In this document: in pieces, positions 1 through 64,000 of the stretch
How positions within the stretch are numbered: the stretch's first letter is position 1
Layout: every line of letters starts with the position of its first letter
Assembly (NCBI RefSeq): GCF_011745625.1
Contig: NW_027191470.1
Location: 1 to 64,000, forward strand
Length of the DNA: 64,000 nucleotides
Direction of reading: 5' to 3'
From: Cladosporium halotolerans
Taxonomy: Eukaryota
Position numbers and translations under genes: made by a program
Notes under the pieces: generated by a model
Database searches by the model: none
What the model saw: only the letters and a program-made list of their open reading frames with translations
What the model was told of the DNA's origin: nothing

Positions 1-16
1 GTCGATGTGAAGTAAG

Positions 17-98
17 CAATCAATCAATCTGAAAAATCCTTGGCAATCAATCAAGTCAGGGCCCTGAAACTTGAATTGATTGATTATGCACACCTCTG
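17..98. mobile_element. Possible right terminus of a hAT-like DNA transposon or MITE (truncated by window edge)
   Basis: Clustered (CAAT)n/ATTG repeats in both orientations end in ...TTGATTGATTATGCACACCTCTG. The reverse complement begins CAGAGGTGTGCATAATCAATC, and hAT termini typically start with CAG/TAG. The partner end is not in the window. Confidence 0.35.
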
Positions 99-2793
99 AC
101 GACATCGAGAATGCTCAAACAACGCGCTTACCCATTGATCTTTAGTCCAGACGGCAATGTAAGAGAGCTAGATTTGATTCTAGTGCTTTAAAGAGCGACG
201 TTGACCAAGAGACGGGACTATCATATTTAAAGATCGCCCTGGGGATGAGTTCCTAGTACATCCGAGCATCAGTCGCTCCATGTCTTCCGGGACCGACCGC
301 TTTTGTTGATGCAAGCGAGTATGGTGGCCATAGAGTTCGGACGACGGCCCTGATAGAGTGGAAGGAATGCCCGTAGGCTAGAGATAGGAGCAGAGGTTCT
401 GGACGACCTTCCGCAAGGATACGTGATAGATATGGGGTTGGGCCCACTGGCGGGTAGGCAGCTGCCCTATACGGTAACGCTGAGGAATGAGGTGATTATC
501 GATGGCCTTCCAGTGGCTTGTCGAGGCCCATCGGCTGCGAGGATTGGACAACTAGTGCGAGCTTGCAATCGCTTGTCTTTCGCCGACTGGCGGCACAGGC
601 AGTGCATTTCTTGCGGTATCTTACTCTCTCGCCAGCTAATGCGACCTAAAAGCACAGCGATAACTGTCAATCATTCCGCAGTGGTCGATGGCATGCTACA
701 ATGCGCAAGCGCTCAATCAATGAAAGGAAGCTCAAGTTGCCGCTCTCTGAGCGCGCGATGACCAGCACGTCAGCGCGACATCCGGCTTCGTGATGCAAAG
801 TCAATGTCGCGTGTGTTCTTCGTGCTTTGGAGGGCTGTGCTCATTTTGCATGCGAGAACGCCTGCCGCGCCATTTTGATGCATGTTCCAGAACGAAGTCT
901 GGGCAGACAAGCGTGACAAGCACCCTGGATTCGAGCTTAGACAAAGCTTGATTTACCCTAATGATTGCGTGATAAGGATTACCTGCACTAGGCACCTGCG
1001 TTGACCGCGGCGTTCGCCGACCAAGGCTCCATCCAATTGAAGGCGGAAGATGTTATCTGGTCTGAAGCGCCGCATGTGCACTTGCGATCTGACGAGACGC
1101 GTCCGGGCCGGAGATGCTGCCAAGCATGGCCAAGCTCCGAACCTTGACTGGTTAGTGCGACGCGCCGCTGCACGTGCGCTGGAGGCGTTGGCTGGAATCT
1201 TGTGATAGAAACGAGATGTCGCGTGGCCGCTGCCGCGCCATGAGCTGGAATCAACCAGCCTTCAGTTCTCGTCAACATCCTTGTGACCACAATCTGAGGT
1301 CCTTCTGCGAATACCACGATTACAAGAACGCTAAAAACTCATCGCGATCCACGCCATACGTGTCGATAGGCCTTGTTGAAATTGACCCTTTGCTTTTTGC
1401 CAAATTTCTCCCGTGGGGCAATACGGAGTATCAGAAGGTTCGTAGAGTCGACAAGGTCCAATAGCGAACAACGAAGATGTGATGATAACGGTGAAATTGT
1501 GCGTGCAAGGCCAGGAGGCCGGCTGCACGCGCAATAATATGTCCTGGAGGCGATTCGTCTTGACCTAACGTCGTGACTGGCACTGTTGATATTGCCAATA
1601 TAATGAGGCGAGCTGGTCTCGGAGCCCGAGGTTCGAGGAACTTACAGTTAGGAACGCCGTAGCCGTTGCAAAGGCTCCCTCTTGCAGAAGACATCTTTGC
1701 GACTCCGATGGGTCGAATTAACCGTGGAAGCCTAGTTGCCTTACTCGGTCACTGCAGTAGAAATAACTGCTTGCTTTATGGATGAACACGGTTCTCGCAT
1801 ATCCGGACCATTGAGGTTGGCTTCTCCCCGACGTGCTTTGCTCAACCGCTTTGCGTCGCAGCCTCCTCAGCATTGTATTACTCGAGTCATTGATTCAACT
1901 CGAACAAGTCTTTTCAAGCCACGCAATCCGATGTTCTGGCAAGTGTTGCCTGCAGGGCGGGCAGCAAGGTGGTATGTTGTCTCTCTACTAGACGCGCCAA
2001 GCTGAGAAGAGATCCAGAGGTTGATGGGTGCTCATAATGCTGATGCAGTTCTGGTTTCTCTCTGTATTCGGTAACTGTGACCTGGGTCAACTGGCACCGA
2101 AATTCTTCAAGTTTGTTAGGCTCGGCGTCGTGTTGATGATGTCTCGACAAAGTCTCATCCAGGTGATTAAAATCGGTGAACACTGCATTCTTACGCTATC
2201 ACCAAGCGCCCGTACCCTCGCCCGGTGGTGTCAACAAGGTCATAAATAGTTGCTCGGCTGCTAAATTAGCTATCTCCAATCTGCGCGTGATGGCTCCATC
2301 GCCTTTTCGGCGAGCGAATGCCGAATCAATGACCTTGAGGTATTCGTGGTAGCTGCACTACCCAGCTGGCCTCATTTGACAATGGGTCCCGAATCTTTTG
2401 ACTGATGACTATCATCTTGCCGTCCTCGTGTGCAAGCTTCATGCCTGGGCACGGGTAATTCGTTTTGCGCGAGGGTATCCATTGGATGTGGTGACCTGTC
2501 ATAGCAAGAATGCCTGGGACAGCGGTCCTCAGGGCTGATGGTAACATGGCGCACTGGTTACCCAGTATCGGGGCCGGTTCTGTGGAGAGCGTCGCGAGGC
2601 ATGAAGCAGAACATTGAGAATTCAGGTCGTACCTAATACGACAAGCACACGGGCGGTCAGACAATCACGCTGTCACCTGATCTCTGCCCAATTACCAATC
2701 GTAGGTAGGAACACCTTTCCAAAGTACACAAGTCCCTGAAGTGCCTGATGCAGTTTGAAAGCCACAGACGTGAGCCAGTCGAAGTGAAGAGGC

Positions 2794-2831
2794 TTATCAG
2801 ATGTCCTTCCGGCGGCGGTGTCATCAGATAA
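2794..2831. promoter_or_regulatory. Pair of SreA/Sre-type iron-repression GATA boxes (ATCWGATAA) upstream of the ferroxidase
   Basis: TTATCAGAT at 2794-2802 (ATCTGATAA on the minus strand) and ATCAGATAA at 2823-2831. A near-match ATCTGATTA lies at 3368-3376. Confidence 0.7.
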
Positions 2832-3382
2832 CAAATAGCCCGCCGGGCGACCAATCATCGAATGGGCTTCAGCCGCCACAACATCACATGTCCGACGATG
2901 GCACACCCGCCGGATCTTTGTTTTCGAAAATGTCCTGGCCAAGAACCGAAGACACCAAGACTCACGCTTGACTCCATCAAGCTGCGACCCGAGGCATGCC
3001 GCCTCCCACGTGTGCGTTTACCGGTGTCACTGGGGCCCCGCCTCCGCATCAATCAAGCACTCCATGTTTGCTGCATCTCCATGGAAGCTGCATCTAATTT
3101 GTCGTGATGCGGAGTCCACCGGACGAAGAGCTCGTGCTCGAAGTAGCGCCGAAGGACTCGCTTCTGACTGCTAGCCCGGATTCATCCTCGCCTGCTTCCA
3201 CAATCAGACCATGCGGGCTGAGCGGATCTCACGCGTTTGGCTTTTTCGCCCTCACTAAAGAGCATACCACGAGAAGTCCCACCCTCCCTTTCGTGCGAGG
3301 TCATGTACTAGGCATGGCCGTACATAGGAGACGCAATTCTGAGCTTCGTTTCATTTCTGCTGCCACGATCTGATTACGAAAC

Positions 3383-5391
3383 ATGGCGGTGCACGTGGCC
3401 GTACTACTCCTTACCTGCCATGCCCTGGCCACTTTCGCCGCCACCCATACGTTTGACTGGAACATCACTTGGGTCACGGCAAACCCGGATGGCGCGTTCG
3501 AGCGTCCAGTCATTGGCATCAACGGGCAATGGCCTCTGGATGTGCTGAACTTTACAAAAGGCGACAGAGTGGTCGCAAATGTTCACAATATGGTATCTCG
3601 CCCAGCTCAGGCTTCCACAATCCCTTTTTGACATGGGCATCTTAGCTTGGGAATCAATCTACCAGCATGCACTTCCATGGATTATTTCAGAACGGTACCA
3701 GCGACATGGACGGTCCTCCGGGTGTCACGCAGTGCGAGATATCAGCCGGATCGACGTTCGTCTACAACTTCACCGTGGACCAGACAGGATCGTATTGGTA
3801 AGCGTGTCGTCAATCGTGTAGTGCCGCGCACTGCTACTTCGTGCTTGCGCTCAACCTGATTATGCAGGTATCATTCGCACACAAGAGGGCAATACCCTGA
3901 CGGGCTGCGGCAGGCCTTCTTCGTTGATGACCCAAATGATCCTTACAAAGGACAATACGACGAGGAGGTCGTGCTAACCTTATCCGACTGGTATCACGAA
4001 CAAATGCCCACACTCATCAAGGGGTTCATCAGCGTACTCAATCCCACGGGAGCCGAGCCTGTCCCCAATGCCGCTCTTCTAAATGACACACAAAACCTTA
4101 CTGTTTCGGTGCAGCCGGGAAAGACCTACCTCTTTCGCATCGTAAATGTGGGAGCATTTGCAGGTCAATATTTCTGGGTAGAGGGCCACAGCATGAGAAT
4201 CGTTGAAGTCGATGGCGTCTGGACAAATGCATCAGAAACTGACATGATCTATTTGACGGCTGCCCAAAGATGCAGTGTCCTCGTCACTACCAAACCCGAT
4301 ACTGGCGCTAATTTTGCGATGGTTGGCAGCATGGATACTGTAAGTCCCAATGCAGCTCCCCAGATCTGTATGGCGACTTTAACTTGAGCAGGACCTCTTC
4401 GACACCATTCCAGAAGGCTTGAACCCCAACGTTACCGGCTGGCTTCAATATGATGTGTCCCAGACTTTGCCACAGCCACAATCGAAGGATACTTTTGACC
4501 CTTTCGACGATTTCAATCTGATCCCGGTTGATGGACAGGAGGCACTGGGCCCAGCAGACCATACAGTGACGCTTGACATGAAGATGGACAACCTCGGGGA
4601 TGGTGCCAACTAGTAAGACTTTCACTCGTCCAACATTCCAACACCAATTGACATCCTCACAGCGCATTCTTCAACGAAATCACATATATTGCACCCAAAG
4701 TCCCCTCGCTCTATAGTGCGCTCAGCACAGGAGGGTCGGCGGTGAATCCTACGGTATACGGTACCGATACGAATGCCTTCGTTCTTAAGAAAGGGGACGT
4801 CGTAGACATAATCGTCAACAATGACGACCCCGGCAAACATCCCTTCCATCTGCACGGTCATGCCTTCCAAGTCCTGGCCCGCAGCGACGACGACGTGGGC
4901 CACTGGAATAGCTCACAAGCCGTCAATGGATTCCCGCAAGTCCCGATGCGCCGTGACACCCTCATGGTGCGACCGCAAGGGAACTTCTTGATCCGGTTTG
5001 TAGCGGACAATCCCGGCGTGTGGTTCTTTCATTGTCACATTTACTGGCATCTGGTTTCCGGCCTCGCAGCAGTCATGGTAGAGGCGCCACTTGAGTTGCA
5101 GAGTCAACTCAGCATTCTCTCGAACCACTACGAGGTGGGTGAAACAACCACAATCGCACTACATTTTTCCGCTGCTGACAAGCGCAGGTTTGCAGAGCAG
5201 GCGGCGTTCCATATCTTGGTAATGCGGCTGCGAACACGGAGCATTACTTCGACCTCGAAGGTGAGAACCGCTCGGTTGCACCGTTGCCCACGGGCTTCAC
5301 CACCGGGGGAATTGTCGCGTTGGTCTTCAGCTGTGTGGCTGCTTTCCTTGGTTTGGCGACAATAGCGTGGTATGGCGCTGCTCCTCTTTGA
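3383..5391 (+). CDS. fet3: Multicopper ferroxidase (Fet3/FetC family), multi-exon
   Basis: The spliced frame gives a signal peptide, [17 protein letters not shown] and HCHIYWH copper motifs, NPTGAEPVP (Fe-binding Glu) and a C-terminal TM helix [23 protein letters not shown], ending at TGA 5389-5391. Introns start at about 3593, 3798, 4340, 4613 and 5135. Confidence 0.95.
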
Positions 5392-5717
5392 AACAAAACA
5401 TTTGTGCCCGGATTGATGGAGAATTGGGAGGTGTTACTAGTAATGAGCTTTTTGTTGGTCCCGCATATGGCGTGAGAGACTGGACCTTGACATCATGTAT
5501 ATCAAGGCATGCCACAAGCGATGTGCAAAGCTAGCATCCCTACGGCTAGAGATTTCGTTTCCGCCTCTTCATTTCCTGGAGAACCTAGCAGGATTGAGGC
5601 TCCAATGCGAGGCGAATATCGGCGAGTTCTTCCGTTCTGCCGTGAAGGATCAGGAGATTTGACACCAAAGAACAGGCCATGCAACCAAGTGAGTTTACTA
5701 GTGGCTTTGTGGCGCTC

Positions 5718-5742
5718 ATCTGATAAGGTCTAGATCTGATAA
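5718..5742 (+). promoter_or_regulatory. Tandem SreA-type boxes upstream of the iron permease
   Basis: Two perfect ATCTGATAA copies at 5718-5726 and 5734-5742, about 330 bp before the ftr1 ATG. Confidence 0.75.
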
Positions 5743-6071
5743 AGAGCAGACCTCACATGCGAAGCAGCACCATCCCCCGCCCTGAGGAACTGCAGTCATG
5801 CGACGGTCAGCCGTGCTTGCTCGTTTACAGCTAAAAGGAAGCACTTCAAGCTTTCACTAGCGCTGGTCAAGATCTTCAAGTCTGCCTAGAGCGGGACCCT
5901 CATCGCCCTCCATCCACAACTATCAGCCGTGGACGGTGTGTTTTCATGGGGCAAGTTCGCAGTTGGCTCTCTGTTCAGTCTCTCTTCGCCTTATAATTTT
6001 TCCCTACTTCTTACTAAGGATTCGTATCGTAATTCTTGACTTGCTTGAAGTACACGAAAGCGCTTCACAAC

Positions 6072-7413
6072 ATGACTGTTCAAGTCTTCGCGGTGTCGGG
6101 TATGCGCAGTTCTTTTCCATCGCTGGGTATACACACGTAAGCTAATGTGCGCAGTGTTCTTCATTTGTTTCAGAGAATGTATCGAAACGAGCATTGTGGT
6201 TTCTGTCTTGCTTGCGTTCCTCAAGCAGACACTCGGAGACCAAAATGATTCCGTGTACAAGAAACTCATGAGACAGGTTAGTAACACCCTGCCAGATGAG
6301 TCGATGCCATGCTCACACACCTCGAGGTATGGTTCGGTGTTGGCCTTGGCCTCCTGATCGTCGTCATCATCGGCGCGGGGATGATAGGCGCTTTCTACGG
6401 TCTTCAGAAGGATATTTTTGCAAAGGCTGAAGATCTCTGGGAAGGTTTGTCCGAAGATTCGAGGACTCATCAGAGCCTACATGCGTTTATTTGCGCCTGA
6501 CACATCACATAGGCATCTTCAGCATGATTGCTGCGGTCATCATTTCTGTAATGGGCGCAGCACTACTGCGCGTCAATAAATTGCAAGACAAGTGGCGGGT
6601 CAAATTGACCAAAGCCCTCGAGACTCGTGGAAAACAGCAAAGAAGTCGGGTCAAATTCTCCACCCGGGTCAAGAGGTGGTGCGAGAAATACGCCATGTTC
6701 CTTCTCCCTTTCGTAACAGTCCTCCGCGAAGGTCTAGAAGCCGTCGTCTACATCGGAGGTGTGAGTCTGGGCCTGCCTGCAACCTCTTTCCCACTTCCAG
6801 TTGTTTGTGGAATCCTGGCAGGGTGCTTGGTGGGATATGTCATCTATCGGTAGGTGCATGCAGATATTGAACACCCATGACCATGCCGCTGACCCATCGC
6901 AGAGGCGGACGAGGCCCAAGCCTCCAGATCTTCCTCATCATATCCACTTGCTTCCTATACCTTGTTGCAGCAGGATTGTTCTCTCGCGGCGTCTGGTACT
7001 TCGAGAACTACCGATGGGGTCTTGCCATCGGCGGTGATGCCGCAGAGACTGGCTCTGGTCCCGGCTCGTACGACATTCGACAGAGCGTGTGGCATGTCAA
7101 CTGCTGCAACCCTTTATTAAATGGGGGTGGCGGATGGGGCATCTTCAACGCTGTCCTTGGGTGGCAAAACTCTGCTACATACGGCTCGGTCATTTCGTAC
7201 AACCTCTACTGGCTCGCTATCATGTGCACGTTCCTCTATATGCGTTGGCAGGAGAAAAGGAGCGCGAGCAATGGAACGACACAGAACGGACAAGACTCTG
7301 GTAGCGGAGATGATGCAGATAAAAAGGAAGTACCCGCCAGCCAGGCTAGAGAGGTCGATCATGCCAAGGCTACAGAAAATGCCGAAGCAAGAGTTGCCGT
7401 TTCCAGTGTTTGA
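6072..7413 (+). CDS. ftr1: High-affinity iron permease (Ftr1/FtrA), multi-exon
   Basis: ATG at 6072 and first intron at 6100-6154. Contains two RExxE motifs (FRECIE, LREGLE), [25 protein letters not shown] and [18 protein letters not shown]. Confidence 0.95.
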
Positions 7414-7550
7414 GGGAGTCAATTCTAGCAGGTCACATGTTGCAAGCTTTAGTGGCTAAGACCTTTATCTTGCATTTCAACCTGCATGAAGTCATTTGAA
7501 TCTCTGCGGTGATGCGACCCCGCCAATAGTGTCCTTCCAATGCCCTTCCT

Positions 7551-8461
7551 TCAGTCATGAAAGAATGTGAGATGGGTCTCGCTAGGGCGGCTCGGCTTCA
7601 GACTTGTCTTGCCCGAGTCAGAATTCTCACGATTTACATTCTGAAAGCTTTTTCCTTGAAACTTGTCCTCATCGGCTTGATGTCCGGCAGACGGACTTTG
7701 CTGACGTTGACGATGGCGGTCGCTCGTATGATGAACCGTCTCGATGGGCTTTTGTGGCTCAGTCACATGATATCGAGCGAACAGATCGTTCTGGATCCAG
7801 ATAATTTTCGTCAAAGCTCTGACGAGGTTGACTTTCTTTCTGTCGCTCAAGTCTGGCAGCGACATGATGGCTTTCAATGCAATATCTTGGATGTACCCGA
7901 GACAGACATTGAGAAAGACGTATTCCACGAACACCGGTATCTGACGAGCTTGATTCGAATGCATCCGCCTTTCAAGAATTCATTAGTTTCTCAAGTCAGC
8001 ATCCCTATATCTCGCAACTCACCCTACTAAATCGAGGTACTCCCAGTACTCTGGCTTTGTGGGGTCGCTAGTTAATCTGACGAAATACCATCGAAGGAAC
8101 ATTTTCCTCGTGTTGATTGCATCGGAGTCTGGTGCGGCCCAAACTTCAGGATTCTCGTCAATCCGTGTATCTCGAGGACGTTGTGTAAAAATACGCCCCG
8201 TGACATCGAACTCAAGCAACTTGTCATAGACCTTAGTTGTGATCATTGGAGCTGCGCTCCGGAGATGGCTTTGGCCTTCCAGAAGCGCCATAACATCGTC
8301 TGGACGGCGGTCAGGGCATACTTTGTATCTGGAACTGTTACTGAGGCGAGTTTACCTTCGCCAAAGCCCAGAAATTGATGGAGATACCGTATGCGGCTTG
8401 GCAGGGAATCTTGCAGCTGCTGTCGATCGACATGTTCCATGCTTGCGGGGAGAGCTGCCAT
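7551..8461 (-). CDS. Stand-alone protoglobin/sensor-globin domain protein (fungoglobin-like), 3 exons
   Basis: Joined ORFs give HVDRQQLQDSLPSRIRYLHQFLGF...VYDKLLEFD...RKMFLRWY...YWEYLDLVGRMH (candidate proximal His)...LGYIQD...ALTKIIWIQNDLFARYH. This pattern is typical of fungal protoglobin-domain proteins. Confidence 0.85.
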
Positions 8462-9456
8462 AGCGTCCGAAGGAATACTTAGGGCCGAAATTTAACTGTC
8501 AAGAATGGGGCTGCGCTACGTATAACGACTGTGAGGAGGCGTTCCAGGCGCATTTTCACTTGCTGGAAATCACGAGCACAGACATCGGGTCATTGTCAAA
8601 CTTTTCTGCTTCATCAATTTCACTCTCGACTGGACACAAGCTACATCTCTAGTCTCTGGAAAGTCTCGCGCTCTGATAGACGATCTGCAGATTTGTTCAA
8701 TCATATCCTAGCTGTTGATCCTTCACCCCTGTTAGTCAGCCTGCTTAGTATGCACCGGTTAGGCCGCGACGAGATTTGAGTTCAGCGGACTGGTACTAGT
8801 CAGCCTCCGACGTTTGAATGATCAGGACTCTTATCTCGTGCAACTTCTTCCGCAGCAACGGAATCCAGCCCGAAAGTCCTGTCGTGAACTTGCTCGAATA
8901 AGCCCGGTTCTACGTCGTTGAACCCCACATACCGATGATCTGCAAATCCTTATGGAGACCAAAAAGGCAACGACCAGATGCCAAGACAATGAATTAGTAA
9001 GAAGAATGGATTACACGCCCCTGCTCAACGAGTCAACCAGCAGGTTGTCGGAGAGAAAGGGAAAGGTAGCCACTCGATGCCATGGGTTGATGCGAGTTTT
9101 CACCACAAAATAAGCAAACAACAGAATCAAGTCTCCATTAACAGTCAGAATCTTTTGATTACCAGCTGATGAGGTTGATCAATCCATTGCAGACGTGGTA
9201 ACCATGAACTGGAAGATGCTCACCGCTATCATTCATGTACTTACCATTCGCGGATATTGGGGGGAAGTGAAGTCAGGCGACCGTGTCACGATCGCTCCTT
9301 CCTTCCACTCCCGAGCGCTCTCTTCATCAAGGCTTTGGGGCAACCGCGTCGTCAATATCAACAACCACCACTTTCTTGACATCGAATACACGCGCCACGC
9401 AATCACAAACGCGAAGAAAGCTGTCAACTGATCTTTCACTATCTCGAAACCACACA

Positions 9457-10236
9457 ATGACACAGACAGCCTTGTCCAGCGCCGGCCTGCTGGGAAAACT
9501 TCCGCCAGAGATCCGCAACCAGATCTACCTCGAGTTATTAGTGGACCCAATACCTATCTATGTCAGGCGCCGAATCGACATCATAGGCTCATCCAACGTC
9601 ACGCGAAGAAAAAGATACTCGAGTAGAATGCGCCAAGTCGTTCACTCCCGCGTTGTCATGAACATTTGGGACAGCGACGGAAAAGGGGAATGCGTAATAC
9701 ACCTGTTGCGTGTTTGCAAACTTGTCAATATCGAAGCTTCTCCGGTACTCTACGGCTGCAACACTTTCAGCTTCACTCACCCGCGCGACTTGAAGATTTT
9801 CCTGATTCAAATCGGCGAGTCGAAGAAGCGTCTCTGCCTGATCAAGTTCACAGCTCAGAGTGCTCTCCAAATCCCATTCAAGCGGGGAATGAATCAGGCA
9901 ATGAGGGCTCTTATAGGTGCCCGTAACCTGCAAGTGTTGCGATTTCCGGTCTCTTGTTCAGCCACAGCAAGTTCATTCGACCGTGCGAATCTGTCCCGCC
10001 TGGCACGAGCAATCGTCCCCTTCCTCTCGTGGGTTCAAGGTTTGGGGCCTGGTCCAGCACACAAAGATCCTTTAAGGATCATTCAGTTCGCTTCATCGAG
10101 TTGTCATATAGCTAATCATCAAGGAAATGGCGGCTCCACTCTTAATCACGCCACGGTCGTTTCAGAAAGGGGAAGTGGTACCCAATGCAGCTGTCCATGT
10201 ACGTTTCTAAAGTACTTCATCGACAAGATGCAATAG
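9457..10236 (+). CDS. Hypothetical protein with N-terminal F-box-like LLGKLPPEIRNQIY motif; possible premature stop
   Basis: Long ORF with LxxLPxEIRxxIY and LLRVCKLVNIEASPVLYGCNTF motifs, typical of an expanded ascomycete family. Confidence 0.7.
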   Translation: MTQTALSSAGLLGKLPPEIRNQIYLELLVDPIPIYVRRRIDIIGSSNVTRRKRYSSRMRQVVHSRVVMNIWDSDGKGECVIHLLRVCKLVNIEASPVLYGCNTFSFTHPRDLKIFLIQIGESKKRLCLIKFTAQSALQIPFKRGMNQAMRALIGARNLQVLRFPVSCSATASSFDRANLSRLARAIVPFLSWVQGLGPGPAHKDPLRIIQFASSSCHIANHQGNGGSTLNHATVVSERGSGTQCSCPCTFLKYFIDKMQ

Positions 10237-11212
10237 ATTTTCAAAGAGGAGGTTGAAAAACATCTTGACTTGGACTAAAAAGTCGCACCTAGGAGAATTA
10301 ACACTTGTCGCTGTTTCCGCCACGAAACTGAGAAGCACAAGACGACCAAAGAGCCGGACCTCGCGCATCGATCGCGTATGAGCTCGTTAACAATTGAGAA
10401 CTTCGGTCTCGAATGTAGAGTTGGTCGGCTCGGTCGCTTGGGCCAACAAGGTCACAGGATGCAACTTGTGCTGACGCAGGGGGTTGGCCACGAACGGTGG
10501 AGGATACGTTCGTCACGTATTAGCAGACAACAAGTTCAGCCACAATGAGCGGAGTCAGCAGATTAGGAAAAATCCAGGCACAAAGTCAAAATCAAAACAA
10601 CAGGTTTCTAGTACAGATCTCAACCGATTGCACAAGACACTCTGAGTTTATGATACAACTAGGAAAGATCTTCTTTTGGCTATTCCTTCAACCCCCTTCT
10701 ACAATGCCGTGCTACTATCATATGCCGTAAATCATAATGATTCGAGTCAACATGGGATATGTTGACGGCGATCGTTCCACCATATCATCACCCAACTCAG
10801 ACGTGACACTGGACTTCCTCAAAGACTTTGCACGTCTGCATCGTAGCCTGTCTCATGGCTCCGCGAGTCTTATCAATCCATGTAGATTGACTGAGTAGCG
10901 GCGCAAAAGCAGCCTTCACTTCAGCATGTTCTATTTGTTCACTTGCCGCCCAATGGCGATGATAGCGTCCCTGCTGCGCACGTGGTTACATGCGAACGAG
11001 TCAAAGCATCTTTTCCCGGCAGCTTGGAGTTTCTGACTTTTCACCACAACATCAACTTTGAGGTATCACCTAGATCAAGTCCAAGCGGTCAAAAACTGCA
11101 GATTAAGCCCAAGCGCGACTAAGAGGAACGCTTCGCCAACCTGACCCTCCTCAGTCCCAAGCCACGCCACTGCTCACGAGGATCTCGAAATTCTTACACG
11201 TCCAACTCGGCC

Positions 11213-12043
11213 ATGGAGACCTGCGGACTGCTGGGAAGATTGTCATTGAAGCTACGGAAGCGCATCTACGCCGAACTTCTCGTCACGCCGCATTGCATTG
11301 ACATCCGCCATGTCTACGAGCACAAATTTGTCGGCAAGGTCTGGTATCAAAACGGCGATGATGAAAATGGCTACGACAGCTGTCTGGACCCGATTTTGAA
11401 TGAGGGCGTGGCGATGCTGCGAGTGAATAAGCAGCTTTACAAAGAAGCATCTCAGGTCCTCTACGAAGAGAACAAGTTCTTCTTCGACGACTTCATCACT
11501 TGCCATTCCTTCCTTCGCCACACCGGGAACGCCAACCAGCATCTTGGTTCGATCGCCATATTGTACGCGATGCACTGCTATCTTCCTCCGTGGCCTACCT
11601 CCGAAGATAGAGCAGCACTGGGATCAAACATCCACTCCGTCGAAATCTCACATAAAGGAACATGCACGCAAGAGGAGGACGAGGAGTGGACTGCCAATCT
11701 TGTACCCGACTGCATCGAAGCTATTGTCAAGAGCTGCTTGCCGTTACTGCAATCGCGCAAAGCAGTGATCGAGTCTCGCGAGCTTCACCTCGAAGTGACC
11801 GATCTAATCAAAGTTGCTCCCTCGCTTTGCGAGTCTTGCGACGAAATGGAATTGCAGATTTGGGATGACGGCGAGTTTCAAGGACGCATGCACGATTGTT
11901 CCATCAATCCCGGCCGTGGTAACAAGCATGAATGGTGCGGATGTCAATGCGAGAAAGCCGGAGAAAAGGACATGATCGTTGCGGAACTTTTCAGGAAGGA
12001 GATCCATGGGCAACTCCAGCTGAGTGAGCAGTCGACGGACTAG
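11213..12043 (+). CDS. Hypothetical protein, paralogue of the 9457 gene (F-box-like N-terminus)
   Basis: 276-aa ORF with GLLGRLSLKLRKRIYAELLV and MLRVNKQLYKEASQVLYEENKF. Confidence 0.7.
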   Translation: METCGLLGRLSLKLRKRIYAELLVTPHCIDIRHVYEHKFVGKVWYQNGDDENGYDSCLDPILNEGVAMLRVNKQLYKEASQVLYEENKFFFDDFITCHSFLRHTGNANQHLGSIAILYAMHCYLPPWPTSEDRAALGSNIHSVEISHKGTCTQEEDEEWTANLVPDCIEAIVKSCLPLLQSRKAVIESRELHLEVTDLIKVAPSLCESCDEMELQIWDDGEFQGRMHDCSINPGRGNKHEWCGCQCEKAGEKDMIVAELFRKEIHGQLQLSEQSTD

Positions 12044-12562
12044 AATGCGACTCAATCACACAACACGCAACGAGGGCTCTCTTCGCCAGCGTAGAGCGCC
12101 GCGGTCGTTTTCAGAAGGTGCAGCTGCTCAGATGAATTCATCACGCGTGAGAGATCATTCCAGTGGAAAGTCTACTACCTGCTTGCACGGCAGGGTTCGC
12201 CTGACGATGCTGGATACCTAGATTGGAGGTCCGTCGGTTCTAGCGAGGGTCAAGCGATTTTGGTTTTAAATAATGTGAATAATTGGATGCCCTGGGATGC
12301 AATCCGTAGATTGTGCGACATTGGCTCTACCCCATTCACCTTTTGCATTGGTAATCTTGGGCTTACCAGTAGAGAAGACAAAATGATTACAAACAAAATT
12401 CACAAGGGCGCGAGCTGATAGCTTGACCATCCGCAAAAGTCATGAATCTTCATTGCAACCGCTTGGCTGAGAACGATGCTGTTCTTGATTTCATCCCGTC
12501 AGGAGCATTACTAAGGTAATACGCGTTTGTAAATCATCGTAAAAGCCATGGACCGGAACTTC

Positions 12563-13693
12563 TTACTGCCGCATGCCAAACCCACCCACATTCTCCACGT
12601 ACACCGGCGGTGGAGCCTTCATCGCTTCGCCATTACCGCCAGCACCCAACCTCTGAAACGCCTCCGCACGAATGTTCTGCAACTCCGCCCTCGCTTCCTT
12701 CACGCTCGCTTCCGCCTGCCGCAGTGCTGCTGTCGCGCTCTTAGACCTCTGCACCTGCGCGTCAATCTGCTCCTTCAACTGTGCCGTCGCCTCCATGACC
12801 TGCTGATTGCTAGCATGGATTCTATCGTGCTGTGCCATATCGCTGAAGATGTTATCGAACATGACATCGGAAACCATATGGCCCATGTCGACATTGACCT
12901 CGCGCAAATTCGCGATGGCAGGCTGCAGGTGGCGGGCCTGATCCATGTGTCTCAAGGCCTCGGAGATGGCGACGGATGCCTTGGAGAGGGCGTCGCGCTC
13001 CATCATGTCGGTGAAAGTGCCGCCGCCGAACATGTCCATGCGGGACGCATGCAGGGCGTCGTTCATAGAAGCCGAGGCGGCTTGCATGCGGTTCTCGACG
13101 CGGCGGAGAGCCTCAAGAGCGGCGCAATCGGTGTTAAAGCGAGATTGGGTCTGCTCGAAGTGCTGCCGAGCGTTCTGGACGGCGGTCTCCAGCTGGTCTT
13201 CGCCCGGGAGGTCTGGGGTCGGGCCGGAGAAGATGCTGTTGTAAAGACCGTCGAGCTCGGCTTGGGCGCCGTCATTGCGGGTCTTGTCGTGCTCGAGGCG
13301 GGTGCAGTCGTCGCTTGCGACATTGAGGGCCTGCATGAGTTCAGACCGGCGCTCCTCCGCCTCGCGTTCCTTCTGCCATGCTTCGAGAAATTCGCGTTCT
13401 TCTTTCTCGGACTTCGACGAGAACTTGGCCTGGCCTTTGCTTCCGCCGAGCTTGTGGGCGTAGCGTTTGAAGGTGCTGTCGCGGTATTTGAGGTGGTCCT
13501 TACGCTCGTCTTCGGTTATGGTGTGCAATTTCTTCAGTTCTTTGTCGGTCGCTCTGATTTGCGACTCCAGGTCAGAAGTGTAGGATTTGTTCTGCTGTAG
13601 CGCGGTGGCGGCATAGTCCGTCTGTGCTAGCGTCGACAGCAGCTCGCGATTGCGGACTGCTGCGTTCGCGAGAGCCTGGGTGAACTGCGACAT
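12563..13693 (-). CDS. Conserved fungal coiled-coil hypothetical protein
   Basis: Uninterrupted ORF from MSQFTQ with strong codon bias, DMFGGG and FDNIFSDMAQHDRI motifs and a C-terminal PPPVY. Confidence 0.75.
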   Translation of the reverse strand: MSQFTQALANAAVRNRELLSTLAQTDYAATALQQNKSYTSDLESQIRATDKELKKLHTITEDERKDHLKYRDSTFKRYAHKLGGSKGQAKFSSKSEKEEREFLEAWQKEREAEERRSELMQALNVASDDCTRLEHDKTRNDGAQAELDGLYNSIFSGPTPDLPGEDQLETAVQNARQHFEQTQSRFNTDCAALEALRRVENRMQAASASMNDALHASRMDMFGGGTFTDMMERDALSKASVAISEALRHMDQARHLQPAIANLREVNVDMGHMVSDVMFDNIFSDMAQHDRIHASNQQVMEATAQLKEQIDAQVQRSKSATAALRQAEASVKEARAELQNIRAEAFQRLGAGGNGEAMKAPPPVYVENVGGFGMRQ

Positions 13694-14280
13694 GCTTCTG
13701 TCCGAATTGTGATCTGGCTGTGTGTATCGAGATGGGCCCTGAGCCGGGTACAAGGATAGGGTGGGGCTTTGGGGAGTCTGCCTGACGTGAAGAGACCTCT
13801 GAGGTCAGACTATATAACTGTCGGGAAGGGGCTATGCTTTTGAAGCGATTGGCATCGCGGCGGTTCTCGCTTATAACAAGCGCGTAGATCATGGGCTGTT
13901 TCTGAGGCACAGCCACACCGGTACGGGATCTCATTGCAACATGGAAACAGGCACTTGAGGCTCAGCTGAATCCTTCCGAAGCCCACCCGCCGTTGGTGAG
14001 GGGCAGTGAAATGCTTGGGAGAAGGCATTCGGCGTCGATAGCCGTTCGCCAAGATGCGTTGGAGCCATCAGCAACACGACAACAAAGCGCGGAGGCGAAC
14101 TTTGGATGGGGAATGGATGGGATCCCGAGACACCTGGGCACCTCAGGACGAGGTCAACCACAGGCGACAGATTGGGTTTAGGTGAAGACTGCGCGATGGT
14201 GGATCTGGACGTGAGGGCAGGCTGTGCTGTGGGCTTCGCCCAAGCGCGTTCGCCTCGTACCAATAAAGCCGCGGAGCGAG

Positions 14281-14303
14281 ACGCGACTTGACGCGACGCG
14301 CGA
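14281..14303. promoter_or_regulatory. Cluster of MCB-like ACGCG elements upstream of CTF18
   Basis: ACGCGA at 14281, ACGCGA at 14291 and ACGCGC at 14296, just upstream of a DNA replication gene. Confidence 0.5.
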
Positions 14304-14336
14304 CAGCCGACAATTGGAGGTGATCACTGCCCTCCC

Positions 14337-17024
14337 ATGCCTCTGCTAGACGACGTGCCCGATCTGGACGACTGCGCTTTGCCAACTTCCGGTCATACAC
14401 ACGGCTTCTCGGACGACCTCGACGCCCTGCACGAGTTCGAGACCAACACTCAGACGGCGAACAAACGAAACGGCGTCGTGGTCCAGCACCGCGTCTGGCA
14501 GCTTCCAGACATATTTCGCAGCGAGCCTGGAGAGATTCCGAGCTCGCCTTTCCACATGGCCACAATGCCTTCTTCGCCTCCACTCAGCCCGTCAAACAAG
14601 AAACGCAGCTTCGCCGACATCGATCTCGGTCACAGTTCGCTCGGCCGGCCAGCCAAAGCACAGCGCGTCTACTATGGCATAGACATCCACCACCTCTTGA
14701 AGGAAGCCCAGGCGGAAGATGAGATTCCCAAAGCAGCCATGGAGCTCCCCACACCGCCCGCAGAGAAAGCGACCGGCAAGCCTGCTCTGCTCTGGACAGA
14801 AAAGTACCGCGCAAAGAAGTTCACAGATCTGGTTGGAGACGAGAGGACACACAGGCAGGTTATGCACTGGCTGAAGCGGTGGGATGAGATTGTATTTCCA
14901 GGATCATACCGACCGAAGAAGGCAAAGCCGGGTCAAGATCAGGATTTCCAGGAGCGAGCGCACAGGAAGATTCTCATGCTCACTGGCCCGCCGGGTTTGG
15001 GCAAGACTACGCTGGCGCATGTTTGTGCGAAGCAGGCAGGTTACGAGGCGCAAGAGATCAACGCAAGTGACGAGAGGAGCAGCAATGTGGTGAGAGGGAG
15101 GATAAGAGACATGGTAGGAACGGAGAACGTGCGAGGGGTAGACAAACAGACCAACGACGGCAAAGTACGAAAAGCGGGCAAGCCGGTCTGTGTCATTGTG
15201 GACGAGGTTGATGGTGTTGTCGGTGGGAGCAGCGGAAGCGGTGGCGAGGGCGGTTTTGTCAAGGCCTTGATCGATCTCATCTTGCTGGATCAGAAGAACT
15301 CCCAGGCACTGGGCACGCTTTCGCAAGCGCCTGCGAAGAAGAAAAAGGGCGATCGCTTCCGAATGCTGCGACCAATGATTTTGATCTGCAACGACGTCTA
15401 TCACCCAGCCCTCCGACCACTCCGGCAGAGCTCGCTGGCAGAAATCGTTCACGTCAGGAAGCCGCCTCTCCAAACCATCGCTTCTCGCATGCACGACATT
15501 TTCCAGAAAGAAGGCGTGCCTTGCGACAAAGATGGCGTCCGACGCTTATGCGAGGCTACATGGGGTGTGAGCAACCGGAAGGAGGATCGTGCTGGAAGTG
15601 GTTCAGGGGAAGGTGATATGCGGGGGATCATGGTTGTCGGCGAATGGGTCGCTGGCAGGCTGCGCGCTGCGAACGAAGTCACTGGAGATGCCAGGCTGAC
15701 CCGACGGTGGGTCGAGGAGAATCTCATCTCCGACCTTAGCCACGGCGGTGGAGCTGCGCGAGGAGTCGGACGTGGAGGTCCTAGAGACATCGTCGAGCGC
15801 GTTTTCCGAGAAGGAGCCGGCTTCCCCAAATCAACCAACATCGAAACGCCACAACACCAATCCAATGGGAACACAGGGATTAAGGGAGTTGCTGAATCGC
15901 TCAAACGAACTGCCACTTCACGCCTACGCGAGCTCATCGACACCAACGGCGACACCGACCGCATCATGACCGACGTCTTCTCTACATACCCAACACACCC
16001 TTTCCAAGACGACACCTACCTCTCGAAACCCGACGCCGCTTACGAATGGCTCAATTTCCACGACTCCCTCTCCTCTGCAGTCTTTTCTAGCAACGAATGG
16101 GAGCTTGCACCCTACCTCTCCACACCAGTCCTCGGCTTTCACCACCTCTTCGCCTCGCAAACCCGCGCCTGGGCTCAGAACCAGAACCCCCAACCCGACG
16201 AAGATACTCCTGCAGCACACCCCTTCACAACGCCCTCCGCTCCCTTCGCTGCCACTGAAGCGACAAAAACCAACACCGCAACCCTACACACCCTCGCCTC
16301 AACCCTCACCCCCTCCCTCTCCCGCAGCTTCACGTCTCCCGCCACCCTCTCCACCGACCTCCTCCCCTACCTCCTCCGCCTCCTCTCACCAGGCATAAAC
16401 CCCACCCTCCTCCACAGCAACGGCACCAGCACCGCCACCGTCCGCAAAGCCTCCGAACTCGCCCTCGTCGCCCGCAGCGTAACAGCCATGCGCGCCTCGG
16501 GCGTACGCTTCGACCGCACGCGCGTCTCGCCCATGGACTCCGAAACCGCCAGCGGGCCCCAACAATCCGCCAGCTGGGTCTACAGAATGGAGCCCGCGCT
16601 CGACGAGCTAGGCGTCTTCGGCACAGCGGGCGCGGCCTTCGGATCCGCAGGGGGGAAATCAACGCGCTTCGCGGTCCGGCAGGTGCTCGAGCAGGAGTTC
16701 AGGAAAGAGGAGCAGCGGCGGGCGGAGCTTGCTCGTCTCGAACGCCTGCCCCCTGGGACAGCGGCTGCTGCGCCGCAGCTGAAGCGCAGCGGGACGAGTT
16801 TGGGAGACGGCGAGGAGCGGGCGAAGACGAAAGTGGTGCGGGACTTTTTCGGGCGGGAAGTGGTTGTTGCGAAGCCTGAGAATGAGACGAGGGCCGAGGA
16901 AGAGAAGAGGAAGAGGAGAGAGGCGGGCGAGATGGAGGGGAGGGTGTGGGTTACGTACCATGAGGGCTTCAGCAATGCGGTGAGGAAGCCTTTGACGTTG
17001 GGGGAGATTCTGAAGGAGATGTGA
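14337..17024 (+). CDS. CTF18: Chromosome transmission fidelity protein 18 (alternative RFC large subunit)
   Basis: LWTEKY, Walker A GPPGLGKTT, EINASDER, DEVDG, RPMILICND and C-terminal VWVTYHEGFSNAVRKP. Confidence 0.95.
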   Translation: MPLLDDVPDLDDCALPTSGHTHGFSDDLDALHEFETNTQTANKRNGVVVQHRVWQLPDIFRSEPGEIPSSPFHMATMPSSPPLSPSNKKRSFADIDLGHSSLGRPAKAQRVYYGIDIHHLLKEAQAEDEIPKAAMELPTPPAEKATGKPALLWTEKYRAKKFTDLVGDERTHRQVMHWLKRWDEIVFPGSYRPKKAKPGQDQDFQERAHRKILMLTGPPGLGKTTLAHVCAKQAGYEAQEINASDERSSNVVRGRIRDMVGTENVRGVDKQTNDGKVRKAGKPVCVIVDEVDGVVGGSSGSGGEGGFVKALIDLILLDQKNSQALGTLSQAPAKKKKGDRFRMLRPMILICNDVYHPALRPLRQSSLAEIVHVRKPPLQTIASRMHDIFQKEGVPCDKDGVRRLCEATWGVSNRKEDRAGSGSGEGDMRGIMVVGEWVAGRLRAANEVTGDARLTRRWVEENLISDLSHGGGAARGVGRGGPRDIVERVFREGAGFPKSTNIETPQHQSNGNTGIKGVAESLKRTATSRLRELIDTNGDTDRIMTDVFSTYPTHPFQDDTYLSKPDAAYEWLNFHDSLSSAVFSSNEWELAPYLSTPVLGFHHLFASQTRAWAQNQNPQPDEDTPAAHPFTTPSAPFAATEATKTNTATLHTLASTLTPSLSRSFTSPATLSTDLLPYLLRLLSPGINPTLLHSNGTSTATVRKASELALVARSVTAMRASGVRFDRTRVSPMDSETASGPQQSASWVYRMEPALDELGVFGTAGAAFGSAGGKSTRFAVRQVLEQEFRKEEQRRAELARLERLPPGTAAAAPQLKRSGTSLGDGEERAKTKVVRDFFGREVVVAKPENETRAEEEKRKRREAGEMEGRVWVTYHEGFSNAVRKPLTLGEILKEM

Positions 17025-17408
17025 TGGGAAGGTAGATCAAGTCTTGGGGACTAGGGTGATCTCTCACAGGTCTTGGATGATTGGTTGGCGTCGGCGGATT
17101 TTGTGAAGTCCGAGTACAACAGCATTGCTCTAGTCATTCGATATTTCACTCTCATGAGCGCATGGCGTCAGGGACGACGCATAAAAAGAATGGCGAGATT
17201 TAAAGAAAAGTTCCATTTCGAAGTGTTCTTGTGACATGGCCAATTCTCCAGTCGATGACCGCAGTAAATCCTGTCCATTCACCCCTGATCCGAAAGCTAG
17301 TAAAGAAAAACGCCAATGCTATGCATATACCTTTTTTGTCGGGCTTCAATCAGCCCTCTCGTACAAGATGTTTGCCATCAGAGCCATCAATCACGCTCGC
17401 GCTCACGC

Positions 17409-18563
17409 TCAAGCCTCAGCAGCAGGGGCAGGCGCATCCTCCTTCGCCTTCTTGGCCTCGGGCTTCTCGCCCTCACCCTCGCCCTCCTCGCGCGAGCGCT
17501 TCCTGCCCTCGCCTTGCTCCCTCTCAGCGTTCCTGTCACCACCACGTCCACCACGGCCGCCACGACCGCCACGTCCACCGCGTCCACCCCTGCCACCGCG
17601 TCCTCCGCCGCGTCCACCGTCGCGCGAGAACTTCTGCCTGCCATCCCTCGTCGGCGAGCGCGGCTGCACCCTGCCCTCGCGGATATCCTCGTTCTTCTGA
17701 TCGACGTACGCCTGCTTGCTCATGACCTTCAGCTCCCGGTCGTTGAAAGAGGGCTTGGGGTCGAGCTCCAGGAAGGCCTTGGCGCCGTCCTCGGACTCGA
17801 ACTCGACGAAGACGGAGCCCTTGAAGCCGCCGTCCTCGCCGCGGCGCAGGCGCACGGCCTGCAGCGGGCCGTAGGGCTCGAAGAACTCCTCGATCTCGAG
17901 CTGCGACTTCTCGTTCTCGTAGCCGAAGCCCTTGGCGTAGACGCTGCGGGCCATGTTGGCGGAGCTGGCGACCTGCTTGTTGGCGTCGGCGTCGGTGCCG
18001 TACTTCTCCGGCAGGGGGGTCTTGCGGGTGATCTCGTCGTTGTCGTTCAAGTTGAGGAAGTCGGAGGCGGCGACGGCGTCGCGGACGGCGGAGTAGGGCT
18101 GGAAGTGGCGCATGCGCTTGAAGTCGTGGATGGTCTTGAGGGGCACGGGCTTGTTGTCCTTGCCGCCGGAGAGCTTGAGGAGGTAGGCGTCGATGGGCAG
18201 GTTGGAGTCGGAGAAGTAGAACTCGACCTGACGGCGGATCTCGGCGGCGTCGTTGCTCTCGGGGAGGGACTGGAAGCCAGACTTGACCTTGCGGTCGAAG
18301 CGGCCGCCGCGGAAGTTGCCACGGCCGCGGCCGCGCTTGTTGTCGCCGCCGCGCTGGAAGGAGTTGCGGCGCTTGCGGTCGTTGGAGTTGTTCTCGGTCT
18401 GCTCGTCCTTCTTTGCGTCCTCGGTGGTGGTTGCGGGTGCCTCAGCGGGCTTCTCGCTGGCGGCGGCCTCGGTGGGCTTCCCGGTGCTGTCGCCATTGGT
18501 GGCGGCGGCCGGCTGCTGCTCGGCGACCTGCTCGGTCGGCTTGTTCTCTGCGACCTCGGCCAT
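17409..18563 (-). CDS. LHP1: La protein (La motif + RRM, RGG tail)
   Basis: IRRQVEFYFSDSNLPID, RSVYAKGF, FKGSVFVEF and RGG repeats. Confidence 0.92.
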   Translation of the reverse strand: MAEVAENKPTEQVAEQQPAAATNGDSTGKPTEAAASEKPAEAPATTTEDAKKDEQTENNSNDRKRRNSFQRGGDNKRGRGRGNFRGGRFDRKVKSGFQSLPESNDAAEIRRQVEFYFSDSNLPIDAYLLKLSGGKDNKPVPLKTIHDFKRMRHFQPYSAVRDAVAASDFLNLNDNDEITRKTPLPEKYGTDADANKQVASSANMARSVYAKGFGYENEKSQLEIEEFFEPYGPLQAVRLRRGEDGGFKGSVFVEFESEDGAKAFLELDPKPSFNDRELKVMSKQAYVDQKNEDIREGRVQPRSPTRDGRQKFSRDGGRGGGRGGRGGRGGRGGRGGRGGRGGDRNAEREQGEGRKRSREEGEGEGEKPEAKKAKEDAPAPAAEA

Positions 18564-19103
18564 TGTGGTGGTTGTGGGTTTTGAGGGTAGAGGGTTGTGG
18601 TGTGGGAAAGGTGGGCTGGGGCTCAATCGGTTGTCGCAAAAGCTCCAGGCGCGCCGAGTGAAATTTCGCGGAGAGCTCTCGGTGTCTGGCGCAAAGAGGG
18701 CTGGCGGCGGGGCACTAGCGCTCTAGCGTTGAATCTTCAGTGATGGTTCGGGCAATGCAGCAAGGTACGAGGCAGTCTGGTACTCTGTTCGTATGATGGA
18801 GGTGATAAGAGTTTGTCGGGATTTCGAAAGCTAAGGTGAGGAAAAAATTGAAGTTAGGGAGTCTCCCATCGGCGGCTGTGTCACAGTCATCAGGGCCGCG
18901 CTTTCACATGTCAAACACGTGACAAGCATGATCAACACCACAAAGTCGCATTGGCACGTGAAATCGGATTTATGACGTGTGGCCTGGCTCTCATCCATTT
19001 ATTCTCGATTGAGAATGATACATGGTGATCACATTCTGATTTTTAACTGATAAGAATAACAACCAACTGAGGGAACAAAACCCACTACCCAAGATCCAAC
19101 CCC

Positions 19104-21533
19104 TCACTCCAATCCACCATCCCTCTGCCCCCTGAACTCCAACCCCTTCAACCGCCTACTAAGCAGACTCTCATTTCTCGCCTCCCCAGCTTGTCCAGCT
19201 GCGTTCGCAAGCCCAGCTTCCCAGCTCGGATCGCGCTCGAAAGTAAATGGTGGGCTGGCTTCAGCGCCCTCGCGAGCATGCTTCCTGCGGCTGATAGGGC
19301 TGGGGCTCGCGGGTGATAACTCCGGAGACAAAGGGATGCGGGAGTTCGAGGCTGGTGTCCTGTAGAAAGGCGACATCTCGACGTCCATAGGCTCGGTGTG
19401 GCGGATGCGGTCTTGCGCCCGGAAAGCGTAATCAAAAGGCGAGAGCCCGGTGTTAGGACTGGGGTAGTCCGCTGTTGGGAGAGAGTGCGGGATCGAGCGC
19501 CTTGCCATGACGCTCCTGTACTCATTCGGCCAGGGAGGCGAAGCGGCCGCGTTGGTCGGAGACCGCATCGAGTCCGCGGGCACGCCGCTGCGTCGCCTAG
19601 CAGCGTGATCGGATGTACTAGAGACGCCGACGTTCGAGTCGCGTGAAGGCTTGTAGGCACTGTACCGAGGCTCTGGCAATTGAATTTCGTTCCTCAGGCG
19701 TTCTTTGCCGTCCGGTACTCGATTTGCGAAGACAACACGGACGCTTTTGTACAAGAAGAAGCGACCCTTTGACGGGCAGCAAATGTGCAGGTGCAAGAGA
19801 TAACGGAGAGTGGGCCGCTCGTTGGGGTCGTCAGAGGCAGGCAGAGATGCTTCCGGCCGGTCTGTGCCTAGATTATTGCGAGAGGAAAGAGGCATGTCCA
19901 CTATAGGGCCCGCCGAGTAGCTGCGTTGTCGGATGAAGGTCTTCTGGCCAGGCTCCATGTCGGACAGATCGTACGGTACCAGGAAGAGTTTGACCGCAGT
20001 CTTGTTGGGATTCTTGATCACGATCTGCAACTGACCTTGTTGAGGAATGCGATAGCTACCTCCTGGAGGAGCCTTAGGCGAGCCCGATCGGCGCTTTTGC
20101 TTGTTTCGAAGGCGGCGTTTCGCATGGGCGTCCGAGGCTGATCCATCATCGCCAGGATTCGGAGAACTGGCTCGACTGCCTTGGTTGCTTCCAGAAGTAG
20201 CATGTAGGCGCTCTTCAAGCCGTTGTCGACGCTTATCTGTACCAGGTTCCGCGTTTGGTAGATTATTCTCAAGATCTACAAGGCCGACATAGGGGCTTGG
20301 CTGATCGCTTTGCCAGCCTTGTTTAGTCCCCGAACCATAGCTATAGAAGACGGCTGGGAAGGGTATGTGAGCATGGGGCGGGCATCGAAGCTTAGACGAA
20401 CACTGTCCCTTGCCCAGCACCCCAATCTGCGCGACAAAATTCAACGGCTTGGAGGGCGTCGTGGACATCCGACCTCGTAGTATGGATTCCTCATACGAGC
20501 CAACCATGTGCGCATGCTGTATTGGAGATTCAGAGATCGAGGGCCTTCTGGCTGCGGCATACGGCGACTGTGGGAGGCTGTTGAAAGAATGCAGCGACCT
20601 TCGCGGCTGGTGGGCTTGATAAGGGTGAGTGGTCTCTTTCCGCAAGGCTGGGACTGGCCGGCTGCCTTGAGCACGTGCTGAAGATGGATACTCCAGAGCC
20701 GCGGAAGAGAATCGCTTGATGGCTTCCGGGGAAAAGGTATGCCTGCGAGATTTGTCTTTATTTGGGGACAAAGGCCTGGACGGTGGATCGGGCGTATCCG
20801 GCCTGGACTGGTGAACCAAAGGGCTCGTCGGAGGCTTGTAGGTGAAGCTATTGGCCAAAGTGGCATTTGATACTGCCCGTGGCCGCACGGTCCGTTGGTT
20901 TGTATCGGTGGGCTGTCGTGGTGGTGATTGCCGTCTCTCCAGCCAAGCCTGTCGAAAAGCCGCTGCAGGAAATCCTGGATGCCACGGAACCACGGGTGAT
21001 GTAGACAGGGCAGGCGCCTGCTCCTCTCGTGAGACCTGGGCAAACCGTCCGAAACCACCGTCCGTCTGTTCCTTTTCTCTAAAATCGCCACGGTGCAAGG
21101 CTGACCTGGGCCTTTCAATCTGTATTCCAGCAGCCATGTTCTCCGCTTCCTCCTCTCTCGATCGCGGTCGTGCCGGGGTCGAGTCTACGACAGGAGGCAA
21201 TGGAGCGGCCTCCCTCCTCCTCCATCCGCTCGAACTCGGCGGCCTCTCCAGCTCTGGCGATCCGGGCCTCGAGCCATGGTCCCGACTCTTAATCCTCCGG
21301 ATGATCTCCTGGCGGTTGATAGGCTCATGTTTGAAGGGTGTGTTCGGCGAGCGCGGGCGACCAGTGTAGAAAGGGTTGTAGACAGCTGGAGGGCTGGTCT
21401 GACCGTCTTGGGGAGAAGAAAGGTTGTGGCTGCCGTCCAGTCGGCGTTCGCCTTCACCGCCAGCGTCGATCTTGCTGCTCGCGGAGGGCTGGCACTCGGG
21501 GTTCGGGCAAGCGGTGTGTTTTTGTATAGACAT
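19104..21533 (-). CDS. Atos/FAM214-like (DUF4210) domain protein
   Basis: VGSYEESILRGRMS, PSPYVG, YRIPQQGQLQIVIKNPNKTAVKLFLVPYDL, KTFIRQ and LRYLLHL. The start is uncertain. Confidence 0.85.
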   Translation of the reverse strand: MSIQKHTACPNPECQPSASSKIDAGGEGERRLDGSHNLSSPQDGQTSPPAVYNPFYTGRPRSPNTPFKHEPINRQEIIRRIKSRDHGSRPGSPELERPPSSSGWRRREAAPLPPVVDSTPARPRSREEEAENMAAGIQIERPRSALHRGDFREKEQTDGGFGRFAQVSREEQAPALSTSPVVPWHPGFPAAAFRQAWLERRQSPPRQPTDTNQRTVRPRAVSNATLANSFTYKPPTSPLVHQSRPDTPDPPSRPLSPNKDKSRRHTFSPEAIKRFSSAALEYPSSARAQGSRPVPALRKETTHPYQAHQPRRSLHSFNSLPQSPYAAARRPSISESPIQHAHMVGSYEESILRGRMSTTPSKPLNFVAQIGVLGKGQCSSKLRCPPHAHIPFPAVFYSYGSGTKQGWQSDQPSPYVGLVDLENNLPNAEPGTDKRRQRLEERLHATSGSNQGSRASSPNPGDDGSASDAHAKRRLRNKQKRRSGSPKAPPGGSYRIPQQGQLQIVIKNPNKTAVKLFLVPYDLSDMEPGQKTFIRQRSYSAGPIVDMPLSSRNNLGTDRPEASLPASDDPNERPTLRYLLHLHICCPSKGRFFLYKSVRVVFANRVPDGKERLRNEIQLPEPRYSAYKPSRDSNVGVSSTSDHAARRRSGVPADSMRSPTNAAASPPWPNEYRSVMARRSIPHSLPTADYPSPNTGLSPFDYAFRAQDRIRHTEPMDVEMSPFYRTPASNSRIPLSPELSPASPSPISRRKHAREGAEASPPFTFERDPSWEAGLANAAGQAGEARNESLLSRRLKGLEFRGQRDGGLE

Positions 21534-22250
21534 TTCTCTCCTCGCCCGGAGCCTCCAGTCGGACTCCGAGCGGTCTGCAAGGTGTCACCAGGAGAATGAG
21601 ACGGTAGGCGAGCGTGACTATGAGCGGTGCTTTCTCAGGGTCCAAGTTTGCAGAGCGTTGGCGGTGGAGGGATGACTGGCGGCGGGGCAAGCACGAAGCA
21701 AAGCGAGTGATAAAAGGGCGCGGGCGGTGGAAGGGCTGGGAGTGAGGTGTGGTGTTGTTTCAGCAGAGGGTGGAGTGTTGCCTTCCTTCGCACCCGAATG
21801 GCTCACAAAGGCCCGGGAGGCGAGAGTTCGGGCGGAGCAAGGAGCCTTCAAGGTTGCTGGTCACGTCAGACCAGGGTCGGCGACAAAGGACGAGCTGGAG
21901 CGACGACCCCTCACTGACTGCTCGGAGCTGATAACCTACTTTCATCGAGGCGCTGGTGGGCAGAGAGGGGTATGTACCACTACTGCCGGCGTGAGTCAAT
22001 GTCGCGCACCTGATCTGATCTGCTGTGCGCTGTCGTGGCTCGCCGTCGCTCATGCATGCCGCCGTGAAGCAGCAGGTGTCTTATCGCGGCTGATAAGCGC
22101 CCGCCTGCCCGCTCGGCGACTCGGCGCTTGCTCGCTCGCCGCCGACGAAAAGTTCCAGATCCCTGCGAGCCTGCCCTCGTTCTGCCTGTAGCCGAGAAAG
22201 ACATTCCCTTGCGACTCAGCAACGTCCACGGCATAAACACCACAACAGCC

Positions 22251-22916
22251 ATGGCCGAGAAACGTAAACGCGACCCGGCAACAGCCCCCAGCTCAGACTC
22301 AAAAAGACCCAAAAAAGGCTTCCAAGTCGGCCCCGCCAACCTCCCGGACGGCGTGCACAAGCGCAAAGTGAAAAAGATCAAAGAATCCCTCATCGAGCGC
22401 GCCCTGATCCAAAAGGAATACGCCCGTCTGAAGCGTCAAGGCAAACTGCCCGAAATCCAGGACGAAAGCATACCCACGCCGGCGTCCGCGCACCTCGACC
22501 AGGATCAGGCCAAAGACAGCAACGACAACGATGAGCCCGCCGCACCAGCGCAAGCAGAACCGCCCTCAGCACCGCACCCCGACCGCCAGGCGCAAATGAA
22601 CGCTCCCTCGCCCTCTCCAGAACCCGTCGAAAAGCCCACACCCCGCGAGCGGCAACCGCGGCAGCGCAAACCCAAACACCAGCCGTTCGCGAAAGAGCAC
22701 GCGCAAGCGCAGGCGCGGAAAGAAGAAGCGGAGCGGCGGCGGCAAGTTAGGGAGCAAGCGGAGCGCGAGCGAGCGATGAAACGAGAAGAGAGGGAGCGGT
22801 TCCGGAAAGCGATGGCGAAGGCGCGCACGACAGGGCCGAATGGGCAGCGGAAACTGGGCAGGGAGAGTAATGTGCTGCTTGATAAGGTGAAGAGGATGGT
22901 TGCGGAGGGGAAGTGA
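22251..22916 (+). CDS. rRNA-processing protein, Fyv7/TAP26-like
   Basis: Basic, charged small protein with KKIKESLIERALIQKEY and C-terminal GQRKLGRESNVLLDKV. Confidence 0.7.
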   Translation: MAEKRKRDPATAPSSDSKRPKKGFQVGPANLPDGVHKRKVKKIKESLIERALIQKEYARLKRQGKLPEIQDESIPTPASAHLDQDQAKDSNDNDEPAAPAQAEPPSAPHPDRQAQMNAPSPSPEPVEKPTPRERQPRQRKPKHQPFAKEHAQAQARKEEAERRRQVREQAERERAMKREERERFRKAMAKARTTGPNGQRKLGRESNVLLDKVKRMVAEGK

Positions 22917-23205
22917 GGGTTTGGCAGCGCTGGTGAGACAGAATGCTGGTTTCGATGATACCCAGGGTGAGAGGGATTGGCTGTTGCAGAGTGTTTGCAC
23001 AACTGGCGCTGGAGCGAACACCGTCTATACATCCCGGATTTGGAAGCACAAAAGCGTTCGGCATCAAAAGGCGTTTTCACGCCGTATTTCACATTTGAGG
23101 CTGGAAAGTGAACACAGCAGCAGGTTCATACGAGGTCAATCCTCCCGAAACTCCGATTCTATTAAATATTGCATAATGGATATGAAGGTCAACACTCAGA
23201 AGGCT

Positions 23206-23942
23206 CTAGACCTTAAGGACGCTGCCGTCCTCGAGCAGACCGAGGAGGGCAGTGATAGAAGACGCAATCATGATAGCAGCACGGCCTAGAGTTCAAATGT
23301 CAGCGCACACGGATTCCTAGCTTCAACTCATCGTCACAAACACTCACCATAGTTCAGACCCTGCCACCTCTTCTGCAGCCTCCTCAGCTCCTTCTCGCTC
23401 TTCTCATCCGCGTTGTTCGCCTGCAAGTTGCCAGCCAGCTTAGCCATAGCCCTGTTCATCGGAACCATGATGCCCAGCGCCCACGCAGTAGTAGCCAGGT
23501 TGAGCGCGAAGGAAGCGCCGAGGTAAGGGAGCTTAGCGGCGGCGGCGGAGTTGCTGTCGCGGTTGAGGTAGGCGGCGATGGTGAGGGCGAGGTTGGTGAC
23601 GGTGCAGGCGCCGTTGAGCGGCGGGAAGAAGTACTCGGAGTTGTGCAGCAGGTAGGCCGTCAGGGTGCCGGAGTGGTGCGCGGGGACTTCGCGGAGCTGC
23701 AGCATGGGCATGATGAGAGGGGATTGCAGGGCGGAGCCGCCTGATTAGATCGATTAGTGAGCTGTTCGATTATTGAACTGCACGCTCTGGATGATTGGCT
23801 ATACCAAAGTTGACGGCCGTGCCGATTACGGCGAAAGACTACGTGGTGTAAGCTGGATGTTCACGGCCATTGGTTTTGTTGGGAGAGCTGATTGACATAC
23901 CTGGAGGGGTGTGAACCACCAGAGGTTGCCGGTGGAAGCCAT
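23206..23942 (-). CDS. DUF1772/anthrone-oxygenase-like membrane protein, multi-exon
   Basis: Exons MASTGNLWWFTPLQ...IMVPMNRAM...LQKRWQGLNY|GRAAIMIAS..., with GT-AG introns at the junctions. Confidence 0.7.
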
Positions 23943-24901
23943 TGCTGCGATTGTTTGTTTCAACGAGATTGGTAAGAGAGGTGTAACAGGATGGTACTGG
24001 GGCAGGAAAGGGAGAGGAAAGAGACCGTCAACATTGATGGAGATGGGCACCCACGTGGTAAGACAAGAGCTCCTACGGGTCTTGGTGGTGAGAGGTGCAT
24101 CGGCTCCGCTGTCCGGGCTTTGAGAGAGACATCACAGCGACCGCGTCTGCCCCTGCGCGCACTCGCCGGGCGCATGTGCAGGAGGGCAGGATTGGTACCA
24201 CCGACGCCAGCACAGTATACTAAGCCAACAGACGATGGAGCAGTATGCGCAGTAATCAACGCGCGCCCGACGGCCACGCGCAGTGCCTGCCCCAGGCCGC
24301 CCTCCGTGGAGTGCCCCATCCAGACACGACTCCATCCATCGATCGCGACGCGATGGCGATGCGATGCCGTCACACGTGCCAAACGCCAATGCCGTGCGCG
24401 CCTGAGGCTCCACGCGCCTGAGGCGATCCCCGGTCTCAGCCAGTCGGCGAGTTGCGAGCGCGGAGCCCTCGGACCGTCCCACGCGTCGAGCCATCTTCGG
24501 TATGTGAAAAGATTCCTTCGCACAGGGCAGGCGACCACTCCCGCGGTGCACCGCGGTGCCAGCCCTGTGAGGTAAGTCGTAGTCAGCAGAGGCCTGGCGC
24601 GGCCTGTCCCACGTCGCTTCCATTGCTCCGGGAAGGCATATCACGTGGGGCGACAGACATCCTAGCGACAACCGAGCCCTTGACATCACATCAGACAGAC
24701 ATCCGCAATCTTTCCGGACCGCCCTCTGCGACAACCCGCTCCACCCCAGCTTGTCGCCCCAAGAGGTACCAAGAATCGATACCGACCCCAGGTTTCGGTT
24801 GACTCGCGAGAGAAAATAAGTGTCCCAGTCCCTCTTTCGTCCTTCTCTCCTTCCCTCCATCCCCAACACCACCCTCTCCACTCTCCTCCGCACTCCCCAG
24901 C

Positions 24902-26704
24902 ATGTCTGCCTCTGCTCTCTTGAAGAGCCGTGTTGCCCGGCCTTCCTACTTGAAGAAGCTCGCAAAGGCTGAGGACCTGATCGAGCATTTCCCTCACAAC
25001 TCTTGGATTGTAAGTCACCGTCCGTATACAAACGTTCCGGTTGTTCCGTGCGCGTTCAATGGCACGAGACACGACATTATAGCTCTGGAATTCACCCCGG
25101 ATCAAGCCGGCTTTCTCAATGGCTTCAGCAACCAGCTGCTGACAAGCTCCAACAGGGCTGGAGTGGTTTCACCGGTGTCGGCTACCCCAAGAAGACTCCC
25201 ACTGCATTGGCCGACCATGTCGAGAAGAACGGCCTGCAGGGCCAGCTGAAGTACAACCTCTTCGTCGGCGCATCGTCCGGCGCCGAGACCGAGAACAGAT
25301 GGGCGCGCAACAACATGATCGAGAGGCGAAGCCCTCACCAGGTCGGCAAGGATATCGCAAAGGGCATCAACAACGGCAACATCAAGTTCTTCGACAAGCA
25401 CCTTTCCATGGGTCCTACCGACCTCGTCTACGGTTACTACACCAAGAACAACCCGAGCAAGAAGCTCGACGTTGCCGTCATTGAGGCAACGGCTATCACC
25501 CCGGAAGGTGGCATTGTCCCCGGCGCGTCTGTTGGCGCCAGCCCTGAGATCATCCAGATGGCCGACAAGATCATCATCGAGGTCAACACTGCTTCTCCCG
25601 ACCTCACTGGCCTCCACGACATCTGCATGACCGATGTCCCTCCTTACAAGAAGCCTTACCTGGTCATGTCGCCTGAGGATCGCATTGGTCTGCCCTACAT
25701 CCCTGTTGACCCTGAGAAGGTCGTTGCCGTTGTCGAGTCGGACTACATGGACCAGACCCAGCCCAACGCCGAGGAGGACGAGACTAGCCGGAAGATCGCC
25801 GGCAACCTCGTCGAGTTCCTCCAGCACGAGGTCAAGCACGGTCGTCTGCCCGAAAACCTCACCCCTCTGCAGTCTGGTATCGGTAACATCGCCAACGCCG
25901 TCGTCGGCGGTCTCGCTTCCGGTGGCGCCAACTTCAAGAACCTCAAGGTCTGGACCGAGGTGCTCCAGGACAGCTTCCTCGACCTCTTCGACAGCGGCAA
26001 CCTCGACTTCGCAACTGCGACGTCCATCCGCTTCAGCCCCGACGGCTTCAAGCGCTTCTACGAGAACTACGAGCGCTACGCGCCTAAGCTGCTCCTCCGC
26101 TCCCAGGCTGTCTCCAACTCTCCCGAGATCATCAAGCGTCTGGGTGTGATCGGCATGAACACCCCCGTCGAGGTCGACATCTACGCCCATGCCAACAGCA
26201 CTTGCGTCATGGGCAGCCGCATGCTCAACGGTCTCGGTGGTTCCGCCGACTTCCTGCGCAGCTCTAAGTACTCCATCATGCACACGCCCTCCACCCGTCC
26301 CTCCAAGACCGACCCTACCGGCGTTTCCTGCATCGTTCCCATGTGCACGCATGTCGACCAGACCGAGCACGATCGTAAGTTTTTCAAACTCCCATTCTCA
26401 TCAGAAACCCAACTAACCCCTCCCTCCAGTCGACATGGTCGTCACCGAAATCGGCTTCGCGGACGTCACCGGCATGTCTCCCCGCGAGCGCGCGCGCGAG
26501 ATCATCAAGAAGTGCGCGCACCCCGACTACCAGCCGATCCTGACGGACTACCTGGACCGCGCGGAGTTCGAGTGCCTGCGCAAGGGCTGGGGCCACGAGC
26601 CGCACCTGCTGTGGAACGCGTTCGACATGCACAAGCACCTGAACGAGCACGGCACGATGAAGATCCCGGCTTGGGATGCGTCGAGGTCGACGTTCGCCGC
26701 GTAA
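24902..26704 (+). CDS. ACH1: Acetyl-CoA hydrolase / CoA-transferase (Ach1/Acu-8/CoaT)
   Basis: [33 protein letters not shown] and NGLGGSADF. Introns at 25010-25155 and about 26375-26429. Confidence 0.96.
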
Positions 26705-27719
26705 GGGGTTGAAGACGAAGGGGAACCTGTCCCTGTATTATTGAGTTTATTTGTTTGATGAGCGTTTAATCATCTCCTTTGTCGTCTCATTTGCTGGGCG
26801 CTGGGATACAGCGCGGGTTTTGCATAGAGCATAGATGGTGACATAGAGGGGGAATCAGGATGAGTCCTGTCTTATACAGAATAGAGTGGAACACAGAATA
26901 GACTGAAGCAGCCACGCGCGGCTCCGCGATTTGAGTGCATCTTTAAACAACTTTTCGACAAAACCCAAAATGTGAATTATCAACGGTTGCACTATTTGTC
27001 GGGTGTGTCAGATCGGTAAAGCTGCTTGGCCCAATGTATCATAGATTGCCACTGAATCAACCCCTATATCGTGGCGAATATTTCGGCCACCATTGTCTAC
27101 CTAACTTGACTGTTGATGGCGTGTTGTAACGATGCGACCGAGGATCATCGTCGAAATCTGCTTGGGGTTATAACCCTAACCCTAAATCTGCCATTGCCTC
27201 GGAAATGGGAACCACGAACCGTTTGAGAAATCGTATTGAATCTATGACTTGTGAGGGGATATGGCGGTATTCTATCGTGGATGCCATTTGACCAAGTCTT
27301 TCAAGTCTACCGGCGATCGCAGATACACTGATAGTGACTGCAACACGCTATGGAGGCATCTTTGGAACGCACTCACGAGGCAGTGTTCTCGTGGATGTGA
27401 GGCTCTTCTCGAAGACTTCTCGAAAATACATCGATCTACTCCTGCTTCCTTGATTCAGATCTTTTCGCGCATGTTCTGCCTGCCAAACGGCCCTCGTACA
27501 TTTAACCGGGACTACTGCAAGCGGTGCAGCGCAACAAAACCCCAACCAACGATCCCATCCGGCTTGAGCATCGAGCACCCGCGCGTCCGAGCTCGGTCCT
27601 CCGCAACCGCCAGCGAGCGACACCCGACAACTTTTGCTTCGCCATAGCTTCACACCACCTCCACCCATCAACCACTCCACCTCCACCCATTACCTTCTTC
27701 TATCAACACACAGGACACC

Positions 27720-28962
27720 ATGTTCGCCGCCCGTCAGGTCACCTCGTCCGTCTTCGGCGCTGCCCAGCGCCGCGCCTTCTCCGCCTCGGCCGCCAGCGTA
27801 CGTTCAGCCCGAGTCCCAATCGCAATGGCCGATCCATTCGAGCATCCGAGATCGACCCTGACTGACATCCACATCACAGCTCTCCAAGGTTGCCGTCCTC
27901 GGTGCCGGCGGCGGAATCGGCCAGCCTCTGTCCCTCCTCCTCAAGCTCAACCCGCGTGTCACCGAGCTCTCCCTCTTCGACATCCGCGGTGCCCCCGGCG
28001 TTGCCGCTGATGTCGGCCACGTTAACACCAAGAGCGTCGTACGTTGATACCGCGATCGATAAGCGAATGATTAGACATTTACAATATGTGCGCTAGGTCA
28101 CCGGCTACGAGCCCGAGCAGAACGGCGGCATTGCCGCTGCCCTCAAGGGCGCCGAGATCGTCCTCATCCCGGCTGGTGTCCCCCGCAAGCCTGGCATGAC
28201 CCGTGACGGTACGTGAATCAAGAAGTCTGCGATACGCGGTTGCGATGAACTCAAAGGCTGACGAATTCTCAAACAGACCTGTTCAACACCAACGCCTCCA
28301 TCGTCCGCGACCTCTCCAAGTCTGTCGCCGAGCACTGCCCCAACGCCAACATCCTCATCATCTCCAACCCGGTCAACAGCACCGTCCCCATCACCGCCGA
28401 GGTGCTGAAGAAGGCCGGTGTCTACAACCCCAAGCGCCTGTTCGGTGTCACCACCCTCGACGTCGTCCGCGCCTCCCGCTTCATCTCCCAGCACAAGGGC
28501 ACCGACCCCGCCAACGAGAACATCGTCGTCATTGGCGGTCACTCCGGCGAGACCATCGTCCCTTTGCTCAGCCAGAGCGGCTACAACCTCGAGGGCCAGG
28601 CCCTCGCCGACTACGTCAAGCGCGTTCAGTTCGGTGGTGACGAGGTCGTCCAGGCCAAGGGCGGTGCTGGCTCTGCCACCCTCTCCATGGCCATGGCTGG
28701 TGCCCGCTTCGCCGAGTCCCTGCTCAAGGCCGCTCAGGGCGAGAAGGGCGTCATCGAGCCCTCTTTCGTCGACTCCCCTCTCTTCAAGGACCAGGGCGTC
28801 ACCTACTTCTCCTCCAACGTCGAGCTCGGCCCCGAGGGTGTCGAGAAGATCCACCCGATCGGCGAGGTCACCGCGCACGAGCAGAAGCTGATCGACGTCT
28901 GCGTCGGCCAGCTCAAGGGCAACATCGAGAAGGGCGTCAAGTTCGTCGCCGAGAACCCTTGA
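27720..28962 (+). CDS. MDH1: Mitochondrial malate dehydrogenase, multi-exon
   Basis: Presequence MFAARQV...[48 protein letters not shown] and [10 protein letters not shown]. Confidence 0.96.
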
Positions 28963-29787
28963 ATGGGTGATGCAGTGTGTAGCGGAAGAGCTCTCGGATC
29001 ATCACTTTGACAAAATGTTGATAGAGTGCGAGCGAAAGAGGATGTGCATGTTACGATACAGTAGAAGCTTGATGTAATTTTCCAATGTAGAATTACTGCG
29101 GCTTTCCTTGATGGTCTCGAATGTTGTCGATTGTGTGCCTTGTACTTGTCCGCCTACATCACTCTCTGCCACGTTTGAATCGCGTCGTCCGCAGGCCAAA
29201 CCGACCACACGCGTGACCCGACTCATCAATCTGCCGGTGTATGTCCGGCTCGGCGAAGAAGTGAAAAGATCCGAGAGATATCACTGCCGAGGCTGAAGAC
29301 CACGAGACTTGCCAACGGCCGAGAGCAAGGTGGAGGCGGATCCGAACCCGGCTGAGAAGTTAACCGGACGGACGTCTGCTGCACGCTGTGCGACCTCGCA
29401 ACACCCTCATGGGGACCCGCTCTCGTGGCTTCCAGGCCGGGCGCAGGAGGAGAGTTTGACGCACGTGGCTGGCGGGTGTTGTGAGGTATGTTTTGGCCGC
29501 GGTGGGTGTTGATGACGTTAGTCCCGTCTCTGCTTTCCTGTGTACGTCTGGTAAATATGAAGTCCGATGATATCCTACAGAAGACACACAGCTCATCAAG
29601 GTGATACATGGGCAATAATACCGCCGAATATGGCCCTTTGTGGCACGCCCGCCATCTCCACCTCCGGCCCCAGGAACGAGCGTTGGTGTGTCGCGGTCCG
29701 TCCGGAGAGAAGGGCTGGGCAGTGCCGAGTGACGCAGGGCCGAGAACGAGCCTCGGCTGAGCGGACGCCGGCTGCGCAGCCAGACAA

Positions 29788-29814
29788 TGCTGCTGCTGCT
29801 GCTGCTGCTGCTGC
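29788..29814. repeat. (TGC)9 microsatellite
   Basis: Perfect trinucleotide run upstream of the carnitine acetyltransferase. Confidence 0.9.
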
Positions 29815-29961
29815 CAGCGCGTGCGGCTCAAGTCCAAGGAGAAGAGTTGGCATTTTTGTGCAATACACCTCATATCTGTGCGCCTGCCCTCTCTCACACC
29901 TCTTCATCAATTCACCCTTCCCAATACAGTCCCTACCAGCCTTCTCCCATCCGCCAGAGGC

Positions 29962-32141
29962 ATGTTCGGCGCTGCTCTGCGCAACCGAGCGCTGCTACGA
30001 TCCGCTGCATCATCGTCACATACCGCGCTGCCTCGTCTTGCCGGCTACCGAGGATCTTTTGCTAGAGCTGTCAAGCCTGTACGTTCCCTCTTCCTTCCTA
30101 TTCCTCGACATCCATCCTCGCTGTGTCGGACGTCGTTTGCTTTCCATCCTGGCCGTGTAAGCTGACACACAACAGACGTCCATCACCATGGCGCCCCAAC
30201 AGAAGAGGAAGCAGAGCACTCTGCCCGCTGGTGAGCTTTCACGTGCCAATATTTTTTCCGAAGGCCAGCCTGGCTGATATGCTTGACAGGATACAAGGAG
30301 GACAGCAGCAAAGGTGCCATGCTCAGATTCGAAGACTCCCTCCCGCAGCTCCCCGTCCCCACCCTCGAGGAGACCGCAAAGCGATACCTGAAATCAGTGC
30401 GCGCCCTCGTGACCGAGACCGAGTACCAGCACACAAAGAAGGCGGTGGAAGAGTTTATTTCTCCCAACGGCGCCGGTCAAGAGCTGCAAAAGAGGCTGCA
30501 AGCGAGGGCCGACGACCCTCAGGTGAAGAATTGGCTGTACGACTGGTGGAACCAGGCCGCGTACCTTGCGTACCGCGATCCCATCGTTCCCTACGTCTCC
30601 TACTTTTACAGCCACCGCGATGACCGCAAGCGAAGAGACCCCGTCAAGCGCGCCGCGGCAATCTCTTTCGCCGTTCTTGACTTCGCCAAGCAGGTCAACG
30701 AGGGCTCGCTCGAGCCCGAGTACATGAAGAAGCTGCCCATTGCCATGAGCTCTTACGAGTACATGTTCAACTGCTGCCGTATCCCGATGAAGCCGTCCGA
30801 CGAGCCAAAGAAGTACGACTACAAGGAGAACCCTTACATCCTCGTCATCCGCAAGAACTCCTTCTACAAGCTTCCTTACATGGTCAACGGTCGCCAGCTC
30901 AACACCAGCGAGCTGGAGGAGCAGTTCCGCCGCATTTACAAGTCGGCTGAGAAGGGCCCCGCTGTCGGTGTCATGACCACCGAGAACCGTGACACCTGGA
31001 CTGAGATGCGCGAGCGCCTCATCAAGACCAACCCCTCCAACGAGGCTGCTCTCGAGCAGATCCAGGCCGCCTCCTTCACCGTCTGCCTCGACGATGCATC
31101 TCCCATCACCCTCCACGAGCGTGCTCGCCAGTACTGGCACGGTGACGGCAGCAACCGCTGGTTCGACAAGCCGCTGCAGTTCATCGTCAATGAGAACGGC
31201 ACCTCCGGTTTCAACGGCGAGCACAGCATGATGGACGGCACACCCACCCACCGCCTGAACGACTACATCAACATGTGCATTTTCAACAACAAGCTCGACT
31301 TCGACAACCCCTCCGTCCGCTCCGACCTCCCTCCCCCAACCCCGATCAAATTCCAGCTCTCGACCGAGAACCTCGCAGACATCGGCGAAGCCGCCACGAA
31401 CCACACCAAGCTCATGTCGCAGCACGAGCTGCGCGTCGAAGCATACCAAGGCTACGGCAAGGGCCTGATGAAGAAGTTCAAGTGCTCGCCGGACGCCTAC
31501 GTGCAGCTGATCATCCAGCTGGCCTACTACAAATTCTACGGCAAGAACCGCCCGACCTACGAGTCCGCGGCCACCCGCCGGTTCCAGCAAGGCCGCACGG
31601 AGACCTGCCGCACCGTCTCCGAAGAGAGCGTGGCCTTCTGCGCCGCGATGCAGCACCCGCTCAGCACGGCGCAGGAGTGCCGCGAGCTATTCCTGAAGGC
31701 CATCGGCGGACACGTGGCGTACATTACCGACGCGAGCGACGGCAAGGGCGTCGACAGGCACCTGTTCGGTCTGAAGAAGCTGCTCAAGGAGGGCGAAGAG
31801 GTGCCGGCGCTGTACAAGGACCCGGCGTACGCGTACTCGAGCACGTGGTTCATCTCGTCCAGCCAGTTGAGCTCGGAGTACTACAACGGCTACGGCTGGT
31901 CGCAGGTTGTTGATGATGGATGGGGGTGAGTTTACTCATGAATCTCGGATGAACCAAGCGACACTGATTACTGACTGCTTTTGACAGAATCGCCTACATG
32001 ATCAACGAGAACAGCGTGCAGTTCAACATCGTCAGCAAGCACCTCGGCTGCGAGCGCATGGCCTTCTTCCTGAACGAGGCCGCGGGCGACATTCGCGATA
32101 TGATGAACGCTACCATGCCGGCGGAGAAGCCTAAGTTGTAA
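29962..32141 (+). CDS. CAT2: Carnitine O-acetyltransferase (Cat2/AcuJ), mitochondrial/peroxisomal
   Basis: LPQLPVPTLEET, NRWFDK, catalytic EHSMMDG, TYESAATRRFQQGRTE and GKGVDRHL. Arg-rich presequence from ATG 29962, second ATG at 30188, C-terminal PKL*. Confidence 0.95.
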
Positions 32142-32427
32142 AGAACGAACGAACAGTGATGGATGTGACCAACGTCAAGGTCTTGTGAGGCTGCAGAGAT
32201 ATGAATAGATGGAAAGGGATGGGATATAGATGGTGGATGTCATTTCAATTTCAGCGTGGAGGGCGATCTCGTTAGAGAGACGTGTCGACTTCCACGCGTA
32301 TGCTGATGTTGATGCGAACGATCAAATGTATATTTTGTACGACTTCGAATGTTCTGCTCGTCCTCACAGTCCGCTGAGCCGTGGTATCAAAAGAGTGAGA
32401 AGGATCCTTGTCATCTGGGATTGTCAT

Positions 32428-33112
32428 TCAAGATGTACATAACCAGTGCCCGGCGGATGTGCATGGGTATGGATCTACACAGTCTTCACGTTTTCTGCAA
32501 GACTGTCCCGGACAAAGGACCCGGAATCGGTGTATGTAGCGACCTTCACTTGTTGCCGTGCCCGGATCTGAAGATTTGACGGTTGTTGTCATGGATGGAG
32601 CCATTGAGCGAATCCGCGGTGTCGTGGTTGAAGACAACGACGAGCTCTCTGGGCTCGTTGGCGTAAACAGCGCTGTTTCGTTTTGGTCGCTCTCCGATCC
32701 CTCCGATCGCGCTTTTCGATGTTGTCGGTGCCCTTCGTACGTGTCAGTCAATGTATATACCAAAACAGGCATTCTCATTCGGGTTGGCCTGTTCTACTGT
32801 CGTTGGAGATGAGTTTGATGATGCAGACCGAGAGGACGACCGCTAATATGGCGACGAACAGTATTGAGAATATAAAGCTTCCATTGAACTTTTTTGAGCA
32901 CAACACAAGCGGCGAGCAACAAAAGCGGCTGTCTTACTTTCATCACAAAGGACTATCGAGCTATGCGGTGAACTAATGATCCATGTCACCAAAGCTGTGG
33001 AAGGGACTGATGGTCTTGCAAAATCAATAACTTCACGTAAAAAGAGGAAAACAACCTGCTCAACACGATACAGCCGACTGCAGGTGTCCAGGTCCGTCTC
33101 ACAGCTTATCAT
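32428..33112 (-). CDS. Possible small multi-exon membrane protein
   Basis: Hydrophobic segment FIFSILFVAILAVVLSVCIIKL flanked by intron-like signals, followed by a Ser/Thr-rich ORF. The gene model is uncertain. Confidence 0.25.
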
Positions 33113-33143
33113 GCTTCGGTCCAGCTCGGAAACACCACGACAT

Positions 33144-33722
33144 CTAATAGTTCCAGGCCGATGGATCGCTCATATCAAGGTAGTATTGACAGGTCAGATC
33201 CATCCAGATGCAACGCATCGAGTTCCCGTAAGCGCTTGGGCCGTTCCATTGTTGAGCGAAAAGCTCCCATCGACCGTTCACTGGGCAAGCCATGAACCCA
33301 TTGGCGCCGAACGCTGTAGTCCAAAGGCTGAGTGATTGAGAACCAGGGTCAGCATCCCGGTCTACGGTGAGGCAATCGATTGAACCGTCGGGAGTCGCGG
33401 CTGAATGAGGGCTCGTGTAGCCGACAGAGAGATCAGGTGCTACGTAGATACGTTGACCTCCTGGGACGCCGACATCCAGACCGCAGGCATCGGGTGACCC
33501 AACAAGAACTGTGGGATTGTCCGGGTTGGTTGAAGAAGTACCGCCACCCAGATAAAACTTCCCTCCATCAGCAACGAGTGGGAGATTCTGCAGGAAGTCG
33601 TTCGGTGCGATCAAGTTTGGCAAGACCCGACAATAGAGCTTGAACGATTCGCTCGCTTGCCGAGCTTTAATCGGAGTGGCGACGGTGCCTCCGAGTAGAA
33701 TGAGCACACTGAACAGCTGCAT
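33144..33722 (-). CDS. Secreted cell-wall protein, PhiA/IgE-binding-protein-like
   Basis: Signal peptide, VPGGQRIYVAPD..VGYTSPHSA, FMACP and C-terminal AWNY. Confidence 0.75.
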   Translation of the reverse strand: MQLFSVLILLGGTVATPIKARQASESFKLYCRVLPNLIAPNDFLQNLPLVADGGKFYLGGGTSSTNPDNPTVLVGSPDACGLDVGVPGGQRIYVAPDLSVGYTSPHSAATPDGSIDCLTVDRDADPGSQSLSLWTTAFGANGFMACPVNGRWELFAQQWNGPSAYGNSMRCIWMDLTCQYYLDMSDPSAWNY

Positions 33723-35487
33723 TGTGTGAAAGTCTCTGACCCGATTGGTGTTGAGTTGAGAAAGATTGAAGAAAGAGATGAGGATCCGGGGAGAAGAGCA
33801 CGAGGCTCACACATCTTTATAGCCACGTCTCTCAGGCGAGTATCGCCAGTAGAACAACATCGGGCCAGTGAATCGTTGGTTTGATGCCGTATCATCTCAC
33901 CCGTCTGCACTCTTTGCAAGAAGAACTGAGGCGCGATCGCAGTAGCGACCCCCGCGTGCAACCATGGTATGCCCATGACCAGGCTGACGTATTCGGATAC
34001 GCAACCATCTCTTTTCCTGATCCTTTGTGGATGCTATATCGATCTTGAGATCTTATGAAGCTCTAATATAACGTGTCTCAGCGCCCTTGAACGGGGTCAG
34101 TGATCACTCGCATCAGCTGTAGATATTGCACCCTGAAGGTGCGGTACTGGAGCATCACCATCGATACCCGGGACTCGATCTCGACACTGACCGCGGTAAG
34201 GATGAGCCAGGAGATCGAAAAATGTATCTGGAGTTAGCATAGGTCCGCTTGAAAACGTGAGCACTCCATTAATAGCTTTGAAACGACCTGTCCACTGTTG
34301 CAGCGCGCTCATCGTCAATGGTGGAGTTGAGCGAGACATAGTTGCACCCAAGCCCACCAGGTAACCCAGAAGCGTCTTTAACATTGGCAGCAGCCACAAT
34401 TGGACCTGCGTGTCCTTGATCCTTACATGAGCTTTGTAAGTCCTACTTGATGACATGGCGTGCTTGCTCCTCACAACTCTCCGCGCTACGGAATCACTAC
34501 TGCGAACGACCAGGCGCGGGGAAGCCATGGACCGGAGCGTCGACCTAAAAAGATTGAGCGGAAGAGCTTTGCATTCCCAATCAATAACTAATACCTTGCG
34601 TCATAATGCATGTTTCAAGGTGACGACCCATGGATCTCGCCATAGCGGCGTCCTTTACGTGCACTCCATGCGTTTCCCGCATTCGTTCGGGTGAACAGCA
34701 TCTCTCGATCAAGTCTATCGAAACATGTGCGAATCCTCTAAGGCTTCGCATGTAGCCAAGTTGCTTCCATGGCTCAAGATTGACAATGACACCATTAGTC
34801 ACCGCTGGCCACTTGCGAAGCTCCGGATTTGACTGTGCCCATTGTCCAAGGTAGAGTTTTCGGACCATTCTGAGACATTCCCACACATCTGCAACGCTAG
34901 TACTTTTTCGTACTTTTCCATTATTCGAAAGCGAGAACAAAAGTAGCGATCTTCAAATGCTGGACGGATCGTCCATCAGTTCCAACATCACTTTCAGATG
35001 GCCCTTGCTCAACTTCATTCCATGGGGTCAGCTTTGAGCTTCTCTTCGGAGCTCCTGGAAAAGATTTGGCCTGGTTATTCCACTGTGAGATCGGATCTTG
35101 ACAATTCGTCCTTTCAGAACGGTTCGTATGATCGAGAAGCAGCATGGTTTGTCCGGATCCATGGTAATCCAATTCGAATAGCGACACGCCAATCGAGCGT
35201 CAAGTCTACAGGACATCGCGAAGAAAGAAGAGATTCCAGTCGCCTGTTGCGGCGCCCCCGCAAGACAGCCATTCTAGTCTAATGACGACTAATGATTCGC
35301 AGCTGCCATTGCGCATCGAGCTTGGCATTGGAAATTACTTGGGAAAGAGTATCTTGAAATGACTGCGGAAGTCAGGTGGTTTGGCTCAACTCTTCGCTGA
35401 ATGATAGTTCCACTGCCAATTATTATACCCTTCACTGAGCAAAGATGTCAAATTGGCAGTAGACAGCGCTTCCACTTGGTGATACTC

Positions 35488-38351
35488 TCATGAGCCTTGG
35501 TCCCGACTGTCCTTCTGCTGCTTACTCAGCCGTCTCCGCCCTTGCGCGTCTACGCTGAAGCTCCTTCTTCTCCTTCTGCCTCTCCTTTCTCCCTCATCTC
35601 CATACCCATCCCTTTCACGCGAGGCCCCTCTGGGAACCCTAGTCTCAACCTCCATCTCAACCACGTCTCCCTCAGGCGACGTAGTTGCAAGGCGGGTGAA
35701 ACTCTTGCGCGCTAGAGGACTGCGGCCTGTTCTTTGAGCGGATGAGCCGGGATGGTAAGTTCGTGGAGGCATCAGGAGATGAGGTGGGTCGTTGTCATGA
35801 GGCTGAGTGGGCGTGTATGAGCGGGGCTGAGGTGGCGGCGGATTTGGATTCCTCTCTCGAGACGGAATGCCGAAGTGCATAGAGACCGAGGAGGAAGAGC
35901 TCAAGCAGCGGGAGCGGCCGACTACCGGCGGATCATTGCTACTTGCATGGCGCGATTCGGTATTCTGAGCGCTAGTAGGCTGCGCACGAACAGGCGCTGG
36001 GGGCAACGATCGAGGCGCCTCAAAGTAAGCTCCTCCTGCGGGCCGTTGGGCTGCTTGCTGGTTATGATACGTCGTGGCAGCTTCGATACCTACGAAGCTT
36101 TCCACGCGTCGAGGAACCAAAGTCGAACGACTAGATGCGGTCCCCAATCCCAGCGATTGCCAACTTGTCCTTTGAGACGCGATAGCTGTTTCTTGCTCTC
36201 CCGGAGGGCGCTGGGAAAGATCAGGCCGTAGGACCTCCGAGTCGTTTGCTTGGTGATACCAGCCTCCAGGGAGCTGCTCAGAAGGAGCAAATCTGCCTTG
36301 TAGATGACTGGGAGGCTGCAAAGGGGCGTGAATATATCTGTTCGTCCGAGCTTCTGCCGCTGGCCTAAAGGTTTCTGGATCGACGTTCAGGTCATCTCCG
36401 GTAGCTTCTGCGTCGGCGACGACCTGTTCCGCTGTCGTCTTTTCGTCCGCCTTCCCTGCATCGGCTCTTGGTCCGCCCCAGGTTCGTTGACCTGCAGTGC
36501 ATATGCCGTACTGGCGTTCCAAGTCAGTGTATGGCATTAATACAGAGATGAAGCATACTCACCACCATGTACAACCAATTGAAAGCAGGGTTGACCACGA
36601 ACATGAGCGGATACAACATGATCTTGTATCGACCAAGCTTTGCACCGAAGTAAAGCATCAAAACCCAATTCAGCCCCAGGGACACAGCGATGAAGCCGAC
36701 CGGTAGGTTCTTGATCTTTTGAGAGGTCGTGAGGATGGATATGACCATAATGAAGAATAGAAGGGCTGTTGTGCGGATCGCGTTCTGGGCGAGACGTATA
36801 ACCAGCAAGAGAGGGTAGCGTTTCCACAGGCGTATGTCAGTTAGCATGCAGACTTCGTTGGTGATGAAGCCCAAGAACCACCGTCGGCGCTGCTTGAGTA
36901 AACTCTTGAACGTTTGAACAGCCTCGGTCTTGCAGAATGCTCCAGTGTTCATTTGGATTTGGTAGCGTTCCTTCGCACTCTACACCATCGGGTTAGCCTA
37001 GGTTAGACCGCAGTATCATTAGCCCGCACGTTAATGTACTCACGACCATGAACAGATGTGTCAGGAACCGATCCTCTCCTAAATGGTTCTTCCAATAGTC
37101 GAAATGATCCTCGCACTGCTCCGCCTTATCCGCGAAATAAAACTTCGCCAGCTTGCGAAAAGCGCTGAAGCGAAGCATGGTGAGCGCGCCGGGCAGACAA
37201 GTCACAGCGCCGCAGCCGCTCTCAACCGTCCTCTCGAATAATTGGCCGTGCACATATTCCATGTCTTGGAGGACAGTGATGAGCCGATGCTTGACCGTGG
37301 TACTCGTTATGATTCCCGTCTGAGCAAGCATATTTCGATTGCTGCCGGGTTTCAGCTCCATCTCGTACATGAAGTTCTGTATGCAATGCGCGTCGAGGAT
37401 ACAGTCACTGTCGATGAAGAGCATGAAAAGATCGTCATTCCGGCGAAGGTAGTCTTGGTACACACGATCGATGAGGCGAAATGTTTTCTTTTGGCAGCTA
37501 CGCTTGCCTCCATGGGGGAACCGAGACACCGTGATGCGGCAGCCGCGGTAGGCAATGTCGATACTTCGAGGAAATGACTCGAGGGTGATCGGTACGCCCA
37601 GTTTCTCAATTGTCCGGAGATAGAGCTCATTTTCTTCCTCGCCGTCAAACGAGAGGAAAATGTGCAAGCAACTTGGCGGGTATGCGCAGTCCACTAGGGA
37701 GTCCACTGTGCGAAGGAGAATCTCCGGCTCTTCGTTGTAGCATGGCATGATAATGACGACCTTCGGCGCGGTATGCTCATCCAGAACGTATTTGATCCGG
37801 CGTTCTCTTCCAACGTTGTTGATGACCAGCTGGTAGACGCAGAACAACCAAGGAATAGTCAATAGCCCAGCAAAAGACCAGAACGCGAACCTGAAGCGGC
37901 TGGTTAATATCCATGGGCCTCATCAAGAAGCTCAACGGTAGCGTGCGCCATCAACTGCGCCTCCGGTGGTACTTACTATGCAGCAGTCAGCACTCTCCCG
38001 GCAGCAGTATCTCACTTCGCGGCTGTCATCACATACCCATTGTAACACCTCCACCACCCCTTGTGGGAAAACTCTCACGATCTGTGCCGGTAAAGGTAAT
38101 GTGACAACCATGATGGGTAGGAACACACACCGCATTGCGATGAAGAACACCATGTTAGCAACCGCCAAAACCCGAGTCGACCACTTGTCAGCCTTCTGCG
38201 TCACCTTCATCAAACAGAACAGAAATGCCAGCAGCCAAAGAATCCATTCGAGTAAAGCGGCAACCATGATAGTCCCGACGATGGAGACGTAGATGATGTC
38301 TTCCACAGGCCAAGGCTCATTGAGCGCTCTGTTGAAGAGGGCGGTAGCCAT
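35488..38351 (-). CDS. Chitin synthase (ChsD-like, simple GT2 class), multi-exon
   Basis: PCYNE, FIDSD, QDMEY, VTCLPGA, LGEDRFLT and QRRRW motifs, with N-terminal TM helices and a low-complexity C-terminus. Confidence 0.92.
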
Positions 38352-38959
38352 TGAGCAAGGAGAGCGGGAAAGCGAAGGAGAAGATGTTTATGACAAGTCC
38401 TTGCCTTTTTGTCAACTTCGGGAATATTTCATGTGCAGATGCCGCGCCCGGTAGCGCAGGTACCCGTGGAGAAGGCCCGGCGCGCTCGTCACACAGGTGA
38501 GCGCGAGGGCGGTGCAGTGCGACGTAGTTGTTAGGGAAGATGTGGACGGGTGGCGTCATGTAGAGTACTTGTGGCGCGGCATACTATACTGTAAAAACGG
38601 ATGGGAAGTTGCGGCGAGATGCAATGCGCCGAATCAGGGGCGTCTGCCGCATTGGACAAATATATGCTTCCTCGGCTCGACAGGTGAAGTGGTTTCAAGG
38701 AGGCAAGGCAAAGCCAAGGCAGGAACGACGTCGACTGACAAATCAGTACTCATCCATTGACAATCTTATATTGTGGTCAAAGACCATAGTCCCGACGTCC
38801 AAATGATATAGTCAATGTCTTGTGATGAAAAAGCTGCATCACAATAAATGTCCACGAGGGTTGTTCTAGATTCCGTCACAAGTCGAGGGCATCCTTGGCT
38901 TAAGATTTATGTGAGATTTATAATGCAATAGATTCCAGTTTGCGTCATCAGCAACCAAT

Positions 38960-39150
38960 GGCACTTTGGGTAAGCTTGCACCAAGTATCCTTCTGGTCAT
39001 CTCAGGCATTAACAAATTCTCCAGCGGAGTGGTTAACGCGCTGCCCTGCTAAGGCAGTTCCGTAAGTCATGCCTCAGACATTCCATGTCGTCGATCAAGT
39101 CCTAACAGCCATCCAGTTCGGGAGCGTGTGTTCGAATCACACAGGTGTCG
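38960..39150 (+). tRNA. tRNA-Ser(GCU) interrupted by two spliceosomal-type introns (38970-39024, 39062-39116)
   Basis: Spliced 81-nt product: GGCACTTTGG|CGGAGTGGTTAACGCGCTGCCCTGCTAAGGCAGTTCC|TTCGGGAGCGTGTGTTCGAATCACACAGGTGTCG. Acceptor GGCACTT/AGGTGTC with discriminator G, D-stem GCG/CGC, anticodon stem CTGCC/GGCAG with GCT, variable arm TTCC-TTCG-GGAG, T arm GTGTG-TTCGAAT-CACAC. Confidence 0.9.
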
Positions 39151-39155
39151 ATATA

Positions 39156-39162
39156 TTTTTTT
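39156..39162 (+). terminator. Pol III-type oligo-T terminator after the tRNA
   Basis: T7 run beginning 5 nt after the discriminator base. Confidence 0.75.
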
Positions 39163-39607
39163 GTCTTTATCGCGGGGTGACTATGAACGCCCTTCGGAGT
39201 ATGATGTTCACTCCATACTTCTTTGTAGATTGCTTTTGCAAATCGGGACGTAGGGCTCTGTTCGACACAATGACAATGTGCGCTATTCCGTCCTTTCGTT
39301 CAAAAGGAAAATCTACAAAGCACGCACCGCTTTCCTGGGAATTCCCAATCACCACAAAGCCCAGATGTTACAGCAGCGTCTTCGAGTAATAACGATGGCT
39401 CTCACGGTTTTCCTCGAAGTCGACGTGCAGATCGCTGCAGCAACAGATCATACCGAGGTCACGCTTCCGCGATAAGCTTATCGGCATCAAGGTAGCGTCA
39501 TTCAACCTCACCTCCGTTCCAGCGATACAAAGAAAGAGTCCTATTTTTATTTTTTTGACTGTCAAAATAATACCATCGTGATACCCTATCTTTACATCAT
39601 ATTTAAA

Positions 39608-40501
39608 ATGGTTACGGAACGAAAACCGCTCACGTTCCTCACGTTACCACCTGAGATCCGCAACTCGATCTATGCCCTGCTGTTCATCCCTCCCGTAGAC
39701 GACTCGATACCAGAGATCCCAGACATTGAATGCCCGATCGCAAAGGCGCTCTTACCAGACGATCACGATCCCAAATCCTACGATGACGGAGGCAATGCAT
39801 GTGACACCAAGCCCACCGTCTCAAAACGTCCGCCATCACACCTTGACACTCTCCTCACGTGCCGCCAGATCCATCGCGAAGCCCAGCTTCTGGCGCTGAG
39901 CACCACCATATTTCATCTGCATTCGACGATCGCGCTGCCTGAGGCCTTCGCATTGCGATCACAATCGCTGTCAACGCCGAAACTAGGCGCGCTTAGACAC
40001 CTGACCCTCACCGCTCGAATCACGCAGCTGCGCGCCTTGAACGAGACATGGAATGGCCGGCCGTTCGGACAATCAAGTCTGCAATTGGAGACATTGACAC
40101 TGGTCCCTTTGCGGCCAAATGCAGCGAACACAGCATGGGCGGAGGTCGCGGAGCTGGATCAGTGCCACACACTCGCGCATGTGCTGGCCGAGACGCTGAA
40201 GAAGCTGAGCAAAGTGAAAGAGGTCAGAGTCGTGAACAAAGGATGTTTCGGCGAAACAGTCTGGCCGTTAGTGTACAGACATCTGGTGTTCAAGGTGTGG
40301 AAGTGGGGCGGGATGAACTGCGGCGTGAGGGTGGATTGTTCTCGGAATAAACAGGAAGGATGGTTCAAGGCCTACCTGGACCAGCCTATAGACGAATGCT
40401 GCGACAGAAAAGGGAGGGACGCCTGTATTGAGGCTTTCCGACTCATGGGTGCCGAGGGAACAAACCCGAATGCTGTCGCTGGCATGCCATGGGAATCGTG
40501 A
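39608..40501 (+). CDS. Hypothetical protein with F-box-like FLTLPPEIRNSIY N-terminus
   Basis: ORF of about 300 aa with LPPEIRNSIY and LLTCRQIHREA motifs. Confidence 0.75.
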   Translation: MVTERKPLTFLTLPPEIRNSIYALLFIPPVDDSIPEIPDIECPIAKALLPDDHDPKSYDDGGNACDTKPTVSKRPPSHLDTLLTCRQIHREAQLLALSTTIFHLHSTIALPEAFALRSQSLSTPKLGALRHLTLTARITQLRALNETWNGRPFGQSSLQLETLTLVPLRPNAANTAWAEVAELDQCHTLAHVLAETLKKLSKVKEVRVVNKGCFGETVWPLVYRHLVFKVWKWGGMNCGVRVDCSRNKQEGWFKAYLDQPIDECCDRKGRDACIEAFRLMGAEGTNPNAVAGMPWES

Positions 40502-40647
40502 TCATTCTTTGCCTGATTGAAGAGTTGTACATTGTAGAAACGTAGACTCGCAAACAAACTCCACTGAGAACGCCCGGCGTGCAGCAAAAGAATTAGATGT
40601 TCCTGCAGCCAATCTTATGCCTTCTGGTATCAAAACAAAGACTTCCT

Positions 40648-41187
40648 TTACCTCTTCCTCTGTGCGCCCCTGACCAGTAGTCCGCCGACGACTCCTGCAG
40701 CCACGGCAAGGCCACCAACAATGGCAACGCCAAACAGCCCCTCCTTCTGCACCTTATCTTCGATCAGATCGCGCAGGCTCTGCGCTTGCAGGTTACCCTC
40801 CTCGATCTCCAGCAGGCTATCGGTGTATCGCCTTGCCTCCGCATAGTTCCCAAGCTTGTAGTGTCCCAGCGCAAGGTAGTAAAGGCACTCCCGTCGGCGG
40901 TCGGGGCTCTGGCGGAAGATATCGGAGAGGAGCTGGACGCCGAGCTGTTGCTCGTCGCGCTTGTTCGATTTGATCAGACCCCAGGCGTAGTTGAACTTCG
41001 TCTGGAGAGAAGGGTATGGGTCCTCTTTCTCATACTGAGAGCGAAGGACGGCGAGCTCGGCGGGTTTGAGGGCGGATTCGGCGTCGGCCGCGTCTGGGAG
41101 GCGGGTAGTGTTAGACATGACCGCGCTAATGCTTGAGGTCGTGAGCAAGGTATACATATACTTACAAGGTAGTCTGTCGGAAGGCAT
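40648..41187 (-). CDS. FIS1: Mitochondrial fission protein Fis1
   Basis: LPYAADAE (after one intron), [25 protein letters not shown] and a C-terminal TM with basic tail. Confidence 0.95.
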
Positions 41188-41300
41188 GGTCGTGTGTATC
41201 GTGGCGCGCACGTGGTGATTTGTTCTAGAACTCCCGTTTGCTCTCGCTGCCGCCTGCGATCAGCCGGGCTTCAACTCAGCGGTTGGCCATTGCGTCATTC

Positions 41301-41323
41301 ACGCGCCGGTCCGCCAACGCGCG
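41301..41323. promoter_or_regulatory. MCB-like ACGCG pair in the FIS1/SPC24 divergent promoter
   Basis: ACGCG at 41301 and 41317, upstream of a kinetochore gene. Confidence 0.35.
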
Positions 41324-41521
41324 AGCTAATTCCCCAGACTAGACCAACTCTGGAACTTTGTTTCCAGAAGTAAACATGAGCCTTTCGAGATACTGCAACT
41401 TCAGCATCTGATTACTATACCACCTATACGTCGCGTACAGAGCTGATCTAGCAGCACTTGCCCTCGGCCTCTCTGACACTCCCAAAGTCTTGATCCACAC
41501 AGTCTCGACAGTTTGGTCACT

Positions 41522-42224
41522 ATGGTTCTCTTCGACGAAGATCCTGTCACGGTACGGCATCACGAGGTAAACAACAACGATTTATGCTAACACAACCTCC
41601 AGCTCATCTCAGAGACGACGAACCAATTCCACATCGCCCCCGACAAAGACTCACTCACACGAATTTCCTCGTCACTGAACGCACTCGGCTCCAACCGCGC
41701 GTCTCGTCTTGCAGCACAGCAAAACGCGCTCAAATCACTTTCGCGCCGCCTCAACAACCTTCACTCCCAGCACGAGTACGAAGAGAACAGGCACGATGCC
41801 GGAAAACACGCGAGTGAGATTCTTGCGCTTGATGCGGAGAAGTTCAGGATAGCGAAGAGCGCGTATGATGTTGAGGTCGAAGGCGAAAGGCTGGAGGGCG
41901 AGTTGGCTGGCCTGAAGGCGCAGTTGGACACACTGGAGAGGGAGGGCGTCGAAGGTAGCAGGAGAGGGAATGGCGATGAGGGAGATGAGGTCTTGTATGA
42001 GGTTCGCTCCTCCACACACCGCAAGCACTTGCTAACACGGACTCGGCAGACTGAAGCTCCAAGTCTATCGCTCTCTGGGCGTGGATGTCTCTCAAGATGC
42101 AAACACTGGAACATTCAACCGCGCTGTAATTCGCAATCCGGCGAAAGGGGACGTTAATGTGGTCAACGTGGATGGAAAGCTGGACAAGAGCTTTTACGCC
42201 AACATGTTCTGGGACAGCCTCTAA
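41522..42224 (+). CDS. SPC24: Kinetochore Ndc80-complex subunit Spc24, 3 exons (not in ORF track)
   Basis: Spliced MVLFDEDPVT|LISETTNQF...HASEILALDAEKFRIAK...EVL|LKLQVYRSLGV...GDVNVVNVD...FYANMFWDSL*. Confidence 0.88.
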
Positions 42225-42565
42225 TGCCATGAGATGGTCTCATGGTCCCCCGGGATTCTGAGCCTTTGGACTTGACATTCACATTCGGGGTTTGAATTGG
42301 AGTATGGCGTGATTTTAGAATACCCCGCTGGCAAGTAGCACCTCATGATGATTATAATGACTATGCAGATCTCGTGCACCCTTCCTCCATTTTGTCTCAA
42401 GTGGGGTGCTTCTTGGTTTGGGAAGACCTTGGTCCAGTTGTCTGTATGCGGAAGCGGGAGCCTTCGCAATTTTGAGCGGCACGATATAATGTCAAATGCA
42501 TCTCGTGAACGACCGAACTGTTTAAGTGGTGTCTATGATGGTTCCCAAGCCCTAGCATGCTCTCA

Positions 42566-43357
42566 CTACTTTGCAGGATGAGTTGGCAAGGGGTTCGCCG
42601 GCGCATCCTCATCACCGTGGCCGCCCTCCTTCTTCTCCAATTCCTTTTGGTACATCTTCCATAGATCCTCGACCCTCTCGCCATCGCAACAATCGCCAAA
42701 CAACTTCGTCTGATCATACTTGCCTTTCCTCAAGCAAGCATTGATCTTCCTCACCAGGCCATCCCCAAATTTCTGCTCTAGCCACTCAAGAAAGTAGCCC
42801 GTCTTCTGATATCCACCATCCCACCCTCCACTAGCTTCCTGCCTCCAATGCGCCGCTCCAAGCCCAGCTCTCAAGCGAACCCAGTCTGCGATTCCCTCCG
42901 TCAAGCCGCCCGGACAGCTTCCCCCAGCACTCCATTGGAAGCAGTGCACGAGTTCATGGCAAATTACGCCTAGCAGCTCGTGACGCTTGTCACCGCCCTG
43001 TGCGCATCTCCGAATATACTGTGCGTTGATGTGGATTTCCTTGTGATCGTCGTCCAAGTCCAGGCCCGTCGTGTATGCCACCCCATCGAACTCGCGCACA
43101 ATGAACGTCACACTACGCGTGCCCGGGCGTTTAACATGCAAGGGAGAAGCTTCCGGCGAGTCGTAGAGAAGGTTGAGGACGTTCTGGACCTGAGCTTCGA
43201 GGTCCTCATTGCCATGGATGTTGGAGAGGAAGATGGAAGCGCCTTCGTGTGCGAGGTCGCGGAGTTCTAGACGCAGAAGAGGGGTGGGGAAATTGTGTCT
43301 GCGGACTACGGGAGTCGGACGCATGATCGTTGTCGGTGAGGTGATGGCGGGAGACAT
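42566..43357 (-). CDS. BSP (basic secretory protein)-family zinc peptidase-like protein
   Basis: HELVHCFQW (HExxH), PGGLTEGIADWVRL and WDGGYQKTGYFLEWL. The start is uncertain. Confidence 0.85.
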   Translation of the reverse strand: MSPAITSPTTIMRPTPVVRRHNFPTPLLRLELRDLAHEGASIFLSNIHGNEDLEAQVQNVLNLLYDSPEASPLHVKRPGTRSVTFIVREFDGVAYTTGLDLDDDHKEIHINAQYIRRCAQGGDKRHELLGVICHELVHCFQWSAGGSCPGGLTEGIADWVRLRAGLGAAHWRQEASGGWDGGYQKTGYFLEWLEQKFGDGLVRKINACLRKGKYDQTKLFGDCCDGERVEDLWKMYQKELEKKEGGHGDEDAPANPLPTHPAK

Positions 43358-43952
43358 CGTTTGTTGGAAGTAGATGGGAGTCGCAGAGGATTGGTCGAGC
43401 GCAGCCATCAGACAATGGCAATTGCAGGTATTTATATTCTGTAATGTTACCTCACGCAACTCAAATGGATGGAATGACAAGTCAAGAAATCTGCAGAAAT
43501 GTTGTGATGGTTGCTGGTGTAGGGCGCCTTGGGTTGAGGTGCAAGGTGGTGTGTGGCAAAGCGCCAGAGCCGCCTTGAATCCGAGCTGGCAGAGGGTGCT
43601 GACACGCTCTACCTAGGTAGGTATCATCAAATATTCCAAGATCCAAACGTACCTTGTGACAAATTTTCCGACAACTGAATGAGTTAAGTGCGACTACAGG
43701 GCTACGTGAGTGTTCGGCAACGAGGTTGGTCATGGGCATAGATTCCGCTCGTAGTCCACCCGAAGATTGGTCGCTCATAGACCGGACTTCTCCAACATGG
43801 CGAAGACCCAGAGATTTGATACATCAAGCTACTATTCAACACTCAAGAATTCTAGTGTATGGAACTTGGCTAATCTTCCTTACGACCCTTCATACCCATG
43901 CCATGACCTTTACGCCTCGCTCAGTAAAACAATGATCAGGACCAAGCTCCCC

Positions 43953-45632
43953 TCAAGAGCTACTCTCAAACTTACTGCCCACCTTGACTTTGCCTAAAGC
44001 CTGTCCGTTATGATCCTCAAGATTCTCTGGGTCTGTTCCATTGGGCAAGTCAGACGTAGAAACATGCCCAACGTTGCTGTTCGATCCATCCAGGTGAGGT
44101 GACGCTTGCTTGGGTGCGTCGACTCCTTGCGGGCTCTGCGGTGCAGAAGCACTCTTTGAAGAAGCACTGGCAGCCAGTTGCGTCGGTAAATTTCCAGGAT
44201 CCTCTTCTCCGTGCTGGCCGTACGGTCTGGTTCCCTCTAACTCGTCGGCCTCGCCCACTGTCTTCCCATTCGTCTGACTTCTCACACTACTGGCTCGGCT
44301 GATCAAGGCGCTGCCTTCCTTCTCAGCTCGCAGGCCAAGTTGCTTGTCTGAATCATCGCCCGTGTCTTTCACGCCATGCCAATCTGCCGCCTTCATATCT
44401 TTCGCCTCTTCGCCTTGCTCGGGTTCTTTGACCTCGATTCCAGGTGCCCCATCCACCTGGGCAGCTTTCCAAACAACGGCCAGACGGTCGAAAGCGCGTG
44501 TCCCCTTGCGTGAGGATCCCTTAACTCCGTCCATCGCATCCCAGTCAATTTCGAAGACGCCAGATTCTTCTGGTGTACCTGCCTTCTCAGGGCCCTGACC
44601 CTCGAAGAAGATATTGAACCAGACGTGCGCGACTGCTGTGACCATTGTAAAGCCTCCGACTTTCGTCTTGTTGCGTCTTTCCACATCAACATTAATGTCG
44701 CTTGAAGGCAAGACTACGCGCGAGGCAGGACGGAAGACCACGTCGCCACCTGTGGAGCTGTCCATGGTCTTCGTTGAAGATCTGGACACGTGCTTTTCCT
44801 CCTTCTCCAGCGGATCTTCAGGGTCAGATGTCTCGTCTTTCTTCTGCAAAGCGGTGTTCTTGCCTCTGCCCATCACGTCTTGAACCACATCGGCAAATCC
44901 ATTCTCTTTTTTAATCTCACCTCTCACGATCTCCCTCTCCTTTTTCGAGAACGTATGAAACGTCTTGATGAACTTGCCCTCCTCGGCGAACCCTTCGATT
45001 GACAGCTTAACGCCATCTCTCAGTCCCCAAACGTGAACCTCCAAAACCTCGGCAGGCCTCTCGATGTACTTTTTGCCGCCCTGGGTCCAGCGATCGACAT
45101 ATCCCAACGTCCTAATCTGGCTGGGAATGCTGATACCCGCTCCAAAGCCAGGGCGCATCCTCCTCTCCGTGAACCGAGCCTTTGCATCCTCCACTTTCCA
45201 CCCTTCTTCAGCTATCAAGTAGCTACAGCTCACCGTTCCGCTCCTGCCCTTTCCAGCCTTACAGTGTACGACAACAACCCTGTCATCTTTCTCCTTCAGC
45301 CAATTGCGCATGCTGCCAACAATCAACGGAATCAGGCCGAAAGGCGGCGGGTGATGGTCGGGCCATGGATAGTGTCGTATGCGGCCGTAGACCTCCTCAT
45401 CTGGATATCCGGTGCCCTCTGCTCTGAACTCCCATATCGCCCATTCGGAGCCGTGCTTAGAGTCCAGGAAGCTCACGAGGTCTTTGAGCGGGTTGCGATA
45501 GGCGATTTGGGGGAAGGTGCCGCTGGGACCGGAGGTCGCGATGATGTTGTCTGTCACGTAACAGAGATCAAGTCCGGCTTCGGGGTGTCGTGCGCGTGGG
45601 CCTGCGACGATTTGGCGGAGGAGGGAGGCCAT
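43953..45632 (-). CDS. TEP1: PTEN-like PI(3,4,5)P3 phosphatase
   Basis: LDLCYVTDNIIA, WPDHHPPP, catalytic HCKAGKGRSG and IPSQIR. Confidence 0.92.
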   Translation of the reverse strand: MASLLRQIVAGPRARHPEAGLDLCYVTDNIIATSGPSGTFPQIAYRNPLKDLVSFLDSKHGSEWAIWEFRAEGTGYPDEEVYGRIRHYPWPDHHPPPFGLIPLIVGSMRNWLKEKDDRVVVVHCKAGKGRSGTVSCSYLIAEEGWKVEDAKARFTERRMRPGFGAGISIPSQIRTLGYVDRWTQGGKKYIERPAEVLEVHVWGLRDGVKLSIEGFAEEGKFIKTFHTFSKKEREIVRGEIKKENGFADVVQDVMGRGKNTALQKKDETSDPEDPLEKEEKHVSRSSTKTMDSSTGGDVVFRPASRVVLPSSDINVDVERRNKTKVGGFTMVTAVAHVWFNIFFEGQGPEKAGTPEESGVFEIDWDAMDGVKGSSRKGTRAFDRLAVVWKAAQVDGAPGIEVKEPEQGEEAKDMKAADWHGVKDTGDDSDKQLGLRAEKEGSALISRASSVRSQTNGKTVGEADELEGTRPYGQHGEEDPGNLPTQLAASASSKSASAPQSPQGVDAPKQASPHLDGSNSNVGHVSTSDLPNGTDPENLEDHNGQALGKVKVGSKFESSS

Positions 45633-46755
45633 GCTCGAGGGGTAGGAGAGTGTTCGAATTGCGCGTGAGGATTACTGGTTGTTTGTTGGGTTCATGCCGT
45701 AAAGATCTGAGGAAAGTGGTCGCGTGACTGTTCGCATGCTCTCAAAGGTCACTGGACAACAATTAGCCAGCGAATTTCAGAAGTAGTTCCTGTCGGGTTG
45801 TTGTTTCCCTCTTGCTTGAACTTGGCCAACAGTCCTGGAATGACATCAGCGGAGCGCGACGTCAGGCCAAAGTCTCGAACGGAGATCTGTTCCAGACCAT
45901 CTATCATCTAAAAATGAACGTTTCGAGCGAATCGATGTGAAGATGAGCAATCGAAGTGATCTTAAATCTGCGAACAGGTGCATATAATGAACGATTTACC
46001 AGTGCTATACAATTCATCTGTGGCTCTCTTCAGGCTCGGGGCCACAGCTCTGTCATGATCAAGTCCCACCTTATTATCAAGTAAGCCTCATTCCCAATTC
46101 ACGCCTACGTGCGGAAACCTCGCAACATCTGCAGAAAACGTCAATGACACACTGGACTTGCTCTCGCAGAATGGTTTATGGCGAGGTCTTAAGCTAGATA
46201 CATCTGCACATTTCGAATCTCCCTGATTAGGGTTAGGGTTTAGGGTTGATCGAACATGCTATATGTACAGTGTGTCAGCCACATCCCACGGAAGCAATCC
46301 AACATCCTATGTTCAGAAGAAGGAAAAACCTTCAAGAAATAATCTGCGGTTTTAGTTGACCTTTGGAGTTGGTACAGCTCTAGGTGAACCACGCAATGAG
46401 TAGTAACGGGAACCGTGGAGATGTTTCAGTTTTTGTGTGCGGACGTGGTTGGCAAACCATCTTGCCTACACGGTGTCAGCACCAAATGGTCGGTGTCTCG
46501 TCTAAGCGCATGCGATGGACAGAACAGCGTAGGCATTATTGATAAGTGTGCCAATGAACGTATGAAACATTATGTACAAGTACATGTAGAGACACGAGAT
46601 TGATGTGTGGATGACGTCGACGTTTGATACTGTACGGTATTCTCGACGTGTAATTGCTATCTACTCCATGTCATTCACCGGCACTCGTTCCCCAGTGTTG
46701 CTCGTGTCTTGACTGCCTAACTCTGCTCCGAATACTCAGTTCCTCGTAATCTGGA

Positions 46756-47372
46756 ATGGCTTCGAAACTGACGCCGCTCAAGGAGCTTAAGGTGCTCAAG
46801 CATCAGATCCCAGCCCATGGCCTGACGCCAAACACATCGATTCAAAACAAGCCGCTATTTATCTACAAATCGGCTTTCGCTTCAAGCGTATCTGCAAGCG
46901 ATATTGAGGGGCACCTGAGCTCTATCGGTGTTGTTTCACCGCAATGGAGATACAGCATGTTCACCACTAGCCACTTTCACGTATGCTTTGCCCTCTCCTG
47001 TAGAGGCTGCTTCCCGTTCCGGAACATTGCTCAGCAAGCATCTGAGGCTAACGTGTTCAGACAACATCGCATGAAGTGTTGGGCATAGCTCATGGCCAAG
47101 CAAAGCTCTGCTTCGGGCATGAAGATAACCCTAAACGCGTCGAGGAGACAGTTCGCAAGGGTGATGTGGTAATCATCCCTGCAGGGGTCGCTCATCGGCT
47201 GCTGGAGGACATCGATGGAGGCTTCTCAATGGTTGGCTGCTATCCGAAGGGTTTTAGTTGGGACATGGCGTATGGCAACAAGGGAGAGGAAAAGCAGATC
47301 GAGGCCATCGGCAAGCTGCCGTGGTTCACACGAGATCCGGTATACGGAGACGAAGGCCCAACTTTGTCGTAG
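46756..47372 (+). CDS. Cupin-domain protein (YjlB-like), one intron
   Basis: QWRYSMFTTSHFH|TTSHEVLGI, GDVVIIPAGVAH, MVGCYP and DPVYG. Intron at 46981-47060. Confidence 0.85.
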
Positions 47373-47858
47373 TCTATACTTCACTAGAGCCGGTGAATTT
47401 TCCATGAGAGAAAGCTTGACACGCGCAACTTTCACAAGCCGAGTGCAGGCGCGAAGTCTACTTCATGTGACAGGTGAACAATATGTGCAAAAGACGTGCA
47501 CAGACCAACTTACGTAGTGGCGCGCTTTCCCCTGGTCGGAGGGCAGTCGCTGCCTGAGCGCTGGCGGGCTTCATTCGCCGTTCACGAGTCGCATCATCCA
47601 CCGACTACCCAACACCTCCTCTCCTCGACATCACGCGCTGTTTTCTCCTTCGACGTGTCTATCGCCGGCACAGGCATAACCCACATCCGCTGTGCCGCTC
47701 TCTCACGTTCTCCGACATCTACCGCGAACCCAGCCCCGCCTACGACCTTACAAAGCAGTCTACTCATCTATACCTTGCACCGCTGGCAGGCGACTCCCAG
47801 ACTCAGGCAGAGGCCTTCGACCAGAAAACACTCCACTGGAAACCCTCATAAAATCAAC

Positions 47859-50333
47859 ATGGCGGACGCTGTTGCTAAAGCAGCGCCACCTCTCCCCACC
47901 AGCAAAGATGACATTAATGGCACGTGAGTATGACCCTTCGCCTCGATCTCGGAGATCAAGAGCTTTATATCACATGGAGCCTCCATGCGCGGGAGGCTGA
48001 GGTCGCTCATTGTTTCGAGCTTTGCTGATCATCGCATAGATGGAACTACCTGGAATGGGGAGTCGACCGTATCATGGTCAATCTCAGCTACGGCCTCGAC
48101 CTCAAGACGTACATGACCCTTTACACTTCCATCCACAACTTCTGTACCGCGCAAAAGGCGGTGGGCGCCCAGACGAATCTTAACTCGAGTCAGCGCGGCG
48201 CGCATCTTCTTGGCGAGGACCTCTATCGACGGCTTAATGACTACCTGAAGAGGCATTTGACAGGCGTGCATACGGAGATGGTCAAGCATGTCGACGAGGC
48301 GCTTCTCACTTTCTACATCAAGGAATGGAAGAGGTACACGACGGCGGGCACCTACAACAACCACTTGTTCCGGTACCTCAACCGCCACTGGGTGAAGAGA
48401 GAGATGGATGAAGGCAAGAAGGACATCTACGACATCTACACACTCCATCTTGTGCGGTGGAAGGAGGACATGTTCGGAAGCACGCAGAATGCTGTCATGG
48501 ACGCCGTTCTGCGTCTCGTGGAGAAGCAGCGCAACGGTGAAACCATCGAGCAGTCCAAGATCAAGTCCGTGGTCGATAGTTTCGTCTCCCTTGGTATCGA
48601 CGAGCAAGACAGCACAAAGACAACACTCGACGTCTACCGTAAGCATTTTGAGGAGCCTTTCCTGGAAGCGACTAAGGTCTACTACGAGAAGGAATCCGCA
48701 GAGTTCCTCGCGGTCAACTCCGTTGTGGACTACATGAAGAAAGCCGAGCGTCGCCTTGATGAGGAGAAGGAGCGTGTGCCTCTGTACTTGCTCCAGGAGA
48801 TAATGACTCCGCTCATGAAGACCTGCGAGGCAGCCCTTATTGCCAAGCACGCAAACGTACTTCGCGACGAGTTCCAGATCTTGCTCGACAACGATCGGGA
48901 AGAGGACATGGCGCGTATGTACAAATTGCTCGCGCGCATCCCCGAAGGCCTTGATCCTCTTAGGGCGAAGTTTGAGGCCCACGTCCGTTCCTGCGGTCTT
49001 CTGGCTGTCGAAAAGGCGGCTCAAGCCAGCGAAGCAATTGACCCGAAGAACTACGTTGATGCCCTTCTGGAAGTCAACACACAGTACTCTGCTCTCGTGC
49101 AGAATGCTTTCGGTGGTGAATCAGAGTTCGTGCGCTCACTTGACAACGCGTGTCGCGAATATGTCAACCGCAACAAGGTCTGCCAAAAGAACTCTGCAAA
49201 ATCGCCAGAACTTCTCTCGAAGCATGCAGACAACGTTCTCAAGCGTTCTCAGAAGAGCAGTGAGGAGGACGACATGGAGAAGCTTCTGAACCAAGTCATG
49301 ACCATCTTCAAATACATCGAGGACAAGGATGTCTTCCAGAAATTCTACTCCAAGATGCTGGCCAAGCGCCTCGTCAACGGCACTTCTGCTTCGGGTGACG
49401 CGGAGACCAGCATGATCTCGAAGCTGAAGGACGCATCCGGTTTCGAATACACTAACAAGCTCCAACGCATGTTCCAGGATATGCAGACGTCGAAGGATCT
49501 CAACAAGGCGTATGAAGAGCACTTGAGCAAAGGCTTCAGCAGCGATGACGGCATTGGAACCTCGTTCCAGATCCTTGGTGCAGGTTTCTGGCCGCTACAG
49601 CCACCCAACACAACCTTTGCGCCGCCTGCGCTGCTTGTAAAGCAGTACGAGCGCTTTACTCACTTCTACGCGGACAAACACGGCGGCCGCAAGCTGACAT
49701 GGCTCTGGAACCTGTGCAAGGGTGAAATTCGTGCCAACTACATCAAGAACGCCAAGGTACCTTACACCTTCCAAGTGTCGACCTACCAAATGGCAATCCT
49801 CCTGCTCTTCAACGACAGCGATACCGCCAGTTACGACGACATTGCAAGCACCACGATGCTTGCCAAGGAAACTCTCGACCCCTCCCTTGCCATTATGCTC
49901 AAGGCCAAGGTACTCACTGCCAGTCCTGAGGGTAAGACCGAGCCTGGCACCACGTACTCCCTGAACTATAACTTCAAGGCCAAGAAGCTCAAGGTCAACC
50001 TCAACATCGCCATCAAATCGGAGCAGAAGCAGGAGGCGGAGGACACTCACAAGACGATCGAAGAGGACAGGAAGATGCTCATGCAAGTAAGTAATATCCA
50101 GTCGAGCTCTATGTCTTGTTGTCCATTGCTAACACTTACTCTAGTCGGCCATCGTCCGTATCATGAAGTCTCGCAAGACTATGAAGCACACGCAGCTCGT
50201 TTCGGAGACTATTCAGCAGATCAAGTCTCGCTTCTCGCCGAAGGTCAGCGACATCAAGAAATGCATCGACATCCTTCTTGAGAAGGAGTACTTGGAGCGT
50301 CTCGAGGGTGACGAGCTTGGCTACCTGGCTTAA
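47859..50333 (+). CDS. CUL1: Cullin-1 (SCF scaffold)
   Basis: [44 protein letters not shown] and the neddylation region [10 protein letters not shown]. Introns at 47924-48039 and about 50087-50143. Confidence 0.96.
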
Positions 50334-51000
50334 GGTTCTGCGACGTGCGATAACGGTGCTGTGTCGCATCTGACTTGTGGTGTCTGGAGAGAAGTTGACG
50401 TGCGAAGTATTGCCGCCCAAAGCACAGTAGCAGGGAGGGCGAGAGGTAAATCACGTCTCAAGGTTCGGTCGTTGGCGTTTTGAGCGCGGGATAGGCTGCA
50501 TGAGACACGGACAACGAGACTGCGCGCGAAATGCGCTGATGAGTACAGGCGGGGTGCTTCTAGCATGGCGTTCCTGGGCGTTTTCTGGCTGTCCTTGCAC
50601 AGAAGCAGGGCTACCATCAACTTATGTACCTAGTCAGTGTTGACTTGCGCGAGGCGGCATTCTTTAAGGTAGCTTTGCTATGACGCGAGACGGCTTTGTG
50701 TGTAGCGGTCATTTCACGGATAGAAAAAACTCAATGCACAATCAACAGTACGTAATCAATCCTCAAAGTCGCGACAGTGAATTGATTGGTACTAGGGTCT
50801 TCGAGTGAGGTTCTGTTCCCAGATTGCGGCTACGTCACGTGGTGTGGAGTGGCTGGCGAACTGGTGGGATAGGAGGCGAACCGCGGGGATGGTTCCGCGA
50901 TGGGAAAGTCGAAGTACTTCCAGATCTCAAGAATACCACCTGTTCTCGCTGATTGAAGCCATCGCACGAGTGCTTTGAAAACCTCAGTGAACTCGCCATC

Positions 51001-54000
51001 ATGTAAGATTCCTCAGCGCAATCATTCAAAGGTGTTCCTTAATACTGACTGTGTCTCACAGGGCGCCGTTAGTGGATAATCCGCAGATTAAACATGCGTC
51101 CCTCCACAACCCCAAGCATATCCTTCTACATGATTACGTCTGGCCTTTCCTTGGAATCTGGCCGGCTTTCTTTGCCATCTACCTCTCGCAAGAGCGGTAC
51201 GACAAGTACATTAACGGTCAAGAATGGACGTTCGTCTTTAGCGGTACAATCTTCACTCTCCAGAGTTTAATCTGGCTCACGACTTTCTGGAACGTCAACG
51301 TCCGCGCCCTGTTCACCGCCGTGCGCGCATACGATGTCAGGAGCGCTAGCCTGATCAAGGTCATCCCCGATGCGAACGCAGGCGCTGCGGAGATTTGCGA
51401 AATTGAAAGGGATCAGGTTGCGGGCAAGGAGCTTGTGAGCTTCTTGTTCCAGAAGAGACGGTTCCTATACGATGAGAACAACGGCAGCTTCGCTCCTCTG
51501 GTATTCGGGATTGACAAGGAGCCGAAGCCCTTGATCCGCGAATACCAGCAGTCAAGAGGTGTGGGCAAGGAATCGGAGATTGAGCGCATCAGGCAGCACT
51601 ATGGCCCTAACATCTTCGACATTCCGGTCCCGACTTTCACGGAACTGTTCAAGGAGCATGCCGTGGCACCCTTCTTCGTTTTCCAGATCTTCTGTGTTGG
51701 CCTCTGGATGCTCGACGAATACTGGTACTACTCGCTCTTCACGCTCTTCATGCTTGTCATGTTCGAGTCGACGGTTGTCTGGCAGCGTCAGCGCACTCTC
51801 AAGGAATTCAGAGGCATGAGCATCAAGCCTTACGACATCTGGGTTTTCCGCGGTAACAAATGGATCGAGACTGAGAGCGACGAGCTTCTGCCAGGTGATT
51901 TGGTCAGTGTTGGACGCACCAAGGAGGACAGCGGCGTTGCTTGCGACATGATCCTGGTTGAGGGAAGCGCGATTGTCAACGAGGCTATGCTTTCTGGTGA
52001 GAGTACGCCAGTCCTCAAGGACTCTATCCAGCTCCGTCCGGCCGATGCTCGCGTTGAGCCGGAAGGCCTCGACAAGAACGCTTTCCTTTGGGGTGGTACC
52101 AAGGTCTTGCAGGTCCAACATGGCACGGCTTCGGAAGACGCAGCTGAGACGGTCCCGCAAGTCGCGTCCGGCGTGCCTCCTGCGCCTGACAAGGGTGCGC
52201 TCGCTATCGTTATCAAGACTGGGTTCGAGACCAACCAGGGTGGTCTCGTCCGCACGATGATCTACTCCACTGAGCGCGTCAGCGCTAACAACGTCGAGGC
52301 TTTCCTGTTCATCTTGTTCCTCTGTGTCTTCGCCATCGCTGCATCTTGGTACGTTTGGACTGAGGGTGTCCGCAACGAGCGCAAACGTTCGAAGCTGCTC
52401 CTGGATTGTGTTCTGATCGTTACCTCGGTCGTACCGCCTGAGCTGCCCATGGAATTAAGCTTGGCTGTAAACACCAGTTTGGCAGCGCTTAGCAAGTACG
52501 CTATTTTCTGCACGGAGCCGTTCAGAATTCCTTTCGCCGGTCGCGTTGACATCGCCTGCTTCGACAAGACTGGCACCCTTACAGGCGAGGATCTGGTCGT
52601 CGAGGGTATTGCCGGCTTGTCTCTGGGTCAGACTGGTGTTGAGTCCGAGCCGGATGGCGCGCAGACTCAGCTTGTCCGTGTCAACCAGACCAGCATCAAC
52701 ACGACTCTGACTCTCGCCACTGCGCATGCTCTTGTCAAACTGGAGGAAGGCGACGTTGTTGGTGAACCTATGGAAAAGACCACACTCGAGGCACTTGGAT
52801 GGGCCCTGGGCAAGAACGATACTCTCTCCGCAAAGGGCGCCACCACGACCAAGGGTCAAGGGCCCGCCGATATCGTCCAGATCAAGCGCCGCTTCCAGTT
52901 TTCGTCTGCGCTCAAGCGCCAGAGCTCTGTCGCTACAGCTATCACCACTGACCGCTCAACGGGCAAGAAGACCAAGGGAACATTCGTCGGTGCCAAGGGT
53001 GCACCCGAAACCATCCGCAAGATGCTTGTCGATGTCCCGCCCAAGTATGAGGAGACTTTCAAGTACTTCAGCAGGAACGGCGCTCGTGTTCTCGCATTGG
53101 CATACAAATACATCTCCACCCAGGACGAGATTGGCCAGAACCGCATCAACAACCTCAAGCGCGAGGAGGTCGAGTGCGATCTCCACTTCGCTGGTTTTCT
53201 GGTTCTGCAATGCCCGCTTAAGGATGACGCTATCAAGGCTGTCCGCATGCTCAATGAGAGCAGCCACCGTGTGGTCATGATTACTGGTGACAACCCCCTT
53301 ACTGCTTTGCACGTTGCCCGCCAGGTCGAGATCGTTGATCGTGATGCTTTGATCCTTGACGCTCCGGAACACGACGACAGCGGTGAGAATCTGGTCTGGA
53401 GAAGCATCGACGACAAAGTTAACATTCCTGTTGATCCCACCAAGGAGCTTGATCCTACCATTCTCAAGGAAAAGGATCTGTGCGTTACTGGCTTCGGTCT
53501 TGCCAAATTCAAGGGACAGAAAGGACTCTCCCAGCTGCTCAGGCATACTTGGGTCTACGCTCGTGTCTCCCCGAAGCAGAAGGAAGATATTCTCCTCGGC
53601 CTGAAGGAAGCTGGTTACACTACTCTGATGGCTGGTGACGGCACCAACGATGTCGGCGCTCTGAAGCAGGCTCACGTCGGCGTTGCTCTTCTCAACGGTA
53701 CCAAGGAGGACATGGACAAGATCGCGAAGCACTTCCGTGAAACCAAGATGAAGGAAATGTACGAGAAGCAGGTGTCCATGATGGAGCGTTTCAACCAGCC
53801 GCAACCCCCGGTTCCCAACCAAATCGCCCACCTGTACCCGCCTGGACCTAAGAACCCGCACTACGAAGCTGCCATGGAGCGCGAAGCCAAGACCAAGGCT
53901 AACCTGGCTGCCCTCAAAGCCACTCAAGATGAGAACGCCAACGGGTCCACGAACGGAACTGTCGCGAAGCCCGCTCCTCCCCAGCCCGAGCCCACTCCCC

Positions 54001-55025
54001 AGGAGCAGAAGAAGCAACAAGCTCAGAACGCTGCGAGCGCGATGGCAGAGAAGTGGTCCATGTCGATGATGGAGGAGCAGCTAAGCGAAGACGAGCCGCC
54101 AACCATCAAGCTGGGTGACGCGTCCGTTGCCGCTCCTTTCACCAGCAAGCTCGCTAACGTTGTCGCTATTCCCAACATCATCCGCCAGGGTCGCTGCACG
54201 CTCGTTGCCACTATTCAGATGTACAAAATTCTCGCGCTCAACTGCTTGATTAGTGCCTACAGTTTGAGTGTACTCTACCTGGACGGTATCAAGTTCGGCG
54301 ACGGACAAGTGACAATCAGCGGAATGCTCATGAGTGTGTGCTTCTTGAGCATCTCCCGCGCGAAGGTAAGCCCCCACGCATCTCATTGTCGCGTCGATCC
54401 TAGCTAACACCCCAACCAGTCCGTCGAACAACTGTCCAAGGAGCGCCCGCAGAACAACATTTGGAATTGGTATATCATCCCCTCCGTCCTCGGCCAATTC
54501 GCCGTGCACATCGCGACCCTCATCTACATCTCCAACTTCGTCCAGAAGTTCGAGCCCAAAGAGGACCGCCGCACGATTGACCTGGAGCGGGAGTTCAAGC
54601 CCTCGCTCCTCAACAGTGCCATTTACCTGCTGCAGCTCATCCAGCAAATCTCCACCTTCGCCATCAACTACCAGGGCCGTCCCTTCCGCGAGTCCATCAA
54701 AGAGAACAAGGGCATGTACTACGGCATCCTGATGGTGACGGGCGTCGCCTTCAGCTGCGCGACCGAGTTTGTCCCCGAGATCAACGAGCAGCTCAGCCTC
54801 GTGCCCTTCACGACCGAGTTCAAGATCACCATGTGCGTCGTCATGGTCCTCGACTACGTCGGCTGCTGGGTCATCGAGAAGACGCTCAAGGTCCTGTTCT
54901 CGGACTACAAGCCCAAGGACATCGCGGAGCGCCGCCCGGATCAGCTCGCTGTTGAGAAGCAGCGTGCTGACGCGGCGGAGGCGAAGAGGATTAGGGAGAT
55001 TGAGGAGAAGGCTGGGAAGGTATGA
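51001..55025 (+). CDS. SPF1: P5A-type ATPase (Spf1/Cod1)
   Basis: PPELPMEL, CFDKTGTLT, MITGDN and MAGDGTNDVGALK. Introns at 51003-51061 and about 54366-54419. Confidence 0.96.
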
Positions 55026-55773
55026 GGTGCGGGAAGGCGCAGAGCCTGTTTATGCATTCAGGGAGTGGGTGTGATTCTTTGATGTTTTTGTACAGAGGAG
55101 AAAACCACTAGACTACGTTTGGCATATTGAGTAAACATACAAGAGGTTTATGCATCAGATTTCTTTTCAGCGCCAACAATTTCAATGGTGTCATGTATGG
55201 GCTATGGGCCGGAGGTTTCCACGACACGCCTTAAGTCATGGTCCAGGATGAGTGAGTGGATGACGGAACTTATGTCAAACGGTGGACAGGAAAAGCTGAA
55301 TTGATTGGGGAACAACGCCTCGATTCGTGCTGAGCTGTGCTGTGCTTCAACTATCTGATCTGAGCAAACGGCAAATGGAACAGCAGTTGGCTGGCGCTAA
55401 TGAGGCTAAAGAGTGGGACCGCAAACGCCTTACTTCCTGAAAATCAAAAAGAGAAAACAGATATTCCTTTCCTTCCTTCCCTTTTCATGTACATCGTCAA
55501 GATAAGAGTTTCGAAGAATGCTTTCGCTTCGCTTTGAGGCCGCCCTCTTTCCCATGTTGCCTCCCGACGCCTTGGTTTGCTCTGTCTTCGGCTGAGGTGG
55601 GATTGGGACTCGCTGTTGGTATGGTCGAGGTGTAAAGAATCGCTGCTGGTGCTGTCGCGCTGCCACTCTGGCAGTTCGAAGTCGGATTGGTTGCGGCTGG
55701 ATGAGTTGGTATCACATAAGGAAATTTGTCGACTTTGTTTGCTTCTTTTTGGTATTTTGGTGTTGAGTGTTCT

Positions 55774-57358
55774 TCACGTCCTGCTTTCACTTCGTCCACG
55801 ACCGGGCTCCTGATCTCCGGTCGTCGCAGCTTCGTACGAAGGGATCGGCGGGTCTTCCCCGTGGTTAATGAGAAGATGCGTTCGGTCATCGTGGTGTTCG
55901 CTCGCTCTCGGTGTCGAGTCGTCGTCAGGACTTTCGTACTCTGGCGGCGGGTGATCTTCGTGCGGCGGCAATTCCGAGACGTCGAGGTCATGCTCTGATG
56001 GCGCGTGATAGTCGCTCGTTCCTTCGCCGGCATTATCATCATCCGATATTTCCTCTTCTTGCGATTCGTTGAGATTTAGCTGAGCGAGAGAGATATCGGT
56101 CGGGCTTCTTTGGGGTCCAGGTGAGCGGGCAGGAGGTCCGCGGCCAAGGCGAATTTGAGCGCTGGAGCTCCTGCCGTGTCCGGGAATGTAGGCTTGGCCT
56201 TCGCGAACGCCTTCTCGGCCACCTTCGAGGAGAATGCTGCCCTGCTCGCTTCCGTAGGGAGGTGGCGGGGCTAGTGAGCCAGTCTGAGGCGCCAAACCCC
56301 ACTTCTTCACATTCGCCTCAATGAAGACGAAGCCCATCTGTCCAAAATTGATGTGAACGTTGGCCGGGCCGTTTGCTCCGACGGTAGGGAAGAAGTTCTG
56401 GCTCTTCAGGCCGTGCGCGACGTCCTCGAGCCGTTTGCCATTGCGAGTGAAGAAGACAGTGCCAGTTCTGGGGCGGTACCCGACTCCCACAACGTCTCCC
56501 TGCACGAAGGGTGGCGCGTAGTTTGTTCCTGAGAAGGGCTGGTTGTATCGTCGTTGGCCGGTCGAAGTGTATGCGATAGAATATTTGTGCAGTCCTGGTA
56601 GTCTGAAGAGGGGATACGGCTTGGTCGTGAGCCCAATACTCAGTAGCGTCGACTCGGGCTTATCGTAAAGCTTTGCCTCCCAGTAATAGACCTCGTTCTG
56701 TTTCGGAATCGGCAGATTGCTCTGAACGCTGCACTCTGAGTCAAAGAATTCGATCTCTGTTCTCGCCTCGACGAAGCAGTTTGCGATCTCAAGTTCCGGC
56801 TCAAATTCCCATGCAGAGACACCTTTCTCTTGAATAGCCAAGAATTGCGATAACGAGATGTCCGTCTGCAGCGACTCTGGGGGATTTGCCTGCACGAAAG
56901 CTGCACAATAGTGTCAGCACCACGTTCCATCATCACGATCGCTCAATACACTTACCCTTAGCCCTCAGATACTCTGCCCTTTGCATGTCGTCCATCTCCT
57001 CCATAGCCTCCTCTTCTTCACGCAAGAACGCCTGCTCATCATCGTACTCTCCAGGCCTGGTCATGCGATCAAGCAGAATCCGGCCCTTCCCGGTATAGCG
57101 GAAGAAGTACACAATGGCAATGATGATGCCGACCAGTGCTGCCGAGGCGAAGGCAGAGAGCATGCCGATCAGGATGCCCTTGCCGGTCGAGCTCAGCCCA
57201 TGCGACTGGAATGCCGCGCGCTGGTCCTGCCATGATCCCCATCGTCCTCCATCGCGTGACACCTGCCACTGAGGCGGAAGCTTGCCGGAGAGTGTGTGTT
57301 GTGGGCGGATTGAGGTTACGAGCGTTGCCGGAGGGCCCTGGGGCGCCGGTTGCGCCAT
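55774..57358 (-). CDS. SSH4: SPRY-domain membrane protein Ssh4
   Basis: N-terminal TM, YYWEAK, KPYPLFRLPG, GDVVGVGYRP, FFTRNGK and PPxY motifs; one intron. Confidence 0.9.
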
Positions 57359-58237
57359 GGGCGGCGGTGTGATCGGTGAAGGCGAGCCTGCCTTCTGGAT
57401 TCGATGTCGCTCTCGAGAGCAGGTGTGGTTGTGGTGAAGCAGTCGCTCGCAGGCGATGCAATGCTCACAGCGCAATGCCCAAACAGTCTCGGGCGGGCCA
57501 GGCGTGCGCTATTGACGGGGTTGGCGTGGGCGTTGGCGGCGGCCGTTGGGTAGCTGAGGCGATGACGTTGGGCACCCGCGCGGGCCGGGGGAGACGGTGG
57601 GAGAGAGCGGGCGTGGGTGGTGGTGGTGGTGGCAGCGGTGTGTTGTGGTATGGTGTTGCCGGGGCGGCGAGGGCGAGTGTCGTGTGTCTCAGAGCGGAGT
57701 CGAGAGTAGAGCGGGCGGTGGTAGCGGGACGGGTGTTCGAGATGGCGGCAGGCGCAGGTGCAGGCGCGGGCAAGTAGCGGCGGCGATCTGAGAGATGCTG
57801 CGCGCCAGCCCAAGCGTCGACGTCCGACGTTCCGAGGCGGCCAGGCGGCCAGGCCGCAAGGCCGCAAGGCTGCAAGGCTTCTGGCCGTCTCCGCACGCGC
57901 CAGCGCTCGACGCCACCGCAGCAGCCGATCCCCGTGCATTGCAAACAAATGCCGCCACCAATGAGGGAGTCAGGGCTATCCCAGTTGCTGAGTTAAGATA
58001 CCTGGGCACTGGCCTATACTTGACTACGACAAGAGAATCATGGTCACGGCATCAAAGTCATTGGCGTATCCCCCCGATTATACGATCTCTGTTGCTAAGT
58101 GTGGCCACGAGAGAAGCGAATGCGCCGTTTAGCGCTATCATGTCTATGTTACATCTACCCCTACAGTACAGTACAAGTACACCGTTTCCTTTTGTTCATG
58201 CACATGCCTGCCTCAAGACTCCCATGCAGTTCATCCT

Positions 58238-59164
58238 CTACTTCTCAGTGTTGGCGTCAACACCCTTGTGCCAGGCCTTGGGGACCATCTCGTCGCTCTC
58301 GCTGAGCGCATCCTGCTTCTTCATCTCCGAAGCGACAACGTTCGCCCTCTCCGTCGAGCCGACAGGATCACTGCTCTGCTTGTGAGCAACCTTCTCGCCG
58401 CCCGCGTGGGGAGCCTGCGCCTGGGCAGCCGGCTGTCCCTCAGCAGGAACCTCCTCGCTCTCCAGCGGCGCATCCGCATCCTCAAGCTCCGCACCGTACA
58501 CATCCGGGTGCTCGCGGAAGCAGTCCTGCATGCCCTTGAACTTGTCAATGCAGTTGATGCCCTTCGGCTCCTCCTGGGAGAAGACGAAGCAGCTGAACGC
58601 CTCCCTGAACTGCTCGCCGCAAGGGCCGTATGCCATGCCGCCCAAGCAAGGGCAGTCCCAGTTGATCTCGCCGGTCTCCTCATTGAACGCGCCCTGCTGG
58701 CCCGCCTCCTGCTCCAGCTCCTCCGGCGAGCCAGGCGCCGCGGCGTCGGCCTGGGGTGTGGCGGCGGCGGCGTCTGCGGGCGCGGACTGACGGGCCAGGG
58801 CTTGCGATCGGGCCTGCTCGCGCCTCTTGTCCGCTATCGAGTCGACGGTGGGGTATGTCTCGGTCTCTCGTGGGGTCTCTGGGGGAGAGTGAATGGTGTC
58901 TGTGAGCGCATTTGTCAGCGGGTCCGGTTTCATTCAGCGCATTGCTCAATGGTTCGTACAGGTCGGCTCCTCAGCGAAGACGCTCGAAGTGTTGTAGTAG
59001 TAGACAATTCCACCGGCCAGAGCCCATCTTGCTGCTGAGTTCTTCCAGCTTCTTGACGTCTTGTGCGGCGGGGCGGTCGTCAGGAATCGCCTGGCAGTCG
59101 CATTCTGAGGGAGGGAGCGGGTGAGGCGTGCGCTCGCGCCTGTTCGAAGCGCCGTCCTGAACAT
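58238..59164 (-). CDS. MIA40: Mitochondrial IMS import/oxidoreductase Mia40
   Basis: Presequence plus [22 protein letters not shown] and twin CX9C; one intron. Confidence 0.95.
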
Positions 59165-59404
59165 CTTTAATGACTGAGAAAAGAGAAACGCTGAAAAGAC
59201 GTGATGCTGCAAAGGAAAGTCGGTTGGTGCAGAGGCGGCTTAGCAATGCTCTCGAAAGTCGCGGTAGATTTCGGGGCTCGCAACTTTCCACGCTTCGCCG
59301 GATCGCAGCTCATAGGAGGTCCGTGCCCGCTTGATAAAGTACGCCACTCCTCGTCACGCAACGGATGGAATACACTGATCGACGTCATAAACCCGAAATA
59401 CAAG

Positions 59405-60223
59405 ATGAATGGCGAAAAGAAAAATAACATCACAACACTGTATCCAACTCAATATCTCGAAGCGCCTGGGCAAAAAGAAAACGGCCGGCCCCAAGACGTA
59501 TCACGCGACGACATCGCTCTGATCATCCTCAACTCTCCCATCTCGGACTTCACCTACTTCCACCGCCTGTATAACCATGCCTCGTATACTCTCTGCGCCG
59601 ACGCCGGAGCCGACCGCCTCTACAATCTCCTAACAAGCACATACTCCGATCTCGCCTGGGACACAGCCCTCCGCAAAGCCCTCCCAGACGCCATCCACGG
59701 CGACCTGGACTCCCTGACCTCGCACACGCGCTCCTGCTTCTCTCAACTCGGCGTCAAAATCACCCGCGACCCCGACCAATACAGCACAGACTTCGGCAAA
59801 GCGATCAAAACCGTCCTCGCCTCCCGGCCCACGGCCCGCGACATCCTCGTCCTAGGCAGCGTCGGCGGGCGCGTGGACCAAGGCATCGGCCTCCTGCACG
59901 AGCTGTACCGCGAGCAAGCGCTGCGGCACCCGGGCGTGCGGTTCTGGCTGTTCAGCGAAGCGAGCGTGAGCGTCGTCTTAGGCCCTGGGAAAACTGTGCT
60001 GCAGACGCCTGTGGACGGGGGGCTGATCACGCAGAATGTGGGGATTTTGCCGGTGTATGGGCCGGCGGTGATTAGTACGAAGGGGCTGGAGTGGGATGTT
60101 GAGGGGTGGCGGACGGAGATGGGCGGGCAGGTGAGTTCGAGTAATCATATTGTTGCGGAGAGGATTGAGATTGAGACGGATCGGGAGGTGTTGTTCACGG
60201 TTGAGAGAGCGGTGGGTAGGTGA
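59405..60223 (+). CDS. THI80: Thiamine pyrophosphokinase
   Basis: ALIILN, CADAGADRL, HGDLDSL, DQYSTDFGK, GGRVDQ, TKGLEWDV and VSSSN. Confidence 0.93.
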   Translation: MNGEKKNNITTLYPTQYLEAPGQKENGRPQDVSRDDIALIILNSPISDFTYFHRLYNHASYTLCADAGADRLYNLLTSTYSDLAWDTALRKALPDAIHGDLDSLTSHTRSCFSQLGVKITRDPDQYSTDFGKAIKTVLASRPTARDILVLGSVGGRVDQGIGLLHELYREQALRHPGVRFWLFSEASVSVVLGPGKTVLQTPVDGGLITQNVGILPVYGPAVISTKGLEWDVEGWRTEMGGQVSSSNHIVAERIEIETDREVLFTVERAVGR

Positions 60224-61667
60224 ACGATGAGGTCTGGTTGATTGGGTTGGATCTGCTTTGGCTGCCTAGGTTCTATGCGGTCCTATGGGCGACCAAGCGT
60301 CTGGCCGTATGGAAGAAGCACTTGGAGGGCCTCCGGAATGGAATTGGATCGACCAGTTGGAGGGCTTGATGTCGTCTGAAATAGATCTGGACCGAAGCAG
60401 GAGGTGGTCTCCATGACAGCTGGGAGAGAGATCTGAAACCCACCAAAAAAGCAACCTGTGTTGGTCACAGAAAGGGCTTATTCCGAGTCTTCTCTTCAAC
60501 CTCTGCGAAGGTAGCGGTGTATGCCCGACATGATCTCTGCTGCAGCGTACTGGAGAGCCTTTGTACGACAAATCGGGGAGTGGAGAGATGCGGTGGTATT
60601 TAGGACGATGTTCTCACAAACCACACGTGTTTGTTTCGCCCGACACGATGACATGTGACTACGTTGACCGCATGTAAACAAATACTTCCAAGCAAGCTTG
60701 ATCTTCCTTAAAGCGCCACCTGACAGAAAAGCCTGTTTCAGCCAGCCGGCTTTTTAATCCTGCGCCACGCCTTGGAATACGCTGTGCCACGAGCCTTGCC
60801 TTGTGACCGCGCGTGCCGACTTTGCCCTCTGCGCCCACCCGGTCGTGGCATCTGCGTGGATCTCACGCGCCGCCTTTGGGACGTCATAGCGGCGGCAGTT
60901 CGAGTCCAGCACGCCGTGAGGATCTTGCATTGAGCACTGTAGGAGGTGGGAAGCAACACGCTCATGGTGAGGAAAAATCACCGTCAGGTTTTAATATGCA
61001 TCACAATTGCGAATGGCACTTGTCGCTCTATACGCATGGAGGCAAAATGTATTACCTCTTCTTTAGCCAGGGCAGGGTAAGGCACGCGCGAGTGAGGTCG
61101 GATGGCGCCAAGCCAAGACCAACGATCCCCGCGGTCGCGGCTGGCCCTGAGCCCCCCTCATACAATTCCACTCGCTCGACCCGCCGGCGTGCGACCGAAG
61201 GACCGCCAGCTGCCACTACCGCCGCCGCCCTGCGCTGCCACGACTCTTGCTGTGAGCCGCCGCCCTTCGCCCACCTCCTACGCACGCTCTCTCACACCCC
61301 GGAGCAGTCGCATACACCTCACCTCGCCCGTCCGGTGTTCGCACGCTTCGCCACCTCCGCCACGCACCCGGCGTTCGCGCCATGGAAGAGCACTAACGAG
61401 CGCCCCCACCAAAGCAGTACAGCGCCTAAGGATTTGTTTGATATCTGCCTCCGGCATTCGCAAAAAAGTCAGTCAATGCAGGACAACGCCGACGCCACGC
61501 TGCGTCGCACACCATCGTAGTCGATCTTGCTGACTCTCTGGTGACTCTTTATCAGATTTTCATATTCGCCAACTGCATATTCCTTATCCTCTCAACGAGC
61601 GATTCGTCCCATCTCCAACCCCTCACCCTACCAGACCGACTACTTGCACTCGCCGCAGAAACCCACG

Positions 61668-64000
61668 ATGGACTGGTCTCCGCAACAAGACCAGATCGGC
61701 CAGCTGGCGCAATGTCTCCGCGACTCGCTTAGCGGCCACGACGTAAAAGCACAGCGAAACGCAGAGCAGATGCTCAAGCAAGCTAAGGCTTCGCCGGACA
61801 TCAACAACTACCTCGCGTGGATTACAACAAACGAAACGGCCAATGTTGGTCTATCGGAAGAGAACTTCTTCTCCGCGCGCTGTGCCGCTGCCATCATGCT
61901 CAAGAACAACGTCAAAGCCTCGTACAAATCGATACCCGACCCTAGCAAAGAGTACGTGCGGTCTACGATTCTTCTTGGCCTTCGCGACCCAAAGCAGCAA
62001 ATCCGCAATTTCTCCGGAAGCGTAATCACCGAGATCGTTCGCGCGGGTGGCATTCTAGGATGGCCCAAGGTGTTGCCCGAACTCATATCGATGATTGGGA
62101 ACGAGAGCGGACAAATGACATCGGAGGCGCAAGATGGCGCAATGGGCGCACTGTTCAAGATATGCGAGGACAACCGCCGCGCGCTCGACAGGGAATACCA
62201 GAAGGAGCGACCTTTGGGCTTTTTGCTCCCCAAGCTCCTCGATTTCGCGGCCAACTCGAACCCTAAGATTCGTTCCAAATCCCTCGCCGCCGTCAATGTC
62301 TTCTTGAATGAGCCCATTGCACACACTTGCCGTGAGAACATCGATGTCATCCTGGGTCGTCTGGTTCAACTCACCTCCGATACCGACGATGACGTGCGCC
62401 GCTACGTATGCCGTGCGTTTGCCCTGCTAGCCGACGGCATGCCAGAACTCCTTAAACCCCACGTTCAGGGCATCGTCGAATACACCCTGTCGCAGCAGAA
62501 AAACAATCAGAACGCCGAGCTTGCACTTGACGCCGCAGAATTCTTTTTTGAAGCCAGCAACACGCCGACTCTCCGGGAGGCTCTTGGCCCGTTCCTGCCT
62601 CAGGTTGTGCCTGTACTCCTTGATAGCATGGTTTACAGCGAAGACGATCAACTCAGGCTTGAGGGAGACGATGATGATGCTGATGTCGAGGACGAAGCCA
62701 AAGACATCAAGCCAGTGTTCGCCGATGCAAAGCAAAAGGGATCGACTGCAGTCAGTGGCACTTCGACGCCGCAGGGTAATGGTCAGGCTCAAAAGTCGGT
62801 CAATGGTTATGCTTACGAGGATGACGACTTGAGCGAAGGCGAGATCGACGAGGACGAGGACTATGGTGTCGATCCTGAAGATGAGTGGAATCTGCGCAAG
62901 TGCTCGGCTGCATCTCTGGACGCGATCGCCACCCACTACGGAGCCCCCGTGTTTGAGGTCACATTACCCTGGCTCATGGACAACCTTCAACACCAAGATT
63001 GGCCCAACCGAGAGGCTGCAGTCCTTGCTCTTGGTGCTATCGGACCTGGATGTATCGATGCTATTCAGCAACATCTTCCGAAGCTGGTTCCTTACATGAT
63101 CACGCTACTCAACGACGAACAGCCGGTCGTGAGACAGATTACTTGTTGGGCACTCAGTCGCTTTGCGGGATGGGCTGCTGCGCTTGACGAAGACCGCAAG
63201 CGTGAATTCTTCGAGCCCATGATGGATGGCATTCTTCAGCGCATGCTGGACCAGAACAAGAAAGTGCAAGAGTCGGCAGCATCCGCGTTTGCAACCCTTG
63301 AAGAGGCAGCGAGCGATCAGCTTATCCCTTATTGCGCCGTCATCGTTCAGCAATTCGTTCGCTGTTTTGATCGCTACAAGGACAAGAACATGTTTATCTT
63401 GTATGACTGTGTACAGACTCTTGCAGAACACGCTGGTCCGGCTCTTGCTCACCAGCCGCTCGTGGATCTCCTCATGCCTGCGCTCATTACTCGTTGGACC
63501 AAGGTTCAGGATCAATCTAGAGAGATGTTCCCTTTGCTGGAGTGCCTGTCGTACGTCGCTACTGCTCTGGGTGAAGGTATCACTCCTTTTTCGAAACCCT
63601 TTTTCGAGCGTTGCATTCGCATCATGCACCAAAACCTCGAAGAAGGTTTCCACGCACAGTCAGACCCTGTCTTCGATCAGCCCGACAAGGACTTCCTGGT
63701 TACGAGCCTCGACCTTCTCAGCGCCATCATCCAAAGCGTCAACGAGCAAACCATCAACATGCTAGTCACCGGCGCACAGCCGAACATGTTCGAACTCCTC
63801 GCATACTGCATGAAAGACACCAACAACGACGTCCGCCAGTCCGCCTACGCCCTGCTCGGCGACTGCGCCATCTACATCTTCAGCCAGCTCCAGCAATACC
63901 TCCCCACCATCATGGAGCTCGTAATCACCCAGCTCGACCTCTCCTCAGCCAACGCCGATCCCGAAACAGGCTTCCGCGTGATTAACAACGCCTGCTGGTC
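61668..64000 (+). CDS. KAP104: Importin beta-2 / transportin (Kap104), truncated at window end
   Basis: Open frame from MDWSPQQDQIGQL with AAIMLKN, acidic loop DEAKDIKP, WNLRKCSAASLD, NKKVQESAASAFA, FPLLECLS, PDKDFL and VRQSAYALLGD. There is no stop in the window, so it is missing from the ORF track. Confidence 0.93.
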   Translation, partial: MDWSPQQDQIGQLAQCLRDSLSGHDVKAQRNAEQMLKQAKASPDINNYLAWITTNETANVGLSEENFFSARCAAAIMLKNNVKASYKSIPDPSKEYVRSTILLGLRDPKQQIRNFSGSVITEIVRAGGILGWPKVLPELISMIGNESGQMTSEAQDGAMGALFKICEDNRRALDREYQKERPLGFLLPKLLDFAANSNPKIRSKSLAAVNVFLNEPIAHTCRENIDVILGRLVQLTSDTDDDVRRYVCRAFALLADGMPELLKPHVQGIVEYTLSQQKNNQNAELALDAAEFFFEASNTPTLREALGPFLPQVVPVLLDSMVYSEDDQLRLEGDDDDADVEDEAKDIKPVFADAKQKGSTAVSGTSTPQGNGQAQKSVNGYAYEDDDLSEGEIDEDEDYGVDPEDEWNLRKCSAASLDAIATHYGAPVFEVTLPWLMDNLQHQDWPNREAAVLALGAIGPGCIDAIQQHLPKLVPYMITLLNDEQPVVRQITCWALSRFAGWAAALDEDRKREFFEPMMDGILQRMLDQNKKVQESAASAFATLEEAASDQLIPYCAVIVQQFVRCFDRYKDKNMFILYDCVQTLAEHAGPALAHQPLVDLLMPALITRWTKVQDQSREMFPLLECLSYVATALGEGITPFSKPFFERCIRIMHQNLEEGFHAQSDPVFDQPDKDFLVTSLDLLSAIIQSVNEQTINMLVTGAQPNMFELLAYCMKDTNNDVRQSAYALLGDCAIYIFSQLQQYLPTIMELVITQLDLSSANADPETGFRVINNACW

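Follow-up and report, generated by a model that had tools for sequence, protein, structure and literature searches.

A tRNA-Ser(GCU) gene of Cladosporium halotolerans with a split A-box and two introns of the spliceosomal type

A split tRNA gene in the window

The window, meaning the whole 64,000-nt stretch of DNA that was analysed, carries a nuclear tRNA-Ser(GCU) gene at 38960-39150 on the + strand. Direct reading of the letters resolves this gene into three exons and two 55-nt GT-AG introns. ARAGORN called no tRNA anywhere in the window, Rfam RF00005 returned a partial tRNA match (39023-39142, 31.2 bits), and the exons, once joined, give an 81-nt tRNA that ARAGORN calls tRNA-Ser(gct). The neighbours are a chitin-synthase-like gene upstream (minus strand, divergent), a DUF7730 frame, Fis1 and a dual-specificity phosphatase, a set that together with the intron signals suggests a filamentous fungus.

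A first-pass annotation of this DNA had placed the TATA-like element, intron 1, the A-box split, the B-box and the T7 run, and each of these positions is correct on direct reading, including those of the B-box and terminator that it described as intact (39130-39138 and 39156-39162). Its account did not contain the CATCA motif at 38946-38950 or the in-register half A-box at the exon 1/intron 1 junction. The features of the locus are as follows.

38917-38924, + strand: TATA-like element TTTATAAT, a probable TBP/TFIIIB site judged from its sequence
38946-38950, + strand: CATCA start-region motif; start predicted near A38947, with a 13-nt leader
38960-38969, + strand: exon 1, the 5' acceptor strand plus bases 8-10; same letters in 5/5 copies; pairs with 39143-39149
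38967-38978, + strand: in-register half A-box TGGGTAAGCTTG at exon 1/5' splice site; keeps T8, G10, A14, G15 and C16; no G18
38970-39024, + strand: intron 1, 55 nt, GTAAGC ... TTAAC (39009-39013) ... CAG; spliceosomal type; cuts the A-box after base 10
39022-39032, + strand: 'rebuilt' A-box-like word CAGCGGAGTGG made of 3' splice site and exon 2; no T8; 55 nt downstream of the native T8 (38967)
39025-39061, + strand: exon 2, D arm and anticodon arm; anticodon GCT at 39048-39050; RF00005 match; compensatory stem changes in L055 and L056
39062-39116, + strand: intron 2, 55 nt, in the variable arm, GTAAGT ... CTAAC (39102-39106) ... CAG; in 3/5 genome copies
39117-39150, + strand: exon 3, variable arm, T arm, 3' acceptor strand and G73
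39130-39138, + strand: B-box GTTCGAATC, intact; matches GTTCRANYC; identical in 5/5 copies
39156-39162, + strand: T7 Pol III terminator, read directly; a run of T5 or longer within 30 nt past the 3' end in 5/5 copies

Copies and relatives of the gene

A copy census of the genome, made with a 20-letter search of the anticodon arm and two mismatches allowed, returned six matches. Five are Ser(GCT) genes, all with intron 1 after base 10 and three also with intron 2, which is missing at the exact site in the paralogs L055 and L056. The sixth match, L054, was judged not to be a tRNA and was excluded. Pattern searches of the assembly (27.9 Mb in 691 contigs, possibly incomplete) found no intron-free Ser(GCT) copy, and the anticodon GCT is absent from all 131 ordinary tRNA genes collected, a set that does not amount to the whole tRNA complement. 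Because all five copies carry intron 1 and no intron-free copy was found, decoding of the serine AGY codons appears to depend on transcription of exon 1.

Metagenome loci extend this comparison. The joined 81-nt tRNA-Ser is 1-5 differences away from 10 of the 119 loci listed, all ten intronless, and intron 1 is missing from the close intronless relatives of the gene among the loci compared. Both of the window's insertion sites recur in 3 of these 119 (L106, L119 and L151, apparently from one assembly). Intron 1 thus occupies the same site in 5/5 genome copies and in L106 and L119; L151 breaks off in intron 1 and shows just its 3' end. The exon 1 sequence is unchanged in L106 and L119 as well as in the genome copies, and the intron interiors diverge yet retain their splice signals. 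Two further Ser(GCT) genes among the 119, L103 and L129, pair a canonical intron with a GT-AG insert placed elsewhere: L103 has it in the T stem's 3' strand, and L129 in the variable arm, one base off the window's intron 2 site. Within the genome, a single tRNA-Leu(UAA) gene (L224/L276; G000:C394:981318-981480, minus strand) has a 55-nt GT-AG intron after base 14 in addition to a canonical intron. Ser(GCT) 5' halves also occur on two other metagenome contigs, L184 and L158, and neither has a B-box within 200 nt; a long insert may be present in L184, and L158 continues into telomere-like repeats.

Intron signals and sequencing reads

In all copies, both introns show a GTRNGY 5' site, a branch word and a YAG 3' site, which are the signals of U2-type introns. 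The 16 complete inserts of this type in the tRNA genes compared all start with GT, end with AG, contain a branch-like word and measure 48-67 nt, like the window's two spliced mRNA introns. The two sites, one following base 10 and the other in the variable arm, lie away from the canonical endonuclease position, one base 3' of the anticodon. The ordinary endonuclease introns of the genome follow the anticodon and carry no GT-AG or branch signals.

Neither intron contains a run of T4 or longer, as the first-pass annotation had reported. As a sign of selection, the missing T4 was rejected: 9 of 56 background intron-like stretches contain one, which gives a pair of T4-free introns a chance of about 70% and makes the absence uninformative. 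Runs of T4 also occur in 6/131 ordinary gene bodies, and the spliceosomal-type intron of the tRNA-Leu gene L224 does contain one.

Four sequencing runs (X1, X6, X10 and X11) were compared with the window, and their RNA or DNA nature was judged from their behaviour; X10 and X11 have no tRNA coverage. Run X6 has exact mRNA splice joints nearby and is RNA-like. One of its contigs (186 nt, depth 4) bridges 38959-39141, through exon 1, both introns and the B-box, with 24 letters different. This weakly suggests an unspliced precursor that includes exon 1, since a paralog or carried-over DNA may be its source and a start cannot be read from contigs. In the same RNA-like run, no spliced tRNA junction was found; its uncovered flanks were left out of account.

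Run X1 has even cover and retains the chitin-synthase intron, so it is DNA-like, and it appears to mix several related strains. A GT..AG joint at 39061-39117 in this run was rejected as evidence of splicing, because the run is DNA-like and paralogs without intron 2 exist. One X1 contig tracks the flank at 38444-38792 and rejoins the window at 39024, with about 164 letters between instead of 231, and a loose end has exon 1 directly adjoining exon 2. From these two observations, a close relative probably lacks intron 1 at this same locus and another relative has it, a presence/absence difference among relatives.

Upstream elements and the predicted start

The promoter elements were compared with a reference set of 131 ordinary nuclear tRNA genes of the same genome, with same-size flank windows as background. 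A TATA-like word was defined by a regular expression of our own and sought at -60 to -25, and seven loci on C628 and C235, both organelle-like contigs, are excluded from all counts. In the window's gene, TTTATAA at 38917-38923 occupies -43 to -37 from G1 (38960) and is the sole TTTATAA on either strand of the window. The first-pass annotation had placed it about 40 nt upstream of G1, which is accurate, and the word stands well above background (45/131 ordinary tRNA genes vs 9/655 flank windows). Likewise, CATC[AC] occurs within 30 nt upstream of 55/131 ordinary genes vs 44/786 flank windows. The TATA-to-CATC spacing is 26-29 nt in 18 of the 23 ordinary genes that have both, and the window's gene, with TATA at -43 and CATC at -14, has a spacing of 29 nt. 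With TATA in a third of ordinary tRNA genes, at the same distance from CATCA, the idea that the element marks a special promoter class is not supported. Beyond the TATA and CATCA words, no upstream block common to the paralogs was found.

TATA-like words occur in 5/6 split genes of the genome vs 45/131 ordinary ones (one-sided Fisher p = 0.024, with five of the six split genes being paralogs); against one- or two-copy tRNA families (18/35) the same comparison gives p = 0.16. This is a hint that split genes lean on TATA more than ordinary tRNA genes do. A strict TATA word is missing from L055 and L119. Across the eight split genes compared, TATA words stand at the register of the native gene in 6/8 and at the register of the rebuilt A-box in 0/8, and the earlier proposal that upstream or TATA elements set the start is on this evidence probably right. 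No shift of TATA further upstream in split genes is claimed (Mann-Whitney p = 0.11).

In Pol III genes, TBP sits about 30 nt upstream of the start. Combined with the position of the TATA and its ordinary spacing to CATC, this predicts a start at A38947, upstream of exon 1, and a first exon of 23 nt. The S. pombe tRNA genes rely on upstream TATA boxes, located at -20 to -35 from the start, according to the accessible part of PMC4600332.

The two halves of the A-box

A type 2 promoter calls for a whole A-box about 20 nt past the start, and the window's gene has none there. Two candidate words are present instead, one at each end of intron 1. The scoring used a weight matrix of 35 distinct A-box contexts taken from the genome; because the search for these contexts demanded T8 and A14, the invariance of both is partly built in. 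The rebuilt box scores 6.3-6.4 bits, at the low end of ordinary A-boxes (1.5-15.5 bits by leave-one-out, median about 12.5), and is the top-scoring A-box-like site in 5/5 genome copies. The junction scores -2.0 bits with the GG term, a value also reached by 2% of window positions. Over positions 8-16 alone, both score 2.8 bits, a tie that exists because the 5' splice site GTAAGC sets A, G and C at 14-16. By the four-letter rule TNGNNNANNNG, as given in the available text of PMC11724288, each has 3/4.

The first-pass annotation had held that the terminal CAG of intron 1 nearly rebuilds the A-box. The word exists at the coordinates given, but it is forced by the splice site, and its standing as a meaningful element is not supported: exon 2 supplies 8 of the 11 letters and the AG belongs to the obligatory 3' splice site, so that one mismatch or none follows from any YAG intron placed here. 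The splice-neutral TAG, which would score 12.5 bits, is found in none of 8 intron 1 ends, all from related copies, against 15/56 in the background. A selective preference for CAG over TAG at intron 1 was rejected, as 41/56 background ends are CAG and the difference is not significant.

Other split genes resolve the two ends differently. In L055 and L119, A14 is lost at the junction, and in the tRNA-Leu gene L224 the 3' side scores -3.2 bits, with no rebuild, and junction positions 8-16 score 10.0 bits; neither A-box half is thus a general solution. What stays constant across split genes is the B-box, the T-run and mostly the TATA. The native A-to-B distance in the window's gene is 163 nt vs 41-117 in 81 ordinary genes, and the rebuilt box lies 108 nt from the B-box.

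Work on yeast, in the portion of PMC11724288 that is available, attributes most TFIIIC affinity to the B-box and reports that a misplaced pseudo-A-box failed to replace the real A-box. According to the same text, an A-box mutant of S. cerevisiae lost TFIIIB placement despite a TATA-like element, so half an A-box may not suffice.

Box-like words also turn up inside or beside introns of other split genes. Intron 1 of L119 contains an A-box-like word of 8.8 bits (+16), L053 has a B-box-like word overlapping the 5' splice site of intron 2, and the variable-arm insert of L129 contains a B-box-like word.

The U6 gene and the class of promoter

The genome's single U6 match, L206 (G000:C196, minus strand; U6 match 7144-7246 plus about 105 nt upstream), is interrupted by two GT-AG introns of 54 and 45 nt. 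It has a TATA at about -27, a 13.5-bit A-box in intron 1, a B-box in intron 2 and a T-run; its A-box, at +33, is later than usual. A Pol III-type gene with spliceosomal introns is therefore already present in this organism, and Pol II, which the first-pass annotation had offered as an alternative, need not be invoked for the tRNA gene.

In the promoter itself, an intragenic B-box and a T-run terminator accompany a TFIIIC in the organism (the Tau95 subunit, PF09734, matched at E 3.3e-37, one subunit only), as expected of type 2. The B-box is kept in all copies and is also required for tRNA structure. The TATA-to-CATC distance of 29 nt agrees with other tRNA genes of the genome, as in the S. pombe type, the start itself being predicted. 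The SNAPc and PSE of the type 3 promoter of vertebrate U6 did not appear; SNAPC3 (PF12251), the one SNAPc subunit sought, had no match at E <= 1 in an exon-wise search of the possibly incomplete assembly. Fungal U6 promoters, with TATA, A block, B block and TFIIIC, are set apart from vertebrate type 3 promoters with PSE and SNAPc in the accessible text of PMC5855946. The U6-type promoter proposed earlier accordingly survives in the fungal sense, TATA plus TFIIIC boxes, and fails in the vertebrate type 3 or SNAPc sense. The promoter is less exotic than had been supposed.

Comparison with known systems

Spliceosomal introns in fungal U6 genes, including that of S. pombe, trace to Tani and Ohshima 1989 and Canzler et al. 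2016, as cited in the part of PMC5855946 available, which describes S. pombe U6 as spliced by the spliceosome. The tRNA-Ser gene resembles these as a short Pol III-type non-coding RNA gene whose introns have a canonical 5' splice site, branch site and 3' splice site. It differs in that the host is a tRNA with its promoter within the coding sequence, so that an intron interrupts a promoter box; the opposite holds for this genome's U6, where the introns supply the A- and B-boxes.

With the S. pombe type of tRNA promoter (Hamada et al. 2001, cited in the available portion of PMC4600332) the gene shares a TATA about 30 nt before the predicted start, an internal B-box and a T-run. The A-box, whole in that type, is here in two halves 55 nt apart, and a strict TATA word is found in only about a third of this genome's tRNA genes. 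S. cerevisiae SNR6, as far as PMC5855946 and PMC11346459 are available, is comparable in being TFIIIC-dependent and TATA-aided with a long A-to-B distance (about 200 bp, vs 163 here), and according to the former yeast U6 is functional with about 200 bp separating A block from B block. In SNR6, unlike here, the A block is intact, the B block is extragenic and introns are absent. Vertebrate U6 of type 3 (DSE, PSE/SNAPc and TATA with no A- or B-box, in the same part of PMC5855946) has the upstream TATA as its sole likeness; the B-box is intact in all copies here, and the genome search gave no SNAPC3 match.

Proposed expression of the gene and alternatives

The gene, with its split A-box, is probably transcribed by Pol III in a TATA-anchored, TFIIIC-dependent manner, and its precursor probably has its introns removed by the spliceosome; this assessment is drawn from sequence comparisons. 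It would be a working nuclear tRNA-Ser(GCU) gene with a TATA-assisted type 2 promoter. TFIIIC would grip it via the intact B-box, with half an A-box on offer either in register at exon 1/5' splice site or at the 3' splice site, 55 nt further downstream. The TATA at -43 would fix TBP and TFIIIB, leading to a start near 38947, inclusion of exon 1 and an end at T7. The resulting precursor of about 210 nt would lose both introns via the major spliceosome, like fission yeast U6 and as this genome's U6 must, and would then be trimmed to the 81-nt tRNA. Against this stands the description of Pol III transcripts, such as Alu RNA, as without spliceosomal splicing in the accessible part of bioRxiv 10.64898/2026.09.26.754642.

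The rebuilt word could figure in two other schemes. TFIIIC might bind the rebuilt CAG box with TFIIIB far upstream on the TATA and the intron DNA bent or looped, which would place the A-box about 75 nt from the start instead of about 20. The word's rank as the best A-box-like site in 5/5 copies, its score inside the ordinary range, its ordinary 108-nt distance to the B-box and the late A-box of the genome's U6 all speak for such an arrangement. It is nevertheless unlikely, as the word is forced by the splice consensus and lacks T8, as L224 has the same upstream layout without any rebuilt box, and as the misplaced pseudo-A-box was no substitute in yeast; the 0/8 count of 12.5-bit TAG ends adds a weak argument, given the related copies. 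The same word in normal geometry would have Pol III start in intron 1 near 39002, so that exon 1 is lost, the product is dead or not a tRNA, and the real tRNA comes from an unassembled intron-free gene. The 691-contig assembly leaves room for such a gene, and the DNA-like run X1, from related strains, has an intron-1-free exon junction behind a window-like flank. This is an improbable account, however, of a locus whose exon 1 is identical in 5/5 copies and in L106 and L119, with introns diverged but splice signals kept, where 0/8 split genes have a TATA at the required register and assembly searches found no intron-free copy.

The polymerase and the splicing machinery might also differ. Transcription by Pol II from the TATA would give a capped precursor that is spliced as it is being transcribed, before RNase P and RNase Z cut it. 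Pol II transcripts are the normal setting of spliceosomal splicing (PMC12530127 and bioRxiv 10.64898/2026.09.26.754642, in the parts available), the A-box is broken, and the divergent chitin-synthase-like gene shares the upstream region. Runs of T5 or longer follow 5/5 copies at unrelated loci, however, which favours Pol III termination; the upstream layout is that of ordinary tRNA genes, and the genome's U6 joins the same intron type to full Pol III signals. We give Pol II a low probability. Non-canonical tRNA-endonuclease introns occur in archaea and some algae, a precedent for Pol III transcription as proposed above with the inserts cut by the tRNA endonuclease at non-canonical sites. That route is very improbable in view of the GT...AG ends, branch-like word and mRNA-intron-like length in 16/16 whole inserts, features foreign to the genome's ordinary endonuclease introns after the anticodon.

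Under the proposed Pol III and spliceosome route, a wider reading is conceivable and is put forward tentatively. The sole route to tRNA-Ser(GCU) in these fungi may be an uncapped Pol III transcript passing through the spliceosome. Gain of an intron in the A-box may have led to an A-box-independent promoter in which TATA and B-box set the start, and introns of Pol III genes may persist just where a TATA, 5' splice-site letters or intron-borne boxes rescue the promoter (U6, L119, L053 and L129).

Significance and further Pol III-like loci

To our knowledge, spliceosomal splicing of a Pol III product has so far been established for fungal U6 only. A literature search with most subscription journals outside its coverage found no description of spliceosomal introns in tRNA genes. 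If the proposed route is true, an essential tRNA would come from Pol III and be spliced by the spliceosome without a cap or coupling to Pol II. The gene would be a small natural test system for the portion of the A-box that TFIIIC requires in the presence of a TATA, and for recognition by U1 of an uncapped transcript with a 23-nt first exon. In practical terms, tRNA finders miss whole isoacceptors in such genomes, as ARAGORN does here.

Several other loci with Pol III-like signals were encountered. A multi-copy family of non-tRNA elements of about 200 nt (L059, L071, L074, L080, L081, L220, L221, L229, L231 and L251) combines TATA, A-box, B-box and T-run; five members tested gave no Rfam match, and Rfam at E <= 0.1 returned nothing in 6/6 tested loci with Pol III-like signals. 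L218 (G000:C318:58150-58700) and L078 (G000:C100:267640) have A-box-like and B-box words and a T-run and are uncalled by ARAGORN or Rfam; L218 also has a branch-like word and a CAG. At L237 (G000:C332:20302-20495), finally, two tRNA-Arg(ACG) genes are separated by 122 nt free of any T-run and may form one dicistronic transcript.

Follow-up and report, generated by a model that had tools for sequence, protein, structure and literature searches.

The question raised by this locus is whether a nuclear tRNA gene can be interrupted by introns of the kind that the spliceosome removes. The window analyzed here, by which we mean the whole stretch of 64,000 nucleotides from Cladosporium halotolerans (NCBI RefSeq assembly GCF_011745625.1, contig NW_027191470.1, positions 1 to 64,000 of the forward strand), contains at 38,960 to 39,150 what an earlier note, made from the sequence alone, had described as a tRNA-Ser(GCU) gene split by two GT-AG inserts. 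We consider it probable, at roughly 0.7, that this is a working nuclear tRNA-Ser(GCU) gene with two genuine U2-type GT-AG spliceosomal introns, a reading drawn from the sequence of the locus and of its homologues. Which polymerase transcribes the gene, and how long such introns persist, are separate questions that are taken up below.

The gene lies on the forward strand, and the coordinates and letters of its pieces and inserts are all as the earlier note gave them. Exon 1 (38960-38969; 10 nt) supplies tRNA nucleotides 1-10, comprising the 5' acceptor strand, U8, G9 and G10, and is followed by intron 1 (38970-39024; 55 nt), located in the D stem between nucleotides 10 and 11. Exon 2 (39025-39061; 37 nt) supplies nucleotides 11-47, with the D arm, the GCT anticodon arm and the 5' strand of the variable stem, and intron 2 (39062-39116; 55 nt) follows in the variable arm at nucleotides 47/48 of the 81-mer, between the 5' strand of the variable stem and its TTCG loop. 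Exon 3 (39117-39150; 34 nt) completes the molecule with the loop and 3' strand of the variable arm, the T arm, the 3' acceptor strand and the discriminator G; its T arm includes a B-box-like word, TGTTCGAATCA, at 39129-39139. Both inserts have the 5' splice site, branch point and YAG end that had been claimed for them. Between the GTAAGC start and the TCCAG close of insert 1 lies TTAAC, whose putative branch A (39012) is 12 nt from the end; insert 2 runs from GTAAGT to TCCAG and has CTAAC, whose putative branch A (39105) is 11 nt from the end. The cuts that would release insert 1 can be placed in two equivalent ways because a G flanks both its ends, and only one of these gives GT-AG; for insert 2 there is a single placement. 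The tRNA locus sits between two divergent genes, one chitin-synthase-like (- strand) and one coding for a DUF7730 protein (+ strand), and genes for Fis1, a dual-specificity phosphatase and a BSP peptidase are found farther along the window; gene content and intron style suggest the nuclear genome of a filamentous ascomycete.

Joined in silico, the three pieces form an 81-nt class II tRNA that ARAGORN calls Ser(gct), which is the call that had been expected for the spliced 81-mer. All 24 pairs of its five helices are standard, the variable stem has 4 bp and a TTCG loop, and the features of a class II tRNA-Ser, a long variable arm, a serine anticodon and G at position 73, are all present once the inserts are removed. 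The anticodon loop, CTGCTAA, is uninterrupted as had been reported, and the inserts fall at 10/11 and 47/48, so there is no intron at the canonical 37/38 position. The cloverleaf depends on removal of both inserts, again as claimed: ARAGORN calls Ser(gct) on the joined 81-mer alone, returns nothing when insert 2 is taken out and insert 1 kept, and forces a wrong anticodon-loop intron model when insert 1 is taken out and insert 2 kept.

The prediction that standard scanners would miss the gene is borne out by ARAGORN, which reports no tRNA anywhere in the unspliced 64-kb window. The Rfam tRNA model gives a partial match on the genomic sequence (31.2 bits against a threshold of 29; model positions 9-63), in which insert 2 is read as an insertion, and no other part of the window matches the model. 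An uninterrupted gene on an unrelated metagenomic contig (L096) has the same sequence as the joined product at 81/81 positions, and it scores 58.1 bits against the same model. The fold of the unspliced 191-nt precursor is no better than those of shuffled sequences (z -0.46).

Splice-like motifs are common in this DNA, and their number was dropped as evidence: the window has 59 instances of a loose GTRNGY...YTRAY...YAG pattern, and shuffles average 60.6. What goes beyond chance is that the motifs coincide exactly with borders that are defined by the tRNA. Given an insert whose ends are fixed, GT, AG and a branch motif 10-13 nt from the end would occur together by chance with a probability of ~1e-4. 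Both inserts show the marks of U2-type introns, with a GTRNGY-like 5' site at the exact border and YTRAY near the YAG end, and to our knowledge the spliceosome is the only machine that recognizes GU...YURAY...YAG in inserts of 50-60 nt. Their length agrees with that of mRNA introns in the window, as had been stated; the frame-restoring mRNA introns of 52-64 nt are predictions only, and the one with RNA support, in Fis1, is 72 nt, so the 55-nt inserts fall within the range of host mRNA introns. The 64-kb window contains no second copy of either insert, such as an introner-like repeat would leave, and the two inserts have no likeness to each other.

The same architecture recurs elsewhere. Metagenomic contigs, which carry no organism assignment, were scanned with a 30-letter pattern from piece 2 in which four letters were free; 26 of the 37 exon 2 letters thus formed the search pattern, and identity in exon 2 among the homologues is largely by construction for this reason. 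The scan yielded at least 117 loci, and those listed divide, by ARAGORN and by reading, into 105 uninterrupted Ser(gct) genes, five loci cut by a contig end (L006, L058, L059, L113 and L114) and seven interrupted genes. Many of the 105 are on AT-rich contigs and are probably non-fungal. Three of the interrupted genes (L007, L012 and L106) have both inserts at exactly the two positions used in the window, and in L024, whose 5' end is missing, the second insert is present and piece 2 is preceded by CAG. In L092 one insert is at 9/10, one nucleotide further 5' than in the window, and another, with GC-AG ends, is in the T loop; the single inserts of L087 and L103 both interrupt the variable stem on its 3' strand.

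Together with the window gene, the interrupted genes among the matches listed provide eight genes with 13 inserts of 51-57 nt. The 5' end is GT in 12 inserts and GCAAGT in one; the 3' end is AG in all 13, with L087 and L103 requiring AAG; and YTRAY with a branch A 10-13 nt from the end is present in 12/13, the exception being CTTAC in L012. Among these listed genes the combination of GT or GC, AG and a branch motif at fixed distance recurs at four or five different positions of the tRNA. All seven complete joined forms are 81-nt tRNAs that ARAGORN calls Ser(gct), and in genomic form six of the interrupted genes with complete borders escape ARAGORN altogether and one more is mis-modelled. Searches of the 300-600-nt flanks of the homologues against the window with blastn and tblastn give no match outside the tRNA, and orthology is shown only for L012 and L024, whose 3' flanks are identical at 34/51 positions.

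The pattern of conservation was examined in a six-locus alignment, comparing genes with shared insert positions. Exon 1 and exon 3 lie outside the search pattern; exon 1 is identical at 10/10 positions in L007, L012 and L106, and exon 3 at 28-34 of 34 positions among the homologues with shared positions. Between genes, the inserts are 28-78% identical and the flanks 27-67%. The differences in exon 3 are all T-stem pairs changed on both sides, producing four different T stems, and five helix pairs are changed two-sidedly, including one of the variable stem. All helix pairs are standard in seven of the eight interrupted genes; in L103 a D-stem pair is broken (C10:C25), and some interrupted copies may be decaying. 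The interiors of insert 2 in the window, L007, L012 and L024 are more alike than shuffles in five of six pairs (z 2.8-6.6), the window interior having z 2.8 with L007 and z 4.4 with L024, and the pair of the window and L012 is not clearly alike (z 1.6; 28/300 shuffles reach it). This likeness suggests common descent of insert 2, and the interiors of insert 1 mostly show none beyond shuffles. We would interpret the exons and splice signals as being under selection and the insert interiors as drifting, as is expected of a spliced functional gene and not of a dead copy. The earlier note had argued that the locus is not a decayed pseudogene, and at least seven more interrupted genes, with exons and splice signals kept and interiors drifting, speak for the same view.

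The locus was also compared in four public contig runs: X1 (source-like DNA, with 0.98 of the window words), X3, X7 and X15. At least four other contigs of X1 share 39122-39150 and continue into different 3' flanks, and because the tRNA sequence is present at several loci, the X1 contigs end within it. In a 28.9-kb contig of X1 (record 2), the matches to 39021-39055 and to 39117-39150 are separated by six other letters, and a spacer of that size means that there is no variable-arm insert there; directly before nucleotide 11 this contig has a branch-like word and ...CCAG, and it represents a putative second gene in the same genome with an intron-like end at 10/11. The exact joined form is on no X1 contig listed, but the X1 contigs listed also miss 39047-39121 of the locus itself. 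In X3 the major form, ~98% alike, keeps the GTAAGC start, the branch region, the ends and the length of insert 1, and its interior differs at several places. X15 is an RNA run in which the joint of the 72-nt Fis1 intron is seen; it has no cover on the tRNA locus and so says nothing on its expression.

Run X7, which is labelled 'RNA?', covers 29 of 30 bins, contains mRNA intron sequence without joints, and includes contig pairs of ~99% and ~92% identity. It is read as DNA of two related genomes, and for that reason joints within it are not evidence of splicing. Record 22 of X7 matches 38444-38792 at 94.5%, continues through a diverged upstream flank, and then has piece 1 joined directly to piece 2; in another X7 contig 39061 is joined to 39117. 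These contigs indicate that a relative diverged by ~5-8% has the locus without insert 1, and that insert 2 is probably absent there as well. Compared in this way, the loci indicate that the inserts are gained, lost or erased on short time scales, and this turnover may plausibly be due to gene conversion between copies of the tRNA gene. The earlier note had named an identical intronless gene, if it explained all reads, as something that would count against its reading. Such a gene does exist in other genomes (L096), which is a real complication, and the relative ~5-8% diverged also does without insert 1. A relative without insert 1 and identical uninterrupted genes together imply that the introns are dispensable, and the window copy might be redundant. 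It follows from the turnover of the inserts that junction-spanning reads alone would not prove splicing here.

The flanks of the gene suggest how it could be expressed. A TATA-like word, TATAAT (38919-38924, + strand), lies 41 nt upstream of the mature 5' end and is a candidate TFIIIB/TBP site; a run of seven T residues resembling a Pol III terminator (39156-39162, + strand) starts 6 nt past the tRNA end; and the CAG end of insert 1 and exon 2 together form a near-complete A box at 39022-39032. We envisage that Pol III, directed by the TATA-like element upstream, would transcribe as far as the T run that closely follows the gene, helped by the B box of exon 3 and by this A-box-like word; that both 55-nt introns would be excised by the spliceosome in lariat form, with A39012 and A39105 as branch points; and that RNase P, RNase Z and CCA addition would then give an 81-nt tRNA identical to the product of the uninterrupted genes. 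The introns would probably have arisen by reverse splicing into the tRNA followed by reverse transcription and recombination, with later gain, loss, or erasure by gene conversion among tRNA gene copies. When the A box is 55 nt further away, the Pol III start normally falls inside intron 1; a TATA-directed start is our assumed answer to this displacement, with TATAAT as the candidate setter of a start that includes piece 1. If a Pol III transcript that has no cap and a 5' exon of ~10-20 nt is indeed spliced, U6 is the only precedent we know.

The words found at the window gene are those of a Pol III gene of the kind seen in U6 and in fission-yeast tRNA genes (TATAAT at -41, an A-box-like word, a B box, T7 at +6 and inserts free of TTTT), and sequence words of this kind do not tell the polymerase. 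A TATA-like word at -37 to -48 is present in 5/5 listed genes with a D-arm insert against 13/50 uninterrupted loci with flank GC of at least 0.40; this comparison set is taxonomically mixed, similar words are found at many fungus-like uninterrupted genes, and the figure serves only as context. Downstream, all eight interrupted genes listed have four or more T residues in a row within 25 nt, and flanks of the same kinds occur in many fungus-like uninterrupted relatives. TTTT is absent from all 13 inserts (705 nt), where the shuffle mean is 2.44 and 113 of 2000 shuffles give none; at ~0.06 this is a marginal hint of depletion. We therefore favor Pol III as the most likely enzyme for the split gene, at about even odds. 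The same even odds would apply to the broader proposal that filamentous fungi have a lineage of tRNA-Ser(GCU) genes whose Pol III transcripts are matured by the spliceosome, the introns having been acquired at four or five or more places (9/10 or 10/11, two variable-arm sites and the T loop) and long kept.

Were the gene transcribed by Pol II instead, which is the main alternative, the introns would still be spliceosomal, with a short TATA-driven non-coding transcript being spliced co-transcriptionally and the tRNA then excised from it by RNase P and RNase Z. The transcripts of Pol II are established as the normal substrate of the spliceosome (PMC12530127), a TATA-like word is found at -37 to -48 in each of the five listed genes with a D-arm intron, and the A box displaced by 55 nt, with the start inside intron 1 that it entails, would no longer be a problem. 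We nonetheless think this version unlikely, in view of the T run that follows within 25 nt in 8/8 interrupted genes just as in their uninterrupted relatives, of upstream words that are the same kind as in those relatives, and, as a marginal point, of the lack of TTTT in any insert.

A silent or decaying window copy, in which the inserts entered a redundant gene without functional tRNA output, all tRNA-Ser(GCU) coming from uninterrupted copies, would fit the uninterrupted gene with identical mature sequence (L096), the at least four other loci in source-like run X1 that share the 3' end of the gene, the close relative's locus without insert 1, and the broken D-stem pair of L103. We regard it as quite improbable, however, since the window exons are unchanged at 81/81 against the uninterrupted gene, seven more interrupted genes keep their helices by two-sided changes where introns and flanks are down to 27-78% identity, promoter-like and terminator-like words are retained, and the splice signals kept in 12-13 of 13 inserts would be unexplained if the inserts were never removed. 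Removal of the inserts by the protein tRNA-splicing endonuclease and a ligase, with the GT-AG ends being incidental, is the explanation to which we give hardly any weight. The fungal tRNA-splicing endonuclease measures from the mature domain to 37/38, and the inserts are not at 37/38; nor does this explanation predict that GT or GC, AG and a branch motif should recur at four or five positions. The score for a bulge-helix-bulge (BHB), with 3-nt bulges on either side of a 4-bp helix at the two cut sites, is not beyond shuffles in any of the 13 inserts, with 77-480 of 500 shuffles reaching the observed value on a crude score that does not extend to relaxed motifs. For the window inserts the figures are 421/500 (insert 1) and 388/500 (insert 2) over all offsets with the same crude scoring, and by this measure they are not BHB substrates. 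It is the introns of D-arm, T-arm and variable regions in archaea, Cyanidioschyzon and nucleomorphs, which are removed without the spliceosome (PMC4090602, in its account of these groups), that lend the endonuclease its plausibility.

If the preferred reading of a spliceosome-matured tRNA gene is true, it has several consequences. Should the gene be expressed as we infer, the supply of tRNA for AGY serine codons in some fungi would be spliceosome-dependent, and the spliceosome would have a substrate among Pol III transcripts other than U6. It would be shown that reverse splicing can bring introns into an RNA that has abundance but no tie to the spliceosome. Scanners for tRNA genes would be systematically missing real genes, and many fungal tRNA sets would be under-annotated. 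This would also be a fourth way of interrupting tRNA genes. The split tRNA-Ser family would make a compact natural system (190 nt, two introns, a structural read-out) in which to study the splicing of uncapped, highly structured RNAs.

The relevant passages of the reviews keep spliceosomal and tRNA introns apart, as classes without relation to each other that are served by separate machines (PMC12530127, PMC10275265, PMC4090602): one calls the three nuclear intron types unrelated (PMC12530127), another contrasts the two splicing machines for tRNA and mRNA (PMC10275265), and a third describes tRNA introns at non-canonical positions only for archaea, C. merolae and nucleomorphs, in a text free of the string 'spliceosom' (PMC4090602). 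No description of spliceosomal introns in tRNA genes was found in the full-text literature searched, which does not extend to subscription journals. Spliceosomal introns in U6, other snRNA and rRNA genes, which the earlier note had mentioned, agree with what PMC5855946 reports in its treatment of such hosts. That treatment names U6, U2, U5, U1 and rRNA genes, and not tRNA genes, and discusses reverse splicing (PMC5855946); the U6 gene of S. pombe and other fungi has an mRNA-type intron (Tani and Ohshima 1989, 1991, cited in PMC5855946), and introns of U3 snoRNA have been described as well (PMC5832005, in the part concerned with them).

Among these systems the precedent is the mRNA-type intron in the Pol III-transcribed U6 gene of fission yeast. 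As far as its published descriptions go, it shares with tRNA-Ser a short GT-AG intron with a branch site in a small structured non-coding RNA gene, transcription (as is proposed here for tRNA-Ser) by Pol III from an upstream TATA element and internal boxes, an origin thought to lie in reverse splicing, and a presence that varies among relatives and paralogues. A tRNA differs from U6 in being no component of the spliceosome, so that closeness to the catalytic center cannot explain insertion. The tRNA-Ser genes also differ in having up to two introns per gene, at four or five family positions at least, and in a first exon of only 10 nt plus a leader, with one intron splitting the A-box region. 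The introns of U1, U2 and U5 snRNA, U3 snoRNA and rRNA genes have the same ordinary spliceosomal signals in non-coding genes (PMC5855946, PMC5832005), and the accounts given there indicate that these too are recognized computationally, by their conserved splice motifs and by the structure of the exons, and have been proven by experiment in only a few species. In contrast to tRNA-Ser, those hosts are mostly Pol II or Pol I transcripts, and tRNA is not named in the parts of these sources that deal with hosts.

Canonical 37/38 introns, which are removed by the Sen endonuclease and joined by the Trl1 ligase, resemble the tRNA-Ser inserts, in the descriptions given by the reviews, in that they interrupt a nuclear tRNA gene and need precise removal (PMC10275265, PMC12530127, PMC4090602). 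The tRNA-Ser inserts differ in lying at 10/11 and in the variable arm, in having GT-AG ends, a branch motif, and the length and signals of mRNA introns, and in having no anticodon-intron helix and no BHB beyond shuffles. The introns of archaea, C. merolae and nucleomorphs are similar, as portrayed in the corresponding sections of PMC4090602, in that there are several per gene, in D, variable and T regions, and in that scanners miss the genes; unlike the tRNA-Ser inserts they are described as BHB-dependent, or as 3-24 nt long with unknown signals, whereas the tRNA-Ser inserts have full spliceosomal signals and, here too, no BHB beyond shuffles. The defining features of the Sen-type and BHB-type introns were both looked for and neither was found, and for that reason we place the tRNA-Ser inserts outside both families; their signals indicate that they work like the mRNA-type intron of U6. 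What would be new here is tRNA as a host class for the spliceosomal introns of small non-coding RNA genes.

Across 39022-39032, from the terminal CAG of insert 1 (38970-39024) into exon 2, the tRNA-Ser(GCU) gene (38960-39150, plus strand) matches 10 of the 11 letters of the A-box region of the uninterrupted gene. This A-box-like reading may be the reason why an intron is tolerated at exactly this place. An mRNA intron in the same window, the 72-nt intron of Fis1 (41094-41165, minus strand; GTAAGT...CTAAC...CAG), is confirmed by its joint in RNA run X15.

Three interrupted Ser(gct) genes on metagenome contigs, L087, L092 and L103, differ from the window's gene in the placement and borders of their inserts. 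In L092, read on the minus strand of its contig, the first insert is at position 9/10, not 10/11, and the T loop holds a 57-nt GC-AG insert (GCAAGT...CTAAC...CAG). Its first insert also repeats the final 7 nt of exon 1 together with the following GTA (the gene and 60 nt upstream were inspected), and this second copy has the appearance of a duplication that arose locally, around the 5' splice site. In L087 and L103 the insert interrupts the variable stem on its 3' strand, and an 81-nt tRNA requires that the insert's 3' cut be made at an AAG located 4 nt behind a CAG; cutting at the CAG instead would leave the variable arm 4 nt longer. In L103, moreover, nt 10 is C rather than G, which breaks one D-stem pair; this gene may thus be an allele or copy of L087 that is decaying.

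Upstream of the tRNA genes, CATCAA- or ATCA-type words recur directly 5' of the mature end (-1 to -25) in the window, in the uninterrupted fungus-like loci L008, L033, L096 and L098, and in others, and ACATAT or TATATA recur around -45 to -55 in the window and in uninterrupted fungus-like loci including the same four. These words may represent an upstream promoter architecture common to tRNA genes of these fungi. The segment that separates the tRNA from the chitin-synthase-like gene (38793-38958) diverges between close strains far more than its surroundings do; alignment of contigs from runs X3 (a ~98% alike strain) and X7 to the window ends at 38792 and picks up again at the tRNA. X7 contains two versions of the whole region (window 36500-41500), ~99% and ~92% alike and at similar depth, and although labeled 'RNA?' it behaves as DNA; possible explanations are a mixed culture, a hybrid and misfiling of the library.

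Many of the matches listed for the 30-letter D-arm and anticodon-arm pattern (e.g. L003, L019, L025, L039 and L051) are uninterrupted Ser(gct) genes whose contigs are AT-rich and mostly of marine origin. Other tRNA genes are closely packed around them in arrays, an arrangement that points away from fungi and towards large viruses, organelles or protists as the source of these contigs.
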